From: an uncultured Clostridia bacterium
GTDB taxonomy: Bacteria; Bacillota; Clostridia; Christensenellales; CAG-314
Reading direction: 5' to 3'
Assembly: GCA_947625115.1 (NCBI GenBank)
Contig: CANQND010000001.1
Location: 5,678 to 69,677, forward strand
DNA: 64,000 bases
Part shown: positions 1-64,000 of the stretch, in pieces
How the letters are laid out: each line of letters opens with the position of its first letter
How positions within the stretch are numbered: position 1 is the stretch's first letter
Notes under the pieces: generated by a model
The model's input: the letters and a program-made list of their open reading frames with translations, nothing else
Databases searched by the model: none
What the model was told of the DNA's origin: nothing
Made by a program: the position numbers and the translations under genes

Positions 1-1572
1 ATAGTGTTGATACTTGCGGCAAGCGTGGCAATATTTGCCGCATGCAGCACCAAGGTCATCATGATTTGGGGACCGGGCAACCACGAACAAGTGTATATGA
101 AAGCGATAGAGGACTATCGCAAAGATCACCCCGATCAATTCAAGGGGTATGAATTCCGTTATGCGGGCAGCGGCGACAGCGGCGCGTATGCGGCAATGCA
201 AGTAAGCGTAGAAAACGGCGCGGCAATCTACACCTTTGCAAACGACCAAACGGCAAACCTCGCCAACCTCGGCGCGCTTGCCACTTTGACAGAGGAACAA
301 GTTGCTTGGTCCAAGCAAAACAACGACGAAAACGCAGTGCAATCCACGATTTTCGGCGAGGACGATGAGGGTAACCCCGTCTACGTGGCATATCCTTTGC
401 AACCCGATAACGGTTACATTATGTATATCAACGCCGACGCTTTCCGCGGCACGACCATTTGGGACGATAATGTGGAAAACATCGACGGCACCAAGGGCAA
501 CCTCAAACCCGGCTACACTTTCCGCCAACTCTACGCGGCGTTGGACGCCAACACTTCCGCTCCTTTGGGAACGCACAGCTCCGGTGATAATAAAAAGGGA
601 CAACCCATCACTTGGAAAGAAGATGGCAAAGTTATGTGGCCTATGGGCGACAGCTGGTACCTTAGCGGAGTGTTCTTCTCGGTGGGCGGCGACTACGAAG
701 TCAAGTACTCCGACGACGGCAGCAAGCAGGAAAGCGCGCGTTGCTGGTTCTGCTGTGACGAGAACGTTACCGACTACCGCAGAGGGGACTTTACGGTAGG
801 TAAAGACGCGTACGAGTGCATAAAGAACACTTTTACCAACGCCGACAACACCGTCAATGACCACTTCTTCTTCCCCACCAGCAGCTACAACGAAGATATC
901 GAAACGCACATCGACAAATCGCAGGTAGCTTGGGAGGAAGCTCCCTTTGCGGCGGCTATGTGCGGCACTTGGGAAGCCAACGCCATCAAAGAGGCTTGGG
1001 GCGACGACTACCGCGTTACTGTTTTGCCCACGTTGGAAAGCGACGACGGCGAACTCTTCCAGATGAAGAACTTCCGCGGTTACAAAAACCTCGGTATCAA
1101 CCCGCAATGCAGCTACGTAATGGACGCTCCCGTGGAGGAACGCCTTGCAAGGTTGAACGAGTTGCACGAATTGGCTCAATATTTCTGCGGTAAGGAAGTG
1201 AGCCTTGCTCGTCACGACGCTACGGGCGCAGGTCCCGCCAACAAAGAAGCGTTGGCAGACGAATCCGTTGCCAAGGACCCCGCTTTGCAAGCTCTCTACG
1301 CTCAATACGATATCGAATGCGTTTACCCCAACAATTACAAAAAAGAAGAATTGCGCGGTCAAAAGATAGGCACGGAGGGTCAACTCGGTTACGGCGTAGG
1401 CTACCGCGTACAGGACAGCGTTCCCGCCAACTATTGGAAGCCTATCGAAAACTTCGGCAAACTTATTTGGGCGGAGTTCAGCACACAGAAGTTCTCAAAA
1501 TTGGGCAGCAATGACAAGATTGTAAGTCAATTGTTCAATTTGCAAACGGAAATCCAAAAGACAAGTGCCTGA
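1..1572 (+). CDS. ABC sugar (maltodextrin/oligosaccharide-type) substrate-binding lipoprotein, 5' end cut by window edge
   Basis: Frame is open from base 1. The N-terminus reads ...AASVAIFAAC, a lipobox-like signal end. The ~520 aa size and position directly upstream of MalF/MalG-type permeases fit a binding protein. Confidence 0.8.
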   Translation: MVLILAASVAIFAACSTKVIMIWGPGNHEQVYMKAIEDYRKDHPDQFKGYEFRYAGSGDSGAYAAMQVSVENGAAIYTFANDQTANLANLGALATLTEEQVAWSKQNNDENAVQSTIFGEDDEGNPVYVAYPLQPDNGYIMYINADAFRGTTIWDDNVENIDGTKGNLKPGYTFRQLYAALDANTSAPLGTHSSGDNKKGQPITWKEDGKVMWPMGDSWYLSGVFFSVGGDYEVKYSDDGSKQESARCWFCCDENVTDYRRGDFTVGKDAYECIKNTFTNADNTVNDHFFFPTSSYNEDIETHIDKSQVAWEEAPFAAAMCGTWEANAIKEAWGDDYRVTVLPTLESDDGELFQMKNFRGYKNLGINPQCSYVMDAPVEERLARLNELHELAQYFCGKEVSLARHDATGAGPANKEALADESVAKDPALQALYAQYDIECVYPNNYKKEELRGQKIGTEGQLGYGVGYRVQDSVPANYWKPIENFGKLIWAEFSTQKFSKLGSNDKIVSQLFNLQTEIQKTSA

Positions 1573-1629
1573 TTAGCTAATGTAAAATTACTAAACTGAC
1601 GTTTAGCCAAGTGTTTTTGCCAAGAAAGA

Positions 1630-1651
1630 GCCTCGCACACTTGTGCGAGGC
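1630..1651 (+). promoter_or_regulatory. Intra-operon stem-loop between binding-protein and permease genes
   Basis: GCCTCGCAC-ACTT-GTGCGAGGC forms a perfect 9-bp stem with no following T-run. Its position is typical of mRNA-stabilising or partial-attenuation hairpins after SBP genes. Confidence 0.5.
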
Positions 1652-1689
1652 GGGCAAAATCGCTTGGCTATTTGTGATAAGGAGATTTT

Positions 1690-3234
1690 ATGCGACAGAT
1701 TTCATCTTTGGAATACTTGTCAATGCCAAAACTTACAAGATGGTGGTACAAGTTTTGTTCCTTTTTCCTGAATATTCCTCGCGCTATCGGTCGCTGGTTC
1801 CGTTCCCTGCCGAGCAAATTTGCGGCTTTGGGACAAAAGATAGGCGATTGGTTCAGAGATATTTGGGACGCTTTGCGTTTCGGCAATTGGAAAACGCGTC
1901 TTTCCGCATTGATTTGGGGTACGGGCAACTTTGCCTACCGTCAGATCGGGCGCGGACTGCTTTTTTTGATTTACGAAATCGCGTTTATTTTGTTTATGGT
2001 GTTCTTCGGCGGCAAGTATCTTGCCAAGTTAGGCACCTTGGGCGACTCTTTGCCCGTCAAACAGGGCAGCGTAATAATTCAGTTGGGGGATAACTCCTTT
2101 GATATTTTGCTGTACTCTATGCTCACGATAGTCGTTATTGCGTTTACTGCGGTGGTAATGTTTATGTCGTTGAAAGACGCGTACAACAATCAACTCGGCT
2201 TTGCTATTGCCAAGCGCGCCGCCACAAGCAAAGACGATATGGGGCAACTTTTGAATCACAAATTTCACCTTACGATACTCGCTTTCCCCAGCTTGACCCT
2301 TGCGGTGTTCACGGTGGTGCCGTTAATGTTTATGATATTGGTGGCGTTTACCAACTACAACCGTAACAATATGCCGCCCAACCATTTGTTTACTTGGGTG
2401 GGGTTCGACAACTTCCGTACGATACTTACAGGTCAGGCAATGAACGCGACGGACGCGCAACAGGCGGCAAAATTCGGCAGAACGTTTTGGTACATATTGG
2501 GTTGGACAATGGAATGGGCTATCTTGGCAACCGTTACCAACCTGTTTATCGGAATGATTGTTGCGTTGCTGATCAACAAAAAGAGCATTCGCCTCAAAAA
2601 GTTTTGGCGTACCTGCCTTGTTACCGTTGTTGCAGTGCCGCAATTCATCGCGTTGCTGTTGGTTTCCAAAATGTTCAAGTCGGACGGCGGTATCATTAAC
2701 AGTATGTTGTTCAAGATAGGGCTTATACCAAGCTACAACAGCGTCAAGTGGTTGGACGGCTCAACGGATATGGCTAAGGCAATGGTGGTTATCATAAATA
2801 TCTGGGTGGGTGTGCCGCACACGGTGCTTACCTGTACGGGTATTTTGATGAACATTCCCGACGACCTGTACGAGGCGGCGAGGATAGACGGCGCGAACCC
2901 GTACAAGATGTTCTCCAAGATAACATTGCCCTATATGATGTTCGTTTTGGGTCCCAGCCTCATAACAACCTTTGTTGGAAACATTAACAACTTCAACCTG
3001 ATATTCCTGCTTACGGGCGGCTCGACCGTTACGGGCGCGGCGCAAATGGACTTGGCTGTGGGCGCGGGCGACGTGGACTTGCTCATAACTTGGCTGTACA
3101 AACTTACCGTCAACGAGGCGCGTTACGACGTGGCTTCCGTTATCGGTATACTGATATTCATAGTAGTCGCTTTCTTCTCGTTGATCGTCTACTCGCGTAT
3201 CGGTTCTGTCAAAAATGAGGAGGACTTCCAATGA
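1690..3234 (+). CDS. Carbohydrate ABC transporter permease (MalF-like)
   Basis: 514-aa multi-TM ORF with AAGGAG 7 nt upstream. The C-terminal half carries an EAA-type loop (YEAARIDGANPYKMFSKITLP). Confidence 0.85.
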   Translation: MRQISSLEYLSMPKLTRWWYKFCSFFLNIPRAIGRWFRSLPSKFAALGQKIGDWFRDIWDALRFGNWKTRLSALIWGTGNFAYRQIGRGLLFLIYEIAFILFMVFFGGKYLAKLGTLGDSLPVKQGSVIIQLGDNSFDILLYSMLTIVVIAFTAVVMFMSLKDAYNNQLGFAIAKRAATSKDDMGQLLNHKFHLTILAFPSLTLAVFTVVPLMFMILVAFTNYNRNNMPPNHLFTWVGFDNFRTILTGQAMNATDAQQAAKFGRTFWYILGWTMEWAILATVTNLFIGMIVALLINKKSIRLKKFWRTCLVTVVAVPQFIALLLVSKMFKSDGGIINSMLFKIGLIPSYNSVKWLDGSTDMAKAMVVIINIWVGVPHTVLTCTGILMNIPDDLYEAARIDGANPYKMFSKITLPYMMFVLGPSLITTFVGNINNFNLIFLLTGGSTVTGAAQMDLAVGAGDVDLLITWLYKLTVNEARYDVASVIGILIFIVVAFFSLIVYSRIGSVKNEEDFQ

Positions 3235-4292
3235 AATCATTACTTTCTTGGTCCCTCGACGCGGGCGCGACCGTTGCAGTTGCAGTTGTTCTCGGTTTGG
3301 TGATTTTGGCGCAAGTAGGCGTGGTGGTGTACCTCATTGTGAGCCGCAAGAAAAAGTACGGCGTGAGCATATCCCGCAACTACTCTCCTCGCAGACTTAT
3401 GGGAGTGAGGGCAAACAGATTTTTCAACAGCCACCGCAAGAGCGCGAAAGGCTACATCGTGGACGCGTTTATCTACGTTCTGCTCACGGTGATATGCGTT
3501 GTGTGGGTTTTCCCGTTCGTGTATCTGGTGCTTACCTCTTTCCGCGTGGAAAGTACGCGTATCACCGACTACCTGTTGCCGAAACAATGGGGGCTTGACA
3601 ACTACATTTGGCTGTTCAACAACACCGAAAATCAACCTTTCCTCACTTGGTATCTCAACACGTTGCTCATTTCGTTGGTGGTGTCGGTCATTAACACTTT
3701 GATAACCCTTTTGACGGCGTACGCGCTTAGCCGTATGCGTTTCAACGGACGTCAGGCGTTGATGAGGTTTATGTTGATACTCGGTATGTTCCCCGGCTTC
3801 TTGGGAATGATCTGTATCTACAAGATATTGGACGCAATGGGAATGATCAACACAAACATCTCCATTTTGGGATTGATGCTCGTGTACATTTCCGGCACTA
3901 TGATGGGCTACTACGTATCCAAGGGCTTCTTCGACACAATTTCCAAATCTTTGGACGAGGCGGCTATGATAGACGGCGCAAGCCGCGCGAGAATTTTCTT
4001 CTCGATAATTTTGCCGTTGTCCAAACCTATCATAATTCAAACTCTCCTCGGCGCGTTTGTAGGACCTTGGGGCGACTATATGATGGCAAACTACATCGTC
4101 GGTAGCGGCGGTGCCGATTTCAAAACGGTTGCCATCGGTATGTACAATTGGCTGACCGACAGCGAACTTCCCAAGTACTTTACCCGTTTCTGCGCGGGCG
4201 GCGTGGTCGTTTCGATACTGCCTATCGTGATGTTCTTCTTTATGCAACGTTACTACGTGGCAGGCATAACGGGAGGCTCTGTCAAGGGATAA
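3231..4292 (+). CDS. Carbohydrate ABC transporter permease (MalG-like)
   Basis: The start overlaps the upstream stop (ATGA). The ORF has multiple TM segments and an EAA loop (DEAAMIDGASRARIFFSIILP). Confidence 0.85.
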   Translation: MKSLLSWSLDAGATVAVAVVLGLVILAQVGVVVYLIVSRKKKYGVSISRNYSPRRLMGVRANRFFNSHRKSAKGYIVDAFIYVLLTVICVVWVFPFVYLVLTSFRVESTRITDYLLPKQWGLDNYIWLFNNTENQPFLTWYLNTLLISLVVSVINTLITLLTAYALSRMRFNGRQALMRFMLILGMFPGFLGMICIYKILDAMGMINTNISILGLMLVYISGTMMGYYVSKGFFDTISKSLDEAAMIDGASRARIFFSIILPLSKPIIIQTLLGAFVGPWGDYMMANYIVGSGGADFKTVAIGMYNWLTDSELPKYFTRFCAGGVVVSILPIVMFFFMQRYYVAGITGGSVKG

Positions 4293-4295
4293 ACA

Positions 4296-5909
4296 ATGAA
4301 AAACAGATTCGTAAAAACAGGCGCGTTGCTGTTGACGGCTTTGCTGTGTCTGACACTGTTGGCGGCTTGCGACAGCGGCGAAAAAGAAATGACAAATCTG
4401 CCGCTGACTACCGACAAGTTCCGCTCGATGTATCAGATCTTTCCCTATTCCTTTGCCGATAGCAACGGCGACGGCGTGGGAGATATTCAAGGTATCATCG
4501 ACAAGTTGGACTACATCGACGATATGAACTTTGACGGTATTTGGCTTACGCCCGTACACCAATCGCCCACCTATCACAAGTACGACGTTATCGACTACAA
4601 GACTATCGACCGCCAATTCGGCACAATGGAGAACTACGACAAGTTGGTGGAAGAGTGCCACAAGCGCGGTATGACCGTGTTGCTTGACCTCGTTATCAAT
4701 CACACGTCCGATCAAAGCGAGTGGTTCAGACAGTTCAAGGCGGCGCGCAGACTCAACAACCCGCGCATAAAGTACTACAACTACTACAACTTCTCGTCCG
4801 TGCAGTTAGACGCCAGCTCTTGGCATTCTATCGACGGCTCTGGCAATATGTTCTACGAGGGCGAATTTTGGAGCGGTATGCCCGACCTCAATTGGAGATC
4901 CATTTTGGACAACCCCGATTGCGATTTGGCAAAAGATCTTACCGAAGTTATGCGTTTTTGGTTGGAGGACCACAATGTGGACGGCTTCCGCTTGGACGCC
5001 ACGGGAGAGTTTCTCTCTTCCGCCGAGGACAACGCCGCTTGCTTGAAGTGGATCAACGACACCGCAAAGTCCATCGCCCCCGATTGCTACATAGTGGCAG
5101 AACCCGATTGGGGCGGACCGTTTGACGTGTACTACGGATCGGGCATAGACAGCGCGTTTTTGTTCAATCTTTCGCAGGGCGGCGGCGGAATTTCCGCTTC
5201 GGCGCGTTTGCAAAAGGTATCGCGTTTCATCTCCATCGACGTCGACAACCAAAAGGTTGTGGGCGACGGTATCCCCGCTTTGTTCGTTTCCAATCACGAC
5301 ACGGGGCGCGCTATCGGCGCGTTGCAGGGTTTGCGCGATCAAAGCACAATGAAGCTCGGCTACGGCTTGATGTCGATGTGTATGGGTACCACGTTTTGGT
5401 ACTACGGCGACGAAGTGGGTATGCAGGACTTCCCGCAGACTACGGGTGAAAAAAAGGTCATCGACGAACACAAACGTCAGCCGATGCCTTGGGGCGACAG
5501 CTATCAATGCACTCCCGTTGCGGGTACCGACAAAAACGTTTCGGACGAAACAAAGTATCCGCTGGGCAACGTAAAGGAAAATTTGTCGGACAAAAATTCC
5601 GTTTTGAACTACATTGCCCGTGCCAACGCTTTGCGGCGCAGTTTCCCCGCAATAGCCCGCAACTTCGGCGTTGAGGTGTACAGGTCTTCTTCCAACACCG
5701 TCGCGCTCATTCAAAAGGGTACGGGCGCGGAAGCGGTGTACATCGCGCTTAACGTGTCGCAATTGGCGGCGGAAACGTTGGACGTTGCACAATGGGGAGG
5801 CTTTGAGCTTGCGGGAACGCTTTCGGTAGATGTAAATTCTATGCCCGCTATGGACGGATCTGTGTTGACATTGCCACCAATGACAATTGCAATTTTGCGT
5901 AAAGTTTAA
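4296..5909 (+). CDS. GH13 alpha-amylase-family glycosidase, lipoprotein
   Basis: Signal peptide with lipobox LLAAC. GH13 conserved regions are present: DLVINHTS, GFRLDATGE, YIVAEPDW, FVSNHD. Confidence 0.85.
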   Translation: MKNRFVKTGALLLTALLCLTLLAACDSGEKEMTNLPLTTDKFRSMYQIFPYSFADSNGDGVGDIQGIIDKLDYIDDMNFDGIWLTPVHQSPTYHKYDVIDYKTIDRQFGTMENYDKLVEECHKRGMTVLLDLVINHTSDQSEWFRQFKAARRLNNPRIKYYNYYNFSSVQLDASSWHSIDGSGNMFYEGEFWSGMPDLNWRSILDNPDCDLAKDLTEVMRFWLEDHNVDGFRLDATGEFLSSAEDNAACLKWINDTAKSIAPDCYIVAEPDWGGPFDVYYGSGIDSAFLFNLSQGGGGISASARLQKVSRFISIDVDNQKVVGDGIPALFVSNHDTGRAIGALQGLRDQSTMKLGYGLMSMCMGTTFWYYGDEVGMQDFPQTTGEKKVIDEHKRQPMPWGDSYQCTPVAGTDKNVSDETKYPLGNVKENLSDKNSVLNYIARANALRRSFPAIARNFGVEVYRSSSNTVALIQKGTGAEAVYIALNVSQLAAETLDVAQWGGFELAGTLSVDVNSMPAMDGSVLTLPPMTIAILRKV

Positions 5910-5941
5910 CTTATCACAAATATGACGGAGGAAAATACAAA

Positions 5942-8554
5942 ATGTCTAATTTAAGTTTAAGACACATATACAAAGTTTATCCAAACGGAGTCAAGGCGGT
6001 AAACGACTTCAATATGGAAATAGAGGACAAGGAATTTATCGTCTTTGTCGGTCCGAGCGGTTGCGGAAAATCCACAACGTTGCGTATGATCGCAGGCTTG
6101 GAAGAAATTACCGCAGGCGAACTGTACATAGGCGACAGCTTTGTCAACCGTACCGAACCCAAAGACCGCGATATAGCGATGGTCTTTCAGAACTACGCGC
6201 TGTACCCGCATATGACCGTGTACGAAAACCTTGCTTTCGGCTTGCGTTTAAGACACGTTCCGCAGGCGGAAATCCACAAAAAGGTGCTGTGGGCGGCAAA
6301 GATTCTGCGCTTGGAAGAGTACCTCGACCGCAAACCCAAAGCATTGAGCGGCGGACAACGCCAGCGCGTTTCGCTGGGAAGAGCTATTTTGCGTACGCCC
6401 AAAGTATTTTTGCTGGACGAACCTCTTTCCAACTTGGACGCCAAGTTGCGTACCGAAATGCGCGCGGAAATCGCCAAACTGCACAACGAACTCAACACAA
6501 CCTTTATCTACGTTACTCACGACCAAGTGGAAGCTATGACAATGGGTACGCGTATCGTGGTTATGAGTATGGGTTACGTTCAGCAGATCGACACTCCGCA
6601 AAACCTGTACAACTACCCCGAAAACAAGTTTGTTGCGGGCTTTATCGGAACGCCGCAAATGAACTTCTTCAACGCCACGCTAAAACGTCAAGGCGACATT
6701 GTAAAGGTAAAGTTCGAGGGTGTGGACAAGGAACTCGAAGTTCCTTTCTCGCAAATGCTCAAAGTGCGCCCCGAGTACCTCAACGGCGACAAAATCGTTA
6801 CGGTGGGCTTGCGTTGCGAACACCTTTCCGTCGATCCCGAAGTGGTTGCCAAGAGCAAAAACGTTATCCCCATCAAGATTTCCATATTTGAGGAACTTGG
6901 TAACGAAACGCTCATCTACGGCGATATGAACACGGAAATTTCCGACCTTGTGGAAAGCGGAACGCGCCTTATCGTAAAACAGTACGGCGGCGGACACGAC
7001 AGCAAGCGCGGAGATATCATCAATGTGGCGTTCGATATGAGCAAAGCGCATTTCTTCGACGCGGAAACGGAACACACGATCGCGCCGCGTATCCCCGTGG
7101 ACAACGTGTTTGATATCACTCTCGGCGACGGCACAATGACGCTGTTGGGAACAAAAGTGGCTCTGCCCGACGCCGTAAAAGTTCAAGCGGGCGACGTGAG
7201 AGGCAACGCCTCGTTGCTTATACCCACCGACGCGCTGTACGAGGGCGGAAAGGAACTTGTTGCCAAAGTGGTGGCGCAGGAAGTCATCAAAGACACGCGT
7301 ATCACTCATTTGCACATCGGCAACCGCACGTTCTTTATGCTCAACGGCGCAGAACACGCCGTCGGCGAGGAAATTTCCGTCGGAATCGACTTCAAAAAGA
7401 TTTCTGTCGCGGTGGACGGCAAGACGGTTGTGGAACCTCTGCCCGAATTTGACGTGTTCTACGGCTCCTATTTCGACAGATCCAACGCAAAGCGTTCGGT
7501 TACACAACTCATCAAGTACTACAACACTCTCAAAAAGAAAGAAATTTCCGCTATCAACGCCGAAATGCAGCAAAAAATTGCGCAATTGGTGCTTACCAAA
7601 GCCGCCTTGCAGGAAATCAAAAACGACTACGCCGAACAGCGCAAGGAAATTCAGGGCAACCTGAGTTACCGCCTCGGCACGGAAAGTTTGGGCAAAGAGG
7701 GCAAAAAGAAAGTTCAGTTGGAAGCTAAAAAAGCCCTCGAAGAGGCGCGCAAGAGCTACGAGGCACGCGTTGCCGACTACAACGCCAAGCAGACGGCGTA
7801 CGACGCTCTTTCCGACAGCGACAAAGCCGAACGCGAAAAGCAGGTTGAAGTTATCCGCCAAGAATACGACAAAAAGGTAAAAGCCGTCGAGGCTAAATAT
7901 GCCGAAATCGTGGCGGAGATCGAAGCCAACGTTTCGGGAGTAGCGGACATTCTGTTGCCGTTGGAAGAACAAAGAGCGCAAGACGCTTCTCGCGAGATAG
8001 CCGAGATAAACGAGCGTTACGCCAAATTGGCAGAACAACGCAACGCCGAACTCACCGCCGCGGTGGAACAAGCCAAAGCCAAAAAAGATACCGCGCAGGG
8101 TACCGACAAGGACGTTGCCGTCATCGAGTACAAGGAAGCCAAGATCGCCAAGAGAGATGGTTTGCTTGCTTTGCAGGCGGAACACAACGCCGCCGTGGAC
8201 GACGCGCTGTTCCGCTCCAAGGTGTTTGCCGCCTACGTAAACGGTTGCACAATCGAAACCACCCTCGACATCAACAAAAAGATAGTAAAGGGCTTGGGCG
8301 CGCAACTGTTTTTGAGTCACTATCGCTTTGAGGTACCTCACGACGCGTACGCGGAGGCAGAGGACGGCATTGCCGTTACGGTAGGCGACGTGGTGGACTA
8401 CGGCGTGGAAAAATACGCCCGTTGCACACTGCACGGCGACACCGTTTACGTAAAAGTGGATCAACCGCACAAGCAAGGCGATGTGATAAAGGTTCGCTTC
8501 GACATTTCGCAATCGAGAATTTACGAGAACTTGTTCGACATAAGACTGTACTGA
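5942..8554 (+). CDS. MsmX/MalK-type sugar ABC ATPase with ~495-aa C-terminal extension
   Basis: Residues 1-375 carry Walker A GPSGCGKST, signature LSGGQRQR, Walker B FLLDEPLS, H-loop VTHD and a TOBE-like region. The ORF continues uninterrupted to 870 aa. Confidence 0.9.
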   Translation: MSNLSLRHIYKVYPNGVKAVNDFNMEIEDKEFIVFVGPSGCGKSTTLRMIAGLEEITAGELYIGDSFVNRTEPKDRDIAMVFQNYALYPHMTVYENLAFGLRLRHVPQAEIHKKVLWAAKILRLEEYLDRKPKALSGGQRQRVSLGRAILRTPKVFLLDEPLSNLDAKLRTEMRAEIAKLHNELNTTFIYVTHDQVEAMTMGTRIVVMSMGYVQQIDTPQNLYNYPENKFVAGFIGTPQMNFFNATLKRQGDIVKVKFEGVDKELEVPFSQMLKVRPEYLNGDKIVTVGLRCEHLSVDPEVVAKSKNVIPIKISIFEELGNETLIYGDMNTEISDLVESGTRLIVKQYGGGHDSKRGDIINVAFDMSKAHFFDAETEHTIAPRIPVDNVFDITLGDGTMTLLGTKVALPDAVKVQAGDVRGNASLLIPTDALYEGGKELVAKVVAQEVIKDTRITHLHIGNRTFFMLNGAEHAVGEEISVGIDFKKISVAVDGKTVVEPLPEFDVFYGSYFDRSNAKRSVTQLIKYYNTLKKKEISAINAEMQQKIAQLVLTKAALQEIKNDYAEQRKEIQGNLSYRLGTESLGKEGKKKVQLEAKKALEEARKSYEARVADYNAKQTAYDALSDSDKAEREKQVEVIRQEYDKKVKAVEAKYAEIVAEIEANVSGVADILLPLEEQRAQDASREIAEINERYAKLAEQRNAELTAAVEQAKAKKDTAQGTDKDVAVIEYKEAKIAKRDGLLALQAEHNAAVDDALFRSKVFAAYVNGCTIETTLDINKKIVKGLGAQLFLSHYRFEVPHDAYAEAEDGIAVTVGDVVDYGVEKYARCTLHGDTVYVKVDQPHKQGDVIKVRFDISQSRIYENLFDIRLY

Positions 8555-8581
8555 CAAGGCTTGCAATTTTCAGCAAAAAGA

Positions 8582-8610
8582 CATAACCACCGAAATTTTC
8601 GGTGGTTATG
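8582..8610 (+). terminator. Stem-loop after the ATPase gene (weak terminator or processing site)
   Basis: ATAACCACCGA/TCGGTGGTTAT gives an 11-bp stem. There is no clean T-run on the + strand, so function is uncertain. Confidence 0.35.
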
Positions 8611-8678
8611 CCGTGCAATAGCGCAAATTGCCGCCCCATATCGGCATTTTGGCAGAAAATTTTATTAAAGAGGTTATT

Positions 8679-11465
8679 ATGAACAAAAAAATATACGTAA
8701 TTTTGGCGTTGTGCTTGGTGCTTACGGTAAGTTTGGCACTTGCCGCCTGCCAAGAAAAAACACAAGGCACGTTTGAGTGGAACGAGTACACGGCTCCCGC
8801 CAAGGCAGAAAGCACTCAAACGGTAAATCTTCCCGAAGTTCCGAGCGGACCCGCCTCCGAACCGTCGGTGCAAATTCACTATCAACGTCTGCGCGCCGCC
8901 GACTACCCCAATTGCAACTTGTGGTTGTGGACGGAAAGCGGCTCGATTGGCTCGGGCAATTGGGATAACGACACAGGTTGGACGTTCAACTACAAGGACA
9001 GTTGGGGCGCGGTCGCGCTGTACACCTTTACCGAGTTGGGTTCCAAGTTCGACAGCAAGGGCAACTTTGACGGAACGGAACAGATGGGCATTATTCCCCG
9101 CGTCAAAACGGCAAAAGACGTGGACGCAAACAGGATATGGACGTTGGGACAAAAGGACGCCAACAACTACTATCACGTTTATTTGAAGCAAGGAGATACA
9201 AATTTGTACAATTCGGAAGAGGACACACGCTACTCGCTGTCCGCCAAATTCGTTCAGTACAGACAAATTGAGATCAAGGCGATTGCGCCGCTATCTCACG
9301 TAGCCATTTACGAGGGCAACGATGTAATTGCGGAAACGGACGTAGATAACGCCGCGGTAGGCAGTTGCACTCTGCCCGATTCGTGGGAGGCAAATTTCTC
9401 CTCCTACAAACTGAAAGCCACCTTTGTTGAGGGCAACAAGGAAAAGGAAGTAAGCATTTCCTCCACGATTTTGGTGGAAAGCGACGCCTTTGCGCAAAAA
9501 TTCAACTACGACGGCGATTTGGGCGCGCTCTACTCCGCAAGCAAAACGGAGTTCAAAGTGTGGTCGCCTTTGTCCGAATCCGTCACGCTCAAACTCTACA
9601 ACAAGGGCAACGGCGGAACGGCTTACCAAACCGTCCCGATGACAAAGGGCGACAAGGGCGTTTGGTCGGCTACCGTCAACGGCGACCTCGCCAAGAAGTA
9701 CTACACCTACACCGTTGTCAACAGCTCCTATCCGCAGGGCAAAGAAATTGTCGACCCCTACGCAAAGAGCGCGGGTTTGAACGGCAGGCGCGGGCAGATA
9801 GTCAACTTTGCCGACCCCGAACTCAACCCCAACGGCTGGGATAGCGTTAAACCCATTGCGTACAAACCCAACGAACTCGTCGTGTGGGAAACGCACGTTG
9901 CCGACGTTACCTCTTCCTCCACTTGGGGCGGACCTGCCGCACACGCAAAGAAATTTCTCGGTTTGATAGACGAAAACACAACCTACACCGACGCGGAAAG
10001 CGGCAAAACCGTCAAAACGGGCTTCGATCACATAAAGGAACTCGGCGTAAACGCCGTTCAATTGGTACCCATCTTCGACCAAACCAACGACGAGGAAAAC
10101 GTGTCGTTCAATTGGGGCTACAATCCACTCAACTACAACGTGTTGGAGGGAGCCTACTCCACCGACCCGACGGACGGCTACACGCGCATAAAGGAGTTTA
10201 AGCAGGTTGTAATGGCGTACAACGCCGCCAACATTAACATAATAATGGACGTGGTGTACAACCACGTAAGCAGTGCAGATGGGTCCAATTTCGACGTGCT
10301 TTGCCCCGGTTACTACTTCCGTTACACCGATAGCGGCGCGCTCTCGTCGGGATCGGGTTGCGGCAACGACACGGCAAGCAATCACTATATGTTCCGCAAG
10401 TTTATGATCGATTCCGTAACGTTCTGGGCAAAAGAGTACAAGCTGGGCGGCTTCCGCTTCGACTTGATGGGCTTGCACGACCTCGAAACGATGAATCAAC
10501 TTACTGCGGCTTTGAAAGAAATCAACCCCGACATTATCGTGTACGGCGAACCTTGGCAAATGTCAACCGCTTGCGACGACGTTATGGCAACGCAAGTAAA
10601 CGGCAATCAGTATCAAGGCTTTGCGCAGTTCAACGATAAAATGCGCGACGCTCTCATAAAGGGCGGATTGAGCAAGAGGACCGACAAGGGTTGGGCAGAC
10701 GTGGAATCGGCTCTCAGCGCAACCTCTACGGAAGTTACCGCTATCGTCAACGGTCTGAAAGGCTTTACCTACATTAGCGGCAGCAACGTCATAAACGATT
10801 TGGCAAAAACCGTCAACTACGTTACCTGCCACGACAACTACACTTTGTACGACCGTATCGTAGCCGCGCAACAGAACCCCAACTTGGCGCAGAGAGAAAA
10901 GATGTACAAAAATATGGCTATGCTTGCCGACTCGGTAGTGCTTACCTCCAACGGCATAACCTTTATGCTTGCGGGCGACGAGTTTATGCGTAGCAAAGCC
11001 GACCTCGCCACAAGCGACGCAAGGGACCAAAAAATAAATTCCGACGGCGAAAACGAAGCGGTTCACAACAGCTACGAATCCAGCTACGAAATGAACTCTC
11101 TTAACTACGCTCTCAAAATAACCAATGAGCAAAAGTACGAAAACTTCAAGAAGTTGATAGCGTTCAAAACGTCCTTTGTGCAGATGGGGCTTGTTACCAA
11201 CGCAGACGTAGCCGCCAACTACAAGGTGGAAACGCTTGGCGGCGGCAGTGTGATAAAGATTGACTTAACCGACGTTAAAAATAACCGCGTTTACAGGATC
11301 GTTCACGCCAACTACGGCACTGCGGTGCAGGGCATAAACGTAGATTTCGACGGTTACACGGTTTACCTTGACACGCGCGCAAGCGGCGTTGAGGCGGGTA
11401 CAACGTTGACGGCAACCACTTCGATAACTCGCGGCACAACGTTGATCGCCTACAAGGCGGCGTAA
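8679..11465 (+). CDS. pulA: Type I pullulanase (GH13), surface lipoprotein
   Basis: ATG at 8679 follows AAAGAGG. Lipobox LALAAC is present. GH13 motifs are VVYNHV, GGFRFDLMG, YGEPW and VTCHDN, with long N-terminal CBM-like domains. Confidence 0.85.
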   Translation: MNKKIYVILALCLVLTVSLALAACQEKTQGTFEWNEYTAPAKAESTQTVNLPEVPSGPASEPSVQIHYQRLRAADYPNCNLWLWTESGSIGSGNWDNDTGWTFNYKDSWGAVALYTFTELGSKFDSKGNFDGTEQMGIIPRVKTAKDVDANRIWTLGQKDANNYYHVYLKQGDTNLYNSEEDTRYSLSAKFVQYRQIEIKAIAPLSHVAIYEGNDVIAETDVDNAAVGSCTLPDSWEANFSSYKLKATFVEGNKEKEVSISSTILVESDAFAQKFNYDGDLGALYSASKTEFKVWSPLSESVTLKLYNKGNGGTAYQTVPMTKGDKGVWSATVNGDLAKKYYTYTVVNSSYPQGKEIVDPYAKSAGLNGRRGQIVNFADPELNPNGWDSVKPIAYKPNELVVWETHVADVTSSSTWGGPAAHAKKFLGLIDENTTYTDAESGKTVKTGFDHIKELGVNAVQLVPIFDQTNDEENVSFNWGYNPLNYNVLEGAYSTDPTDGYTRIKEFKQVVMAYNAANINIIMDVVYNHVSSADGSNFDVLCPGYYFRYTDSGALSSGSGCGNDTASNHYMFRKFMIDSVTFWAKEYKLGGFRFDLMGLHDLETMNQLTAALKEINPDIIVYGEPWQMSTACDDVMATQVNGNQYQGFAQFNDKMRDALIKGGLSKRTDKGWADVESALSATSTEVTAIVNGLKGFTYISGSNVINDLAKTVNYVTCHDNYTLYDRIVAAQQNPNLAQREKMYKNMAMLADSVVLTSNGITFMLAGDEFMRSKADLATSDARDQKINSDGENEAVHNSYESSYEMNSLNYALKITNEQKYENFKKLIAFKTSFVQMGLVTNADVAANYKVETLGGGSVIKIDLTDVKNNRVYRIVHANYGTAVQGINVDFDGYTVYLDTRASGVEAGTTLTATTSITRGTTLIAYKAA

Positions 11466-11467
11466 CT

Positions 11468-12226
11468 ATGAAGAAAGCGGCAATTGTCGTCGCGCTCCTG
11501 CTTGTTTTGCTGACCTTTGTCGGCTGTGAAAAGAAATATACGCCTGATCCGGAGGTCGAACAGTATCTCAACACGGGTTTGACTCCGGACAAGGCGTATT
11601 CACGCATAGTGAGCGTTTCCTACACCACCCAAAACACGGTCAAGGACAAGAACGGCACCGTAACGGGCGAAAACAAGGTGCAAGTGGAGTTCGACGTATC
11701 CGACGCGGAAAACCTTATCTACACAAACAAACAGACCTATATGGGCATCTACGTGCAGGACGGCACGGTGGAATCGGTTTCCACCGCGGTAAAAACGGCA
11801 GACGGGTACAGTTTTGAAACGGTTCGTACCGCGCAGGACGGCACCGTCAGCAAAAGCGCGCAAAGCGTAGACGCAAAGTTTGTAACGGACCTCATTCGGT
11901 CGCACGTGTTCGAGCAAAACGGCGTCTATGCCGAGGGCGGGCTGTACTTCGGCGATTACTTTATGCAGTACATTTACCGCTATCCGCCCGAAGCGTTCTA
12001 TGTGGACAAGCAGGAAAATCTCTGCGTGTTCGACGCGGTGGTGCATGTGTCCAACGACGCGTTAGACAACACCTACATCACGCAAAAGATAAAAATCAAC
12101 ACTCTCGGTTTGATAACCTACTACTACGAACAATATCAGGACGTAAACACGGGTACCACCCTAACAAGCGAAACCCTCCCCGCGTACGTATTGACGGAGG
12201 AGGGCGAACAGCCTGCAAATGCGTAA
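11468..12226 (+). CDS. Hypothetical lipoprotein co-transcribed with pullulanase
   Basis: The start lies 2 nt after the pulA stop. Signal peptide with lipobox TFVGC. I recognise no family. Confidence 0.65.
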   Translation: MKKAAIVVALLLVLLTFVGCEKKYTPDPEVEQYLNTGLTPDKAYSRIVSVSYTTQNTVKDKNGTVTGENKVQVEFDVSDAENLIYTNKQTYMGIYVQDGTVESVSTAVKTADGYSFETVRTAQDGTVSKSAQSVDAKFVTDLIRSHVFEQNGVYAEGGLYFGDYFMQYIYRYPPEAFYVDKQENLCVFDAVVHVSNDALDNTYITQKIKINTLGLITYYYEQYQDVNTGTTLTSETLPAYVLTEEGEQPANA

Positions 12227-12238
12227 AAGTTTGTTTTG

Positions 12239-12733
12239 TCAGATTATGGCAAAGGAACCCGATTCGTGGCGGAATGTAAAGAAGTAGATAAGGGTAAAAA
12301 TCAAATTGATACCGAGTATCAACCCCACGCCGATAACAAACCATTGCGAACGCAACGATATGTTGAGAAAAGGCGTAATGTATGCGGAAACAAAGAATAC
12401 CGCAGTCATAGTCATAGCGACGGCGATACCTATTGAAACAAGCACAATGCCCGTAACATAAGGTGTGCCGTCGTTTTTGAATACGAGGTTTTTCATCAAA
12501 ATGGTGGGCAGCTTGAAAGACCTCACGATAAAGCCCATTATCGCCCCCTCAAAGAGGATAGCGCACAGGGTGGAAATCAACAAAATTATGTCGTCGAAAG
12601 TCAAACCGTTGTGTACGCCGTTTAGCAGATTTTCAAAAAATATGTAGACGGCGTAGATCTCTACCAAGGCGGAAAACACAAGGTAAATAATTTTGAAAGC
12701 AAGCGATTTTCGGCGCGATACCTGATAGTACAT
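12239..12733 (-). CDS. Hypothetical small membrane protein (about 4 TM)
   Basis: 164-aa hydrophobic ORF, convergent with the upstream operon. Confidence 0.6.
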   Translation of the reverse strand: MYYQVSRRKSLAFKIIYLVFSALVEIYAVYIFFENLLNGVHNGLTFDDIILLISTLCAILFEGAIMGFIVRSFKLPTILMKNLVFKNDGTPYVTGIVLVSIGIAVAMTMTAVFFVSAYITPFLNISLRSQWFVIGVGLILGINLIFTLIYFFTFRHESGSFAII

Positions 12734-12816
12734 TCTGCCCTCCTCGCAGATTTTTAAGGATAACTAAATTATAAATAATTTCGACGATTTTGTCAATTCG
12801 TCGGTAAGGAGTAACA

Positions 12817-14511
12817 ATGGAAAAAAGCGCGATACTACACCAAAGCGATTCGAGATTTTCTTTCCCCGTCAGCGCGACGAAAGCGATCGTGCGTTTGAGA
12901 ACTAAACGCGACGACGGGATAAAAAGCGTTGTCGTTTTGTGGAATTCAGGTCACAAATTTTGGCAAAAACAGTTCCGCCTGCCGTTGGAAGTAAAGTACC
13001 AAGACGAACTTTTCGATTGGTACGAGGGCGAGTTGGATAACGGTGCGCCCGGCTATTCGTACCTGTTTGAGATAACGGACGGCGACGGTACCGTGTGGTA
13101 CTACAACGAAAGCGGTTTTGATACCGTTTTGCGGTTGGAACACTCTTTCGAGGACAATTTCACCGTGGTTTTCCCCAACGCGGCGGATACGGTCACTCCC
13201 AACAAGGCGTTCGAGGGGCGCGTGTTCTACCAAATTTTCCCCGAGCGTTTTGCAAAGGCAAGCGGCAAGCAAGCCGACTACATAAATATGGAATGGGGTA
13301 CGGAAAAACCCGACAATATGCGCTTTGCGGGCGGCGATTTGAGGGGCATTTGCGAAAAGTTGCCCTATCTCAAAGATCTTGGCGTCGGGGCTGTGTATAT
13401 GACGCCCATTCACCAATCCCGTTCCGCCCACAAGTACGACGTTGAGGACTACTTTTCGGTGGACTCGATGTTCGGCGATTTAGACGACTTAAAGGAACTT
13501 ACTAAACAGGCGCACCTTTGCGACATAAAGATAGTTATGGACTTGGTTTTCAACCATTCAAGCTACTTCAACGCCCTTTTCCAAGACGTGGTGAAGCAGG
13601 GCAAAAAGAGCAAGTACTACGATTGGTACTTTGTCAACGGCGACAAGCCCGACAGGCGCAAACTCAACTACAACACTTTTGCCGACGTGTGGGGTATGCC
13701 CAAGCTCAACACCAACAATCCGCAGGTGCAGGATTACCTCTGCCGCGTGGGAGAGTTCTATCTCAAAGAGTGCGGCGTGGACGGCTACCGTCTGGACGTG
13801 GCTAACGACGTTTCGCACGAGTTTTGGCGGCTTTTCAAGAGCCGTTGCAAGGCAATCAACCCGCAAGTGTTCGTCATAGGCGAAGATTGGCAAAATTCCG
13901 AGTCTTTCCTCGGCAACGATCAGTGGGATAGCGTTATGAACTATCCTTTCAGGTACGCGTGTACCCGTTTTTTGGTGGACGATCGCTACAATGCCGAAGA
14001 TTTTTGCAACTATCTTAACGGCGTTCTGATGCGGTACAAGGACGGCACAAACGCAAATATGCTCAACCTGTTGGACTCGCACGACACGCCTCGCTTCTTC
14101 GAAGAGGTCGGTCACAGCAAAAGTTTGCTGTTGCTTGCCGAAGCCGCGCTTATGTTTTACCCCGGCAACCCAATGGTGTACTACGGCGACGAGATTTTTA
14201 TGGACGGCGCAAGAGATCCCTACAATCGCAAGTGTATGCGGTGGGGCAGTCCCGAGTTTAACTGTTCGGAACACGGCGTAATGCGCTATTTACTGCGTTT
14301 GCGCCAACGTGACGTTCTCAAACGCGGTTCCGTGCGCATTTACTCGCGTAACGGCATTGCGTTCATAGAACGCGCTTTTAACGGCGAAACGCTTGTTTTG
14401 GCGTTGAACCACAGCGGCAAGGAAGTAACTTTGCAAAGCGACCCCGTTTACGGCTACAACTGCACAGGCAAAACGCTGTTCAACAACGGCTTTGCCGTCT
14501 TGGAAAAATAA
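12817..14511 (+). CDS. Intracellular GH13 neopullulanase/cyclomaltodextrinase-like alpha-glycosidase
   Basis: No signal peptide. Motifs: YQIFPERF, DLVFNHSS, GYRLDVANDV, VIGEDWQ, LLDSHDTPR. AAGGAG precedes the ATG. Confidence 0.85.
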   Translation: MEKSAILHQSDSRFSFPVSATKAIVRLRTKRDDGIKSVVVLWNSGHKFWQKQFRLPLEVKYQDELFDWYEGELDNGAPGYSYLFEITDGDGTVWYYNESGFDTVLRLEHSFEDNFTVVFPNAADTVTPNKAFEGRVFYQIFPERFAKASGKQADYINMEWGTEKPDNMRFAGGDLRGICEKLPYLKDLGVGAVYMTPIHQSRSAHKYDVEDYFSVDSMFGDLDDLKELTKQAHLCDIKIVMDLVFNHSSYFNALFQDVVKQGKKSKYYDWYFVNGDKPDRRKLNYNTFADVWGMPKLNTNNPQVQDYLCRVGEFYLKECGVDGYRLDVANDVSHEFWRLFKSRCKAINPQVFVIGEDWQNSESFLGNDQWDSVMNYPFRYACTRFLVDDRYNAEDFCNYLNGVLMRYKDGTNANMLNLLDSHDTPRFFEEVGHSKSLLLLAEAALMFYPGNPMVYYGDEIFMDGARDPYNRKCMRWGSPEFNCSEHGVMRYLLRLRQRDVLKRGSVRIYSRNGIAFIERAFNGETLVLALNHSGKEVTLQSDPVYGYNCTGKTLFNNGFAVLEK

Positions 14512-14626
14512 CGCGCGCGCCGCGCCTCGGTAACAGAGCAAAAAATGTTCGCGCAAGCCCCTTTCGGGCGCAAAACGAACTAACAAGGTGAATTAACGCA
14601 TTGAAATTGCAATTCACCGAGCATAA

Positions 14627-14660
14627 GAAAAGGAACGCCAACCTGTGCGTTCCTTTCTTG
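14627..14660. terminator. Rho-independent terminator-like hairpin
   Basis: AGGAACGC-N8-GCGTTCCT is flanked by an A-run and TTTCTT. Confidence 0.5.
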
Positions 14661-15108
14661 TGCGAACTCAATGCAAGCCTGCGCACTTGGTGGACCGAAC
14701 GTAAACAATGTCGATCCTTAAAAAGCAGTTTGGCAATGGAATGTGCGCTCGGTATTTATACAAATATTGGCTCTATGTCAAATATTGGAGAAATTGCCTA
14801 CACATACCGTTTGACATAAAACTTTAGATGATATAAAACGCAATGAACTCAGTTAAAAATAACAAAAAATGAGGAAGACAACTTCCCCTTTTTTGCGTTA
14901 ACTAATAATTTGCAAAAAAATGTAAATCTCAATGGTCAATCATCTGATATGCATAGGATCCAAAGATTTTCTAAATAATCGTTGTCTTCTATTCAACACC
15001 AATCATTTACAATTAGTTGCAAATATATTCTAAGAGAAATTTTTAGCCGTTCATTATTTCGCTCCTTTTTTTTTATTATACCATATGGGATGAAGTTTTG
15101 CAAGTTTT

Positions 15109-15864
15109 TTACTTATTATATTCCCAATTTAATTGATATCTATATCCTTTTACGGGATATTCTAATGAATATTCCAATATTCCATCAGAAATTGTATCAG
15201 TAATATCTTGGGTCTGAATTGGGGTTGTACTAAAATAATTATCGTAAATCCTGCACTCGGCATGCGCTACATGCTTATTGTTTTGGAACTCGACTCGTAA
15301 TATCAATTTTTGTACGGGCTCATAGATGTTTGATGATATAAATGGGAGTGCTTGGCTGTTTGTATCTACTAGATTTTCCAGGATAATTCCAGTTCTTTGA
15401 GTTTCCCCTTTTCTTAAGCCACGTTCAAAGTGAATAGTATAATTTTCCCATCCTTGAGCTCTTGTTCTGTTCATGACTTTTTGACCATTAACTAACGGTT
15501 TTATTGTAGTATTAAAGTTAGAAGACCATGAAAATTTGTCATCATAATTAATTAGCCCACTTTGGGTACACTTTAATAAAATATCTTTTGTATAGCTATA
15601 AACATTGTTCGCATGGCACACATATGTTAATTTTCTTTCCAAAATGATATACGGTTTTTTTATACAAATAAACATAAGTCGCCTAAATAATATTGATTTG
15701 TGTCCAAATGTCAAACTAATGATAAAAAGAATAAAAAAGATAATCGTCAAAGCTAAGAATATGTATGCTACCATTAAATTATTTTTGAAAAAACCATATA
15801 TAGTAGGCATAGCGCTTATTAAAGTTAAAATAAAACTGATGTACTTTGTTAATTTATCTAGCAT
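15109..15864 (-). CDS. Hypothetical protein with two N-terminal TM helices and a soluble C-terminal domain
   Basis: 251-aa ORF in the most AT-rich stretch. The N-terminal ~65 aa are hydrophobic. I recognise no family. Confidence 0.55.
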   Translation of the reverse strand: MLDKLTKYISFILTLISAMPTIYGFFKNNLMVAYIFLALTIIFFILFIISLTFGHKSILFRRLMFICIKKPYIILERKLTYVCHANNVYSYTKDILLKCTQSGLINYDDKFSWSSNFNTTIKPLVNGQKVMNRTRAQGWENYTIHFERGLRKGETQRTGIILENLVDTNSQALPFISSNIYEPVQKLILRVEFQNNKHVAHAECRIYDNYFSTTPIQTQDITDTISDGILEYSLEYPVKGYRYQLNWEYNK

Positions 15865-16611
15865 TGGATCCTCCGAATTATCTTGTGTGTTTTAAATTTT
15901 CGCATGTGGAATGCTACTATCAATAATACTTCTGTATAAGAATAAAAGTTAAGCTAAAAATAAAATTATTTATAAAAAAATTCGCCTATTATGGTTTTCA
16001 TTAAATTTCGACACTGATAACCCTTATTATTGAAGGTTATTTCTTGTTGACAAACATTTTTATGACTTCATAACACCACTCGGAATTTAGTAAATACCCT
16101 TGCTCAAGGTTGACCTCAATAGATTTGATAAAAATCTATCTTGATCCCGTATTCAAAATAACACAATAGTGATGTTTTAGAATCATTACCAGGAATTTTA
16201 GTGTCGGCATCTTTATCATTAAAATATCTATTGCTTCAAAAATTGGTCGATTTGCACATATCATTTTCCCATACGAACATTTGTAATCACTTGAACAATG
16301 TAATTTCAATATTTCTAGATGATCTAAAATTTTCAAGTTTTATCTTTACTAGTTCCATTGCTCTTTTTTGTAATATCTATGCTAATACTCATATTTTATA
16401 GTCACACATTATAAAAGCATACAATCTAATATCAAGCATATTATTAAAAATCTCCCCAAAATAGCAAAATCGGTGTTGGGATTGTTTGAAACAGACAATA
16501 AAACCTTTAAGTAATTATCTTACGGGTTTTGCTATATTTGGCATTGGGACGTACGCTTAGTAGATGCAAGAAAATATATTTTAGTGGTGTCCAAGAATTT
16601 TTGTCAAATTG

Positions 16612-17769
16612 TTACTTTCTCCAATCTATATCGTCGTAAGGAGTGCTTTCGTAGCCTTGCGTTTGGAGTTTCTTGACCTTTTTGTCCAGCACGCCGCGCC
16701 ACATCTTTTTGAACCAATTTGTGTTGCCGAACCATTTTACTAAAGTGGGACTTATTGCATAGTACAGCCTTATGAACGCTCTGCCGCCGTGCGACGCGCC
16801 CAATTTGCTGTCGCGATACCTGCGCAACGTCCAAACTTCCGGGCAGTCGTATGACCCGTAAACACATGTGGCGATGTAGCAACCGGCTTTGGCTGTTTTA
16901 AATTCTTTTCTCACGGGTGCAATAATGTCAGGTGCAACATGTTCGGGTGCAACATAGTGGGGATCATATTTTTGAATTTTTTTCACATAATTTTTAATTA
17001 AATTTTCATTCGTTTCTTTGTCCACATAAAGACCCATTATCTTATTGTGTTGTTGAACGCCCTCTTTCCATGCAGTAGTTATAGTTGGCTTTAATTCTTC
17101 ATAATCATAAAATTGATCTTCTATACTATCGCCCAGAAAGTATAAAAATTTTTTCTCACGGTCGAGTTGTTCAAATGCTAATTTATAATTATGTACAGCA
17201 TCTTCATAACTATAATAAGCTACTATTGCGGTTGGATCACCTGGATAAGATTCTAACTTATACCAAGATGTATGTGTATTATATTGTTCCAATTCTTCTT
17301 TATAAATCTTTGTTATATTGCAAATTATCTCTTGGACATTTATCATACAATATTCCGCGATCTCTTTGACTGCGGCAATTTGGTTTTCTTTGTTTGACAC
17401 AATATCTTTAACGAATGTTAAAGTAACCCGCACGACTTCTTTGTTGAAATCTCTTTTAATGTTAGAATCAAACTTTACGTAAAAATATGCCTCCCAACTT
17501 GTAGGATCCCGTTCGAGGATCTTATCATAATATTCTCTTGCTTTACTGTTATCCCCATCGTTTTTGGCTCTTCGCGCGACTTTATATAATTTTTCAAGCT
17601 CATCGGACGAGTCAATTTTTACAGAGCCAGTTACTTCTACCGTGCCTTCGATCATCATTTTCTTAGCTTCTTCAACAGAATATTTCGTTCCACAAACTTG
17701 GCACACAAACATTCCGTCTTGTTTAACTATGTCCGTACTTCCGCACATTTCGCATTTGAGTTGGTTCAT
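16612..17769 (-). CDS. Zinc-ribbon protein with helical middle region and Cys-rich C-terminal domain
   Basis: The N-terminus reads CEMCG...CQVCG (zinc ribbon). The C-terminus reads GCYIATCVYGSYDCPEVWTLRRYRD followed by a hydrophobic helix. It is the last gene of the minus-strand string. Confidence 0.6.
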   Translation of the reverse strand: MNQLKCEMCGSTDIVKQDGMFVCQVCGTKYSVEEAKKMMIEGTVEVTGSVKIDSSDELEKLYKVARRAKNDGDNSKAREYYDKILERDPTSWEAYFYVKFDSNIKRDFNKEVVRVTLTFVKDIVSNKENQIAAVKEIAEYCMINVQEIICNITKIYKEELEQYNTHTSWYKLESYPGDPTAIVAYYSYEDAVHNYKLAFEQLDREKKFLYFLGDSIEDQFYDYEELKPTITTAWKEGVQQHNKIMGLYVDKETNENLIKNYVKKIQKYDPHYVAPEHVAPDIIAPVRKEFKTAKAGCYIATCVYGSYDCPEVWTLRRYRDSKLGASHGGRAFIRLYYAISPTLVKWFGNTNWFKKMWRGVLDKKVKKLQTQGYESTPYDDIDWRK

Positions 17770-17831
17770 TTGTTTATTTCTCCTTTATTTCTTCTAATTC
17801 ATTTGCTGTGGTCGTCAACATATTGGCATTT

Positions 17832-18410
17832 TTACTTATCATTCTCTGTGGAATCAAGATTTAAGTATGATAGAATTTCCCTTTTCCATATATACAGGGC
17901 GTCTAACGTTATTATAAAGCGTGCAGTTAGTTCGATTTTTCTTTTATCTTCCAAAATAATATACTCTCCCTTACGTCCAACTCGACCATGGGCAAACGAG
18001 TCTCGTATATGTTTGAACATGACATCCAATTTATGTTGACTAGGTTTTCCATTTGACTTGTTTTGATGAAAAAATCCTTTTATTCTGTCGAATTCAAGTG
18101 TTTTATCACCCAATTTCATTTTGCTAATGGTGCCGATATTATTTTTAAGAAACGGACCGTCAAACCAAAAATCCGTTTCTGAAACATCAATCGAAGTAAG
18201 CAATCGAGAAAATAACGTATCTTTTTGCTCCTCAGTTAAAGACGCATTTATTTTATAGGACAGCGGTGAATCACTGCTATTTGCCATTCTGTACAAATAA
18301 AATTCAATCAAGGAATTAAATTCGGCTGATGGAACAATGAATTCAAAAATAGTGGTATAATTTGATTCTTTAGAAATATGGTCTTGATTACCATTATTAT
18401 TTTTATCCAT
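17832..18410 (-). CDS. Hypothetical protein with HEPN-like Rx4H motif
   Basis: I prefer the ATG at 18410, which follows AAGAGG at good spacing. The ORF-track GTG at 18431 is less likely. The motif HIRDSFAHG (R-x4-H) is encoded at 17988-18005. Confidence 0.55.
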   Translation of the reverse strand: MDKNNNGNQDHISKESNYTTIFEFIVPSAEFNSLIEFYLYRMANSSDSPLSYKINASLTEEQKDTLFSRLLTSIDVSETDFWFDGPFLKNNIGTISKMKLGDKTLEFDRIKGFFHQNKSNGKPSQHKLDVMFKHIRDSFAHGRVGRKGEYIILEDKRKIELTARFIITLDALYIWKREILSYLNLDSTENDK

Positions 18411-18434
18411 GATTATTTCGCCTCTTTTCACTTC

Positions 18435-19118
18435 CTATTTTTTCAACGCCTTGCACAATTCCGCTCTTTTATTGACAAGTGCAATTATCTCGTTTGCCGT
18501 GGCAACGGTGGTGTTTTGCTCAAATTCGGCAAATTTTTCGGACAGCTCGTTTTCCACTTCGGCAAGTTTTTCGCTCGACATCGGGTCGCTGTAACGTATC
18601 GCCTCGTAAACGCGTTTCGCTTCCGCTTTGAGTTCGGGCGTGGTGGAGCTGAGCATAACAATTTTTGCCCGCACTGTAAGTTCTTTTATAAAAGCCGTTT
18701 TGCCCGCTATTTTTTCGTCTATACCCGACACAACCTCTGCGGCGGACTTGGCTTTGATAACGGCGATAATGCTGAATACCAACACCGCGCCACACACAAT
18801 GGCGGCTATCCATGCGGGAAGAACAGGAATCGCCATAAATATTGCGCCGACAACAAGTGTTGTTAGCAATGCGCCGTAACTTATCCATATCAGCGGAATG
18901 TTATAGAAAACCTTTCGGTTTTCGGCTTCTTTCAGAGCAAAGAATGCGCAAGCGAGTTGACCGATAAATACGGCTACTGTAACACCGTATCCGATCCAAA
19001 ATCCGCCCGTAAATTTGCTCGCTCCGCCAATTTCGTTTGGCGTGACAAAAACTATGATGTTGAACAATGCGAGCATAAGAGTCCAACAAATCGCATAGAC
19101 TGAAAAATTTTTTTTCAT
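18435..19118 (-). CDS. Membrane protein (4 TM) with helical cytoplasmic tail
   Basis: 227-aa ORF starting 9 nt downstream of the SPFH/Zn-ribbon ORF. It has four hydrophobic segments followed by an A/E/K-rich tail. Confidence 0.6.
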   Translation of the reverse strand: MKKNFSVYAICWTLMLALFNIIVFVTPNEIGGASKFTGGFWIGYGVTVAVFIGQLACAFFALKEAENRKVFYNIPLIWISYGALLTTLVVGAIFMAIPVLPAWIAAIVCGAVLVFSIIAVIKAKSAAEVVSGIDEKIAGKTAFIKELTVRAKIVMLSSTTPELKAEAKRVYEAIRYSDPMSSEKLAEVENELSEKFAEFEQNTTVATANEIIALVNKRAELCKALKK

Positions 19119-19127
19119 AATTTCTCC

Positions 19128-19667
19128 TTATAATTTTTCGCCACACTCGGGGCAAAATTTGGTTCCGTTTGTAGGTGTTCCGCACTTTGGACAAACAGAA
19201 ACGACTTTCGCGCCACATTCGGGGCAGAGCTTTGCGCCGATAGTGAGCGGTGTGCCGCAACTGTGGCATTTTTGCGCTTGGGGAGTTGATGTTCCGCTTA
19301 CGGCCTCTTTCATTGTGCCGCCGACCATTCCCGCAACGGCTCCGCCAACACCAGCCATGGTACCGAGTCCTACGCCCATGTTGGTAAATTGTCCGACAGC
19401 CTCGTTTTCCGCAACTTTTTCGGCGACGTCAAAGCCGCGTTCTTGTTGATATGTGTATCCCTCCTGCGCTCGTTTTGTGGCCATTGCTTGCGATGCGATG
19501 ATCGTTTTTTGTGCGTCGGTTTGAGCGTAAATAATATCCGTTTGCTGGCGTAGTTTTGCCTCGGCAATATCTGCATATTGACGAAAGTGCAATTCTTTGA
19601 ACGTTTCGTACTGTGGGTCGCCGTCGGGCTTAGCTATGGCGGTAACAAAAAAGCGTTCAAGTGCCAC
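19128..19667 (-). CDS. C-terminal half of a COG4260/YdjI-like SPFH protein (Gly-rich linker plus two Zn-ribbons), separated from the N-terminal half by an in-frame TAA
   Basis: The C-terminus carries CHSCG..CPECG and CPKCG..CPECG. The ORF opens with GTG one codon after the upstream TAA, in the same frame, and has no well-spaced SD. Confidence 0.6.
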   Translation of the reverse strand: MALERFFVTAIAKPDGDPQYETFKELHFRQYADIAEAKLRQQTDIIYAQTDAQKTIIASQAMATKRAQEGYTYQQERGFDVAEKVAENEAVGQFTNMGVGLGTMAGVGGAVAGMVGGTMKEAVSGTSTPQAQKCHSCGTPLTIGAKLCPECGAKVVSVCPKCGTPTNGTKFCPECGEKL

Positions 19668-19670
19668 CCC

Positions 19671-20273
19671 TTATTCCGCGAAATCGCCCACAAGCAAATT
19701 CTTTATCTCGTCAGAAAACAAGGTGAGATTTTCGTCGATTTCGAAAATGTTTATCTTTTTTGCCTTTATGACTTGCGCCATATAGGTTTTGACCCCTGTC
19801 ATTAAAAACGCGCGGAAAAAACCGACGAGTTTTTGTTGATCGAGATAGCTTTCCGTTCCGACAAGTTTCAAGAGTAATTTACGAGAATCGTCCGCCCTCA
19901 AACTCATTTCTCCGTTGGCACCTATTGATATGGGAAACCCGTATGTCGGCTCCATATATTGCACCTTGGAATCGGTTCCCCATTTTATTGACATTTGTTC
20001 TGTTTTGTTTATAAAATATACTTCACAATGAAACGGGGTTTTGTCGTCGGTCGTTCGATTTAATGCTTTCCCTATGAGCGGAATGTTTTGTGTTTCGAGA
20101 GTGTATCGCCCCGCGCCGAACAGATCGAGTGCATGACCATTCATAAAAAATACGGCTTCTTGTGATTCGTGAACTATCAGTTGAGTGAGCGAGTTGAAAT
20201 CTTCGCAAGGATGTTTCCATATGAAAGTGGTGTTGTCGCCCTCATACTTGATTATGTCAGCAATTTTTGCCAT
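19671..20273 (-). CDS. N-terminal SPFH (stomatin/prohibitin-like, COG4260/YdjI-like) half, ends at an in-frame TAA
   Basis: IIKYEGDNTTFIWKHP...LIVHESQEAVFFMNG...FGAGRYTLETQNIP resembles Zn-ribbon-containing SPFH proteins. GGAGG precedes the ATG. Confidence 0.65.
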   Translation of the reverse strand: MAKIADIIKYEGDNTTFIWKHPCEDFNSLTQLIVHESQEAVFFMNGHALDLFGAGRYTLETQNIPLIGKALNRTTDDKTPFHCEVYFINKTEQMSIKWGTDSKVQYMEPTYGFPISIGANGEMSLRADDSRKLLLKLVGTESYLDQQKLVGFFRAFLMTGVKTYMAQVIKAKKINIFEIDENLTLFSDEIKNLLVGDFAE

Positions 20274-20411
20274 AGCATTTCCTCCATTTGTAGCTTAGAT
20301 TATTTTAACGAGAGAATATTTAGTAAGATATTTGACGCTGCTAAATAAGCAGTACAGCCGCAATTTATATCTCATTATTATTTTTTATGATAATTTGTCA
20401 AAACTTTTTAT

Positions 20412-20436
20412 TGTCTGTTGACGAGTGCAACAGACA
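20412..20436. promoter_or_regulatory. Perfect 9-bp inverted repeat (candidate operator) in the divergent intergenic region
   Basis: TGTCTGTTG-N7-CAACAGACA overlaps a TTGACG hexamer. It lies between the SPFH string and the XRE gene. Confidence 0.4.
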
Positions 20437-20519
20437 TCTCTCTACTTCGCGATAAAATCAGTTTATCACAAAATGCGATATACGTCAATATCTCAAATTG
20501 AGAAATTTATAATACTAAT

Positions 20520-20735
20520 ATGAAAATAAAATTGAGATTAAAAGAGTTGCGTAGCGAGTTGGGCAAAACGCAAGCAGAGATTTCCAAAATACTGAATGTC
20601 AAGCAAAACACCTATTCTCAATACGAAAATAACCAACGGCAAATACCGTTGGAATCTTTGGTGACATTGGCAGAATATTACGGCGTGTCGGTTGATTACA
20701 TCTTGGGGCTTACGGAAAACGATGTACTAAGTTGA
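20520..20735 (+). CDS. XRE/Cro-CI family helix-turn-helix regulator
   Basis: 71 aa with LGKTQAEISKILNVKQNTYSQYENNQRQIPLESLVTLAEYYGVSVDYILG, a canonical HTH_3 pattern. Confidence 0.85.
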   Translation: MKIKLRLKELRSELGKTQAEISKILNVKQNTYSQYENNQRQIPLESLVTLAEYYGVSVDYILGLTENDVLS

Positions 20736-21065
20736 ATTTGGATCAAGCATTTTTTATTAAAAAATGTTGTTAATTACGTTAAGTGTATTATTCGAATTGT
20801 AAAATATTTATATTTAAGCGAAACTATTCCGAGCATTCATCGCAGTACTTATATTGTAGGTACCAACCGAGCATTGCTTTGTCGGAATTGTTGACACAAA
20901 ACTGCTCATCTTCCCAATAAATCTGCTACGCAACGACTTGCCGGGTAACCCATTCGCGGAAACGCGGGATTTTTTGTTACCTTGCAGTTACAACGCCATT
21001 GCCACAATGCAATACCTTGTTGTAATAAAAAGATAAAGTGACGGCAAAATGCCGCCACATAAACC

Positions 21066-21110
21066 CATATAAAACAAATACCCAGCCAAACCCTTGCGGG
21101 TTCGACTGGG
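21066..21110 (-). terminator. Terminator of the tRNA operon
   Basis: On the minus strand, CCCAGTCGAACCC-GCAA-GGGTTTGGCTGGG is followed by TATTTGTTTTAT, immediately after tRNA-Val. Confidence 0.65.
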
Positions 21111-21117
21111 CACTGTA

Positions 21118-21193
21118 TGGTGGGGAGTACAGGGCTCGAACCTGTGACCCCCTGCTTGTAAGGCAGATGCTCTCCCAACTGAGCTAACTCCCC
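21118..21193 (-). tRNA. tRNA-Val (anticodon TAC), CCA encoded
   Basis: The reverse complement GGGGAGTTAGCTCAGTTGGGAGAGCATCTGCCTTACAAGCAGGGGGTCACAGGTTCGAGCCCTGTACTCCCCACCA folds as a cloverleaf with a 7-bp acceptor stem. Confidence 0.9.
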
Positions 21194-21195
21194 AT

Positions 21196-21271
21196 TGGTG
21201 ACTCCTACGAGAATCGAACTCGTGTTACCGCCGTGAAAGGGCGATGTCTTAGACCGCTTGACCAAGGAGCC
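21196..21271 (-). tRNA. tRNA-Glu (anticodon TTC), CCA encoded
   Basis: The reverse complement is GGCTCCTTGGTCAAGCGGTCTAAGACATCGCCCTTTCACGGCGGTAACACGAGTTCGATTCTCGTAGGAGTCACCA. Confidence 0.9.
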
Positions 21272-21278
21272 TTATAAG

Positions 21279-21355
21279 TGGTAGCGGCGGTCGGATTCGA
21301 ACCAACGACCTGCCGGGTATGAACCGGCCGCTATAACCATCTAAGCTACGCCGCC
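21279..21355 (-). tRNA. tRNA-Met (anticodon CAT, elongator-type; Ile2/lysidine type not excluded), CCA encoded
   Basis: The reverse complement is GGCGGCGTAGCTTAGATGGTTATAGCGGCCGGTTCATACCCGGCAGGTCGTTGGTTCGAATCCGACCGCCGCTACCA. It lacks the GGG/CCC anticodon stem of initiator tRNA. Confidence 0.85.
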
Positions 21356-21391
21356 ATACTGCTTTGTTACACTTTTTCCAAAAGCTAATTT

Positions 21392-21420
21392 ATTGTATCA
21401 AATTATGCCGATATTGTCAA
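21392..21420 (-). promoter_or_regulatory. Sigma-70-type promoter of the tRNA operon
   Basis: The minus strand reads TTGACA-17 nt-TACAAT, about 35 nt upstream of tRNA-Met. Confidence 0.7.
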
Positions 21421-21599
21421 CAAATTTTTCGCGGTTTTGCAAAAGAGAAGAAATTCTACGAAAATTTTGCTTTACCGCCCGTTTGTTTGAGTGAGCCGCT
21501 AACTGACGCGTTTTTCCGCGCGCGCCATCGAAGTTACGCAAAAACGCGCCCCGTTTTGCATTTTTGCCGCCGTTTGCCACTCGGACAGGGCGTAAAGCA

Positions 21600-21628
21600 T
21601 TGACAAAAACATATATTTACATTATTAT
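21600..21628 (+). promoter_or_regulatory. Candidate promoter of the ABC/giant-protein operon
   Basis: TTGACA-17 nt-TATTAT lies about 130 nt upstream of the ATG at 21760. Confidence 0.45.
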
Positions 21629-21759
21629 ATAGAAACCAAAGCGTGCGCATTTTTTGTCGAAAAACGCTATTCGATACGTTTTTTGCAGGACGCGCATTTA
21701 ATGTAAAACCTTGTTTCGGCGCATAATAAACGTAGCCGAAGCAATAAGAGAGAAAGTTT

Positions 21760-22596
21760 ATGCCTAAAAACAACCAACCGTCCCAAACGGACAACGCCCC
21801 CGAAATAACAGTTACGCAAACCGCCGCTCCCGTGGTGGAGATTGTCGGACTCTGCAAAAAGTACTCCAAAAAAGCCGACTATGCCGTTAAAGACATAGGG
21901 TTTTGTTGCTATGCGGGAGAAATAGTGGGGTTGCTCGGACACAACGGCGCGGGCAAATCCACCACGTTGAAATGTCTTGAAGGAATGTTGCCTTTTGACG
22001 ACGGCGTGATACGCATAAACGGTCACGACGTCAAAAAAGAAGCGGTTTTGGCAAAAGCCGATATGGGTTTTGTTACGGACAATCACGCCGTTTTCGTAAA
22101 AATGACGGGTACTGAGTACTTGTCCTTTATGTCCACGGTGTACAAAGTGCCGCGCGAGTTGCGCCGTCGGCGTTATCTCGAACTCGAAGAGGTTTTCCGA
22201 CTCGGCGACGCGGTAAACAACCTTATCGGGTCGTATTCGCACGGTATGAGGCAAAAAATCTGTATGATGGGTTCTCTTATGCACAGCCCCAAGTTGTGGA
22301 TATTGGACGAACCTCTGACGGGTTTGGATCCCCGCACGACCAAGGCGGTGCGAGAGTTTATGAAACAATATGCCGCGCAAGGCAATTGCATTATATTTAG
22401 TTCGCACGCGTTGGGCAGCGTGGCTCAAATTTGCGACAGAGTGGTGCTTATACGCCGCGGTCAGCAAATTGACGAACTCAATATCAAACAGATAATGGAG
22501 GATAACCCGAATTTCGATTTCGAGGCGTACTTCCTCGAAGGCGAAAGGCAAGCGGACGAAGACATTTCCAACGCGTCGGACGGCACAGACAGATGA
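21760..22596 (+). CDS. ABC transporter ATP-binding protein (ABC-2/exporter type)
   Basis: Walker A GHNGAGKST, signature YSHGMRQK, Walker B WILDEPLTGLD. Confidence 0.85.
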   Translation: MPKNNQPSQTDNAPEITVTQTAAPVVEIVGLCKKYSKKADYAVKDIGFCCYAGEIVGLLGHNGAGKSTTLKCLEGMLPFDDGVIRINGHDVKKEAVLAKADMGFVTDNHAVFVKMTGTEYLSFMSTVYKVPRELRRRRYLELEEVFRLGDAVNNLIGSYSHGMRQKICMMGSLMHSPKLWILDEPLTGLDPRTTKAVREFMKQYAAQGNCIIFSSHALGSVAQICDRVVLIRRGQQIDELNIKQIMEDNPNFDFEAYFLEGERQADEDISNASDGTDR

Positions 22597-24335
22597 AAAA
22601 GCTCAATTGGCAGCTTGTGGGCGCGCTTTTGAAAAAACAGCGAATAGAGGATTCCTACCCATACCGCCGCGGAAAATTCGACGCGACGGGTTTTGTGCTT
22701 AAAGTTTTACTTTTGGCGGCTATTTTGGCGGTATTTGCGGTGTTTTTCGGCAGATTTGTTACCATCTACACCAACGTAAAGGGCGTTTTCGGCGTTGAGG
22801 GTACGGAATCGCGCCCGAATTTGCACCCCGATTTGCGCACATACGAACTGCTTACCGCCGTGTACGGAATTGCCTTTTTGTTTATGACCGTAAGTGCGGT
22901 ATCTCAAATAAACCGTCGCATTTTCGATGAGGACGGCGCAAAACTGTACGCCGCAATGCCCATCGACGCGACCTCGCTCTACTTGGCGAAAGCCGTCGCG
23001 GTTTACCTCGGTCAGTTTGCCGTGGCAGTACTTGTCGTCTTTGCGATAAACGGCACCGTGGCTTTTGCCGTGTCGCAAAGCGTCGCGCTCGGTTGGCAGT
23101 ATTGGATATCAACCGTCGCCGCGTGTTTTGCGTTGCCGCTGTTGACAATGGCGGTGGGGTCGCTTGTCGCAATGCCGTACAGGTGGCTGAAACAGTTTTT
23201 GCAAAACAAATTTGTCCTCAACTTTGTGTTGGTAACCTTGCTCACGGGCGCGGCGTTCTGGCTGTACTCGTTGGTGTTGGACGCGGTAAAGCAAATGTTG
23301 CTCGGCGACGACCTGAAATACTTTTTCGACGAAGCCAAAATGACGGCAATAGTAAAGGCGACGAGCTGTTTTTATCCCATAAAGTGGGCGGTGGATTTGT
23401 TGCTTGTCAACATACGCCCGCAAAGCCTCGGCGTGGGGCATAGCGCGCTTGTGGCTTCGCTGGGTATCGTGGCGGTCGTTGCGGCGTGTACCGCGCTTTC
23501 GCTTGTTATGTTGCGCTTTATTTTGCAACGCTCTCTTCAAATGCGCAACGGCGAAACGAGCGCGCACAAAAGTTTGGGTGACGTCGCTTGCGGCAAAAGT
23601 GCCTTTTTTGCATTGGTAAAAAAGGATTTTCTGCTCATTTTCCGCACCCCGTCCTATATGTTTAGCTATTTGTCCGTGGCGGTAGTAATGCCGCTGATGG
23701 TGTATTTTTGTATGTCCGTGGGGTCGTCGCTTGTGTACAGCCTTGTGGAAAGGCACGCGGATTTGGAAATAGCGTTGTTTTTAACGTTGCTGTTCGGCGC
23801 GCTCACAAACGTGTTTTGCGCAACCAACGTCAGCCGCGACGGCGAGATGTTTTACGCGGTAAAGGCGTTTCCACTTTCCTACAAGTCCGTTTTCTTTGCA
23901 AAGATATTCCTTTGCTTGGCGATAACCGCCGTTTCGCAATTGGCAAACGCAATAGTGCTGTGCGCAACGGGATCGGTGGCTTGGTATTCGGCGATATTCC
24001 TGTTTGTCGTGGGAACGTTGTTCGGCTTTGTAAACATTTGCGTAGCCACGCGTTACGACTTTAACCACGCCCGTTTTTCCTCCGACGAGGACGGCGAAAT
24101 AAAAGAGTCGAGCGGCGTTACCTCCGCGATAATATTGTTGGGCTTGCTTTCGGCGTTTGTCGTGGGCGGCGTTGTGTTCGCGGTGAAAATACTTTCCGAC
24201 TTGCGCAACTTGCAACTCGGTTGGGTCACTTACGTTGCGTCGGGGGTTGTCGCCGCGGTGTGCGCCCTGCTTGCGTATTTTTACCTTACGAGCAAGCTGG
24301 ATAAAAAATATTACGAATTCGAGGGGGGAATGTGA
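22593..24335 (+). CDS. ABC-2-type integral membrane permease (580 aa, about 12 TM)
   Basis: The start overlaps the ATPase stop (ATGA). The ORF is highly hydrophobic throughout. Confidence 0.75.
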   Translation: MKKLNWQLVGALLKKQRIEDSYPYRRGKFDATGFVLKVLLLAAILAVFAVFFGRFVTIYTNVKGVFGVEGTESRPNLHPDLRTYELLTAVYGIAFLFMTVSAVSQINRRIFDEDGAKLYAAMPIDATSLYLAKAVAVYLGQFAVAVLVVFAINGTVAFAVSQSVALGWQYWISTVAACFALPLLTMAVGSLVAMPYRWLKQFLQNKFVLNFVLVTLLTGAAFWLYSLVLDAVKQMLLGDDLKYFFDEAKMTAIVKATSCFYPIKWAVDLLLVNIRPQSLGVGHSALVASLGIVAVVAACTALSLVMLRFILQRSLQMRNGETSAHKSLGDVACGKSAFFALVKKDFLLIFRTPSYMFSYLSVAVVMPLMVYFCMSVGSSLVYSLVERHADLEIALFLTLLFGALTNVFCATNVSRDGEMFYAVKAFPLSYKSVFFAKIFLCLAITAVSQLANAIVLCATGSVAWYSAIFLFVVGTLFGFVNICVATRYDFNHARFSSDEDGEIKESSGVTSAIILLGLLSAFVVGGVVFAVKILSDLRNLQLGWVTYVASGVVAAVCALLAYFYLTSKLDKKYYEFEGGM

Positions 24336-27300
24336 TGAGAAAAACGGTTATCGCACTAATGTTGGTGTTGCCGATGGTCTTTGTGTTGGTAATATTCTCC
24401 TCCGTCAATCTGGTCAGTATCAGCGTTCCCGTTTCCGTCAGTGGCATACGAATGCTTGCCGACGGCGACCGTTTAGGCGACGGCGAGGCTCTTTACGTGG
24501 ATATTGCCGACGGACAGACCCACAAGGTGACTGCCGAAGTGGAGCCTGCCAACGCTTCCGAAAAGGGCTACACTCTTTCCTGCGACAATCCCGAAGTGCT
24601 GGAAGTTTCCTCCGACGGCACGATAAAAGCCGTGGGCATAGGCAACGCGAACGTAACCGCCGTAAGCAAAGACAAGGGCTTTACGGACAGCATACCCGTC
24701 GTTGTCAGCTCGACAAAAGCGTACGATGTGCGTTTTACCCTGTACGACGGCGAGGGGCGGCAAGTGCCTCTTGCTTACAGCGAGAACTCTCAAACCTACT
24801 CTACGCCCGCGTCGCTCCGCTTGGAATCGGGCAAGTACAGCTACAAAGCGGAAATTGTCGGCGGCAGTTCCAAAGAATATTCTCTTTCTTCTTCCGACGG
24901 GGTAGCCGTTGTAAACAAAGGCGAAGAGAGCCTTTTGCTACCGTTTAGCGGCAACGTTCGCTTGGAGTTGAAAGTGGACGACGCGGTAGTGGACGGCATT
25001 ACCGAGCGCAGTCTTGTGCGCAAGATAAATTTGCGCGTTACAAAACAAAGTTCACTTAACGGCATTGTGGTAAACGGCGTTGCGGACGGCGCGACGGTGC
25101 TTCTTGCCAAGGGCGCGCAGAGTACGGTGGTGTACGCGGAGTGCGACGGTGAACCGACCTTGACGGGCGACGGGATAAAGGAAACTGTGTGTTTAACTTA
25201 CGGCGAAACGCGCGCTTCTTCGGTTCAACACCAACTGCTCGTTGTGTTGGAGGAGAATTTCGACGGCGAAAAAATATTTGCGCAACTGTCTGCAAACGGC
25301 AAAACGGTCCCCGTCACGTTGAGTTTTGCCGAGTTCGATTTCGATTTACGTTCCGTCGGAATGACGTACGCCGAGGACGTGTACAAATCGGTGGTGCTGT
25401 GCAACACTCCCACAAGTTTTTACGCGGTGTCGCCAATGGACGCGGCGGGCGTCACGTACAGGTGGAGCGTTAGCGAGGGTGTAAAAGTTTCTCCCGACGG
25501 CGACAGTTCTTGCACGTTGGTGGCGGAGGAAGAAAGAACTTTCGTTTTGACGGTTACCGCTCTTCGCGACGGCAACGAGCTGTGCAGCAAGCGTATAGAG
25601 GCGGAGTCAGTCGTCAAAGTGAACAGCGTGTTCATTTCCAACAACGTCAAGACGGATCTCGCCGAACGCTACACCGTGGGCGGCTTGAAATACGGTTCCG
25701 ACGGCATTGTGGATAACGACGGTTACGCCGTCAACATAAGAGTTACAAAACAGGGCGACGCCCGCCCCGCGGTAAACGATTTGAAAGACATAGTGTTCAC
25801 CTCTTCGCAACCGAGCGTGGCAACGGTAAAACAGCGTGACGGCACGGAATATCTTGTACCGCACGGCACGGGCGCGATAACGATAACGGCGCAATGGAAG
25901 TACAACGATCTTTTCGACAGCAACGCAACGGGATATATCAAGCTCAACGTCGTCAAAGACGCGGTAGAGGTGGATAACTACCCCGATTTGAAAGCCGCCT
26001 CGGAAGCGGGCGAAAAGATAGTGCTTACCGCCGACATTATGCTCGGAACGAACAGGGACGGTTCGGATATGTCGTTGAACGAGTGTCAGGCAATAGCGCA
26101 AATGCAGAAATACGAATCCACCTACAACAAAGAGTTCTATTCCGTTCACCCCGACTACCGCAATTTGAGTACCGAAGTAACGTATGCGATGGAGTTCAAA
26201 GCCGACGTGTACGGAAACGGTTTTGATTTGAACGCGGAAAACTTTACCAACGCCACCGACGCGTCGGGCAAACCGCAAATTTTCTGCGGTCCGTTGGTGT
26301 TTGTGGAGTACAAAGGCGTGGCAAGCGTTGCGGGGCAGGATAACTGCGCGTTCCTCGTCAGAACGGACGGCGTAACGCTGTACGGAGTCAATCTGTTGGG
26401 GTGTAGCGACGACTCGCTGTACGAGGAGCAGGGCGGCGTAGCCACCTACCAACTCAACAATCTCAACAAGTTGGGTACCACCTTGGAAATAAACGCCGAT
26501 TGCTCGATTATCAACTGTCGTATCCGCAACGGGCGCAATACGGTGCGCGTTTACGGCGGAAACAAAAACGGCGACAACTATTTTACCATTCTTAACGGCA
26601 AAGAAATTTCCGACGGCGACCGCATAGAAGTGGAGATAGTCGGTTGCGTTATTACGCAGGGAAGAGAATTTCTTGTAAAAGTCGGCGCGAACAAGGCGTT
26701 GAGGTCCTACTATCCCAACGGACAGGAACCCCAGCTGTTCGACCAAAACGGCGTTGCCTACGCGGAGCAAAAGAAAACCGTCAACGGCAAGACTTACGGC
26801 ACAAACGTGTACGACGTCGGCGACTCGGGCAAAGAGGGATTTTTCTACAAACACTACGTTATGACGGATCTCACCGTCCAAGACAGCGTTTTGGAAACAA
26901 GCGGCTTGTTCTGCATTGGCGTAGAGAGCAACTTTGCGGGAGCGTTGTTGTACGAGGGCGCAAAGGATATCACGGGTACGGAAGCGACTTACGCCAACGT
27001 AACTGCCAATTGGCGCAAATCGGGCGGCACTTCCTTTGCAAGCGTTTTGCGCTTGGCGGGGGACGTGCGCACCTACGATTGGAAAGACGCGGAGCGCAAT
27101 ATAGACAGCAGTACGCTTATCGAACCCGTGGGCGACGGCGTGTTGAGCGAAGTTATGAAGTTCAACGTGGCGGCTATGCTCAAAGAGGTGGACGGAAAAC
27201 CCGAGTACGCAAAGCTGTTGGACTTCTACAACGGCGCAAGCTACGTACACGGAGGCATTGCCTTTTACGGCGGCGGGCGCAACTATTCGCAAATAGATTT

Positions 27301-27547
27301 GTCCGCATTGAATGACTCGGTAAACAACTTCACTCATCTGTCCGTCAATATCGGACAATTTGCCGACAGCGGAAACGCCACGGTAAAACGTCAGGCGGAA
27401 TTGCTCCCGTTGGCGGCAGGTACGCACGATTTCAACTTTTGGCTGTACACGGCGGATTGCGCCAACAACTATTCGGCGCAACGAGAGGACACAGCCAACG
27501 GCACAAGATATTCGGGCTTGACAAAACCGCCGCTTTTCGGCGACTGA
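24335..27547 (+). CDS. Large membrane-anchored surface protein with Big_2-like Ig domains and a right-handed beta-helix-like region
   Basis: The ATG at 24335 (or GTG at 24332) overlaps the permease stop. There is an N-terminal TM anchor and a Big_2-like segment (VTAEVEPANASEKGYTLSCDNPEVLEVSSDGTIKAVGIGNANVTAV). Repetitive NxxGC/IxNCRI turns in the C-terminal half suggest a beta-helix. Confidence 0.7.
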   Translation: MRKTVIALMLVLPMVFVLVIFSSVNLVSISVPVSVSGIRMLADGDRLGDGEALYVDIADGQTHKVTAEVEPANASEKGYTLSCDNPEVLEVSSDGTIKAVGIGNANVTAVSKDKGFTDSIPVVVSSTKAYDVRFTLYDGEGRQVPLAYSENSQTYSTPASLRLESGKYSYKAEIVGGSSKEYSLSSSDGVAVVNKGEESLLLPFSGNVRLELKVDDAVVDGITERSLVRKINLRVTKQSSLNGIVVNGVADGATVLLAKGAQSTVVYAECDGEPTLTGDGIKETVCLTYGETRASSVQHQLLVVLEENFDGEKIFAQLSANGKTVPVTLSFAEFDFDLRSVGMTYAEDVYKSVVLCNTPTSFYAVSPMDAAGVTYRWSVSEGVKVSPDGDSSCTLVAEEERTFVLTVTALRDGNELCSKRIEAESVVKVNSVFISNNVKTDLAERYTVGGLKYGSDGIVDNDGYAVNIRVTKQGDARPAVNDLKDIVFTSSQPSVATVKQRDGTEYLVPHGTGAITITAQWKYNDLFDSNATGYIKLNVVKDAVEVDNYPDLKAASEAGEKIVLTADIMLGTNRDGSDMSLNECQAIAQMQKYESTYNKEFYSVHPDYRNLSTEVTYAMEFKADVYGNGFDLNAENFTNATDASGKPQIFCGPLVFVEYKGVASVAGQDNCAFLVRTDGVTLYGVNLLGCSDDSLYEEQGGVATYQLNNLNKLGTTLEINADCSIINCRIRNGRNTVRVYGGNKNGDNYFTILNGKEISDGDRIEVEIVGCVITQGREFLVKVGANKALRSYYPNGQEPQLFDQNGVAYAEQKKTVNGKTYGTNVYDVGDSGKEGFFYKHYVMTDLTVQDSVLETSGLFCIGVESNFAGALLYEGAKDITGTEATYANVTANWRKSGGTSFASVLRLAGDVRTYDWKDAERNIDSSTLIEPVGDGVLSEVMKFNVAAMLKEVDGKPEYAKLLDFYNGASYVHGGIAFYGGGRNYSQIDLSALNDSVNNFTHLSVNIGQFADSGNATVKRQAELLPLAAGTHDFNFWLYTADCANNYSAQREDTANGTRYSGLTKPPLFGD

Positions 27548-27550
27548 AAG

Positions 27551-27577
27551 ACGCTCCCCGCAAGAGGGGCGTTTTTC
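27551..27577 (+). terminator. Rho-independent terminator after the 1071-aa gene
   Basis: ACGCTCC...GGGGCGT stem followed by TTTTT. Confidence 0.6.
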
Positions 27578-27597
27578 ACGCGCGACGCCTTTTATTC

Positions 27598-27626
27598 TTG
27601 ACAAGGGCGCGCCGCGGTGGTACAAT
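27598..27626 (+). promoter_or_regulatory. Consensus promoter of the metK leader
   Basis: TTGACA-17 nt-TACAAT. Confidence 0.8.
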
Positions 27627-27632
27627 GTAGTC

Positions 27633-27739
27633 AACCTATCGAGAGTGACTGAGAGACGGACTCGGTGAAGTCACAGCAACCTAAAATTTTTTTTCGGTTA
27701 GGTGCTAATTTCCGCGACGAACAAGTCGAAAGATGGGAC
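27633..27739 (+). promoter_or_regulatory. SAM-I (S-box) riboswitch aptamer
   Basis: CCUAUCGAGAG...GAGAGA...GGUGAAG...CAGCAACC...GGUGCUAAUUUCCGC...AAGAUGGG matches the S-box core. The P1 helix forms between CCUAUC and GAUGGG. Confidence 0.85.
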
Positions 27740-27759
27740 GGCGAAAGGGCAAATTTCAC

Positions 27760-27786
27760 GCGTCTTGTCACCCCAAGACGCTTTTT
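27760..27786 (+). terminator. S-box leader terminator (expression platform)
   Basis: GCGTCTTG-TCACCC-CAAGACGC followed by TTTTT, 36 nt before the metK ATG. Confidence 0.85.
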
Positions 27787-27822
27787 GATTGTCTACTGCG
27801 CGATAGGTAACAAGGAGAACGT

Positions 27823-29007
27823 ATGAAGAACAACAAACACAGATTTTTTACTTCCGAGAGCGTAACGGAGGGACACCCCGACAAAATATGCGACCAAATT
27901 TCCGACGCTATTTTGGACGCCATTCTCGCGCTTGACCCCGACGCGCGCGTCGCGTGCGAAACGGTCGTGTGTACGGGTACCGTGTTCGTTATGGGGCAGA
28001 TCACCACAACGGCTGTGGTGGACTACGCCAAGATAGTGAGGGACACGGTGCGCGAAATAGGCTACACGCGCGCCAAGTACGGCTTTGACGCGGACAGTTG
28101 CGGAGTGATAATTTCGTTGGACAAGCAGTCCCCCGATATTGCGCAGGGCGTGGATCGCTCGGACGAGTACCGCGATCGCGGCGAGATACTCGACTTGTAC
28201 GGCGCGGGCGACCAAGGAATGATGTTTGGTTACGCCTGCGACGAAACTCCCGAATATATGCCTATGGCTATTACGTTGGCGCAGAGGATAAGCCGCCGTC
28301 TTGCGCAGGTACGCAAGGACGGAACGTTGGACTATCTTCGCCCGGACGGCAAATGCCAAGTGACGGTGGAGTACGACGAAAACGACAAACCTTGCCGCGT
28401 GGATACGATAGTGCTTTCCACGCAACACGGACCGGACGTTGACAGCGCGACGATCGCCCGCGATATGATAAACCTCGTCATACGCCAAGTTGTTCCTTTG
28501 GGTTTGTTGGACGAGGAAACCAAGTACTACATAAACCCGACGGGACGTTTTGAAATAGGCGGACCCGCGGCGGACAGCGGACTTACGGGTAGAAAGATAA
28601 TCGTGGACACTTACGGCGGTTACTGCGCTCACGGCGGCGGTTCTTTCAGCGGAAAGGACCCCACAAAGGTGGACCGCTCCGCCACATATATGGCGCGTTA
28701 CATCTGCAAAAACATCGTTGCGGCGCAACTTGCAAACAAAATACAGTTGCAGGTAAGCTACGCCATCGGGCGTAGCAAGCCCGTATCTATCGACGTAAAC
28801 ACCTACGGCACGGGCAAAATTTCCGACGCCGCGCTTGCCGAAATCATCGGCGAAGAATTTGACTTGCGCCCGCGCGCAATAATAGACAAATTTCAACTGC
28901 AACGTCCCATTTACAGGGCTACGGCAAGTTACGGACATTTCGGCAGAGAGGAGTTCGCTTGGGAAAAGACGGACAAGGCGGACGACCTCAAAAAATATCT
29001 CAATTAG
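27823..29007 (+). CDS. metK: S-adenosylmethionine synthetase
   Basis: [37 protein letters not shown] and [16 protein letters not shown] are hallmark MetK motifs. Confidence 0.97.
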
Positions 29008-29016
29008 GAGCGGGCT

Positions 29017-31293
29017 TTGGAACTGACTGTAAAGGGTACCGTTTCGGCAATTGTTTTCCGAAACGAAGAAAACGGCTACACCGTGTTGAATCTTGAAACG
29101 ACCGACGGAGATGATATTGTCTGCGTCGGCAATTTTCCTGCGGTTTCGGTGGGGGCGGTGTTGAGCGTTACGGGCAGAACGTCGGTACACAGCAAGTACG
29201 GCGAACAGCTTGTCGTCGAAAGTTACTCTTTGCACAATCCCACTTCCAAGGCGGGTATAGTCAAATATCTTTCAAGCGGATTGATCAAGGGTGTAGGCGA
29301 GGTTACCGCCAACAACATTTACAATATGTTCGGCGACGACACGTTCGGCGTGATAGAAAACAACCCTATGCAACTTGCTCGCGTAAAGGGCATTTCCAAA
29401 AAGAAAGCTATGGACATCGCCAACGCCGTTTCGGAACTCAAACAAATGCAGGAGCAGATAATGTTTTTGCAGAGTTACGGTATAACGATCAATCTCGCCG
29501 TCAAAATTTACAATATTTACAAAACGGAAACGAAAAACTTGGTGCTTGCCAACCCCTACCGCTTGATAGACGACGTTGACGGCGTGGGCTTTTTGACGGC
29601 GGATCGCATTGCGCAAAGTATGGGCGTGGAAGAAATCAGCGAATTTCGCGTACGCGCGGCGATAGTGTACGAATTGAAAGAAGCCGCCGAAAAGCAGGGC
29701 AACACCTATGTTGTTTTCGACGATTTGATGACGGTTTGTTCCGCTCTGTTGGGCGTGGATCTGACTCAACACGGACAGCTTGTGGAGGACACCGTAACCA
29801 AGCTCGTGTTGGAACCCACCGTCAAAACTTTCGACGCGGACGGACAGCGGTGCATTTCTCTTGTAAGGTACTACAAGTTGGAAAAAGCCGTCGCGGCGCG
29901 CCTTATCACGCTGAATCACGACGCCCGTCGCATAATGATGGACGCCGATTCGTTGATAAAACAGTTTGAAAGGCAACACAAAATCGAGTTTCACGCGGGG
30001 CAGTTGGGCGCGGTGAAAGCCGCTCTGATAAACGGCGTCACGGTGATAACGGGCGGTCCGGGTACGGGCAAAACGACGATAATAAAGTGCATTGCGGAGA
30101 TACTTACCTCTCACGGTATGCGTTTGGAATTTTGCGCGCCCACGGGCAGGGCGGCAAAGCGGCTTTCGCAATCCACGGGTAGCGACGCCAAGACGATACA
30201 CCGCCTGTTGGGCTTTGAAGTACGCGGCGACAAGTTGCAGTTCAAGTACAATCGCAACAACACTTTGCCCTGCGACGTGGTGATCGTGGACGAACTGAGT
30301 ATGGTGGACGTGTCCGTTATGTACAGTTTGCTCTCCGCATTGGAAAACGGCACCCGTCTGGTGTTGGTGGGCGACAAGGATCAGCTTCCAAGCGTAGGCG
30401 CGGGCAACGTGCTTGCGGATATTATACGTAGCGGCGTGATAGAAATTCGCTATTTGACGCACATATACCGTCAATCGGAGGACAGCCTGATAGTCAGCAA
30501 CGCGCACCTCATTAACAAGGGGCAAATGCCCGAGATAAACAATCACAGCAGAGATTTCTTTGTTATGAACTTCAACGATTTTCAACAGGTGTCCGATACC
30601 GTTGTGGAGTTGGTAACAACCCGTTTGCCCAAGTTCACGGGGTTGCCCTCTTCCGAAATTCAGGTGCTGGGCGCGTTGAAAAACGGCGTGGCGGGGGTGG
30701 AAAACCTCAATTTGCGTTTACAGCAAGCCCTCAATCCGCGCGTGTACGGCAAAAGTGAAATTCACGTAGGCAAAAACGTTTTGCGCGAGGGCGACAGAGT
30801 TATGCAAACCGTCAACAACTACGCTTTGCCCTTTGTGCGTTTCAGCGCGGACGGCACTCTTGCCGACGGTCAGGGCGTTTTCAACGGCGATATAGGTTTT
30901 GTTCGGCGCATAGACCGCGTAAACGGCTTGACGGAAGTTCAATTCGACGACAACCGTCTTGCCACCTACACCGAGCAGGATATATCCGACTTGCAACTTG
31001 CCTACGCCGTCACCATACACAAAAGTCAGGGTAGCGAGTTCGAGGCAGTTGTGGTGCCGTTGGTAAGCGGACCGCCCACGATAATAAACAAAAATTTGCT
31101 GTACACCGCAATCACGCGCGCCAAGCGGGCGGTTGTGTTGGTGGGTGGCAAAAAGATACTCGCTATGATGGTGCATAACAACTACATTGCGGCGCGCACT
31201 ACCAATTTGTGCAGGTTTTTGCAGGAAGAAAACGCCACGCACAAGCGTTTCTTCTCGGAGGGTCCGATGCACCCCAAGGACAACGATGAGTAG
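29017..31293 (+). CDS. recD2: RecD2-type SF1B DNA helicase
   Basis: TTG start after AGGAG. The N-terminal OB/HhH region is followed by Walker A GGPGTGKTT, DELSMVD, and a C-terminal AVTIHKSQGSE motif. Confidence 0.9.
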   Translation: MELTVKGTVSAIVFRNEENGYTVLNLETTDGDDIVCVGNFPAVSVGAVLSVTGRTSVHSKYGEQLVVESYSLHNPTSKAGIVKYLSSGLIKGVGEVTANNIYNMFGDDTFGVIENNPMQLARVKGISKKKAMDIANAVSELKQMQEQIMFLQSYGITINLAVKIYNIYKTETKNLVLANPYRLIDDVDGVGFLTADRIAQSMGVEEISEFRVRAAIVYELKEAAEKQGNTYVVFDDLMTVCSALLGVDLTQHGQLVEDTVTKLVLEPTVKTFDADGQRCISLVRYYKLEKAVAARLITLNHDARRIMMDADSLIKQFERQHKIEFHAGQLGAVKAALINGVTVITGGPGTGKTTIIKCIAEILTSHGMRLEFCAPTGRAAKRLSQSTGSDAKTIHRLLGFEVRGDKLQFKYNRNNTLPCDVVIVDELSMVDVSVMYSLLSALENGTRLVLVGDKDQLPSVGAGNVLADIIRSGVIEIRYLTHIYRQSEDSLIVSNAHLINKGQMPEINNHSRDFFVMNFNDFQQVSDTVVELVTTRLPKFTGLPSSEIQVLGALKNGVAGVENLNLRLQQALNPRVYGKSEIHVGKNVLREGDRVMQTVNNYALPFVRFSADGTLADGQGVFNGDIGFVRRIDRVNGLTEVQFDDNRLATYTEQDISDLQLAYAVTIHKSQGSEFEAVVVPLVSGPPTIINKNLLYTAITRAKRAVVLVGGKKILAMMVHNNYIAARTTNLCRFLQEENATHKRFFSEGPMHPKDNDE

Positions 31294-32032
31294 GGCTAAG
31301 TTTCGCGAACTTTTGCTGGATATGTTTACCGCTACCGACTACCGTTGTCTTAACTGCGGCAGGGACGTTTTCGACAATTTGGGATTTTGCCCCGACTGTA
31401 TGAAAAATGTCGTTTTCAACAACGGCAAAACGTGCAAGCGTTGCGGAGTGGCGTTGGATACCGACGAGGACTATTGCGGCAATTGCGCTTTCGACAAGAT
31501 CTATTTCGACAGGGCGTATTCGCCCTTTTGCTACGAGGGCGTTATTCGCAAAGCCGTTCTCGATATGAAGTTCAACAATCTCGGCGCAAACGCAAAGGTA
31601 CTTGCGCGCTATCTCGTGTTCGAGGCGGACAGGCAAAAGTTGGAATACGATTTGGTTACTTACGCTCCCGTTTCGGCAAAAACGTTAAAAACGCGCCGTT
31701 ACAATCAAGCGCAGTTGCTTGCGCGCGCATTTTGTGATATACTTAACAAAACCGACTTGCTTGCCGAAACCGTCGTCAAGATACGCGAAACGTCCCCGCA
31801 GGAAAAACTTTCCCGATCGGAACGCAAAACCAATCTTGTGGGCAGTTACCGATTGCACCCGTTGGCAAACGTCAAAAACAAGCGGATACTGCTCATAGAC
31901 GACGTAAAAACCACGGGCGCGACGATAAACGAATGTGCAAAGGTTCTCAAACGGCACGGCGCGGCACAGGTTACGGCACTTACGCTCGCCTCCCGCAAAG
32001 AGTCGCTCGATTACGAAATTTCCGAGGAGTAA
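31286..32032 (+). CDS. comFC: ComF family phosphoribosyltransferase-like protein (ComFC)
   Basis: The ATG at 31286 overlaps the recD2 end. Four N-terminal Cys pairs form Zn fingers. The C-terminal PRTase motif is ILLIDDVKTTGATI. Confidence 0.85.
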   Translation: MSRAKFRELLLDMFTATDYRCLNCGRDVFDNLGFCPDCMKNVVFNNGKTCKRCGVALDTDEDYCGNCAFDKIYFDRAYSPFCYEGVIRKAVLDMKFNNLGANAKVLARYLVFEADRQKLEYDLVTYAPVSAKTLKTRRYNQAQLLARAFCDILNKTDLLAETVVKIRETSPQEKLSRSERKTNLVGSYRLHPLANVKNKRILLIDDVKTTGATINECAKVLKRHGAAQVTALTLASRKESLDYEISEE

Positions 32033-32034
32033 CA

Positions 32035-34944
32035 ATGAAAGAAAACTACGGCAGAGCCAACAGAGTGGCTCTCAAAAAACTCAAAAAAATTCTCGATCGC
32101 GTAAACGGCAAAGAGAATATCTACGCCGCGATGTCCGACGTTCAACTTGCCGAACAAACCGCAATTTTACGCGAAAGGTACGGCAAGGGCGAAACCTTGG
32201 ACGACCTGTTGCCCGACGCTTACGCCGTCTGTCGCGAAGCGGCGCGCCGCACTCTCGGTCAACGCCATTTCGACGTGCAGGTTATGGGCGGCATTGCGTT
32301 GCACCAAGGCAGAATTTGCCAAATGGCAACGGGCGAGGGCAAAACTTTGACTGAAACGCTCCCCGCCTACCTCAACGCCTTGACGGGAAACGGCGTACAC
32401 ATCGTCACCGTCAACGAATACCTCGCCAAGCGCGATATGGAGTGGATGGGGCAGGTTTTCGCCTTTTTGGGGCTTACCGTCGGCGTGACGTTGAGTCAAC
32501 AGACTTTTGAAGAAAAAAAGCAAGCCTACCTTTGCGATATAACCTACGGCACCAACAGCGAATTCGGCTTCGACTACCTGCGCGACAATATGGCAAATTC
32601 TCGCGAGGCGCGCGTACAGCGCGCGCTCAACTTCGTTATCGTGGACGAAGTGGACAGCATTTTGATAGACGAAGCGCGTACGCCCCTGATAATCAGCGGT
32701 CGCGGCGACAAACCGGGCGGAGAGTACAAGCGCGCAAACGACTTTATCATACGTTTGCAAAAGTCCACCAACGTCAACATCGAGGGCAACGTGGAGGGAG
32801 AAGACGAGCGTTTTGCCCGCCTTGCAAAGGATTCGGACGAAAAACCCAACGGCGACTACGTTGTGGACGAAAAGAACAACAGCGCGCGCCTCACCGATCG
32901 CGGCGTAAAAAAAGCCGAGCTGTACTACAAGGTGGAAAATCTTTCCTCGCCCGAGAACTCCGAAATCAACCACTTTATCAACAACGCGTTGCGCGCGCAC
33001 GCGCTTATGCACAAGGGCGTGGACTACATCGTGGAAAACGGCAGAGTGGTGATAGTGGACAACTTTACGGGACGTAAAATGCCCGACAGACGTTTCAGCA
33101 ACGGCTTACATCAGGCGATAGAGGCAAAGGAAAACGTCACCGTTCAGCCCGAGGACAAAACGGTAGCCACAATAACCTTGCAAAACTATTTCCGTCTGTA
33201 CCGCAAGATGAGCGGTATGACGGGTACTGCCAAAACGGAAGAAAAAGAATTTAACACCATCTACAACGTGGACGTGGTAGTTATCCCCACCAACAAGCCC
33301 GTCATTCGCATAGACTACGAAGATCAGTTTTACAGAACGGCAGAGGGCAAGTTCCGCGCTATCGTAGACAAAATCAAAGAGTGTCACGAAAACGGTCAGC
33401 CCGTGCTTGTGGGTACCACCAGCGTGGAAAAGAGTATCGCTCTTTCGCGCAGGCTAAAAGAATTGGGCGTAGGCAGTAAAGAAGTTGTCACGCTGTTGAA
33501 CGCCAAGTCGGACGAGGAAAAAGAAGCTCTCGCCATTGCCAAAGCGGGTATGCCCGGGGCGATAACCATAGCCACCAATATGGCAGGGCGCGGAACGGAC
33601 ATTTTGTTGGGCGGCGGCGACCCCGTTCCCCTCGCCAAAGAGGAGTTCAGGCGTACGCTCAAACAACGTTACCGTCAGACGGAAAGAGATCCCGCCGTTG
33701 TGGAACAAAAGGTGAACGAGGCGTTGCGCTTGGCTCTTTCGGAGGAAAGCGACGATGCGTTCGCCCAAGAATGTAGGCGGATATATCGCGAACTGTACGA
33801 CAAGTACTCCTGCGAATTTAAGCAAAACAGGCAAAAGGTGCTGGACGCGGGCGGTCTGTTTGTGATAGGCACCGAGCGTCACGAAGCGCGCCGTATCGAC
33901 AACCAATTGCGCGGTCGCGCGGGACGTCAGGGCGACCCCGGTTGCAGTATGTTTTTCGTTTCGGCAGAGGACGATATGATACGAGTGTTCGGCGGAGATA
34001 TGTTGCAACGCGCAATGGCGTTTATGCGTATGGACGAGGACACCCCCGTGGAATCGCGAATGATATCCAAAGTGGTGGAGGGCGCGCAAAAGCGTATCGA
34101 GGGAATGCACTTTTCCGCCCGTAAAAACGTGTTGCAGTACGACGACGTAAACAACCGTCAACGCAAGATCATCTACAACGAGCGCGACCGTATAATAGAT
34201 AGCGACAATATCCACGCCGACATTCTGTCAATGATTCCCGACTACGCCCGTTACGCGCTTGCGGAAGCGTGCGACAGCGACGAGAACGTCGCCGATTGGG
34301 ATCTGGACAAGGTAAACAAAGTGTTGGGCGGCTTCTTTATCCACGAGGAAGAGGAGAAGATGGTTTCGGACCAAGACCTCGTAAGCGCGCGCCACGTTTG
34401 CGACAAGCTCGCCGCAAGATTGACCGATTTCTTCAACGAACGCCTTGCGGAAGCGGGCGACGGCGCAAAGTACTACTATCGTTTGGAGCGCGACGTGCTT
34501 CTGCATACAATGGATAAGCTGTGGATAGACCACATCGACGCTTTGGACGAACTGCGCAAAGGCGTGGGTTTACAGGCGATAGGACAGCACGATCCCCTTG
34601 CCGTTTACAAAAAGGAAGCGTTCGATATGTTTGAAACGCTCAACGAGCAGATAAAGATTCAAGCGTTGCGTACGCTTATGCGCTATCGCATAAAGCCCGA
34701 ACTTTCCGAAGAAAAACCGCAAAACATAAACATAGAACGCAAACTCAACGGGCCTTGCCCTTGCGGTAGCGGCAAAAAGTACAAAAACTGTTGTTACCCC
34801 AAAGACGCGGCAAAACAGCAACAGGCGGAGCAACCGCCTGCCGACCGTCCGCTGACCAAGCAGGAAGAGTACGCGTTGAAACGTCAACAGCGCAAATCGG
34901 ACAAAGAACTCAAAAAAATCACAAATCCGACCAACCGTAAGTAA
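32035..34944 (+). CDS. secA: Preprotein translocase ATPase SecA
   Basis: ATG at 32035 after GAGGAG. Motifs: MATGEGKTL, VTVNEYLA, DEVDSILIDEARTPLIISG, TNMAGRGTDI, and the C-terminal Zn motif CPCGSGKKYKNCC. Confidence 0.97.
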   Translation: MKENYGRANRVALKKLKKILDRVNGKENIYAAMSDVQLAEQTAILRERYGKGETLDDLLPDAYAVCREAARRTLGQRHFDVQVMGGIALHQGRICQMATGEGKTLTETLPAYLNALTGNGVHIVTVNEYLAKRDMEWMGQVFAFLGLTVGVTLSQQTFEEKKQAYLCDITYGTNSEFGFDYLRDNMANSREARVQRALNFVIVDEVDSILIDEARTPLIISGRGDKPGGEYKRANDFIIRLQKSTNVNIEGNVEGEDERFARLAKDSDEKPNGDYVVDEKNNSARLTDRGVKKAELYYKVENLSSPENSEINHFINNALRAHALMHKGVDYIVENGRVVIVDNFTGRKMPDRRFSNGLHQAIEAKENVTVQPEDKTVATITLQNYFRLYRKMSGMTGTAKTEEKEFNTIYNVDVVVIPTNKPVIRIDYEDQFYRTAEGKFRAIVDKIKECHENGQPVLVGTTSVEKSIALSRRLKELGVGSKEVVTLLNAKSDEEKEALAIAKAGMPGAITIATNMAGRGTDILLGGGDPVPLAKEEFRRTLKQRYRQTERDPAVVEQKVNEALRLALSEESDDAFAQECRRIYRELYDKYSCEFKQNRQKVLDAGGLFVIGTERHEARRIDNQLRGRAGRQGDPGCSMFFVSAEDDMIRVFGGDMLQRAMAFMRMDEDTPVESRMISKVVEGAQKRIEGMHFSARKNVLQYDDVNNRQRKIIYNERDRIIDSDNIHADILSMIPDYARYALAEACDSDENVADWDLDKVNKVLGGFFIHEEEEKMVSDQDLVSARHVCDKLAARLTDFFNERLAEAGDGAKYYYRLERDVLLHTMDKLWIDHIDALDELRKGVGLQAIGQHDPLAVYKKEAFDMFETLNEQIKIQALRTLMRYRIKPELSEEKPQNINIERKLNGPCPCGSGKKYKNCCYPKDAAKQQQAEQPPADRPLTKQEEYALKRQQRKSDKELKKITNPTNRK

Positions 34945-34947
34945 GAT

Positions 34948-36042
34948 ATGATACAAGTAGACGAACTCAAACTCAACATAAAAGAACTCAACTCCAAATT
35001 GTCGGGAATAGGCGAAAACCTCAATATCCCCAAGTTGCAGGCGGAGTTGGAAGAACTGAACGCCCAACAACACAAGGCTGACTTTTGGCAGGACGTAAAA
35101 AACGCCCAGCAGGTCAGTCAACGCGCCAAAAACATCGAGGACAAAATTTCCCGCTACAACAAGCTGTGCAAACGCCTGAGCGACGTGAGCGATTTGTTGG
35201 ATATGTGCGACGGCGACGAGGCTATGCTTGCCGAAACGGCCGCCGAGTTGAAGTTGATAGACCAAGATGTAAACGCAATGCACGTTGAAACGCTTTTGAG
35301 CGGCAAATTTGACGCGTGCAACGCCATTTTGACACTACACGCGGGCGCGGGCGGAACGGAAGCGCAGGATTGGGTGCAAATGCTGTACCGAATGTACACC
35401 CGCTACTGCGAACGCCGCGGTTACAAACTTACCGTACTCGACTATCTCGACGGAGAGGAAGCGGGTATCAAGTCCGTCACGTTCAAGGTGGAGGGCGACA
35501 ACGCCTACGGCTACCTCAAAGCGGAAAAGGGCGTACACCGTTTGGTGCGCATTTCTCCTTTCGACGCAAACAAACGCCGCCACACAAGTTTTGCCAGCCT
35601 CGAAGTTATGCCCGAACTGAACACGGACAGCGAGATTGTGATAGAGGACAAGGATCTGAAAATAGACACCTACCGCAGCAGCGGAGCGGGCGGACAGCAC
35701 GTCAACAAGACGGAAAGCGCGATACGCATAACGCACATTCCCACGGGTATCGTCGTCGCTTGTCAAAACGAGCGCAGTCAGATACAAAACCGCGAACAAG
35801 CAATGATGATGTTGCGCAGTAAGCTCGCCGAGCTGAAAGAACGCGAACAAATGGAAGAAGCGGCGGCAATAAAGGGCGAAATCAAAAAAATCGAGTGGGG
35901 CAGTCAGATACGTTCGTACGTGTTCTGTCCCTACACTCTCGTAAAGGATCATCGCACCAACTTTGAAAACCCCAACGTCGCCGATGTTATGGACGGCAAC
36001 ATACAGCCCTTTATCGAGGACTATCTGACCAAAGCGTTTTAG
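34948..36042 (+). CDS. prfB: Peptide chain release factor 2, single uninterrupted ORF
   Basis: Contains the SPF tripeptide (RISPFD) and SGAGGQHVNKTESAIRITH. The position after secA is typical of Firmicutes. Confidence 0.93.
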   Translation: MIQVDELKLNIKELNSKLSGIGENLNIPKLQAELEELNAQQHKADFWQDVKNAQQVSQRAKNIEDKISRYNKLCKRLSDVSDLLDMCDGDEAMLAETAAELKLIDQDVNAMHVETLLSGKFDACNAILTLHAGAGGTEAQDWVQMLYRMYTRYCERRGYKLTVLDYLDGEEAGIKSVTFKVEGDNAYGYLKAEKGVHRLVRISPFDANKRRHTSFASLEVMPELNTDSEIVIEDKDLKIDTYRSSGAGGQHVNKTESAIRITHIPTGIVVACQNERSQIQNREQAMMMLRSKLAELKEREQMEEAAAIKGEIKKIEWGSQIRSYVFCPYTLVKDHRTNFENPNVADVMDGNIQPFIEDYLTKAF

Positions 36043-36053
36043 TATTTGTTAAT

Positions 36054-36905
36054 ATGCTTATGAAAAATTACTCACGACAATTTTACACGGGCGAACGCGC
36101 AATGTTCGCCGTGAAAGACGCCCGCTTCGAGCAGTGTACTTTCGATGACGGAGAGTCCCCTCTCAAAGAAAGCGCAAATCTGTGCGTGGAGGGCTGTCTG
36201 TTCAAATGGAAGTACCCGTTGTGGTACTGCAACGACGTGGTTGTCAACGACAGCTCGTTTTTCGATACGGCGCGCGCGGGAATTTGGTACACGCACAACA
36301 TAACATTGACGAATTGCGTGGTAAACGCGCCCAAAACTTTCAGGAGGTCGAGCGGCGTCACGTTACAAAACGTTGCGTTGCCCAACGCCGCCGAAACGCT
36401 GTGGAACTGCTCCGACGTCGTTTTGCGCGACGTAAACGCTTGCGGCGCGTACTTTGCAATGGGTTGCAAAAACGTTCTCTGCGAAAATCTCGTGTTGACG
36501 GGAGATTACTGCTTTGACGGCGCGGAAAAAGTTGTTTTGCGCAATTGCAAACTTTTCAGTAAGGACAGCTTTTGGAACTGTTCCGACGTGCAGGTGTACG
36601 ACAGCTTTATTTCGGGCGAGTATCTTTGTTGGAACGCGCAAAACGTAACGCTCGTCAATTGCACAGTGGAAAGTTTACAGGGTTTGTGCTACGTGAAGAA
36701 CCTGAAACTCGTCAATTGCACTTTGCTCAACACCACGCGCGCGTTGGAGTACAGCACGGTGGACGCGCAAATAGTAGGGCGAGTGGACAGCATTGTCAAC
36801 CCGTCGGGCGGCAGTATAACGGCGGGCAGTATAGGCAAACTTACCTTGGACGAACGCTACGTGGATCCGAACGCTACAAAAATAACTTTGACGGAGAAAC
36901 AATGA
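36054..36905 (+). CDS. DUF3737-like beta-helix repeat protein
   Basis: TGERAMF...DGESPLKES...FKWKYPLWY with repeated NC/LxNC turns, as I recall for DUF3737. Confidence 0.6.
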   Translation: MLMKNYSRQFYTGERAMFAVKDARFEQCTFDDGESPLKESANLCVEGCLFKWKYPLWYCNDVVVNDSSFFDTARAGIWYTHNITLTNCVVNAPKTFRRSSGVTLQNVALPNAAETLWNCSDVVLRDVNACGAYFAMGCKNVLCENLVLTGDYCFDGAEKVVLRNCKLFSKDSFWNCSDVQVYDSFISGEYLCWNAQNVTLVNCTVESLQGLCYVKNLKLVNCTLLNTTRALEYSTVDAQIVGRVDSIVNPSGGSITAGSIGKLTLDERYVDPNATKITLTEKQ

Positions 36906-38056
36906 CAAATTTCGACAAAAAATCCGATCGTCGCGGAACAGACAGCCTCAAATGGACTGTGGCGGAGGGCGAGTTGCCGATGTGGGTCGCGGATATGGAT
37001 TTTGCAACGGCTCCGTGCGTTACGGAAGCTCTCGCCGCAAAAATGCGGCGGGGCATTTTCGGTTACGAAAACGTGTCCGACGAGTGGTACAACGCCATAG
37101 CAAATTGGTGGAAAACGCGACATGGGGTGCGTTTTAGCAAGGATTGGATATGTTTCGTTACGGGAGTTGTCCCCGCGATAACAAGTTGCGTCAAGTCGTT
37201 GACGAGCGAGGGCGGCGTGTGCGTTATGACGCCCGTGTACGACATATTTTTCCATTCGATAGAAAACACGGGCAGGCGCGTAGAGGAAAGTCCTTTGCTG
37301 TACGACGGCGAAAACTACCGTATCGATTTTGCCGATTTGGAAAAAAAGCTGTCCAAGCCCGACGTAGAGTTGCTTATTCTGTGCAATCCGCACAATCCCG
37401 TGGGGCGTGTGTGGAGCAAAGAGGAGCTGTCGCGCGTGGGAGAGCTGTGCCGTGATTTCGGCGTAACGGTTATCTCCGACGAAATTCACTGCGACCTGAC
37501 GGAACCCGACGTCGATTACGTTCCGTTTGTCTCCGTTTCGGACGTGTGCGCGGATATATCCGTCACGGCAATTTCCGCAAGCAAGGCGTTCAATCTTGCG
37601 GGGTTGCAATCGGCGGCGGCGGTGATACCCAACGCGGCATTGAGGGAAAAGGTCGTTCGCCACTTCAACTACGACGAAATCGCCGAACCTAACAGTTTTG
37701 CCTGCGTTTCCGCAACGGCGGCGTTTACCGAGGGCGGACCGTGGTTAGACGAACTGCGCCGCTATATTTCCGCCAACAGGCAAAGAGTAAAGGAATTTTT
37801 GAGTTCCGAGCTGCCTCAACTCAAACTTGTTCCGCAACAAGCTACGTATCTGCTGTGGGTGGATTGCTCTGCCGTAACGGACAACTCCGAGCGGCTTTGC
37901 GCTCACATTCGCCGAGAAACGGGTCTGTACCTCAACAGCGGCGACAAGTACCGCGGCAATGGCAGGTATTTTTTGAGAATAAACGTCGCTTGCCCGCGCG
38001 AAACGCTGGACGACGGGCTTCAACGGCTAAAACGCGGCATAAAATCATTTGTTTAG
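36902..38056 (+). CDS. PLP-dependent C-S lyase/aminotransferase (MalY/PatB family)
   Basis: The ATG at 36902 overlaps the upstream stop (ATGA). Motifs: DRRGTDSLKW, MWVADMDF, LCNPHNPVGRVW, SASKAFNLAG (PLP lysine). Confidence 0.85.
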   Translation: MTNFDKKSDRRGTDSLKWTVAEGELPMWVADMDFATAPCVTEALAAKMRRGIFGYENVSDEWYNAIANWWKTRHGVRFSKDWICFVTGVVPAITSCVKSLTSEGGVCVMTPVYDIFFHSIENTGRRVEESPLLYDGENYRIDFADLEKKLSKPDVELLILCNPHNPVGRVWSKEELSRVGELCRDFGVTVISDEIHCDLTEPDVDYVPFVSVSDVCADISVTAISASKAFNLAGLQSAAAVIPNAALREKVVRHFNYDEIAEPNSFACVSATAAFTEGGPWLDELRRYISANRQRVKEFLSSELPQLKLVPQQATYLLWVDCSAVTDNSERLCAHIRRETGLYLNSGDKYRGNGRYFLRINVACPRETLDDGLQRLKRGIKSFV

Positions 38057-38100
38057 AAAAAAGCCGTCCTCGCAAACCGCGAGGACGGCGATATTTTTTC
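38056..38100. terminator. Bidirectional rho-independent terminator between convergent genes
   Basis: GCCGTCCTCGC-AAACC-GCGAGGACGGC forms a perfect 11-bp stem, flanked by A6 and T6 runs. Confidence 0.85.
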
Positions 38101-38107
38101 AAAAACG

Positions 38108-39337
38108 TTAAGCGATCGTACCCGACCGTTTGCGATTGCTTTTTATCAAATGGAACACGGTCATAACTATTCCTATCAGAATGTAGCTGTAATAACTCAA
38201 AAAACGCCAACTGAACACTGTCCAGAACAGCGCGCCGCTGCTTAGCGTAGTCAGCGCAAACATAAACGCGCTTTCCACCGCGCCGCTATTGCCCGGCGTG
38301 GGGAAGATCATCGCGCTCATCTGCGCGTAGACGTTCAAAGTCATTATCTCAAACATCAAGTCTACGCTCGGCACGACCGTCGGACCGCCCAGCGCGACCA
38401 CCACGAAAAAGGGCAGTATCATCGACAAAAACGGTTCGGCAATGCACAGCAACGTAAGGGCAATGGAGTGGAACGGACGTTTGAGCATAGACACGAACGC
38501 CGCAACAAAGTCGTTTACCGCCTTTTTGCCTCTCGCCATTCGCCCGTCTATATCTTTTACTATTTTCAGTTTGTAACCTATTTTCAGTACTACGCGCGTT
38601 ATCGCCCAAGTAATTTTGGGAAAGACCGCGCAACAAACTATCATCACGGGCAACGCGCAGTTTACCGCAAAGCCTATCCAACCGCCTATTGTAAGCATAT
38701 TGCGTTGCGTCATATCCTCAACGTGCAACGTGAGTACGTCGCGGTTGAGTACCATCAGCAAAAAGCAGATAGTTAGCCACATCGTCATATTAAAGGCAAA
38801 TTTGATAAATATAACCGCGCTGCTTTCTCCGCCGCTTATGCCCTTTTTGTGTAGGTGGTATATCTGCATAGGCTGTCCGCCGCTACTGAAAGGAGTTATG
38901 TTGTCGTAGTACTTGCCCCACAGCGCGACGGAAAGAGCCGTGCCGTAGTTTGCCTTTATGCGCGTCGCGCTCATTATCACAAGATACTTCAAGCTGTCCA
39001 ATATTATCATTGCGCACAGCGTGCAAAGGGAAAGTATCAGATATTTTACGTTTATTTGCGAAAATACTTCCGAAAAAGACTTTTGACTGCCGAGATCGTT
39101 ACTGCTGGCAAAGCTGTACATCAGGTACAGACTAAGCGCGATGGACACGACAAAAAAGACGTTACCCCAAAACCGCGACATCGTGCGGGGCGGCAGTTCT
39201 TCGCCGTTGCGCTTGGCAATGCGCCTTTTTGCGTTGTCGTAGATTATGTAGGCGATTATCACAAATTCCGCCACGATAACGGCAATGAGCAACCAAAAAA
39301 TATCGGGCAAGCGTTGATCGTTTAATAAAACCGTCAT
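38108..39337 (-). CDS. Flippase-like membrane protein (lysylphosphatidylglycerol synthase TM-region/UPF0104-like)
   Basis: 409 aa with 8 or more TM segments. The TPFSSGGQPMQIYHL motif resembles that family. Confidence 0.6.
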   Translation of the reverse strand: MTVLLNDQRLPDIFWLLIAVIVAEFVIIAYIIYDNAKRRIAKRNGEELPPRTMSRFWGNVFFVVSIALSLYLMYSFASSNDLGSQKSFSEVFSQINVKYLILSLCTLCAMIILDSLKYLVIMSATRIKANYGTALSVALWGKYYDNITPFSSGGQPMQIYHLHKKGISGGESSAVIFIKFAFNMTMWLTICFLLMVLNRDVLTLHVEDMTQRNMLTIGGWIGFAVNCALPVMIVCCAVFPKITWAITRVVLKIGYKLKIVKDIDGRMARGKKAVNDFVAAFVSMLKRPFHSIALTLLCIAEPFLSMILPFFVVVALGGPTVVPSVDLMFEIMTLNVYAQMSAMIFPTPGNSGAVESAFMFALTTLSSGALFWTVFSWRFLSYYSYILIGIVMTVFHLIKSNRKRSGTIA

Positions 39338-39650
39338 ATCGCGTACTCCCCGATCTTACTTATTGAGTTGTGCGTGGTGTGTCTTTTCATAAGTTGTTCC
39401 GCCCGCCGGAAGCGAACGCATTGTTTCACTCATATCGGCTCCCGATTGCCTTTTCGGCGGTTGTCGCCTTTATATATTGCAATAGTGTATCCAAAACAGT
39501 ATATCATATTCAACCGCTCATTGCAACGATTTTGTCAAGATTGCCTCTTTGTCGCGCCGTCGGTACTCCGCAAAACGCGCTTTCCGAAAATATTATTTCG
39601 CTTTATCTGAATAATTTTCAAAAAAATTGAAAAAATTTTAGTAAAACCTC

Positions 39651-39679
39651 TTGACAACGCCGAAAAACGGTGTTACAAT
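39651..39679 (+). promoter_or_regulatory. Consensus promoter of hsp20
   Basis: TTGACA-17 nt-TACAAT. Confidence 0.8.
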
Positions 39680-39680
39680 G

Positions 39681-39707
39681 TTAGCAGTCAAAGCGAAAGA
39701 GTGCTAA
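39681..39707 (+). promoter_or_regulatory. CIRCE operator (HrcA binding site)
   Basis: TTAGCAGTC-N9-GAGTGCTAA has one mismatch to the CIRCE consensus TTAGCACTC-N9-GAGTGCTAA. It starts 2 nt after the -10 hexamer. Confidence 0.85.
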
Positions 39708-39774
39708 CAAACAAATCAAAAGATTGCCAAACACCCAAAACTTGACCCTACAAATAAAAAAAGGAGATATAACT

Positions 39775-40179
39775 ATGAAAAACTATATTACTACGCGCAG
39801 TGCAAATAACCTTTTTGACGAGGCAATAGAAAATTTCTTCCGTCCTTTCTACGTGGACAGCGATTCCACCTTTATGAAAACGGACATAAAGGAAACGGAC
39901 AAGGACTACGTTTTGGAAGTGGAAATGCCCGGTTTGAACAAAAAGGACATAAGTATCAAATTTGAAAGCGGCTACATCACGATTTCCGCCAAAAAGCAGG
40001 AAACCGACGAGGAAAGCAGGTACATTCGCCGTGAACGCGCCACAAGTTACAGCCGTAGCTACTATATGGGCGAGGTAAAGGAAGAACTGATCAAAGCTAA
40101 GTACGAAAACGGCGTTTTGACGGTCAACATTCCCAAGGAAAAGCCCGAAGAGTCCCGTCATAACATTCTTATCGACTGA
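39775..40179 (+). CDS. Hsp20/alpha-crystallin small heat-shock protein
   Basis: ATG after AAAGGAG. MKTDIKETDKDYVLEVEMPGLNKKDISI...YENGVLTVNIPK is a typical ACD. Confidence 0.9.
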   Translation: MKNYITTRSANNLFDEAIENFFRPFYVDSDSTFMKTDIKETDKDYVLEVEMPGLNKKDISIKFESGYITISAKKQETDEESRYIRRERATSYSRSYYMGEVKEELIKAKYENGVLTVNIPKEKPEESRHNILID

Positions 40180-40221
40180 CGGATAGCCTTTTGCGCGAGA
40201 ATTATCGCGGTCAAATCCGTC

Positions 40222-40258
40222 AAGCCCCGTTGGATATTGTTCCGACGGGGCTTTTGCT
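40222..40258 (+). terminator. Rho-independent terminator after hsp20
   Basis: GCCCCGTTGG...CCGACGGGGC followed by TTTTGCTTT. Confidence 0.75.
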
Positions 40259-40364
40259 TTGCTCCGAACGCAACGTAAAGTCTTTTTATATAATGAAAAT
40301 AGACCGCGCCGAACTTGACTTTGTTGACTTGCGGGTAGTATAATTGGAGCGCAAGGTAAAAACT

Positions 40365-43300
40365 ATGAATTCACTTATCAAAACATCGATAAAACGCTCC
40401 GTAACGGTGTGCGTTCTGGTAATTGTGCTTATGGCGGTAGGCGTGCTTGCCACGCTGGATATGTCCACCAATTTGTTGCCCAATATCAAATTGCCGATGA
40501 TGGGAATTTCGGTAGTGTACCCCGGCGCGAGCGCGCAAAGCGTGGAAGAGGGCGTAACGAGCAAGGTGGAGGCGGCGTTGCAAACCGTCGCGGGCATAAA
40601 GGAACTTTCTACCACCTCCTACGACAACGCGTCCGTAGCCGTACTCACTTTCGACTACGGCACCGATCTGGACGAAAAAATAGCCGCAATCGAGGACGCT
40701 TTCCAATCGGTAACTTTCCCCGAGGGTTGCCAATCGCCCTCCTATATAAAGATAGATATGAACGGCACGGCAACGGCTACCGTGGCTATCTACAACGCCG
40801 CGGGCAACACCGACGCGCTCATTGCCGACGCCAAGCAACTTTCCGCCAAACTCGGCGGGATAGAGGGCGTGGGTTCCGTTAGCGTGTTGGGTACTCCCGA
40901 AAAGCAAATTCGCATAACAGCTCTCGACGGGTTGGACATTACTGCGTTGTTGATAGTTCAGGCTTTGCAAAACGAAAATCTTGACATTCCTCTCGGCACG
41001 GTAATGCAGGACGGCACAACGGTGTCCGTGCGCAACGCCTCCGACGCGACAAGCGTCTACGACGTTATGAGTTTGCCCGTGCAACTCGGTTTGGGCGAAG
41101 AAATTTCTCAACGGTTGGACGGCGCAAAGACATTGCTTAATAGTTTTGAGGAGTGTACTCTTGCGCAATTCAACGAAAATGTGATTTCCAATCTTTACGT
41201 GCTGTATTCGTTTACGCTCTTGTTCGGCAAAAACACGACGGACGAGGACTTGTCTGCAATGCTTTTGCAAGGCAACTACGTCCCCGACAGCGCAAAGGCG
41301 TTGATCACTCCGCAATTTATTCACGTAGTGCGTTCCGACGGATTTTACGCGCCCAAAGACGAGTCTTTGCCAAACGGCGCGGATAACGTTGCGGACGATT
41401 GCGTTTTGGGAGAGTTGACGGCGTTGAAAAAAGCGCACGTCAACGCGGACGGCAACCCCGTCTACTCAAACGGCACCGTTCTGACGGCAGAGGAGGGCAG
41501 GCGCAAAGCGGGCGATTTGTTCGTCAACGGCGGCGGTTACCTCGTCAACGCGCAGGGCAAACCCGTAGACGACGACGGCAACGAGCTGTCGCTCACTCAA
41601 AAGGAAATAGCTTTGCGCTACGCCGACTACGGCGAGTACGTTGTTTTTTCCGATGAAGAAACGCTAAAATTGTGCAATTTGCTCTGTCTTGGCGACAGTC
41701 TTGGCTTGAACCTTACGCAAGATTTGATCCGTTTTGTGCGCGTTTGCGATTTCGGCGGAGTCGAAACGGAAAGCGGCACGGTCTATCCCGACAACGTTAT
41801 CGTACCGCTTGCATATATCGGACGTGTAGAGGAACACGACGAGGAAATAGCCTACGCTGAGTACAACGGTTTTGCCGCAGTAACGGTGGAAGTGTACGCC
41901 GTGTCCGACGCCAACACCACGGACGTAGTAAACAACGTAAAACAGGTTATCGCCTCTTTGAACACTTCTAGTAACGTGATTTTGTTGGACGACAAGGCTG
42001 AGTTCATTACCGACAGCATATCCAACGTGCTTAGCAGTATCGTCATCGGCGGCGTGTTGGCGGTGTTGGTTATTTACCTGTTTGTTCGCAAAATAGGGTC
42101 GTCCTTGGTGGTAAGCATAACAATGCCGCTCAGCGTGCTTGTCGCGCTTGCGGGGCTGTGGTTAATGAACATAAGCCTTAACCTTGTGTCTTTGGGCGGT
42201 CTTGCCGTGGGCATAGGTATGTTGGTGGACAACAGCATTGTCGTTTTGGAAAGTATCACCAAGCGGCGCGACAGGGGCGAAAGCGTCTACGACGCCTGTC
42301 TTAACGGCACCAAAGAGGTTGCGGGCAGTTTGCTTGCCTCCACTCTTACCAACGTGTGCGTATTCTTTCCCATTTTGTTCGCGCGCGGTTTGACGAGAGA
42401 AATCTTTTACGATTTGGTGTGGGCGGTGCTTTTCTCGTTGGTAATGTCTTTGATTGTGTCCGTCACCGTCATTCCGTCCCTTTACCACCTCATTTACAAA
42501 AAGGGACCGCGCAAACGTTACAAAAAGAACCCCGACGGCACCTACGAAGAAACGGGTAGCTACGAGGACAACGAACCGCGCGAACATATCAACAATCGTA
42601 ACGATAAATCTACCGAACGCCGCAAGCGTTTCAAGCAAAAAGCCGACAACATTCGCGCCAAGCTCAACAAAGTGTCCATTAGCAAATTGGAACAGGGCTA
42701 CGGCAAAGTGCTTTCCAAGGTGCTGACAAAGCGCGTGTTGGTGTGCGTTGTCGCGTTGGTTTTGTTCGGCGCGAGCGTGGCTTTGGTGTTTACTACGGGA
42801 ACGGAATTTCTGCCGAGCGTGGACAAGGGCGTGATAGAGGTGGACGTAGACTTTGACGCCTCAACGAGCTTGCCTGCGGCGCGTTCCGCAAGTCAAACGA
42901 TTGCCGACGCAATACGCGCTCGTTACGGCGACAAATTGCAATACGTATCTTTGACCGTGGGTAAACAGGGCTTGCTTGCCACAAGCAACAGCGGCGTTAT
43001 CCGCATACAGACCAACGGCAGTGTCGACACGACAGAAACGGTCAACGAAATACGCAATCTGATAAAAACAACCGACGGTATCGGGGCAAAAAACGTCACC
43101 GTGAGGGAAATGGACGGCGTTGTCGCCGAGGTCACGGGCGGTATGGCGGGACAATCCGTAGCGTTGTTGGGCGACGATATGGACGTGCTTCGCGCCGCGG
43201 CTGCCACCGTGCGGGAAAAATTGCTTACCGCCGACCCCGAACACATTGTTTCTGCTGTGGACAACACTCCCGCGCTCAACGTCGAGTACTCCTTTACATT

Positions 43301-44426
43301 CGACCGTATGCTTTGCGCCGAACGCGGCGTGGACTATCAAACCGCGGTAATGTTGTTGCGCGTGGGTATGAGCGGCTACACTGCGGCTAACATAAGCGCG
43401 GACGGTGAAAGCCGAGCCGTCACCGTGCAGTTTGCGGCTTCCTCCAAGGAGAGTATCGACGCAATTTGCGACATAATAGTGGGCTTCGGCTCCGACGGCG
43501 TTATCAAGTTGAGAGATGTGTTGCAACCCGCCGAAAACGGCAAGTTGTACACGGAAAATACCGTCGCTTCGGCGATAGAAAAACGCGACGGCAAATACGT
43601 TACCACTATCGATTTGGAAATTTACGGTATCGACAGCGGTACCGCGGGCAAAACCGTCAACAAGACGGTAAAAGAAGCGTTGTCGGGCTTCGACGGCGTG
43701 GAGTACGTTGAAAGCGGCGTTACAAGCTACCTCAACGACGCATTCGACGGCTTGGTTGTATCTCTCATTGCGGCGTTTGTGTTGCTGTACAGCGTAATGG
43801 CTTGTCAATTTGAAAGCCTTTCCAAGCCTTTCGTCGTCATTATGTCCATACCTTTCGGCTTTACGGGCGGATTTTTGGCTCTTGCCATAACGGGTATGAC
43901 TTTGAACGTGGTATCCTTTGTGGGCTTGATAATGCTTATGGGCGTGATTGTAAACGGCGCGATAGTTATGATAGACAAAATCAATATGCTTATGGCTGAG
44001 GGATTGTCGCCGCAGGAAGCCGTGGTGGAGGGTTGTAAAACGCGTCTGCGCCCCATTTTGATGACCACTCTTACCACCGTGTTGGCTTTGGTGCCGTTGG
44101 CTCTCGGTTTGGGGCGCGGCGGCGAACTTATGCAACCGATGGGCATTGTGGTGTTGGGCGGTTTGCTGTTGGGTACGACGGTGACGTTGGTGCTTATCCC
44201 CTGTTTCTACTGCCTAGTAAAACGCATACGCTTTGATAAAAAAGCCGTTGCAAATGCGGGCGAGGACGCTCCGCCTGAGCCGACGGCAGAAAGCGGCGAG
44301 GAAAGTCAAACCGCTTCGGAAAGCGTCCCAGAGGAAAATTCCGCGCAGGAAAGCCCCGCAAGGGAACCTACCGACGGAGTAAGCCCCGAAAACGAACCCC
44401 CATCTGACGATTTGCCCAAAGAGTAA
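40365..44426 (+). CDS. RND-superfamily efflux permease (AcrB/SwrC-like) with large insertions and an acidic tail
   Basis: The N-terminus IKRSVTVCVLVIVLMAVG...LLPNIKLPMMGISVVYPGASAQSVEEGVT is AcrB-like. Two 6-TM bundles are present. The protein is 1353 aa from the ATG at 40365. Confidence 0.85.
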   Translation: MNSLIKTSIKRSVTVCVLVIVLMAVGVLATLDMSTNLLPNIKLPMMGISVVYPGASAQSVEEGVTSKVEAALQTVAGIKELSTTSYDNASVAVLTFDYGTDLDEKIAAIEDAFQSVTFPEGCQSPSYIKIDMNGTATATVAIYNAAGNTDALIADAKQLSAKLGGIEGVGSVSVLGTPEKQIRITALDGLDITALLIVQALQNENLDIPLGTVMQDGTTVSVRNASDATSVYDVMSLPVQLGLGEEISQRLDGAKTLLNSFEECTLAQFNENVISNLYVLYSFTLLFGKNTTDEDLSAMLLQGNYVPDSAKALITPQFIHVVRSDGFYAPKDESLPNGADNVADDCVLGELTALKKAHVNADGNPVYSNGTVLTAEEGRRKAGDLFVNGGGYLVNAQGKPVDDDGNELSLTQKEIALRYADYGEYVVFSDEETLKLCNLLCLGDSLGLNLTQDLIRFVRVCDFGGVETESGTVYPDNVIVPLAYIGRVEEHDEEIAYAEYNGFAAVTVEVYAVSDANTTDVVNNVKQVIASLNTSSNVILLDDKAEFITDSISNVLSSIVIGGVLAVLVIYLFVRKIGSSLVVSITMPLSVLVALAGLWLMNISLNLVSLGGLAVGIGMLVDNSIVVLESITKRRDRGESVYDACLNGTKEVAGSLLASTLTNVCVFFPILFARGLTREIFYDLVWAVLFSLVMSLIVSVTVIPSLYHLIYKKGPRKRYKKNPDGTYEETGSYEDNEPREHINNRNDKSTERRKRFKQKADNIRAKLNKVSISKLEQGYGKVLSKVLTKRVLVCVVALVLFGASVALVFTTGTEFLPSVDKGVIEVDVDFDASTSLPAARSASQTIADAIRARYGDKLQYVSLTVGKQGLLATSNSGVIRIQTNGSVDTTETVNEIRNLIKTTDGIGAKNVTVREMDGVVAEVTGGMAGQSVALLGDDMDVLRAAAATVREKLLTADPEHIVSAVDNTPALNVEYSFTFDRMLCAERGVDYQTAVMLLRVGMSGYTAANISADGESRAVTVQFAASSKESIDAICDIIVGFGSDGVIKLRDVLQPAENGKLYTENTVASAIEKRDGKYVTTIDLEIYGIDSGTAGKTVNKTVKEALSGFDGVEYVESGVTSYLNDAFDGLVVSLIAAFVLLYSVMACQFESLSKPFVVIMSIPFGFTGGFLALAITGMTLNVVSFVGLIMLMGVIVNGAIVMIDKINMLMAEGLSPQEAVVEGCKTRLRPILMTTLTTVLALVPLALGLGRGGELMQPMGIVVLGGLLLGTTVTLVLIPCFYCLVKRIRFDKKAVANAGEDAPPEPTAESGEESQTASESVPEENSAQESPAREPTDGVSPENEPPSDDLPKE

Positions 44427-44481
44427 CGTTTGGGGCGAATATTGCCCCATTCGGGACAAAAGCAAAATTACACATAAAAGA

Positions 44482-44508
44482 ACGTCGCTTGACAAGCGGC
44501 GTTTTTTG
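44482..44508 (+). terminator. Rho-independent terminator after the RND gene
   Basis: ACGTCGC-N7-GCGGCGT followed by TTTTTT. Confidence 0.7.
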
Positions 44509-44536
44509 GTTTACACTCAATAAAAGAGGTGAGCTT

Positions 44537-46063
44537 ATGGAACTCAAATACCGCAAATATATGCCGTCAAGGTTTGTTTTCAACATTTTGTTGCTGTTGA
44601 TAGAGGTCGCCGTCGTCATCGGGTTGGTGATTATGATAACTATCGGTAGCAGGTATATGCTCATTGCGGAGGCGATCACCCAGATCACTGTGGCTGTTGT
44701 GATAATTGCAAGCAACGACAACCCCGACTACAAAGCCCCTTGGATATTTTTTGTGCTGATAGTCCCCGTTGTGGGGTTTATGTTCTACTTTATGTTTTAC
44801 TCGCGCAAGCTCAACCCCGTTTCGCGGCGCAAACTTCGCCGCATAGACGCGGGCAGTGCAAAATTGTGCGACAGCCCCGACGCGGAACGCCTTGCGGAGG
44901 AAAGTCCTCACGCTTACAGCCAAGCCGCATTGCTTAAAAAACTTTCCCGAACGCACATCTACACCGATACGGAAGTTACCTACTTCCCGTTGGGCGACAG
45001 TATGTTTCCCGCTATGATAGAGGACCTCAAAAAAGCGGAAAAATTTATCTTTTTGGAGTACTTCATAATTCAGGACGGAAAGTTTTGGCGCGCCATTTTG
45101 GACGTACTCACGCAAAAAGCGCGAGCGGGCGTGGACGTGAGAGTTCTCTACGACGACATCGGCTGTATGCGCACTCTGCCCGGCAATTACTACAAAACTT
45201 TGCGCAAAGCGGGTATCAAATGCGCGACGTTTTCCCACTTGCGCGCGCAGGCGAACAACAAATTCAACAATCGCAGTCACCGCAAGATAACGGTGATAGA
45301 CGGCATAGTGGGTTACACGGGCGGGATCAACCTCGCCGACGAGTACATAAACGCGCGCAAACGCTTCGGACATTGGAAAGACGTAGGCATACGCATAGAG
45401 GGCAACGCCGTAAACGAACTTACGCGGCTGTTCTTCGAGGACTACGAACTCAACTCCTCTCACGTTGACGACGTTTCGGAGTTTTACCGCGACGAACTTC
45501 GCCCAACGCGGCAGGGCTACGTTGTTCCTTTCGGCGACGGTCCCAAACCCGTGTACAGCCACACCGTGGCTAAAACGGCGATAATGAACCTGCTCAATCA
45601 AGCCAAGCGGTACGTGTATATGACTTCGCCCTATCTGATAATAGACAGCGAACTTACCCAAGCGATAGAAAACGCCGCTCTGCGCGGTGTGGACGTGCGC
45701 CTTATCACGCCGCATATTCCCGACAAAAAGTTGGTTTTCACTATGACGCGCAGTTACTATCCGCGCCTCATCGAGGCGGGCGTAAAAATTTACGAGTACA
45801 CACCGGGGTTCGTGCATGCCAAGATGTACATCGCCGACGGCGACACGGCTATCCTCGGTACTGTCAATCTCGACTACCGCTCCCTTGTCCATCACTTTGA
45901 AAATGCCGTTTGGCTGTACAACGTCCCCGCCATTGCGGATATGGAAAGAGATTTTCTCGCAACGCAGGAAAGGTCCGAACAGGTGGACGAGCAAACGGCG
46001 GAAGTGCGCCTGCCCGGCAAATTCGTTCGCGCCGTAGTCAAGATATTCGCGCCCTTGCTGTGA
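44537..46063 (+). CDS. cls: Cardiolipin synthase
   Basis: ATG after AAGAGG. Two N-terminal TM helices and two HKD motifs (HRKITVIDG, HAKMYIADG). Confidence 0.92.
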   Translation: MELKYRKYMPSRFVFNILLLLIEVAVVIGLVIMITIGSRYMLIAEAITQITVAVVIIASNDNPDYKAPWIFFVLIVPVVGFMFYFMFYSRKLNPVSRRKLRRIDAGSAKLCDSPDAERLAEESPHAYSQAALLKKLSRTHIYTDTEVTYFPLGDSMFPAMIEDLKKAEKFIFLEYFIIQDGKFWRAILDVLTQKARAGVDVRVLYDDIGCMRTLPGNYYKTLRKAGIKCATFSHLRAQANNKFNNRSHRKITVIDGIVGYTGGINLADEYINARKRFGHWKDVGIRIEGNAVNELTRLFFEDYELNSSHVDDVSEFYRDELRPTRQGYVVPFGDGPKPVYSHTVAKTAIMNLLNQAKRYVYMTSPYLIIDSELTQAIENAALRGVDVRLITPHIPDKKLVFTMTRSYYPRLIEAGVKIYEYTPGFVHAKMYIADGDTAILGTVNLDYRSLVHHFENAVWLYNVPAIADMERDFLATQERSEQVDEQTAEVRLPGKFVRAVVKIFAPLL

Positions 46064-46213
46064 AGCTCGGGCAAAAACGGCGTTGCCTTTTCTCGGTTTT
46101 TATGAAACAAAATCGAGATTTTTCCCAAAAATATAAAGTTCTACTTTGATTCGATAGTCTGTCCTTTGAAAAAGGGACAGACTTATGGTATAATTTCCCC
46201 GTTTGGAGGGGAT

Positions 46214-47401
46214 ATGAACGATTACGTATTCGGCAATTTCATTTTTGAGCTTCGGACGGAAAAGGGTTTGTCGCAGAGCGAACTCGGCAAAATTCTCGGC
46301 GTATCGAACAAGGCGGTAAGCAAGTGGGAAACGGGGGAGGCAAAACCGCGCTCGGACAAGCTCACGCTCCTTGCAAAGACGCTCGGCGTGACTGTGGAGG
46401 AACTACTTTGCGGTGAGCGCAAAAAAAGCGGAAAAGATCACGGTGAAGAAATTTCCTATGCAATCGGAATGTTTGCGCGGGAATATCGTCGGGCAAAAAC
46501 GGAGTTTCTCGTTTTTACCGTATGTTTTTTCTCTTCTCCCGTTCTTATGCTTTTGGTTTTGGGTATCGCTCTTTTATCAGGCGACGCTTATGCCGTTTGG
46601 GCAATCGCGCTAATGGTGACCTGTGCCGTAACGCATATCGCGGCAGAGGTCGGCGTTATAGTAAGTTTTATACTTATGGTGAAGAGAAAACGCCTGTTGT
46701 ACGCAAGTTTTCCGAGCAGAAGAGAAGAAATTTCCGCGTGTACGCACACTGTCCCGCCCGCAAAAAAGACGGGAAAATTGGGACTCATCGTTTTGATTGG
46801 CGTCGTTCTAATGGGGATCGCCGTCGCGACCATCCTCTCCGTTTTGAAAATTGCAGACGGCTCTGTCGTGGAGCTTGCCGTCATCGGGTGCGCGCTTGCG
46901 TTTGGAATCGGAAATGTCCTGTTCACGCGGCTGTGGTTGCGGCGGATCAATAGGAGAATGCACGCGCAAGCATTTGAAATTGCCCTAAGGGACGCAAAAT
47001 TTCTGCTTGAAGTTTGGCTTCCCGACGGGCGGAGCGCGCTCTGCGACATTTTGCGGCTGAATATCGCCGTCGCGTACTTTTCTCTTCGCGACGACGAAAA
47101 TTTCCGCGACTACCTCAATGAGATCACTACGCGCCGATTTTCTTTCGTGAAGAGCTTTTTGAAGTGCGTTGACGCGTTTGCGCAAGGGGACAGAGAGTCG
47201 TTCCGCGCCGAGTACGACGTTTTCCTTTCTACGATCGAAACGCCGGAGAAAAAAACGGCAAAGGCAGTTTCGTTTTACGCTGAGCGGGCGCGCTTGCTTT
47301 TTGAACTTGCGGAGGGAAACGTAGAAGTAAAAGAAAAACTGCTTCTCCTCTTTGAAAACCCGCGTATTCGCGAATGTATTGAGGAGTGGAAAGTAAAATG
47401 A
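46214..47401 (+). CDS. Membrane-anchored XRE-family HTH protein
   Basis: ATG after GGAGGGG. The N-terminus is HTH_3 (LRTEKGLSQSELGKILGVSNKAVSKWETGEAKP), followed by 4-5 TM segments and a helical C-terminal domain. Confidence 0.75.
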   Translation: MNDYVFGNFIFELRTEKGLSQSELGKILGVSNKAVSKWETGEAKPRSDKLTLLAKTLGVTVEELLCGERKKSGKDHGEEISYAIGMFAREYRRAKTEFLVFTVCFFSSPVLMLLVLGIALLSGDAYAVWAIALMVTCAVTHIAAEVGVIVSFILMVKRKRLLYASFPSRREEISACTHTVPPAKKTGKLGLIVLIGVVLMGIAVATILSVLKIADGSVVELAVIGCALAFGIGNVLFTRLWLRRINRRMHAQAFEIALRDAKFLLEVWLPDGRSALCDILRLNIAVAYFSLRDDENFRDYLNEITTRRFSFVKSFLKCVDAFAQGDRESFRAEYDVFLSTIETPEKKTAKAVSFYAERARLLFELAEGNVEVKEKLLLLFENPRIRECIEEWKVK

Positions 47402-47645
47402 AACGTTTATTTTGCGTAAGTTTCGGTTATTTACGATATGCAAAAACGCTATAAGTTTTATTTGGCGGCGTGCAAAGTCTGTCGGACAGTTTTCTCCGAA
47501 AGTTTTTTTCTCGTTTGAAAGTGCAATTTCGAAATTTTGTTTTTGTTGCCTATGGAAAATGTATCTTTTCGGCAACGCTTTTTTATGCAAAAATGTTATT
47601 TTTGTTCGCAAAAGCAGTCTTTTTGAGAAAATATGGAAAAATGTA

Positions 47646-47674
47646 TTGAAATACTCAAATTTTTGTAGTAATAT
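47646..47674 (+). promoter_or_regulatory. Candidate promoter of the GH13/HAD operon
   Basis: TTGAAA-17 nt-TAATAT lies 70 nt upstream of the ATG. Confidence 0.55.
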
Positions 47675-47743
47675 ATTACTAACATAGTATATAAGGGGAG
47701 TTTGCCCGTCGGCAAATATCCGAGAGTACAAGGAGAAAAAATT

Positions 47744-49291
47744 ATGCCTTTACCCAAGTGGCTTAACGACGCAATATTTTATCAGGTGTATCCGCAGTCC
47801 TTTTGCGACTCTGACGGCGACGGCATAGGGGATATCAACGGAATAATTTCCAAATTGGACTACATTTCCGAAACGGGCTTCAACGCGTTGTGGATAAACC
47901 CTTGCTTTGTTTCACCTTTCAAAGACGCGGGTTACGACGTGCAGGACTATTTCAAAGTCGCTCCGCGCTACGGCACAAACGACGACCTCGTGCGTTTGTT
48001 TGAAGAGGCTCATCGCCGCGGTATGCACGTTTTGTTGGATCTCGTCCCCGGGCATACTTCCGACAAATGCCGTTGGTTCCGCCAAAGCGCGTTGCCCGAG
48101 CGCAATCGTTTCAGCGATCGTTACATCTGGACGAACAACGCTTGGCACCGCCCCGAGGGCTACAATTGGGTGGTGGGCAACGCCGACAGGGACGGCGCGT
48201 ATATGCTCAATTTCTTTCTCAATCAACCTGCGTTGAACTACGGTTTCAACAAGATAACGGAACCCGATTGGCAAATTCATTACAAGGACAAGCGCGTAAA
48301 ACACACTTTCGACGCAATGGTGCGCATTATCCGCTTTTGGTTGGACAAGGGCGCGGACGGTTTTCGCGTGGATATGGCGGACAGCCTTGTAAAAAACGAC
48401 CCCAACAAGACGGCAACGGCGTTGCTGTGGAGCAAAGTGCGCAAAATGTTGGACAAACACTATCCGCAAGCCGTGTTGGTTTCGGAGTGGTGCAACGCGC
48501 CCGTAGCCATCAACAAAGCGGGTTTCCACTGCGATTTTCTGCTCAATCACGAAAACAAACTTACCGATTTCGCCTTTTACAAAAAGGACGAGCAGGGGCA
48601 AAGCAGAGCGTACTTTTGCAAGACGGCGTTCGTATCCGCCCAAAATATGCTTGCGCGCTACCTCTACGAGTTGGGTGAAACGCAGGGCAACGGCTACATT
48701 TGCGCGGTAAGCGGCAATCACGACGTGGTGCGTTTGAGCGAATACTTGGACGAGAGCGAGCGGCGTTTGGCGTTTGTATTTTTGCTCACGCTTCCGGGAA
48801 CGCCCTTTGTGTACTACGGCGACGAAATAGGTATGCGTTATCTTCCGCAAAAGTCCAAAGAGGGCGGTTTCCACCGCACGGGCAGTCGTACGCCAATGCA
48901 ATGGGACAAAGATCTCAAAAATCTCGGTTTCTCTTCCGCGCCAACAGACAAGCTGTATCTGGACGTGGACCGCTCCGACGACGCTCCTTGCGCGGCGCAA
49001 CAGGCTCGGGACAAGAACTCCTTGCTCAACTTTGTACGCACAATCGCTCAACTGCGCCATTCCCGTCCCGATTTGCAGGCGGACGGCGAGTTCAAGACGG
49101 TGGAATGTGGCGATAACGGCGTGCTGTGCTACCGTCGCGGCAAAAATACTTACGTGATTTTCAACCCCAACGAAAAAGAACAGCTTACCGATGTGCAAAT
49201 CGGCAAGGTAATATTTGCGCACGGCAGTTACACTCAAAATTATTTGGGGACGTGGCTGTCGCCGCAATCGGCAATAATTTTTGAAAAATAA
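47744..49291 (+). CDS. Cytoplasmic GH13 alpha-glucosidase-like enzyme
   Basis: ATG after AGGAG. Motifs: YQVYPQSFCDSDGDGIGD, LDLVPGHTS, GFRVDMADSL, VSEW, SGNHD. Confidence 0.85.
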   Translation: MPLPKWLNDAIFYQVYPQSFCDSDGDGIGDINGIISKLDYISETGFNALWINPCFVSPFKDAGYDVQDYFKVAPRYGTNDDLVRLFEEAHRRGMHVLLDLVPGHTSDKCRWFRQSALPERNRFSDRYIWTNNAWHRPEGYNWVVGNADRDGAYMLNFFLNQPALNYGFNKITEPDWQIHYKDKRVKHTFDAMVRIIRFWLDKGADGFRVDMADSLVKNDPNKTATALLWSKVRKMLDKHYPQAVLVSEWCNAPVAINKAGFHCDFLLNHENKLTDFAFYKKDEQGQSRAYFCKTAFVSAQNMLARYLYELGETQGNGYICAVSGNHDVVRLSEYLDESERRLAFVFLLTLPGTPFVYYGDEIGMRYLPQKSKEGGFHRTGSRTPMQWDKDLKNLGFSSAPTDKLYLDVDRSDDAPCAAQQARDKNSLLNFVRTIAQLRHSRPDLQADGEFKTVECGDNGVLCYRRGKNTYVIFNPNEKEQLTDVQIGKVIFAHGSYTQNYLGTWLSPQSAIIFEK

Positions 49292-49300
49292 GGAGATAAT

Positions 49301-50146
49301 ATGAGCAAACAAACGGTAGCACTCATCTACGACTTTGATAACACCCTTTCCACGCGCGATATGCAGGAATTTACCTTTATCCCCGCGTTGGGTATGTCGC
49401 CGAGCGAATTTTGGTCCAAATGCGATGAAATTTCCCATTCGTTGAGTATGGATCACATTCTCGCTTATATGTTTTTAATGGCGCAAAAAGCCAAGGAAAA
49501 GGGCATAAGTCTTTCTCCCGAATCGCTACGCGCAATGGGCAAAGACGTGCAGTTTTTCGACGGAGTGGATACTTGGTTCAAGCGCGTCAACGACTACGGC
49601 GAGGCGATAGGTCTGGAAGTGAGGCACTACATCATCAGTTGCGGACTTAAAGCTATGATAGAGGGTTGCCCGATAGGCAAAGAGTTCTACAACATTTTTG
49701 CCTGCGACTACATATACGACGACAACGGCGACGTCATTTGGCCCGGTGTGGCTATCAACTACACAAGCAAAACGCAATTTCTCTATCGTATAAACAAAGG
49801 CGTGGAGGATATGGGCGAACACAAAAAGCTCAATATGTATATGCCCGCAAGCGAGCGCGTGGTACCCTTTGAAAATATGATCTACATCGGCGACGGGCTT
49901 ACCGACGTTCCGAGTATGAAGCTCACCCGCAGTCGCGGCGGTTACGCAATAGGCGTTTACCGCAATCCGCAAGACGCAAGCTACCTTGTAAACGAAGATC
50001 GCGTGGACTTCTACGTAGAGGGCAACTACGTTGAAAACAGCGAAATGGACGTAGCTATCAAGGCGATACTCAACCGTATCAGCGCGAGAATCAAATTCAA
50101 GGAACTATCCGAAAACAGTTACCGCTCGGTAAAGGAACGCAAGTGA
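49301..50146 (+). CDS. HAD-superfamily hydrolase-like protein
   Basis: The N-terminal IYDFDNTLS is a DxDxT motif, and a later IGDGLTDVP is present. Confidence 0.7.
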   Translation: MSKQTVALIYDFDNTLSTRDMQEFTFIPALGMSPSEFWSKCDEISHSLSMDHILAYMFLMAQKAKEKGISLSPESLRAMGKDVQFFDGVDTWFKRVNDYGEAIGLEVRHYIISCGLKAMIEGCPIGKEFYNIFACDYIYDDNGDVIWPGVAINYTSKTQFLYRINKGVEDMGEHKKLNMYMPASERVVPFENMIYIGDGLTDVPSMKLTRSRGGYAIGVYRNPQDASYLVNEDRVDFYVEGNYVENSEMDVAIKAILNRISARIKFKELSENSYRSVKERK

Positions 50147-50178
50147 CTGTTGCTCTGCAAACAAATAAAACAAAAGAG

Positions 50179-50208
50179 GCGCGTTTTTGACAAAATACGC
50201 GCTTTTTT
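50179..50208 (+). terminator. Rho-independent terminator
   Basis: GCGCGT-N12-ACGCGC followed by TTTTTT. Confidence 0.7.
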
Positions 50209-50228
50209 CTGCGTAAATTTGCGGTACA

Positions 50229-51110
50229 ATGACGGGTGACTACTACGTGGAGAATGTCGATATGTACTGCAAAAGGATACTTATTCTTCAACAGAGCAAT
50301 CCGCGTTTCGCTATGCGCAACAAAGAGTTGTGCGGCTTGGTGAAACTTGTCAACAACGGCGGCGGCACCGACGCTACCGTTTTTGTGACGAACGCCGACG
50401 TAAAAATGCTCGGCGAGTGGTGGTTGCTCCTTTCTTTCGACAGACAGCCCGTAGCCCGCAAGTTGGACACTCTCAACAATTGCGTTTTCGGCTTGCCGTT
50501 GCAAAAGTTGGATAATGTCAGTTGCTTGTTGGTAAAGAAAGAGGACAGGTGTTTCGAGGCGGCGCGCGCCTATCTCGGAGAAAACGCCTGCAACGCTCTC
50601 GCCCGACAAATGGACGCTCTCGCCCGTTCCGAACCCGAACAAAACGACACCGCATACGAGCAGTTTGTCGCTTCAACGGACAATTTCTACAACGGCGCAA
50701 ATGTGTCGCAACTGAAATTGCAAGCGGATAGCCGCTACAAAAGCGTTTCCGAGTACAGCGACGCGTTCGAGCGTTTTTACGCCGCGGGCGGACGTTGCGA
50801 CTACTACGAAAACGTCAAGAGGGAAATAGGCAAAGTGTTTGTGCAATTTCCCCCGTATTATCCGCTCATTCGCCGCTATCGCGACAGCTTTTTTGTGAGG
50901 ATAGATTTCCCCAACACGGATAAGTACTTTGTTTTGGGAGTGTTGCAAAAGGAGGGGCAAATTCGATATATTTGTTACGGCTTGCCCGCCGACGGCGCAA
51001 GTCTTGACGACAAGGACTTTGTGTACGTGGAGAACGCTCCCACGTCCTTTTATATGCTGTTTCAGGACGCCGACACGGGGCAAATCTCCGCAATAAACGG
51101 GTTGGTGTAA
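50229..51110 (+). CDS. Hypothetical protein (start uncertain; the ATG at 50262 has the better GGAG spacing)
   Basis: 293-aa ORF with host-like composition. I recognise no family. Confidence 0.55.
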   Translation: MTGDYYVENVDMYCKRILILQQSNPRFAMRNKELCGLVKLVNNGGGTDATVFVTNADVKMLGEWWLLLSFDRQPVARKLDTLNNCVFGLPLQKLDNVSCLLVKKEDRCFEAARAYLGENACNALARQMDALARSEPEQNDTAYEQFVASTDNFYNGANVSQLKLQADSRYKSVSEYSDAFERFYAAGGRCDYYENVKREIGKVFVQFPPYYPLIRRYRDSFFVRIDFPNTDKYFVLGVLQKEGQIRYICYGLPADGASLDDKDFVYVENAPTSFYMLFQDADTGQISAINGLV

Positions 51111-51160
51111 AACTATTTTTATTTATTTTATCTATACGCCAACAGATTGGCGCAAAATTG

Positions 51161-51189
51161 TTGCAATTTTTGCTTTTTTGTACTATAAT
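51161..51189 (+). promoter_or_regulatory. Candidate promoter
   Basis: TTGCAA-17 nt-TATAAT. Confidence 0.6.
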
Positions 51190-51226
51190 CTATCTCGTAT
51201 GTACTATCTACCTAAGGAGTAGTGTG

Positions 51227-52738
51227 ATGAAAAACACAACGGTAAAAAAATCAGTTATACTTGTTGTTGTACTTGCATTGTCGTTTATGCTTGTTCTGGC
51301 GGCGTGCGCGCCCAAAGCGTTTACGCCCGTTCAAATGCCAGAGCAGGGTACGGTGGAAGGCAACGGCGGCGTAGCGGTCAAGTACGGCGAGTGGCTGTAC
51401 TATATCAACGGTTACACAAGCGACGTAAATGCGGAAAACACTTATACCGACGTGACAAACGCTCCGCGCGTAGGCTCTGTTGTTCGCATAAAGTTGGCGG
51501 AGATCGAAAATCTTTTCGCCATTCAGGAAAAGGATAATCTTCTTTCCTCCGAAAAGACAGAACAAATCGACGCATATCTCAGAGGTCAGCACGAAGATTA
51601 CACCGAAAAACACGGTGCGGAAACGGTCGTTCCCAAGATTTATTACAGCGGCAACACAACTTCGACGCAATTTACGGGTTTGTATATTTTCGGCGACAGG
51701 CTGTATATAACCACCCCCAACGACGAATTGACTGCGGGCGGCTCTCAGCAAACCAACCAACTCGTTTTGACGAGCTACAAGTTGGACGGCAGCGACGAAC
51801 AGCGTCACTTTGTGTTTACGGATAACAGCGTTCAACTTTGCCTCACCGAAAAAGAGGGCAAGGTTATCGGCACCTACATTATGAATTCCAAGCTGTACAC
51901 CCTCGATGTCGCCGCCAAGAGCAGTACCGAAGTTACCGTGAACGGCACCGACAAGGCGGAAAAGGCAGAAAGTGCGTTTTCCAACCCCACGTGGGATATG
52001 GCGGGCAAATGCGTGTTCTTTATCGACAAAACGCTTAGTATCTGCAAGTTGGATTTCGGCAATGATAAGTACGACGTTATTGTCGAAAACCCCGACGTAA
52101 AGGTGGAAACGCACGAGGGCGAAGAACACTCGCACGTAACGAGCGAAAACGCAACCTATACTATCAACTCCGTCAACAACGGCGAAGTGTACTACACGGT
52201 TGCTTATTCCAAAAACCCGTCCGCTTCCAATGTACAGCTGTTTTGGGCAAATTCCGAAAAGCAAGGCGAGGTAGCATTCAACTCCACAACGCAAAGCAAT
52301 CTGCGCGGTTGGAAAGAGGGCAAGATCATCTACACCGAAACCACCACGACGGATTCGGGTAGCTACTATGGAATAAACATCATTACAGACAAAGAGGGAA
52401 AGGACATTTCTCCGTTGCTTATTCCCGCCTACAACAACAGTTCAATCACAATTGACCGCTTGGAGGGCGACACGTTGTACTACACAGCAAACAGCGTCAA
52501 GTACACCCTCGATCTTGTCGAATGGCAATCTCAACGACGCAACGGCACTGCCTATGCCTACAATCTCGGCAACGCGGCAGGTTGGGCTATCCCCGACTTT
52601 GTGGATAACGGCGACATTCACTACATCATCACTCCGTCAACGTCAGGTGCGTTGACTGTGGCAAAGTTCGATCCCGCCAATCCGAAAAAGGAACAAGCGT
52701 CCGTTTCGTTGGTTCTCAAAGCCGCTCCCCAAGATTAA
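51227..52738 (+). CDS. Lipoprotein with beta-propeller-like (DUF5050-like) repeats
   Basis: ATG after AAGGAG. Lipobox LAAC. Recurrent xxLYY/IYY blade motifs (WLYYING, RLYITTP, EVYYTVA, TLYYTAN). Confidence 0.65.
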   Translation: MKNTTVKKSVILVVVLALSFMLVLAACAPKAFTPVQMPEQGTVEGNGGVAVKYGEWLYYINGYTSDVNAENTYTDVTNAPRVGSVVRIKLAEIENLFAIQEKDNLLSSEKTEQIDAYLRGQHEDYTEKHGAETVVPKIYYSGNTTSTQFTGLYIFGDRLYITTPNDELTAGGSQQTNQLVLTSYKLDGSDEQRHFVFTDNSVQLCLTEKEGKVIGTYIMNSKLYTLDVAAKSSTEVTVNGTDKAEKAESAFSNPTWDMAGKCVFFIDKTLSICKLDFGNDKYDVIVENPDVKVETHEGEEHSHVTSENATYTINSVNNGEVYYTVAYSKNPSASNVQLFWANSEKQGEVAFNSTTQSNLRGWKEGKIIYTETTTTDSGSYYGINIITDKEGKDISPLLIPAYNNSSITIDRLEGDTLYYTANSVKYTLDLVEWQSQRRNGTAYAYNLGNAAGWAIPDFVDNGDIHYIITPSTSGALTVAKFDPANPKKEQASVSLVLKAAPQD

Positions 52739-52753
52739 TAGTTCTATCATTTA

Positions 52754-52800
52754 TAAAAAAAGCCTTGCGCCAAAGCGGTCGCAAGGCTTTTATCTATTTT
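52754..52800. terminator. Bidirectional terminator between convergent genes
   Basis: An A7 run, then GCCTTGCG-N10-CGCAAGGC, then TTTTAT. Confidence 0.8.
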
Positions 52801-52802
52801 GT

Positions 52803-53399
52803 TTACAGCATTTGGCGGGCGGTTTGTCGTTTGTCACGCCAAGCAAGTTCGCCTGTGAACAGTTTGTAACAAGTAGCCGCAGGCAACGCGCACACAAACG
52901 TCGCGGCGCAACCGACAAGTTCGTATGGCAAGTCTGCGGCGATGTATGTCACGGGGTCAACTTTCCAAATCAACAGAGTTGCCGCTATCGAGATGTAAAA
53001 GTACAGCATTTCGGCAAATGCCGCCATTGCGGCGTAGCTCCACACGCTTATGTTGCGATGACGGCGGTTGCACACGCGGTACACGGCAAAGGGAGCTATG
53101 TAACCCAACCATACCTCGGCAAGCCACCAATGCGCGCGTAGCAACTCGGCGGGGAACCACGCAACGCAACTCAATTCAAACAGAACCGAGTACAGCGTTA
53201 CGATAACAAGATTTTTCGTCGCGCTCATGCTTGCCGCGCATATTATCAGAATGGGAAACACAACATTGGCAAAGGGAATATCCAACACAAATTGATCGAA
53301 ACACATTGCCGCAAGCAACGTAAACACCGTTATCCAACCTTTTGCACCCTTAGTTTGAGCAAGTCGTTGCTCTTTCGTTAAATTTACGTAACCTTTCAT
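52803..53399 (-). CDS. Small polytopic membrane protein, last gene of the B12-riboswitch operon (possible vitamin-transporter S-component-like)
   Basis: The ATG at 53399 is preceded by AGGAG. The 198-aa product has about 5-6 TM segments. Confidence 0.6.
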   Translation of the reverse strand: MKGYVNLTKEQRLAQTKGAKGWITVFTLLAAMCFDQFVLDIPFANVVFPILIICAASMSATKNLVIVTLYSVLFELSCVAWFPAELLRAHWWLAEVWLGYIAPFAVYRVCNRRHRNISVWSYAAMAAFAEMLYFYISIAATLLIWKVDPVTYIAADLPYELVGCAATFVCALPAATCYKLFTGELAWRDKRQTARQML

Positions 53400-53416
53400 A
53401 TTTTCTCCTTTTTTTT

Positions 53417-53965
53417 TCAGTACAGCCATCCCTTGTAAACAAGCGTGACGGTTTTTACGTCGTCGTCCGTTCCGAACACGCCGTCCTCGCCCTGTAAGGT
53501 CTGGAAGTTTGCGGCGTTGCCGTATTTTCCGTCCACCGACACGTAGCAGGTTTCAAGGTCGTAGTATCTTCCGTCGGCAAGGGCGCAGTCGTGGAACATA
53601 TAAAAGCGGTGTTGCGACAGCCGAAAGGTTATCTTGTCCTCGCCGTTTTCAAAAAATTTCACTACCGATTCGTACAAGGTGTTGCCGTAGACAGGCACAG
53701 TCCATTGCTTTACCAATTCGCCGTCGTCGGTAGAGTGGGCGAACAAATCTCCGTCGGAAATTTCCGTTTTTTCCGACGGCATACGCAGTTCCAAAGTAAA
53801 TTCGTACAATTTCTCGCTCTCTTGCTCGGGTAGTTGCACGTCGTCCGAGGGCGGTACGGGGTGGTAGTCGGGAACGTCCGATGTGGCGTCGTTTCCCCAC
53901 ACGCCGCAACAGCACAGCGTAAGCGCGATTGCAACGAGCAGAGCTATCAATGCAAATTTTTTCAT
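53417..53965 (-). CDS. Hypothetical lipoprotein (182 aa)
   Basis: Signal peptide with Cys cluster LTLCCCG. The start overlaps the stop of the upstream gene. Confidence 0.65.
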   Translation of the reverse strand: MKKFALIALLVAIALTLCCCGVWGNDATSDVPDYHPVPPSDDVQLPEQESEKLYEFTLELRMPSEKTEISDGDLFAHSTDDGELVKQWTVPVYGNTLYESVVKFFENGEDKITFRLSQHRFYMFHDCALADGRYYDLETCYVSVDGKYGNAANFQTLQGEDGVFGTDDDVKTVTLVYKGWLY

Positions 53966-55761
53966 AGTTCGATTACCTTTGCACTTGCGTCAAACACGCC
54001 TAACGGAGTCGGCGCGTCTACGCCGTTGATAAACGCCAAGTAGGCTACGGCAACGGCGAGGTCTACGTTGTTTTCTATGACGCAAACGCCCTCTTTCTGC
54101 GACAGATTGTTTTGCCACAAAGAAATAATGTTGTAGCTTGTCGGTTCGCCTTGAACGGGTTTAGCCACTTCGTAGTTTTGCATATCTATGCCGTGCATAT
54201 ATCCCGTAAGCAAACCCCATTGCGGCATAACGTTTGCGCCCGTGGTCAATTCGTGGTTGTAGTACTTGCCCAAAGTGTCCAACGTTATCATTTCTTCAAG
54301 CGGTTGATTGAAGCCGTCGGTAAAGGGGAAATAACCTTGACGATATTTCTCAAAGTTTACGTCGTAGCCGTCACAATTGCGGTAGAGCGACGACGCTATC
54401 GGTCTGCCGCTCGGGCCCACCCAATTGGGAGTACCGCCCGCGCGAGTAAATTCTCCGTTTTCGTCCTTTTGGTAATAGTTGAGTATCGTTTTGTCCGTAT
54501 AAGGTAAATCTGCGTTCAAGCCGAGGTTTGCTTTTACAATGGCAAGGTAACTGTACGCCGTCATTCCGAACGATACCGTCGTTACGGGCAGAAAACTGCG
54601 AAACCGTTTCAAAAAGTCTTTCGATTCGTAAAATTCTCTAAATTCCTTTTCCAACTCCGTTTGGTGTTGTTTCAGTTGATTGCGTTGGTTGTTTATCTTA
54701 TCTCTTTCCGCTTTCGCTTGGTCGGCTTGCGCTTTGAGCGCGTCCTTTTCCTCGTCGGCTGCTTCTCGCCACTGTTTTGTGAGGTCGTTGTACTTTTGAT
54801 TGAGTTGATCGTATTGTTCGTTCAGCGGCTCCAATTGGGGAACTATTCTCTGCTTTTCCTCCTCGATGGCGTCGTATTTGGGTTGTAAAAGTCGGTAATC
54901 GGAGATAAATTCCTCGTGTCCCTCCGCTGTTCCCGTGGCTTCGGCAACGGCTCCTAACAGCTCCGTCACGTAGGATAGCGTCATTTCCGAATAGTGCGAA
55001 TAGTAAAAATAGCCTTCGGCGTTGAGGTTTATTTGAGAAACTTCTTTGCCGCCAACGGTATATTTCTTTTTTGTGGCGTTCGCTTCCCACTCGTCTATCT
55101 TTTCGAGGTACTTTGCAATTTCGTCGTTGTACTTGTCTGAGCCGTCGTACGGCAAACCGTTGGCGTACAGAAATTCTTTGTAGGCGTTGGCGGCAATGGA
55201 ATAGGAGTACAGATAATCGAGTATCCCGTACCAACCTTGTTTTTGCGCCGCCGAGTTATACCAATTGATATCTTTTATTTCTCCGTCCGTAAGCAGTTCG
55301 TCTATCATATCGAGATAGCCTTTGAATACGGCGGCGTTATCCGCAGTGTAGAAATTTCCCTTTACGTATCTCAGATAGGCAAGCGGTAGCCAAGCGGCGG
55401 CGGTTTTGGCGTTGGCAACGGATTTGGCAAAGGTTTCGGAATTTACGTACGTCGAAACAGCTTGTAACAATTCGTATGCCGTCGCGTCGTACTCAAATCT
55501 CGCCGTGAGCGTAACGTCGCTCGTCACCGTGTAGGGAAAGGTCACTTTGTTGCCGTCGCCGTCGTAGTAACCCAAAAATACGTATCCGTTTTTGTTGGCG
55601 TCGGGCAAAGAAATTTCTTCTCCGAGTCGGTATTCGTTACGTGTTTCCGTGCCGTCAACCGCAACGGTAACCGTAAACGTTTGTTCGGGAGCGGGGTGTG
55701 CGCACGCCGTCGCAAGTAAGCACACGCACAGCAACAGCGGCAAAAGTTTGATGTTTTTCAT
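53962..55761 (-). CDS. Hypothetical 599-aa lipoprotein with an N-terminal Listeria-Bacteroides-repeat-like domain and a central coiled coil
   Basis: Lipobox LLATAC. GYVFLGYYDGDGNKVTFPYTVTSDVTLTARF resembles a Flg_new repeat. A Q/E/K-rich heptad segment spans roughly residues 300-375. It is the first gene after the riboswitch. Confidence 0.7.
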   Translation of the reverse strand: MKNIKLLPLLLCVCLLATACAHPAPEQTFTVTVAVDGTETRNEYRLGEEISLPDANKNGYVFLGYYDGDGNKVTFPYTVTSDVTLTARFEYDATAYELLQAVSTYVNSETFAKSVANAKTAAAWLPLAYLRYVKGNFYTADNAAVFKGYLDMIDELLTDGEIKDINWYNSAAQKQGWYGILDYLYSYSIAANAYKEFLYANGLPYDGSDKYNDEIAKYLEKIDEWEANATKKKYTVGGKEVSQINLNAEGYFYYSHYSEMTLSYVTELLGAVAEATGTAEGHEEFISDYRLLQPKYDAIEEEKQRIVPQLEPLNEQYDQLNQKYNDLTKQWREAADEEKDALKAQADQAKAERDKINNQRNQLKQHQTELEKEFREFYESKDFLKRFRSFLPVTTVSFGMTAYSYLAIVKANLGLNADLPYTDKTILNYYQKDENGEFTRAGGTPNWVGPSGRPIASSLYRNCDGYDVNFEKYRQGYFPFTDGFNQPLEEMITLDTLGKYYNHELTTGANVMPQWGLLTGYMHGIDMQNYEVAKPVQGEPTSYNIISLWQNNLSQKEGVCVIENNVDLAVAVAYLAFINGVDAPTPLGVFDASAKVIEL

Positions 55762-55788
55762 AAGGCAAATTCTCCATTCAATAAATTT

Positions 55789-55820
55789 AAGGGTTTCATT
55801 TTTTGCCGATGAAACCCCTT
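55789..55820 (-). promoter_or_regulatory. Expression-platform hairpin of the cobalamin riboswitch
   Basis: The minus strand reads AAGGGGTTTCAT-N9-ATGAAACCCTT, between the aptamer and the GGAG/ATG. Confidence 0.5.
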
Positions 55821-55844
55821 GCCGCGCTTTTCTCGAAGCGTAGC

Positions 55845-55975
55845 CTAAATCTCACCGTGGGCGTGGCATTCGGACTTGTCCAAAAATTGGCTTACCGTTG
55901 CGGAACAGTCCCCGATTTGCACGGGGTTCCCCGTTTAATGCACATACTTTCGCCGTGCAACCCATGGGTATTCAA
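55845..55975 (-). promoter_or_regulatory. Cobalamin (B12) riboswitch aptamer
   Basis: The minus strand reads AAACGGGGAACCCCGUGCAAAUCGGGGACUGUUCCGCAACGGUAAGCC...AGUCCGAAUGCCACGCCC. This matches the GGGAA / GUGnAAAUC / CCGCAAC-GUAA / AGUC-GAA-GCCAC core (B12 box). Confidence 0.8.
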
Positions 55976-56008
55976 TTGAGATTGTGTCGTAACTTTCGTT
56001 ACCGTTTT

Positions 56009-56037
56009 ATTATATACCGCTTTGAGCTTGCCGTCAA
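56009..56037 (-). promoter_or_regulatory. Promoter of the riboswitch-controlled operon
   Basis: The minus strand reads TTGACG-17 nt-TATAAT. Confidence 0.75.
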
Positions 56038-56066
56038 GCGCAGTTTTGCTTTGACGGGCAAACGGT

Positions 56067-56095
56067 TTGACAAAATTGCCGCGCTACGCTATAAT
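56067..56095 (+). promoter_or_regulatory. Divergent promoter of the DUF4430-like operon
   Basis: TTGACA-17 nt-TATAAT lies 26 nt upstream of the ATG at 56122. Confidence 0.75.
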
Positions 56096-56121
56096 TTTTT
56101 CGACAAAGGGAGAATTTTTTT

Positions 56122-56601
56122 ATGAAAAAATCTTTACTTGTTGGCATTTGTCTACTCGTTGTGCTGTTGTGTTTTGTTTCCTGCGTGGACAAGCCCACCG
56201 CAACGCAATTGACGGGGTTGACGTTGCCCCAACTGCAAAGCGATCAAATGGCAGTCGTCGTCAAAAACGCGGACGGCGGCTACGCTACCTACACCGTAAC
56301 ATTAAACAGCGATATAAAAACCTGCGAGGACGTGGTGCGCTATCTTTCCGAAAATTCGTCGTTAGAGGTGGAGTGGTTTGATTCGGGTTACGGCAAGTTT
56401 ATCGGCAGCATAGGCGGTGTAAAACCACAAGGCAATCAATGGATAACGGTTATGACCGATTTGGAAGAGTTTCAGGACAAAGCGGGCGCGTACGCAGTAA
56501 CTTACCTCGTGGGCGACGTCACTTTGGTAACGGCAAACGCGGGAGTTTCCGACATTGCGGCAAAGGGCGGTTCCGTGCTGTACTTTGAGGTCGTCGGATA
56601 G
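56122..56601 (+). CDS. Small lipoprotein, DUF4430-like (transcobalamin beta-domain-like fold family)
   Basis: Lipobox FVSC. SGYGKFIGSIGGV...NQWITVM...GGSVLYFEVV resembles the DUF4430 pattern as I recall it. Confidence 0.55.
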   Translation: MKKSLLVGICLLVVLLCFVSCVDKPTATQLTGLTLPQLQSDQMAVVVKNADGGYATYTVTLNSDIKTCEDVVRYLSENSSLEVEWFDSGYGKFIGSIGGVKPQGNQWITVMTDLEEFQDKAGAYAVTYLVGDVTLVTANAGVSDIAAKGGSVLYFEVVG

Positions 56602-56605
56602 TTGT

Positions 56606-57211
56606 ATGCGCAAAAAGATAAGCCCCAAAACAAAATACAATGCGGCTCTTGTAGCCGTTGCCGCTATGTACGCCGCGTTGTTGGTGGGCGGCAAGCAGAT
56701 ACTTGCGGTTTTGCCCAATGTTGAAATCGTCACTCTGCTCATTTCCGTGTGCGCCTACGTGTGGGGAGCCGCAATAGTTTTCCCTGCGGTAAACGTGTTT
56801 ATTGCTGTGGATATCGCGATATGGGGTGTAAATACTTGGATAATTTCCTACCTGATACATTGGAACGTCGTTGCGTTGTGCTTTTGCCTGTTGAAGAGGC
56901 TAAACTTTCGGCACAGGTACGCCGAGGTGATTTGCGTAACGGCGGCAGGAGTTGTTCTCACCGTTTTGTTCGGAGTGTTGACTTCATTCGTCGATGTGTT
57001 GGTAGGGTACACGGGTAAGGGCTTTTTTGTACATTCGGTTGACCTCGCCAAGCGGTTTGCCGTTATGTACACGTCGGGCGTAATGTACTATGCAACGCAA
57101 ACGGTGTGCAACGCGGTGCTTTTTGCGACGGCTTTTTTGCCGCTTGTCAAGCTCAACGTCAAAGCGCAAATGCGCTTGCAACCCCGCGACGAAAGGGATC
57201 AAAGCGATTGA
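56606..57211 (+). CDS. Small polytopic membrane protein, ECF S-component-like
   Basis: The ATG at 56606 lies 5 nt after the upstream stop. The ~200-aa product has 5-6 TM segments. LPNVEIVTLLISVCAYVWG resembles substrate-capture subunits commonly adjacent to DUF4430 genes. Confidence 0.5.
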   Translation: MRKKISPKTKYNAALVAVAAMYAALLVGGKQILAVLPNVEIVTLLISVCAYVWGAAIVFPAVNVFIAVDIAIWGVNTWIISYLIHWNVVALCFCLLKRLNFRHRYAEVICVTAAGVVLTVLFGVLTSFVDVLVGYTGKGFFVHSVDLAKRFAVMYTSGVMYYATQTVCNAVLFATAFLPLVKLNVKAQMRLQPRDERDQSD

Positions 57212-57236
57212 CAAAACGTAGATAAAGAACTATACT
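57208..57236 (+). promoter_or_regulatory. Promoter of proS
   Basis: TTGACA-17 nt-TATACT. Confidence 0.7.
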
Positions 57237-57245
57237 TACAGGGAA

Positions 57246-57276
57246 ACTTCACTTTGCGCGTAGCGCAAAACTTCAC
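57246..57276 (-). repeat. 31-nt copy of the GTGAAGT-hairpin repeat unit (inverted orientation) in the proS 5' UTR
   Basis: ACTTCAC-TTTGCGCGTAGCGCAAA-ACTTCAC is the reverse complement of 58787-58817 with 30 of 31 identities. Confidence 0.85.
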
Positions 57277-57293
57277 TATCACAAGGAGTTTGT

Positions 57294-58727
57294 ATGCCTG
57301 AAAAATTTGTAACGCAAATCGCCGATATCAACGAAAACTTTACCCAATGGTACACCGACGTAGTACTGAAAACGCAACTTGTCGATTACGGTCCCGTCAA
57401 GGGTACAATGGTTATACGCCCTTACGGCTACGCCATTTGGGAAAACATTCAGCGCGAATTGGACGCCCGTTTCAAAGCCACGGGACACCAAAACGCTTAC
57501 TTCCCGATGCTTATCCCAATGAGCCTGCTCAACAAGGAGGCGGAACACGTTGAGGGTTTTGCCCCCGAGGTGGCTGTGGTAAACGTTGCGGGCGGCGAAA
57601 CTTTGGCGGAACCCGTCGTCATTCGTCCCACCAGCGAAACTATCATTTGCAATATGTATTCCAAGTGGGTCAACAGCTATCGCGATCTGCCCTTGAAACT
57701 CAACCAATGGGCAAACGTGGTGCGTTGGGAAAAGACTACCAGACCGTTTTTGCGCACGTCGGAATTTTTGTGGCAGGAGGGTCACACGATACACGCCACT
57801 CGCGAAGAATCGCTCAAAGAAACTTTGGATATGCTGTACCTGTACCGCGATTTCGCTCGCGAAGTGCTTGCAATGCCCACGTTTATCGGGCAGAAGAGCG
57901 AAAAGGAGAAATTTGCGGGGGCGGAAGCCACTTTCGGAATGGAAGCTATGATGTTGGACGGCAAGAGTTTGCAAGCGGGTACTACCCACCACTTCGGGCA
58001 AAAATTCAGCCGCGCCTACGACATTCAATTCCTTGACAGGGACGGCACGCACAAGTACGTGTGGCAATCGAGTTGGGGAGTTTCCACTCGTCTTATCGGC
58101 GGACTTATAATGGCACACGGCGACAGTCGCGGCTTGGTGTTGCCTCCCAAAGTTGCGCCCGTGCAAATTGTCGTCATTCCCGTTGCCGCCCACAAAGAGG
58201 GCGTTGCCGAAAAGGCGGCGCAAGTTGCCGAACAACTTCGTGCAAAGGGCTTGCGAGTCGAACTCGACGTCCGCGATCAATCGCCGGGGTGGAAGTTTAA
58301 CGAATGGGAAATGAAAGGGGTACCTCTGCGCATAGAAATCGGTCCCAGAGATATAGAAAACGGCGTTGCGACCTGTTCTCGTCGCGACACGTTGGAAAAG
58401 TTCACTTTGCCGCTCGATAGACTTGCCGACGAAGCCGCGTCGCTTTTGGAAGAAATTCAGACTGCAATGTACAACAAATCTCTCGCTTTCCGCGACGCAC
58501 ACGTAAAGTATGCTCACGATATGCGCGAACTCGGCGAAATTTTGGATAGCAAATGCTTTGCCAAAGTGGTTTGGGACAAGGACCCCGCTTGCGAGGCGGC
58601 TTTCAAAGAGAAGTATCAGGCAACCGTGCGCGTAATGTTGGACGAAACGCCTTTCCAAGATACTTGTACCTGTTGCGGCAAAAAAAGCGACAACCTTGTC
58701 GTGGCGATTGTGGCAAGAGCGTATTGA
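57294..58727 (+). CDS. proS: Prolyl-tRNA synthetase (short, archaeal/eukaryote-like type)
   Basis: 477 aa. WYTDVVLKTQLVDYGPVKGTMVIRPYGYAIWE, RWE...RPFLRTSEFLWQEGHT and GTTHHFGQKFS are ProRS class II motifs. Confidence 0.93.
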   Translation: MPEKFVTQIADINENFTQWYTDVVLKTQLVDYGPVKGTMVIRPYGYAIWENIQRELDARFKATGHQNAYFPMLIPMSLLNKEAEHVEGFAPEVAVVNVAGGETLAEPVVIRPTSETIICNMYSKWVNSYRDLPLKLNQWANVVRWEKTTRPFLRTSEFLWQEGHTIHATREESLKETLDMLYLYRDFAREVLAMPTFIGQKSEKEKFAGAEATFGMEAMMLDGKSLQAGTTHHFGQKFSRAYDIQFLDRDGTHKYVWQSSWGVSTRLIGGLIMAHGDSRGLVLPPKVAPVQIVVIPVAAHKEGVAEKAAQVAEQLRAKGLRVELDVRDQSPGWKFNEWEMKGVPLRIEIGPRDIENGVATCSRRDTLEKFTLPLDRLADEAASLLEEIQTAMYNKSLAFRDAHVKYAHDMRELGEILDSKCFAKVVWDKDPACEAAFKEKYQATVRVMLDETPFQDTCTCCGKKSDNLVVAIVARAY

Positions 58728-58904
58728 GCGTTCCGACCACTCGTGCGTTCCGACCACTTGTCGCTCGGGACATTCGCCCGAGGACAGTGAAGTTTTGCGC
58801 TATGCGCAAAGTGAAGTTGTGCTGTCGCACAGTGAAGTACGCCTTGCGGCGTGTGAAGTTTGCGGCGTTGCCGCAAGTTGAGGACGGGGCGTAAACGCCC
58901 GAAC
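58728..58904 (+). repeat. Mosaic repeat copy A: duplicated GCGTTCCGACCAC, hairpin, 4x (GTGAAGT + short hairpin), terminal hairpin
   Basis: GTGAAG occurs at 58787, 58811, 58832 and 58853 (spacing 24, 21, 21). Each is followed by a 12-17-nt palindrome. The copy is homologous to 59548-59800 (inverted) and 63718-63880. Confidence 0.85.
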
Positions 58905-59007
58905 AGTTTGCACTACTGTACGCGGGGAGTAGTTGATTACTGCGTATGATATATTTAATATTTCAATATACTTTGCCCAAAGGGAACAACTCGGCAACGG
59001 AAATATA

Positions 59008-59071
59008 AACCGTCCCCGTCGTTGAGCAAAATGGGTCCCCGCGCAAGTACGCAAATACTTGCGTGGGAAGA
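59008..59071 (+). repeat. Repeat module M3 (GC-rich long hairpin), second copy at 63937-64000
   Basis: AAACCGTCCCCGTCG..GCAAAATGGGTCCCCGCGCAAGTACGCAAATACTTGCGTGGGAAGA is near-identical to the window end. Confidence 0.8.
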
Positions 59072-59303
59072 GGAGCCGCCGACTGTTAGCGGTACCGAGC
59101 GCGCTTGCGCGCTTGGTGCTAACCAAAGCCGTGCGGCGACGAGGGGGAAGGGGGACCGCCGTTAGGCGGTGGAAGAGGAATATTTGCAACCAACTCGGTT
59201 AAATGAGTTGCAATTACAAAACTAACTTTGTGTTACAATTATAACTAAAAAAGACAATTCCCTTTGTTTTGATACAGAGGGAATATTTTTAGCAATATAT
59301 AGT

Positions 59304-59486
59304 TTGCTTTTCAAGTCGAAACTCATCAGTCACCTAACGGTGACGACTGCGTTGGGGCGTTAGAAAAGCCCCAACTTGCCCGCGCTGGTTTCAGGTAGAC
59401 TACTTGCTTTTTAGGTCGAAACTCATCAGTCACTTTCAGTGACGACTGCGTTGGGGCGTTAGAAAAGCCCCAACTTGCCCGCGCTC
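59304..59486 (+). repeat. Tandem direct repeat, 2 units of ~83 nt with 100-bp period, each containing two hairpins
   Basis: Units start at 59304 and 59404. The GTCAC-loop-GTGAC stem is conserved while the loop differs (CTAACG versus TTTCA). The TTGGGGC-N9-GCCCCAA hairpin is identical in both. Confidence 0.85.
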
Positions 59487-59547
59487 ACGGCAAAGTGTCC
59501 ACAGGACACATTTGCTTTTCGTGGCGCGCTCTTTCATCGTGAAGAGA

Positions 59548-59800
59548 AACCTTATACACAGTCGTACACCGTATCCCTGCAAACGGGGGTGGGCGGTCGG
59601 GAATGTAAAGAGTTCGGGCGTTTACGTCCGTCCTCAACTTGCGGCAATGCCGCAAACTTCACACGCCGCAAGGCGTACTTCACTGTGCGACAGCACAACG
59701 TATCTTGCCGCACAGCGGCAAACTTAACTGTTCTCGGGCTAATGTCCCGAGCGACATACCGCCGCACGATTGGTCGGAACGCACGATTGGTCGGCACGGC
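59548..59800 (-). repeat. Mosaic repeat copy B (inverted relative to A and C), modules M1+M2
   Basis: Its reverse complement aligns with A over the hairpin array and with C over CCCGACC.CCCACCCC...GCAGGGATAC.GTGTACGACTGTG. Confidence 0.85.
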
Positions 59801-59804
59801 AACT

Positions 59805-60770
59805 TTATTTTTTGTGTACCACAATCTGCGGGAATGGGATATTTATTCCCTGTTCGTCAAACATATTTTTGACGGCGGCGTTGAGTTCTCTGCCTGCGGC
59901 AAATATATCCGCCTCTTTGCAGGTACAGCTGAATCTGAGCGTTACGCCGCTTGCGCCGAGTGCCGTTACGCCGTCGTAGGTAACTTCGCCTACTGCGTGT
60001 TCCACTTTGAGTTTTCCCACGTGTTTTTTGATAACTTTTTCCACTTCGGGCAGTTTTGCGCCGTATTCCACGTCGATGAAAGTATGCGCGTAGCTCAATT
60101 CCGTGTCGTGGTTGATAATGCCGCGCAGGTCGCTGTTGTTGAATATTTTTACGTCGCCGAAAGATTTTATCTTGGTGGTGCGTATGCCTATGGAAATTAC
60201 TTCGCCGTGGAAATCGCCCACCGTCACGTAATCGCCAACGTTAAATTCGTTTTCAAACACAATAAACAGTCCCGCAACTATGTCGGCTATCAAACTTTGC
60301 ATACCTAAACCTACAATCAATGTCAACACTCCCGCGCCCGTGATAAGAGCGGTGGTGTCCACGCCGAAAGCCGAAAGCACGATGATAACAAATATTACTG
60401 CCGTCAACCAATTGAGCAGGTTGCAAATCAGGCTGGAAATAGTCAAGCCGCGTTGCGTTTTGCCGAACGACTTGCGCACAATCAATGCCAACACGGTAAC
60501 TATCAACAGCAAAATGGTAACGGACTGTATGCACTTTGCCAAAACAGGCACAATTCCTATCGCTTTGTCGAAGAACAGCACGCCCGTGTTCGGTTGCGTA
60601 AACCAACTGTCCTCGGCAAACAGATAGCCGTAAAACACGTAGCTCAAAACCGTTATCACAAGCATTACGGAAAGCACTATCCAACGCGCGGGGCTAACGG
60701 CGCGAATACGCTTTTTTATTTCCGAATTGTCGTTATTTTTCTTTTTTTCCGATTGCTTTGATTTACTCAT
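59805..60770 (-). CDS. MscS-family mechanosensitive channel
   Basis: Three or more TM segments followed by LIADIVAGLFIVFENEFNVGDYVTVGDFHGEVISIGIRTTKI, the MscS beta-domain signature. Confidence 0.88.
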   Translation of the reverse strand: MSKSKQSEKKKNNDNSEIKKRIRAVSPARWIVLSVMLVITVLSYVFYGYLFAEDSWFTQPNTGVLFFDKAIGIVPVLAKCIQSVTILLLIVTVLALIVRKSFGKTQRGLTISSLICNLLNWLTAVIFVIIVLSAFGVDTTALITGAGVLTLIVGLGMQSLIADIVAGLFIVFENEFNVGDYVTVGDFHGEVISIGIRTTKIKSFGDVKIFNNSDLRGIINHDTELSYAHTFIDVEYGAKLPEVEKVIKKHVGKLKVEHAVGEVTYDGVTALGASGVTLRFSCTCKEADIFAAGRELNAAVKNMFDEQGINIPFPQIVVHKK

Positions 60771-60906
60771 AATAACCTCCTGTTTACACGGAAAATTATA
60801 CTACTTTCGCCCGAGTTATGCAACGAAAAACGCTCGGCAAAGCGTCCTGTCCTCCAAAAAGGTTGCAAAATAGTTGCGAATATAGTAAAATTATTGTTGT
60901 AAACTT

Positions 60907-62934
60907 ATGAAAAAAGCCGTTACGCTAATTGCATTATTTACGCTTTGTTGCGTTGTCGTGAGCTGTCTGACTTCGGGCGGCACGTTAGCCTATGCCGCAA
61001 GCGATATGAGCTACACTTTCGAGTGGGAGGGCGAACAGTTGCGCGTAAACAACATCGTTGACGCGCAGGGCAATTTGATAGGTCTTTACTTTGGCGGGTA
61101 CTACTTCGGCGAAAGCGGCATTGCCGTAAGCGTGAGGGTTTACGGCTCGGAGGAAATGGATCTGAATTTTGCCGTGGGCAGTGACAATCTCACCGATGGG
61201 CAAATCGCCATACGAAACAAAATGACGGCGTTATTCGGAGAAATACACACCTTTATCAACCGAGTGGACTCTTTGGCTAACACCACCTACGACGGTAGCT
61301 CTTATCCTAACGGCACGTCGTTGCCCGTTTCCGACGTGTATCGCTACAATCAAGCCAAGCAGGGCGACAAAATAGCCCTTTCAAAGGACTCATACAATAT
61401 GTTGCTTGCCGCGCGGGAAATGTACAACGCAACGGACGGAGCGTTTAACCCCGCCGTGTACCGTTTGGTGGATTTGTGGGGCTTTTCGTCACGTATCTAT
61501 TCGCAGGGCAAATTCGGCTTGCCCTACGACAGGAAAGTTGAGGCGGACTACTTTGCGCAGTACGGCTATCCGTTGCCCGACGAAAAGTACGTGGAGGCTT
61601 TTTCCGCGCCGAGCTTTACCGATTTTTCCGACAGCGCGGTTACCCTTTCGCAAGAGGGCGGCGACTTTTACGTGACAAAAAACGTTGCTCCCGCGGTGGT
61701 GGACGGCGTGGAATATCAGCAATGGATCGATCTCGGCGGCATTGCCAAGGGCTACGCCGTGGACGGTATACGCGAAATGCTTGCGCAAAACGGTATTGAT
61801 AAATTTTCCGTGGACGGCGGCAGTAGCAGTATGGCATACGGTTGGGACTACAACGGCGGCAATAACGTGTTGGCTATGGCGGATTCTTTCGACCCGATGT
61901 CGGTAATTTTCCCCGAGGCGTTGTTCTCCACGGAAGTGGGCAGGTGTAGCGTTTCCACAAGCGGACAAAACGTCCGCAAATACGTAACCGACGGCGTGGA
62001 GTACTCTCACATAATAGACGGCGTTAGCGGCGAACCCGCGCAAACGGGCGTGAGAAGCGTTATGGTAATCGTCCCCGAAGAGGCGGGTCTTGATTGGGCG
62101 ACCAAAGGCGACTGCCTCACCACGGCGTTGACGGTGATGGGCAGAGATAAAATCGTAGATTTTGTAAACGGCTACCTCAAAGACAACAATATCGGCATAG
62201 TGGTGCAGTACAAAGCGTTGGACGGCTCCAAGCAACTGTTATCCAATCTGGACAGGAGCAAATTGACGAGCTTATCCGACAGTTTTGACGAATTCGGCTG
62301 GGCTTTGAAACAAAACGACGACGGCGTGTTCGTGTACGACGCGCAAACAAATTTCCGCAACCCCGCAAACGTCTACGGAATTTTACTTACGGTACTCGGC
62401 TGTTTGTTGGGAGCGGCGTGCGTCGCGTTGATAATATATCATTTCGTCAAGGGGCGCAACCGCACTTTGAGCAACGTACGCAACGCCAAAAAGGACAAAC
62501 CTTTCAAAATAGGCGATTTGCTTGTGTATCTTGCGGTGATATTGGTTATCGCGGTGCTGTTTGTCGTGTTTGTGTTTGACGGCGACGGCAATCAGATCCA
62601 AACGGTAAACGCCGTGGACGATCAGACGGGCGAAACGCTGTTTACCTACAATTTGCAACGCAACGAGTACACCGTCAACGATTTCAACTCGGGCGGTTGG
62701 ACGGTGCAGGTTACAACTCTCCCCAACGGCGTGTCGGTAAGGCTGTCCAAAACAGTAAACGGCGATGAGCATTTCAACGAATTTACCGTCACGCGCGGAC
62801 GAAACGCCTCGGTAAAAATGACCGACTCCCTTTGCGGATTTCATCGCGACTGCGTGCAGACGTTCCCCGCGATAACCCGTAGCGGCGGAGCGATAGTGTG
62901 CAGTCCCAACAGGTTAAAGGTGGTGACGTTATGA
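60907..62934 (+). CDS. ApbE-family FAD:protein FMN transferase lipoprotein fused to two TM helices and a NusG_II (DUF1312)-like domain
   Basis: Lipobox VVSC. ApbE motif IDLGGIAKGYAVD. TM helices lie around residues 497-560. The C-terminus DSLCGFHRDCV...GGAIVCSPNRLKV resembles NusG domain II proteins. Confidence 0.75.
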   Translation: MKKAVTLIALFTLCCVVVSCLTSGGTLAYAASDMSYTFEWEGEQLRVNNIVDAQGNLIGLYFGGYYFGESGIAVSVRVYGSEEMDLNFAVGSDNLTDGQIAIRNKMTALFGEIHTFINRVDSLANTTYDGSSYPNGTSLPVSDVYRYNQAKQGDKIALSKDSYNMLLAAREMYNATDGAFNPAVYRLVDLWGFSSRIYSQGKFGLPYDRKVEADYFAQYGYPLPDEKYVEAFSAPSFTDFSDSAVTLSQEGGDFYVTKNVAPAVVDGVEYQQWIDLGGIAKGYAVDGIREMLAQNGIDKFSVDGGSSSMAYGWDYNGGNNVLAMADSFDPMSVIFPEALFSTEVGRCSVSTSGQNVRKYVTDGVEYSHIIDGVSGEPAQTGVRSVMVIVPEEAGLDWATKGDCLTTALTVMGRDKIVDFVNGYLKDNNIGIVVQYKALDGSKQLLSNLDRSKLTSLSDSFDEFGWALKQNDDGVFVYDAQTNFRNPANVYGILLTVLGCLLGAACVALIIYHFVKGRNRTLSNVRNAKKDKPFKIGDLLVYLAVILVIAVLFVVFVFDGDGNQIQTVNAVDDQTGETLFTYNLQRNEYTVNDFNSGGWTVQVTTLPNGVSVRLSKTVNGDEHFNEFTVTRGRNASVKMTDSLCGFHRDCVQTFPAITRSGGAIVCSPNRLKVVTL

Positions 62935-63563
62935 GAAAAACAGGCAAAACCTCTTTCTTTTCGGCGCGCCGCATTGCCACGCTATCCGTTTTGACGGCGA
63001 TGGGCTTGATAATGTTTATGGTAGAAAGCCTGTTTCCGCCGTTGTTTTTGCCGGGCGCGAAAATGGGCTTGTCCAACATCTTTTCAATGCTTGCTCTGTT
63101 TGTTCTCGGTCCGACTGAGGCTTTTGTGTTGGTGATAGTGCGCACAACGCTCGGCAGTGTGTTCACGGGCAACGTCAGTACTCTTTTGTACAGTATGACC
63201 GCGGGACTCGCTTCCGTAACCGTTTCCGCGTTGCTCACGGAGTTTGTGTATCCGCGCGTTTCCATTGTAGCCACTTCCATTGTGGCGGCGGTCACGCACA
63301 ACCTTGCGCAAAACATCGTGTTTTGCTTGGTGAGCAACACTCCCGAAATGTTCGCCTATATGCCGTGGCTGGCATTGTTGGGAGTAGTCGCGGGCGTGAT
63401 AGTCGGCTTTGCAGTGTGGTTCATTTTGCGGGCGGTTCCGCCGAAAGTGTTCCTCGGCGCGGCAGACTTGGAGGGCGTCGTTACGGCACAGGCTCCGCAG
63501 ACTCCCGAACAACCGACGGAAACCGAATTGTCGGATAGCGAAGTTTCCAAGCAGGACAAGTGA
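62931..63563 (+). CDS. Gx transporter family membrane protein (heptaprenyl diphosphate synthase component I-like)
   Basis: The ATG at 62931 overlaps the upstream stop (ATGA). LSVLTAMGLIMFMVESLFPPLFLPGAKMGLSNIFSM is typical of that family. Confidence 0.75.
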   Translation: MRKTGKTSFFSARRIATLSVLTAMGLIMFMVESLFPPLFLPGAKMGLSNIFSMLALFVLGPTEAFVLVIVRTTLGSVFTGNVSTLLYSMTAGLASVTVSALLTEFVYPRVSIVATSIVAAVTHNLAQNIVFCLVSNTPEMFAYMPWLALLGVVAGVIVGFAVWFILRAVPPKVFLGAADLEGVVTAQAPQTPEQPTETELSDSEVSKQDK

Positions 63564-63603
63564 CATTTGCAAGATAACGCGTAGCACGTTTGAAAATTTT
63601 TCC

Positions 63604-63643
63604 ACCCCATATGCGCAAAATTGCATATATGGGGTAATTTTTT
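63604..63643 (+). terminator. Rho-independent terminator
   Basis: CCCCATATGC...GCATATATGGGG followed by TAATTTTTT. Confidence 0.75.
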
Positions 63644-63717
63644 AGCTCTATGGCAAAGTCGGGGTTAAAGAAAAAACAATAAATAAATGTTTTACCCCGA
63701 CGATTTGCCATTTGAGC

Positions 63718-64000
63718 TTCCGACCACACGCAAGTCTTGTCGCTCAGGTATTCGCCCAAGGGCAGTGAAGTTTGCCGCTGTGCGGCAAGTGAAGTTGTGC
63801 TGTCGCACAGTGAAGTACGCTTTGCGGCGTGTGAAGTTTGCGGCATAGCCGCAAGTTAAGGACGGGGCAATAGACCCCGCCGTTCCACTCCCCGACCACC
63901 CACCCCTGTCCGCAGGGATACAGTGTACGACTGTGACAAAACCGTCCCTGTCGTGCAAAATGGGTCCCCGCGCAAGTACGCTAATACTTGCGTGGGAAGA
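63718..64000 (+). repeat. Mosaic repeat copy C (modules M1+M2+M3), runs off the window end
   Basis: GTGAAG occurs at 63765, 63789, 63810 and 63831, the same 24/21/21 spacing as copy A. M2 and M3 follow. Confidence 0.85.

Follow-up and report, generated by a model that had tools for sequence, protein, structure and literature searches.

The gene-free gap of about 1 kb between proS and mscS in the 64-kb window (the whole stretch of DNA analysed here, 64,000 nucleotides) was found to be an assembly of dispersed repeat modules, and its hairpin array (module M1) belongs, judged by its match to the Rfam model, to the Gut-1 family (Rfam RF01706). The Gut-1 arrays are probably REP/BIME-like dispersed structured repeats, which would here be transcribed within long 3' UTRs. 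Pfam agreed that proS and mscS are the flanking genes. The largest ORFs in the gap encoded 129, 90, 77, 71 and 47 aa and lacked a significant Pfam match, the sole match being a weak one to GntR (E 0.056), which bore out the preliminary description in finding no credible ORF there. The window contained 15 GTGAAGT heptamers where 6.8 were expected, a count reached by 0 of 100 shuffles, and 12 of the 15 fell in four named sites, which were copies A, B and C and a fragment in the proS leader. The features are listed below, with the parts of copy A assigned by sequence.

57238-57280, minus strand: fragment of a Gut-1 unit (heptamer, hairpin 1, heptamer) in the proS leader; repeat I4, 88% complementary to 58783-58825
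58729-58905, plus strand: copy A, starting 2 nt past the proS stop codon
58733-58740 and 58750-58757, plus strand: CCGACCAC boxes of copy A
58764-58782, plus strand: hairpin before the array of copy A, CTCGGG...CCCGAG
58787-58876, plus strand: four GTGAAGT-plus-hairpin units of copy A
58877-58883, plus strand: GTTGAGG of copy A
58887-58900, plus strand: hairpin after the array of copy A, GGGCG-TAAA-CGCCC
59030-59180, plus strand: module M3; repeat D3 pairs 59021-59071 with 63950-64000
59257-59284, no strand assigned: bidirectional intrinsic terminator at the centre of the proS–mscS gap
59304-59485, no strand assigned: tandem repeat, two copies of a unit of about 100 nt (repeats D5 and D8)
59557-59601, minus strand: module M2, CCCGACCgCCCACCCC..GCAGGGATAC.GTGTACGACTGTG; repeat I3, 45 nt, 89% to 63891-63935
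59604-59798, minus strand: copy B, a few nt past the mscS stop, with GTGAAGT on the strand of the mscS mRNA
63718-63885, plus strand: copy C, 3' of the Hpre_diP_synt_I gene (Pfam) and its terminator; repeat D1
63889-63935, plus strand: second M2, behind copy C
63950-64000, plus strand: start of M3 behind copy C, truncated by the end of the window; model R1 match at 63959-64000, incomplete at its 3' end

The mosaic repeat family proposed earlier proved to be real, and GTGAAGT heptamers alternating with palindromes were seen in A, B, C and the proS-leader fragment. In copy A, the four heptamers were located at 58787, 58811, 58832 and 58853 with the reported spacing of 24/21/21. Each was followed by a perfect palindrome (TTTGCGC-TAT-GCGCAAA, TGTGC-TGTC-GCACA, ACGCC-TTGC-GGCGT and TTGCGGC-GTT-GCCGCAA, in this order), and the two hairpins said to bracket the array were both present. 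Copy B was indeed an inverted copy of A, with arms at 58759-58887 and 59628-59756 (129 nt, 91% complementary) that reached about 195 nt when further arms were added (I1, I6, I7 and I9). Two of its heptamers were exact and two were decayed to GTTAAGT and GATACGT. Copy C shared the orientation and spacing of A, and its positions 63750-63868 were 91% identical to A; overall, the copies inside the window genome were about 91% alike. The model R2, which was built from this window, scored 127.6 bits on copy A, 128 bits on copy B and 27 bits on the proS-leader fragment. The fragment had been placed near 57246-57276, where it was found, but it measured 43 nt instead of 31 nt. Two CCGACCAC boxes stood right behind each of the two stop codons, those of proS and mscS; these boxes, the central terminator and the tandem repeat were absent from the preliminary description.

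Both of the other modules described earlier, M2 and M3, were recovered as repeats I3 and D3. M3 is a second repeat module, separate from Gut-1, and was a structured segment in which two hairpins are combined with single strands rich in purines (GGAAGAGG). A second copy was located in L247 at 4460-4610 (95% identical over 154 nt); that contig carried the copy C intergenic region in full (1010 bp), with M3, a duplicate of part of M3 and another M2-like module. The fold of M3 was alike in the window and in L099, with 4 compensatory pairs and G.U pairs that were invariant on the plus strand. Matches to the M3 model R1 were confined to the window genome and one other MAG (L099/L011), and M3 had no Rfam match at E<=5. 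The terminator at 59257-59284 had a stem of 11 bp, which on the plus strand was followed by ATTTTTAGCA; the minus strand showed TGTCTTTTTT. An A-run lay on its upstream side and a T-run on its downstream side, and the transcripts of proS and of mscS likely both end there. The tandem repeat contained two hairpins per copy, one of which showed a compensatory double change between the copies (GTCACC/GGTGAC versus GTCACT/AGTGAC). On the minus strand of the repeat, CUGAUGAG...GAAA was considered as a hammerhead ribozyme, which is defined by a CUGANGA core, stem II directly followed by GAAA, and the cleavage triplet NUH. The candidate was rejected: no Rfam match was obtained at E<=5, and inspection by eye showed a stem II of just 2 bp, UU inserted before GAAA and a G preceding stem I.

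The preliminary description had called the family unclassified. It is not, because the hairpin array matched RF01706, and a match to a known Rfam family was among the outcomes which that description had itself named as speaking against it. In an Rfam search space of 6.9 kb, copy C matched Gut-1 at 63763-63842 (49.9 bits, E 8e-8), copy A at 58785-58864 (48.7 bits, E 1.6e-7) and copy B at 59651-59730 on the minus strand (42.0 bits, E 8e-6), which placed the window copies 0.1-8 bits below the RF01706 gathering score of 50. All three aligned to model positions 1-77 of 77. GUGAAGU arrays in related MAGs scored above the gathering score (L079, 54.2; L041, 52.0 and 51.0; L115, 50.8; L056, 52.8). The Gut-1 motif has been on record since 2010 (Weinberg et al. 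2010, Genome Biol 11:R31, PMC2864571). It was obtained from gut metagenomes, and no cultured organism is known to carry it (PMC2864571); the one-line Rfam description gives human gut only and names no organism and no function. A literature search on the GTGAAGT heptamer gave nothing relevant.

The window copies resembled Gut-1 in having at least three consecutive covarying hairpins with a constant heptamer between them. The Rfam consensus of this heptamer is GUGAAAU, whereas the window copies had GUGAAGU, four hairpins and longer stems, and came with extra modules (CCGACCAC boxes, M2 and M3). The A-to-G change in the linker turned a modelled A-U pair into G.U. In the Rfam model, the ends of the heptamer lengthen the stems and leave GAA as the only unpaired part. 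The alternative suggested earlier, a multi-hairpin RNA with GUGAAGU linkers, corresponds to the Rfam model of the family. No host, context or function was given for published Gut-1, whereas the hosts found here were uncultured Clostridia MAGs. Rfam types the family as "Gene; sRNA", that is, as stand-alone, an annotation which lies outside the covariance model. In contrast, the window copies were embedded behind stop codons: A and B began 2-10 nt past them, and neither a promoter-like site before A or B nor a terminator directly after them was found, unlike a stand-alone sRNA gene.

Covariation strongly supported the hairpins across 108 arrays. The analysis showed that 95.9% of the cells were paired compared with 55.3% in shuffles, and 0 of 500 shuffles reached the observed value. 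Slid controls gave 34-49%; the alignment was fitted to the model, and an independent palindrome test agreed. Of 206 unique spacers, 70% had a perfect stem of 4 bp or more, as against 0.5% of shuffled spacers, and double (compensatory) changes occurred at 24 of the 24 pairs of the array model. The hairpin loops were T-rich, with T first, on the heptamer strand, a strand polarity that is not expected of a double-stranded palindrome. Since the spacers were free in sequence yet palindromic, and their loops were strand-asymmetric, a single-stranded form is indicated. The share of G.U among paired cells was about 2%, which is low for purely RNA-level selection, and DNA-level palindromes fit equally well. 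A wobble test of the long arrays, read on their GTGAAGT strand, counted 12-16 A.C against 3 G.T (small numbers), and this excess suggests that the mRNA-sense strand of the canonical Gut-1 elements described below reads ACUUCAC there. The loop polarity of the long arrays contradicts this wobble-pair strand assignment. In L246, a closing helix around the array was seen in which CCUCAACUU pairs with AAGUUGAGG, and the window equivalent was weak; as a family feature the helix was rejected for insufficient conservation.

Confinement of the copies to the window, which would have told against the proposed family, was not seen; arrays of the same design were found in genomes of uncultured gut Clostridia. 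Among the 120 pattern-matching genome loci listed, about 55 were Clostridia MAGs with the same design, and several MAGs each contributed at least two loci to the matches listed. In L103, 5 arrays lay within 8 kb. Model R2 detected 108 arrays in 509 kb of these ~55 Clostridia loci. In the heptamer-pattern scan of viral contigs, hairpin spacers were present in 0 of the 120 matches listed, and these matches gave no sign of a phage origin of the arrays. A metagenome scan with a copy-specific 21-mer returned one chance match, in a high-GC soil contig. Close relatives differed at this locus. In L244 (ProRS 91% identical), proS was followed by just a plain terminator and mscS was on the other strand, and L246 (92% identical) carried an inverted array with entirely different stems. 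The orientation of a lipoprotein gene also differed between L244 and L246. Short-read assemblies broke at the array repeats.

The REP/BIME analogy drawn in the preliminary description held in that the arrays lay outside genes, were modular, came in several copies per genome and rearranged quickly. The motif was joined to a hairpin as in the REP/BIME design, with at least several loci per MAG. Copies A, B and C began behind the proS stop, the mscS stop and the Hpre_diP_synt_I terminator, respectively, and the GTGAAGT strand was the mRNA strand. No terminator-like site was found from the proS stop to 59257, and one weak site was found on the mscS side. Because the first good terminator for proS and mscS is that at 59257-59284, the arrays most likely lie in 3' UTRs of about 550 nt, and from their position A and B would most likely be transcribed as parts of structured 3' UTRs. 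Array orientation was not strict: about 12-13 solo arrays were sense to the upstream gene and 6 were not, in a rough ORF-based count whose ad hoc gene calls took a 492-aa antisense ORF over proS and missed ApbE. At the DNA level, near-identical copies and repeated heptamers may spread and recombine, and this recombination would produce gain and loss of units, inverted copies and local inversions. In the single-stranded state, chiefly as RNA, each unit would snap into a stable hairpin, and the row of hairpins could act as a barrier to exonucleases, guide processing or serve as a docking site for a protein that recognises the heptamer together with its hairpin. The reported lack of a transposase or RAYT gene was in line with our data, as no link to such a gene was found in the window and the 8-kb loci, and clustering of the ORFs from the 55 Clostridia loci and the last 12 kb of the window revealed no recurrent transposase-like family.

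Outside the window, Avd-like PF05635 genes that lie downstream of rumA were found to have a canonical Gut-1 element as their 5' leader. The canonical Gut-1 form was half of this element of about 190 nt, which also carried an antisense array; the element comprised three sense heptamer-hairpin units, a covarying long-range helix and four antisense units that ended at the ribosome binding site. The rumA-PF05635 element occupied one orthologous site kept across many genomes, and these copies look more like a host regulatory element than selfish DNA. Avd is a positively charged pentamer and binds nucleic acid. PF05635 resembles this DGR accessory protein (PMC10053308). It is a tentative possibility, on the unlikely side, that the Avd-like four-helix-bundle proteins of PF05635 have Gut-1 arrays as their nucleic-acid partner, with the canonical element as an autoregulatory leader and A, B, C and the proS-leader fragment as dispersed operators. 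It also appears unlikely that a PF05635 partner protein has the full element as the leader of its own gene for autoregulation, while the solo arrays A, B and C put other transcripts under PF05635. PF05635 ORFs adjoined arrays in 10 of the 120 heptamer-pattern genome loci listed and in 0 of 120 viral loci, and a reciprocal test by PF05635 homology showed that the element filled the rumA-to-PF05635 gap in 13 of 13 contexts, with the last ACTTCAC 5-15 nt before the Shine-Dalgarno sequence. However, these 13 contexts were close relatives with proteins at least 85% identical and therefore amount to one conserved locus, and adjacency of PF05635 and arrays does not show binding. The layout recurred in L050 with another heptamer (TCGATAT/ATATCGA) and in the Bacteroidales locus L118 with hairpin-less GTGAAGT and GTTGAGA repeats; the joint change of sense and antisense heptamers at PF05635 leaders hints at a possible protein partner. 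On the other hand, an RNA-binding protein that reads GUGAAGU would not need an accompanying complementary ACUUCAC array, and hmmsearch found no PF05635 gene in the 64-kb window. A candidate at 15.2-15.6 kb was discarded, as its weak tblastn matches lay inside an unrelated 251-aa ORF.

Pairing of GUGAAGU arrays with ACUUCAC arrays as an antisense system is distinctly improbable. In this case the 3' UTR copy A and the 5' UTR fragment of proS would give a circular mRNA or an RNase III substrate, and both arrays of the canonical element would pair in cis beside the ribosome binding site. The fragment in the proS 5' UTR read ACUUCAC-hairpin-ACUUCAC just before the Shine-Dalgarno AGGAG (57285-57289). 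It was located between that site and a conserved promoter-like TTGACA-17-TATACT at 57208-57236, which was kept in L245, where the leader is without heptamers. The leader (57243-57280) and copy A could form 33 contiguous bp, and their cofolding gain was -39.6 kcal/mol, whereas shuffled sequences averaged -7.1 and went no lower than -16.6. However, this complementarity is automatic because the fragment repeats unit 1 of A in inverted form. Pairing of the leader with B and C was within the shuffled range, and the complementarity was absent in the relatives L244, L245 and L246 and is therefore recent and not conserved. In the minimum-energy folds of the canonical element, the sense heptamers were paired with the antisense ones, and the two changed together by lineage, with GUGAAGU/ACUUCAC here and TCGATAT/ATATCGA in L050. 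The heptamer pair in the Weinberg alignment is GUGAUAU/AUAUCAC (PMC2864571). In L088, by contrast, both arrays had one orientation and different heptamers, and identical repeated helices would invite register slippage.

A single foldback or MITE-like insertion, with A and B as its terminal inverted repeats (about 195 bp) and passive cargo between them, or alternatively an invertible segment, is a very improbable account of the whole 1.07-kb region. The inverted arms ended within a few nt of both stop codons, the insert was missing in L244, and gene orientation varied, for mscS when the window is compared with L244 and for the lipoprotein gene when L244 is compared with L246. No target-site duplication accompanied these arms, however, since the flanks GTATTGAG (left) and GCAACTTT (right) had no common direct repeat; no transposase or invertase gene was seen adjoining the region, and both of its ends kept one orientation in contigs from other samples. 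Copy C was a solo unit with other modules, and therefore the repeating entity is the unit and not the 1-kb composite. The iteron-type array suggested earlier, or another double-stranded DNA protein-binding array (a replication, partition or operator site), is scarcely credible because the spacers were palindromic and free in sequence with strand-asymmetric loops, which is unexpected for double-stranded DNA sites, although the constant heptamers were 21-24 bp apart (about two helical turns) and array sites occurred in both orientations. Iterons are identical direct repeats bound as double-stranded DNA beside a replication initiator gene or an AT-rich unwinding region, whereas this region was chromosomal and between housekeeping genes with strand-polar hairpins as spacers, the arrays were chromosomal, extragenic and many per genome, and no Rep or Par gene was noticed nearby.

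Gut-1 here behaves like a modular repeat that is dispersed, rearranges fast and coincides with inversions of nearby genes. The arrays of this locus and of its relatives put the orphan motif into genomes of uncultured gut Clostridia. Sub-threshold Rfam matches to Gut-1 are worth accepting, and 3' UTR mosaics of this kind are not to be taken for missing genes. If the alternatives of a protein partner or of pairing were true, the proS and mscS mRNAs would be tied to a PF05635 protein or to sense-antisense heptamer pairing, and a protein partner would let an orphan RNA family and an orphan protein family account for one another.

Pairing between 5' and 3' UTRs is found in Firmicutes mRNAs such as S. 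aureus icaR and B. subtilis hbs. The proS mRNA likewise had complementary segments in its 5' and 3' UTRs, but this complementarity was a by-product of two inverted repeat copies, left the Shine-Dalgarno sequence uncovered and was not conserved in relatives. In the neisserial NIME, dRS3 repeats flank variable RS segments, and the pneumococcal BOX is likewise a mosaic. The arrays shared with these a constant short repeat with variable segments and module combinations that differed by site, but here the variable segments were always hairpins of 9-20 nt with free sequence and the constant element was 7 nt. REP, BIME and REPIN elements of Enterobacteria and Pseudomonas, which are associated with RAYT transposases, are short extragenic palindromes with a conserved motif at the foot of the hairpin. 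They form modular mosaics clustered behind genes, often between convergent genes, are alike within a genome and different between genomes, and are transcribed into 3' UTRs. The arrays resembled them in the foot motif, the modular mosaic behind genes, the extragenic position, a likeness that is closer within genomes than between them and, probably, the 3' UTR placement. They differed in being direct arrays with a heptamer on both sides of each hairpin and a stem that changed with position, whereas REP elements are alternating orientations of one consensus palindrome.

The 1077 bp between the stops of proS (58727) and mscS (59805) held to the preliminary description: Pfam confirmed a ProRS gene (57294-58727, plus strand) and an MscS-type channel gene (59805-60770, minus strand) and gave no significant match for the largest ORFs inside the region. 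Across the 64-kb window we counted 15 GTGAAGT heptamers where 6.8 were expected, a number reached in none of 100 shuffles, and 12 of the 15 sites were concentrated in four places. The repeats and their neighbors were as follows:

57238-57280, inverted fragment of 43 nt
58733-58757 and 59769-59795, CCGACCAC boxes abutting the proS and mscS stop codons
58787, 58811, 58832 and 58853, plus strand, heptamers of copy A, with a perfect palindrome behind each, no two alike in sequence
59030-59180, plus strand, module M3, structured, ~130-150 nt, with two long hairpins
59257-59284, bidirectional intrinsic terminator
59304-59485, tandem repeat, two copies of a ~100-nt unit, 93-100% identical apart from one hairpin
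59604-59798, minus strand, copy B, inverted relative to copy A, arms of 129 nt at 91%, extending to ~195 nt
63718-63885, plus strand, copy C, oriented as copy A and 91% identical to it
From 63950, second copy of M3, cut by the window end; complete at 4480-4700 of L247, a contig of the same strain

The palindromes of copy A, the inversion of copy B and the orientation of copy C had all been described correctly, and comparison within the window showed that modules M2 and M3 are genuine repeats, as proposed. The inverted fragment near proS was present but longer than the 31 nt claimed; the terminator, the tandem repeat and the CCGACCAC boxes are additions. The window arrays were closed by GTTGAGG (58877-58883). 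The first hairpin of the tandem repeat carried a compensatory double change between copies (GTCACC/GGTGAC to GTCACT/AGTGAC); a hammerhead considered for its minus strand (CUGAUGAG...GAAA) was rejected, its core not being satisfied and an Rfam match being absent. Purine-rich GGAAGAGG stretches separated and followed the M3 hairpins. M3 had no Rfam match, and a model derived from it matched only this genome (two copies) and one other Clostridia MAG (L099, L011), with four compensatory pairs between the two genomes and invariant G.U pairs on the plus strand. A 492-aa antisense ORF (57279-58757, minus strand) overlapped the true proS ORF (477 aa), exceeded it in length and misled length-based gene calling. 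A SAM-I riboswitch (27633-27739, plus strand), a cobalamin riboswitch (55843-55980, minus strand) and a tRNA-Val/Glu/Met cluster (21118-21355, minus strand) elsewhere in the window were ordinary.

The repeat family had been called unclassified, which was wrong because its array matches a catalogued family, Gut-1 RNA (RF01706); a match to a known Rfam family was among the outcomes that the preliminary description itself had listed as refuting it. Rfam reported nothing in the intergenic region at gathering thresholds; the E-value search gave full-length matches of the window arrays, all three below the gathering score of 50:

63763-63842, plus strand, 49.9 bits, E 8e-8
58785-58864, plus strand, 48.7 bits, E 1.6e-7
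59651-59730, minus strand, 42.0 bits, E 8e-6

In the Rfam consensus, GUGAAAU links three hairpins, and the model lengthens each stem by pairing the last two bases of one heptamer with the first two of the next, leaving GAA unpaired; the GUGAAGU of the window places a G.U at the stem-extending pair. Arrays with the identical GUGAAGU heptamer scored above threshold in other genomes (L079, L041 twice, L115 and L056). Gut-1 was reported from 43 human-gut metagenome sequences and judged to be an RNA without a cis-regulatory role, with neither organism nor function assigned (Weinberg et al. 2010, PMC2864571). The multi-hairpin RNA, previously offered as the alternative reading, is the accepted model for Gut-1, and the window holds a genuine instance of this known, functionally unexplained family.

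When one genome of each species was scanned for GTGAAGT repeated three times at a spacing of 12-20 nt, at least 120 loci matched. Among the 120 listed, ~55 came from uncultured Clostridia MAGs of animal-gut metagenomes (labeled Christensenella, Acutalibacteraceae, Oscillospiraceae, Faecousia, Scatosoma and similar), which shared the design of the window while their stems were unrelated to it in sequence; two or more loci came from each of several MAGs. None of the 120 viral-contig matches listed to the same pattern had hairpin spacers. With the three window copies as its sole input, a covariance model found 108 arrays in 509 kb of Clostridia loci and, in the window, only the four known sites. 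Covariation supported the hairpins: in the 108-array alignment, which was fitted to the model, 95.9% of cells were paired (55.3% when shuffled, 34-49% with slid partners), and all 24 pairs showed compensatory changes. In an independent test, 70% of 206 unique spacers paired perfectly over at least 4 bp counted from their outer ends, compared with 0.5% of shuffled spacers.

Copies A and B started 2-10 nt past the proS and mscS stops, and copy C came after the terminator of a Hpre_diP_synt_I gene. Each of the three copies reads GTGAAGT in the sense direction of the gene preceding it. The scan showed one weak terminator-like site on the mscS side and none from the proS stop to the central terminator (59257-59284). 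The arrays are therefore most simply placed, by position, in two predicted convergent, structured 3' UTRs of ~550 nt, the one behind proS also containing M3 and the one behind mscS also containing M2 and the tandem repeat.

Clustering of the flanking ORFs yielded one recurrent family, of ~117 aa, matching PF05635 ("23S rRNA intervening sequence protein"), a family that is similar to Avd, an accessory protein of DGRs (PMC10053308). PF05635 ORFs accompanied 10 of the 120 genome loci listed for the heptamer pattern and none of the 120 viral loci listed. All 13 contexts fetched by PF05635 homology, close relatives counted as one conserved locus, contained a gene for a RumA-type 23S rRNA methyltransferase, a ~200-nt gap, a Shine-Dalgarno sequence and the PF05635 start; the gap was wholly occupied by a canonical Gut-1 element ending 5-15 nt ahead of the ribosome binding site. 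Canonical Gut-1 elements between rumA and PF05635 lay in:

L041 496-1050; L250-L262; L003, L026, L030, L094, L102, L110, L120

The association between heptamer arrays and PF05635 holds both pattern-first and homology-first. Distant PF05635 lineages showed a like adjacency (L003/L120; L050, with its own heptamer; L088, Acholeplasmataceae; L118, Bacteroidales). In L118 (~520-640, minus strand), hairpin-less tandem GTGAAGT and GTTGAGA repeats precede the PF05635 gene, the latter to be compared with the GTTGAGG at the close of the window arrays. In the protein database, close homologues of PF05635 mostly lay on very short contigs, as expected if flanking repeats break assemblies. The arrays could accordingly be imagined as an operator for the PF05635 protein, which we consider doubtful; no PF05635 gene was found across the 64 kb, and the link is a lead on the Gut-1 family, not on the window locus.

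Pairing of sense with antisense heptamers, including a contact between the proS 5' and 3' UTRs, would be a less probable function. In most Clostridia loci a four-unit array was followed ~30 nt on by three oppositely oriented units; minimum-energy folds paired the opposed arrays, and a long-range helix of TAAGTTTGCCC with GGGCAAACTTA covaried in four classes. Weinberg's alignment has a like layout with a different heptamer (three GUGAUAU units, then four AUAUCAC), and the leader of a PF05635 gene in L050 (2330-2700, minus strand) has four TCGATAT and then four ATATCGA, conserving the array complementarity and not the heptamer sequence; the heptamer is therefore changeable, its sense and antisense versions changing together. 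In the window, the fragment 57238-57280 was preceded by a strong promoter-like site (TTGACA-17-TATACT, 57208-57236) and followed by the Shine-Dalgarno sequence of proS, so the predicted proS 5' UTR reads ACUUCAC-hairpin-ACUUCAC. An uninterrupted duplex of 33 base pairs could join it to unit 1 of copy A, in the 3' UTR of the same predicted mRNA (cofold gain -39.6 kcal/mol; lowest shuffled value -16.6), and its pairing with copies B and C was unremarkable. The complementarity exists because the fragment is an inverted copy, and it was not present in relatives; a regulatory role is therefore treated as a minority possibility.

Relatives were found through ProRS homologues. In L244 (ProRS 91% identical), a bidirectional terminator of plain type came after proS, then a lipoprotein gene (11556-12059) in convergent orientation, with no heptamers, and mscS (12438-13394) lay on the opposite strand relative to the window. 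In L246 (ProRS 92%), the proS stop was followed by one CCGACCAC box, other modules, M2-like and M3-tail-like segments and an inverted four-unit array with every stem different; the lipoprotein gene (12540 onward) had the opposite orientation to that in L244. L245 shared the proS promoter of the window with a different leader lacking heptamers. The CCGACCAC box lay within 10 nt of the proS stop in the window (duplicated), L245 and L246, and was absent in L244; it also occurred inside M2 (CCCGACCACCCACCCC) and may serve the mosaic as a target or mark its junctions. The region downstream of proS was a rearrangement hot spot coinciding with inverted repeat modules. Short-read contigs with identical proteins terminated within the repeats, and in L247 the copy-C intergenic region, also ~1 kb, carried M1 (the hairpin array), M2 and M3, together with part of M3 in duplicate and another module resembling M2. 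The inverted arms of copies A and B would suit a foldback insertion or an invertible segment, which we rate as very improbable; no target-site duplication was found at their ends.

On the GTGAAGT strand, T was the first loop base of 25 of 26 short hairpins and of 80 of 109 long ones, a polarity that argues for a single-stranded functional form and leaves the double-stranded, iteron-type protein-binding array suggested earlier with next to no probability. G.U pairs were scarce in the array alignment (~2% of cells), which would allow the single strand to be either DNA or RNA. We think it probable, on balance, that the window contains a Gut-1-type hairpin-array repeat behaving as a REP/BIME mosaic: it would disperse and recombine at the DNA level, its array would act in single-stranded form, and the arrays here would lie within long 3' UTRs. 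An orphan RNA motif, and perhaps an orphan protein family with it, becomes open to experiment through this context. As to the REP/BIME-like element anticipated in the preliminary description, no transposase-like family recurred beside the arrays when ORFs from 55 Clostridia loci and the last 12 kb of the window were clustered. Copies were ~91% alike within this genome, stems were replaced wholesale across genomes, and modules recombined, which together amount to REP/BIME- or NIME-like behavior.
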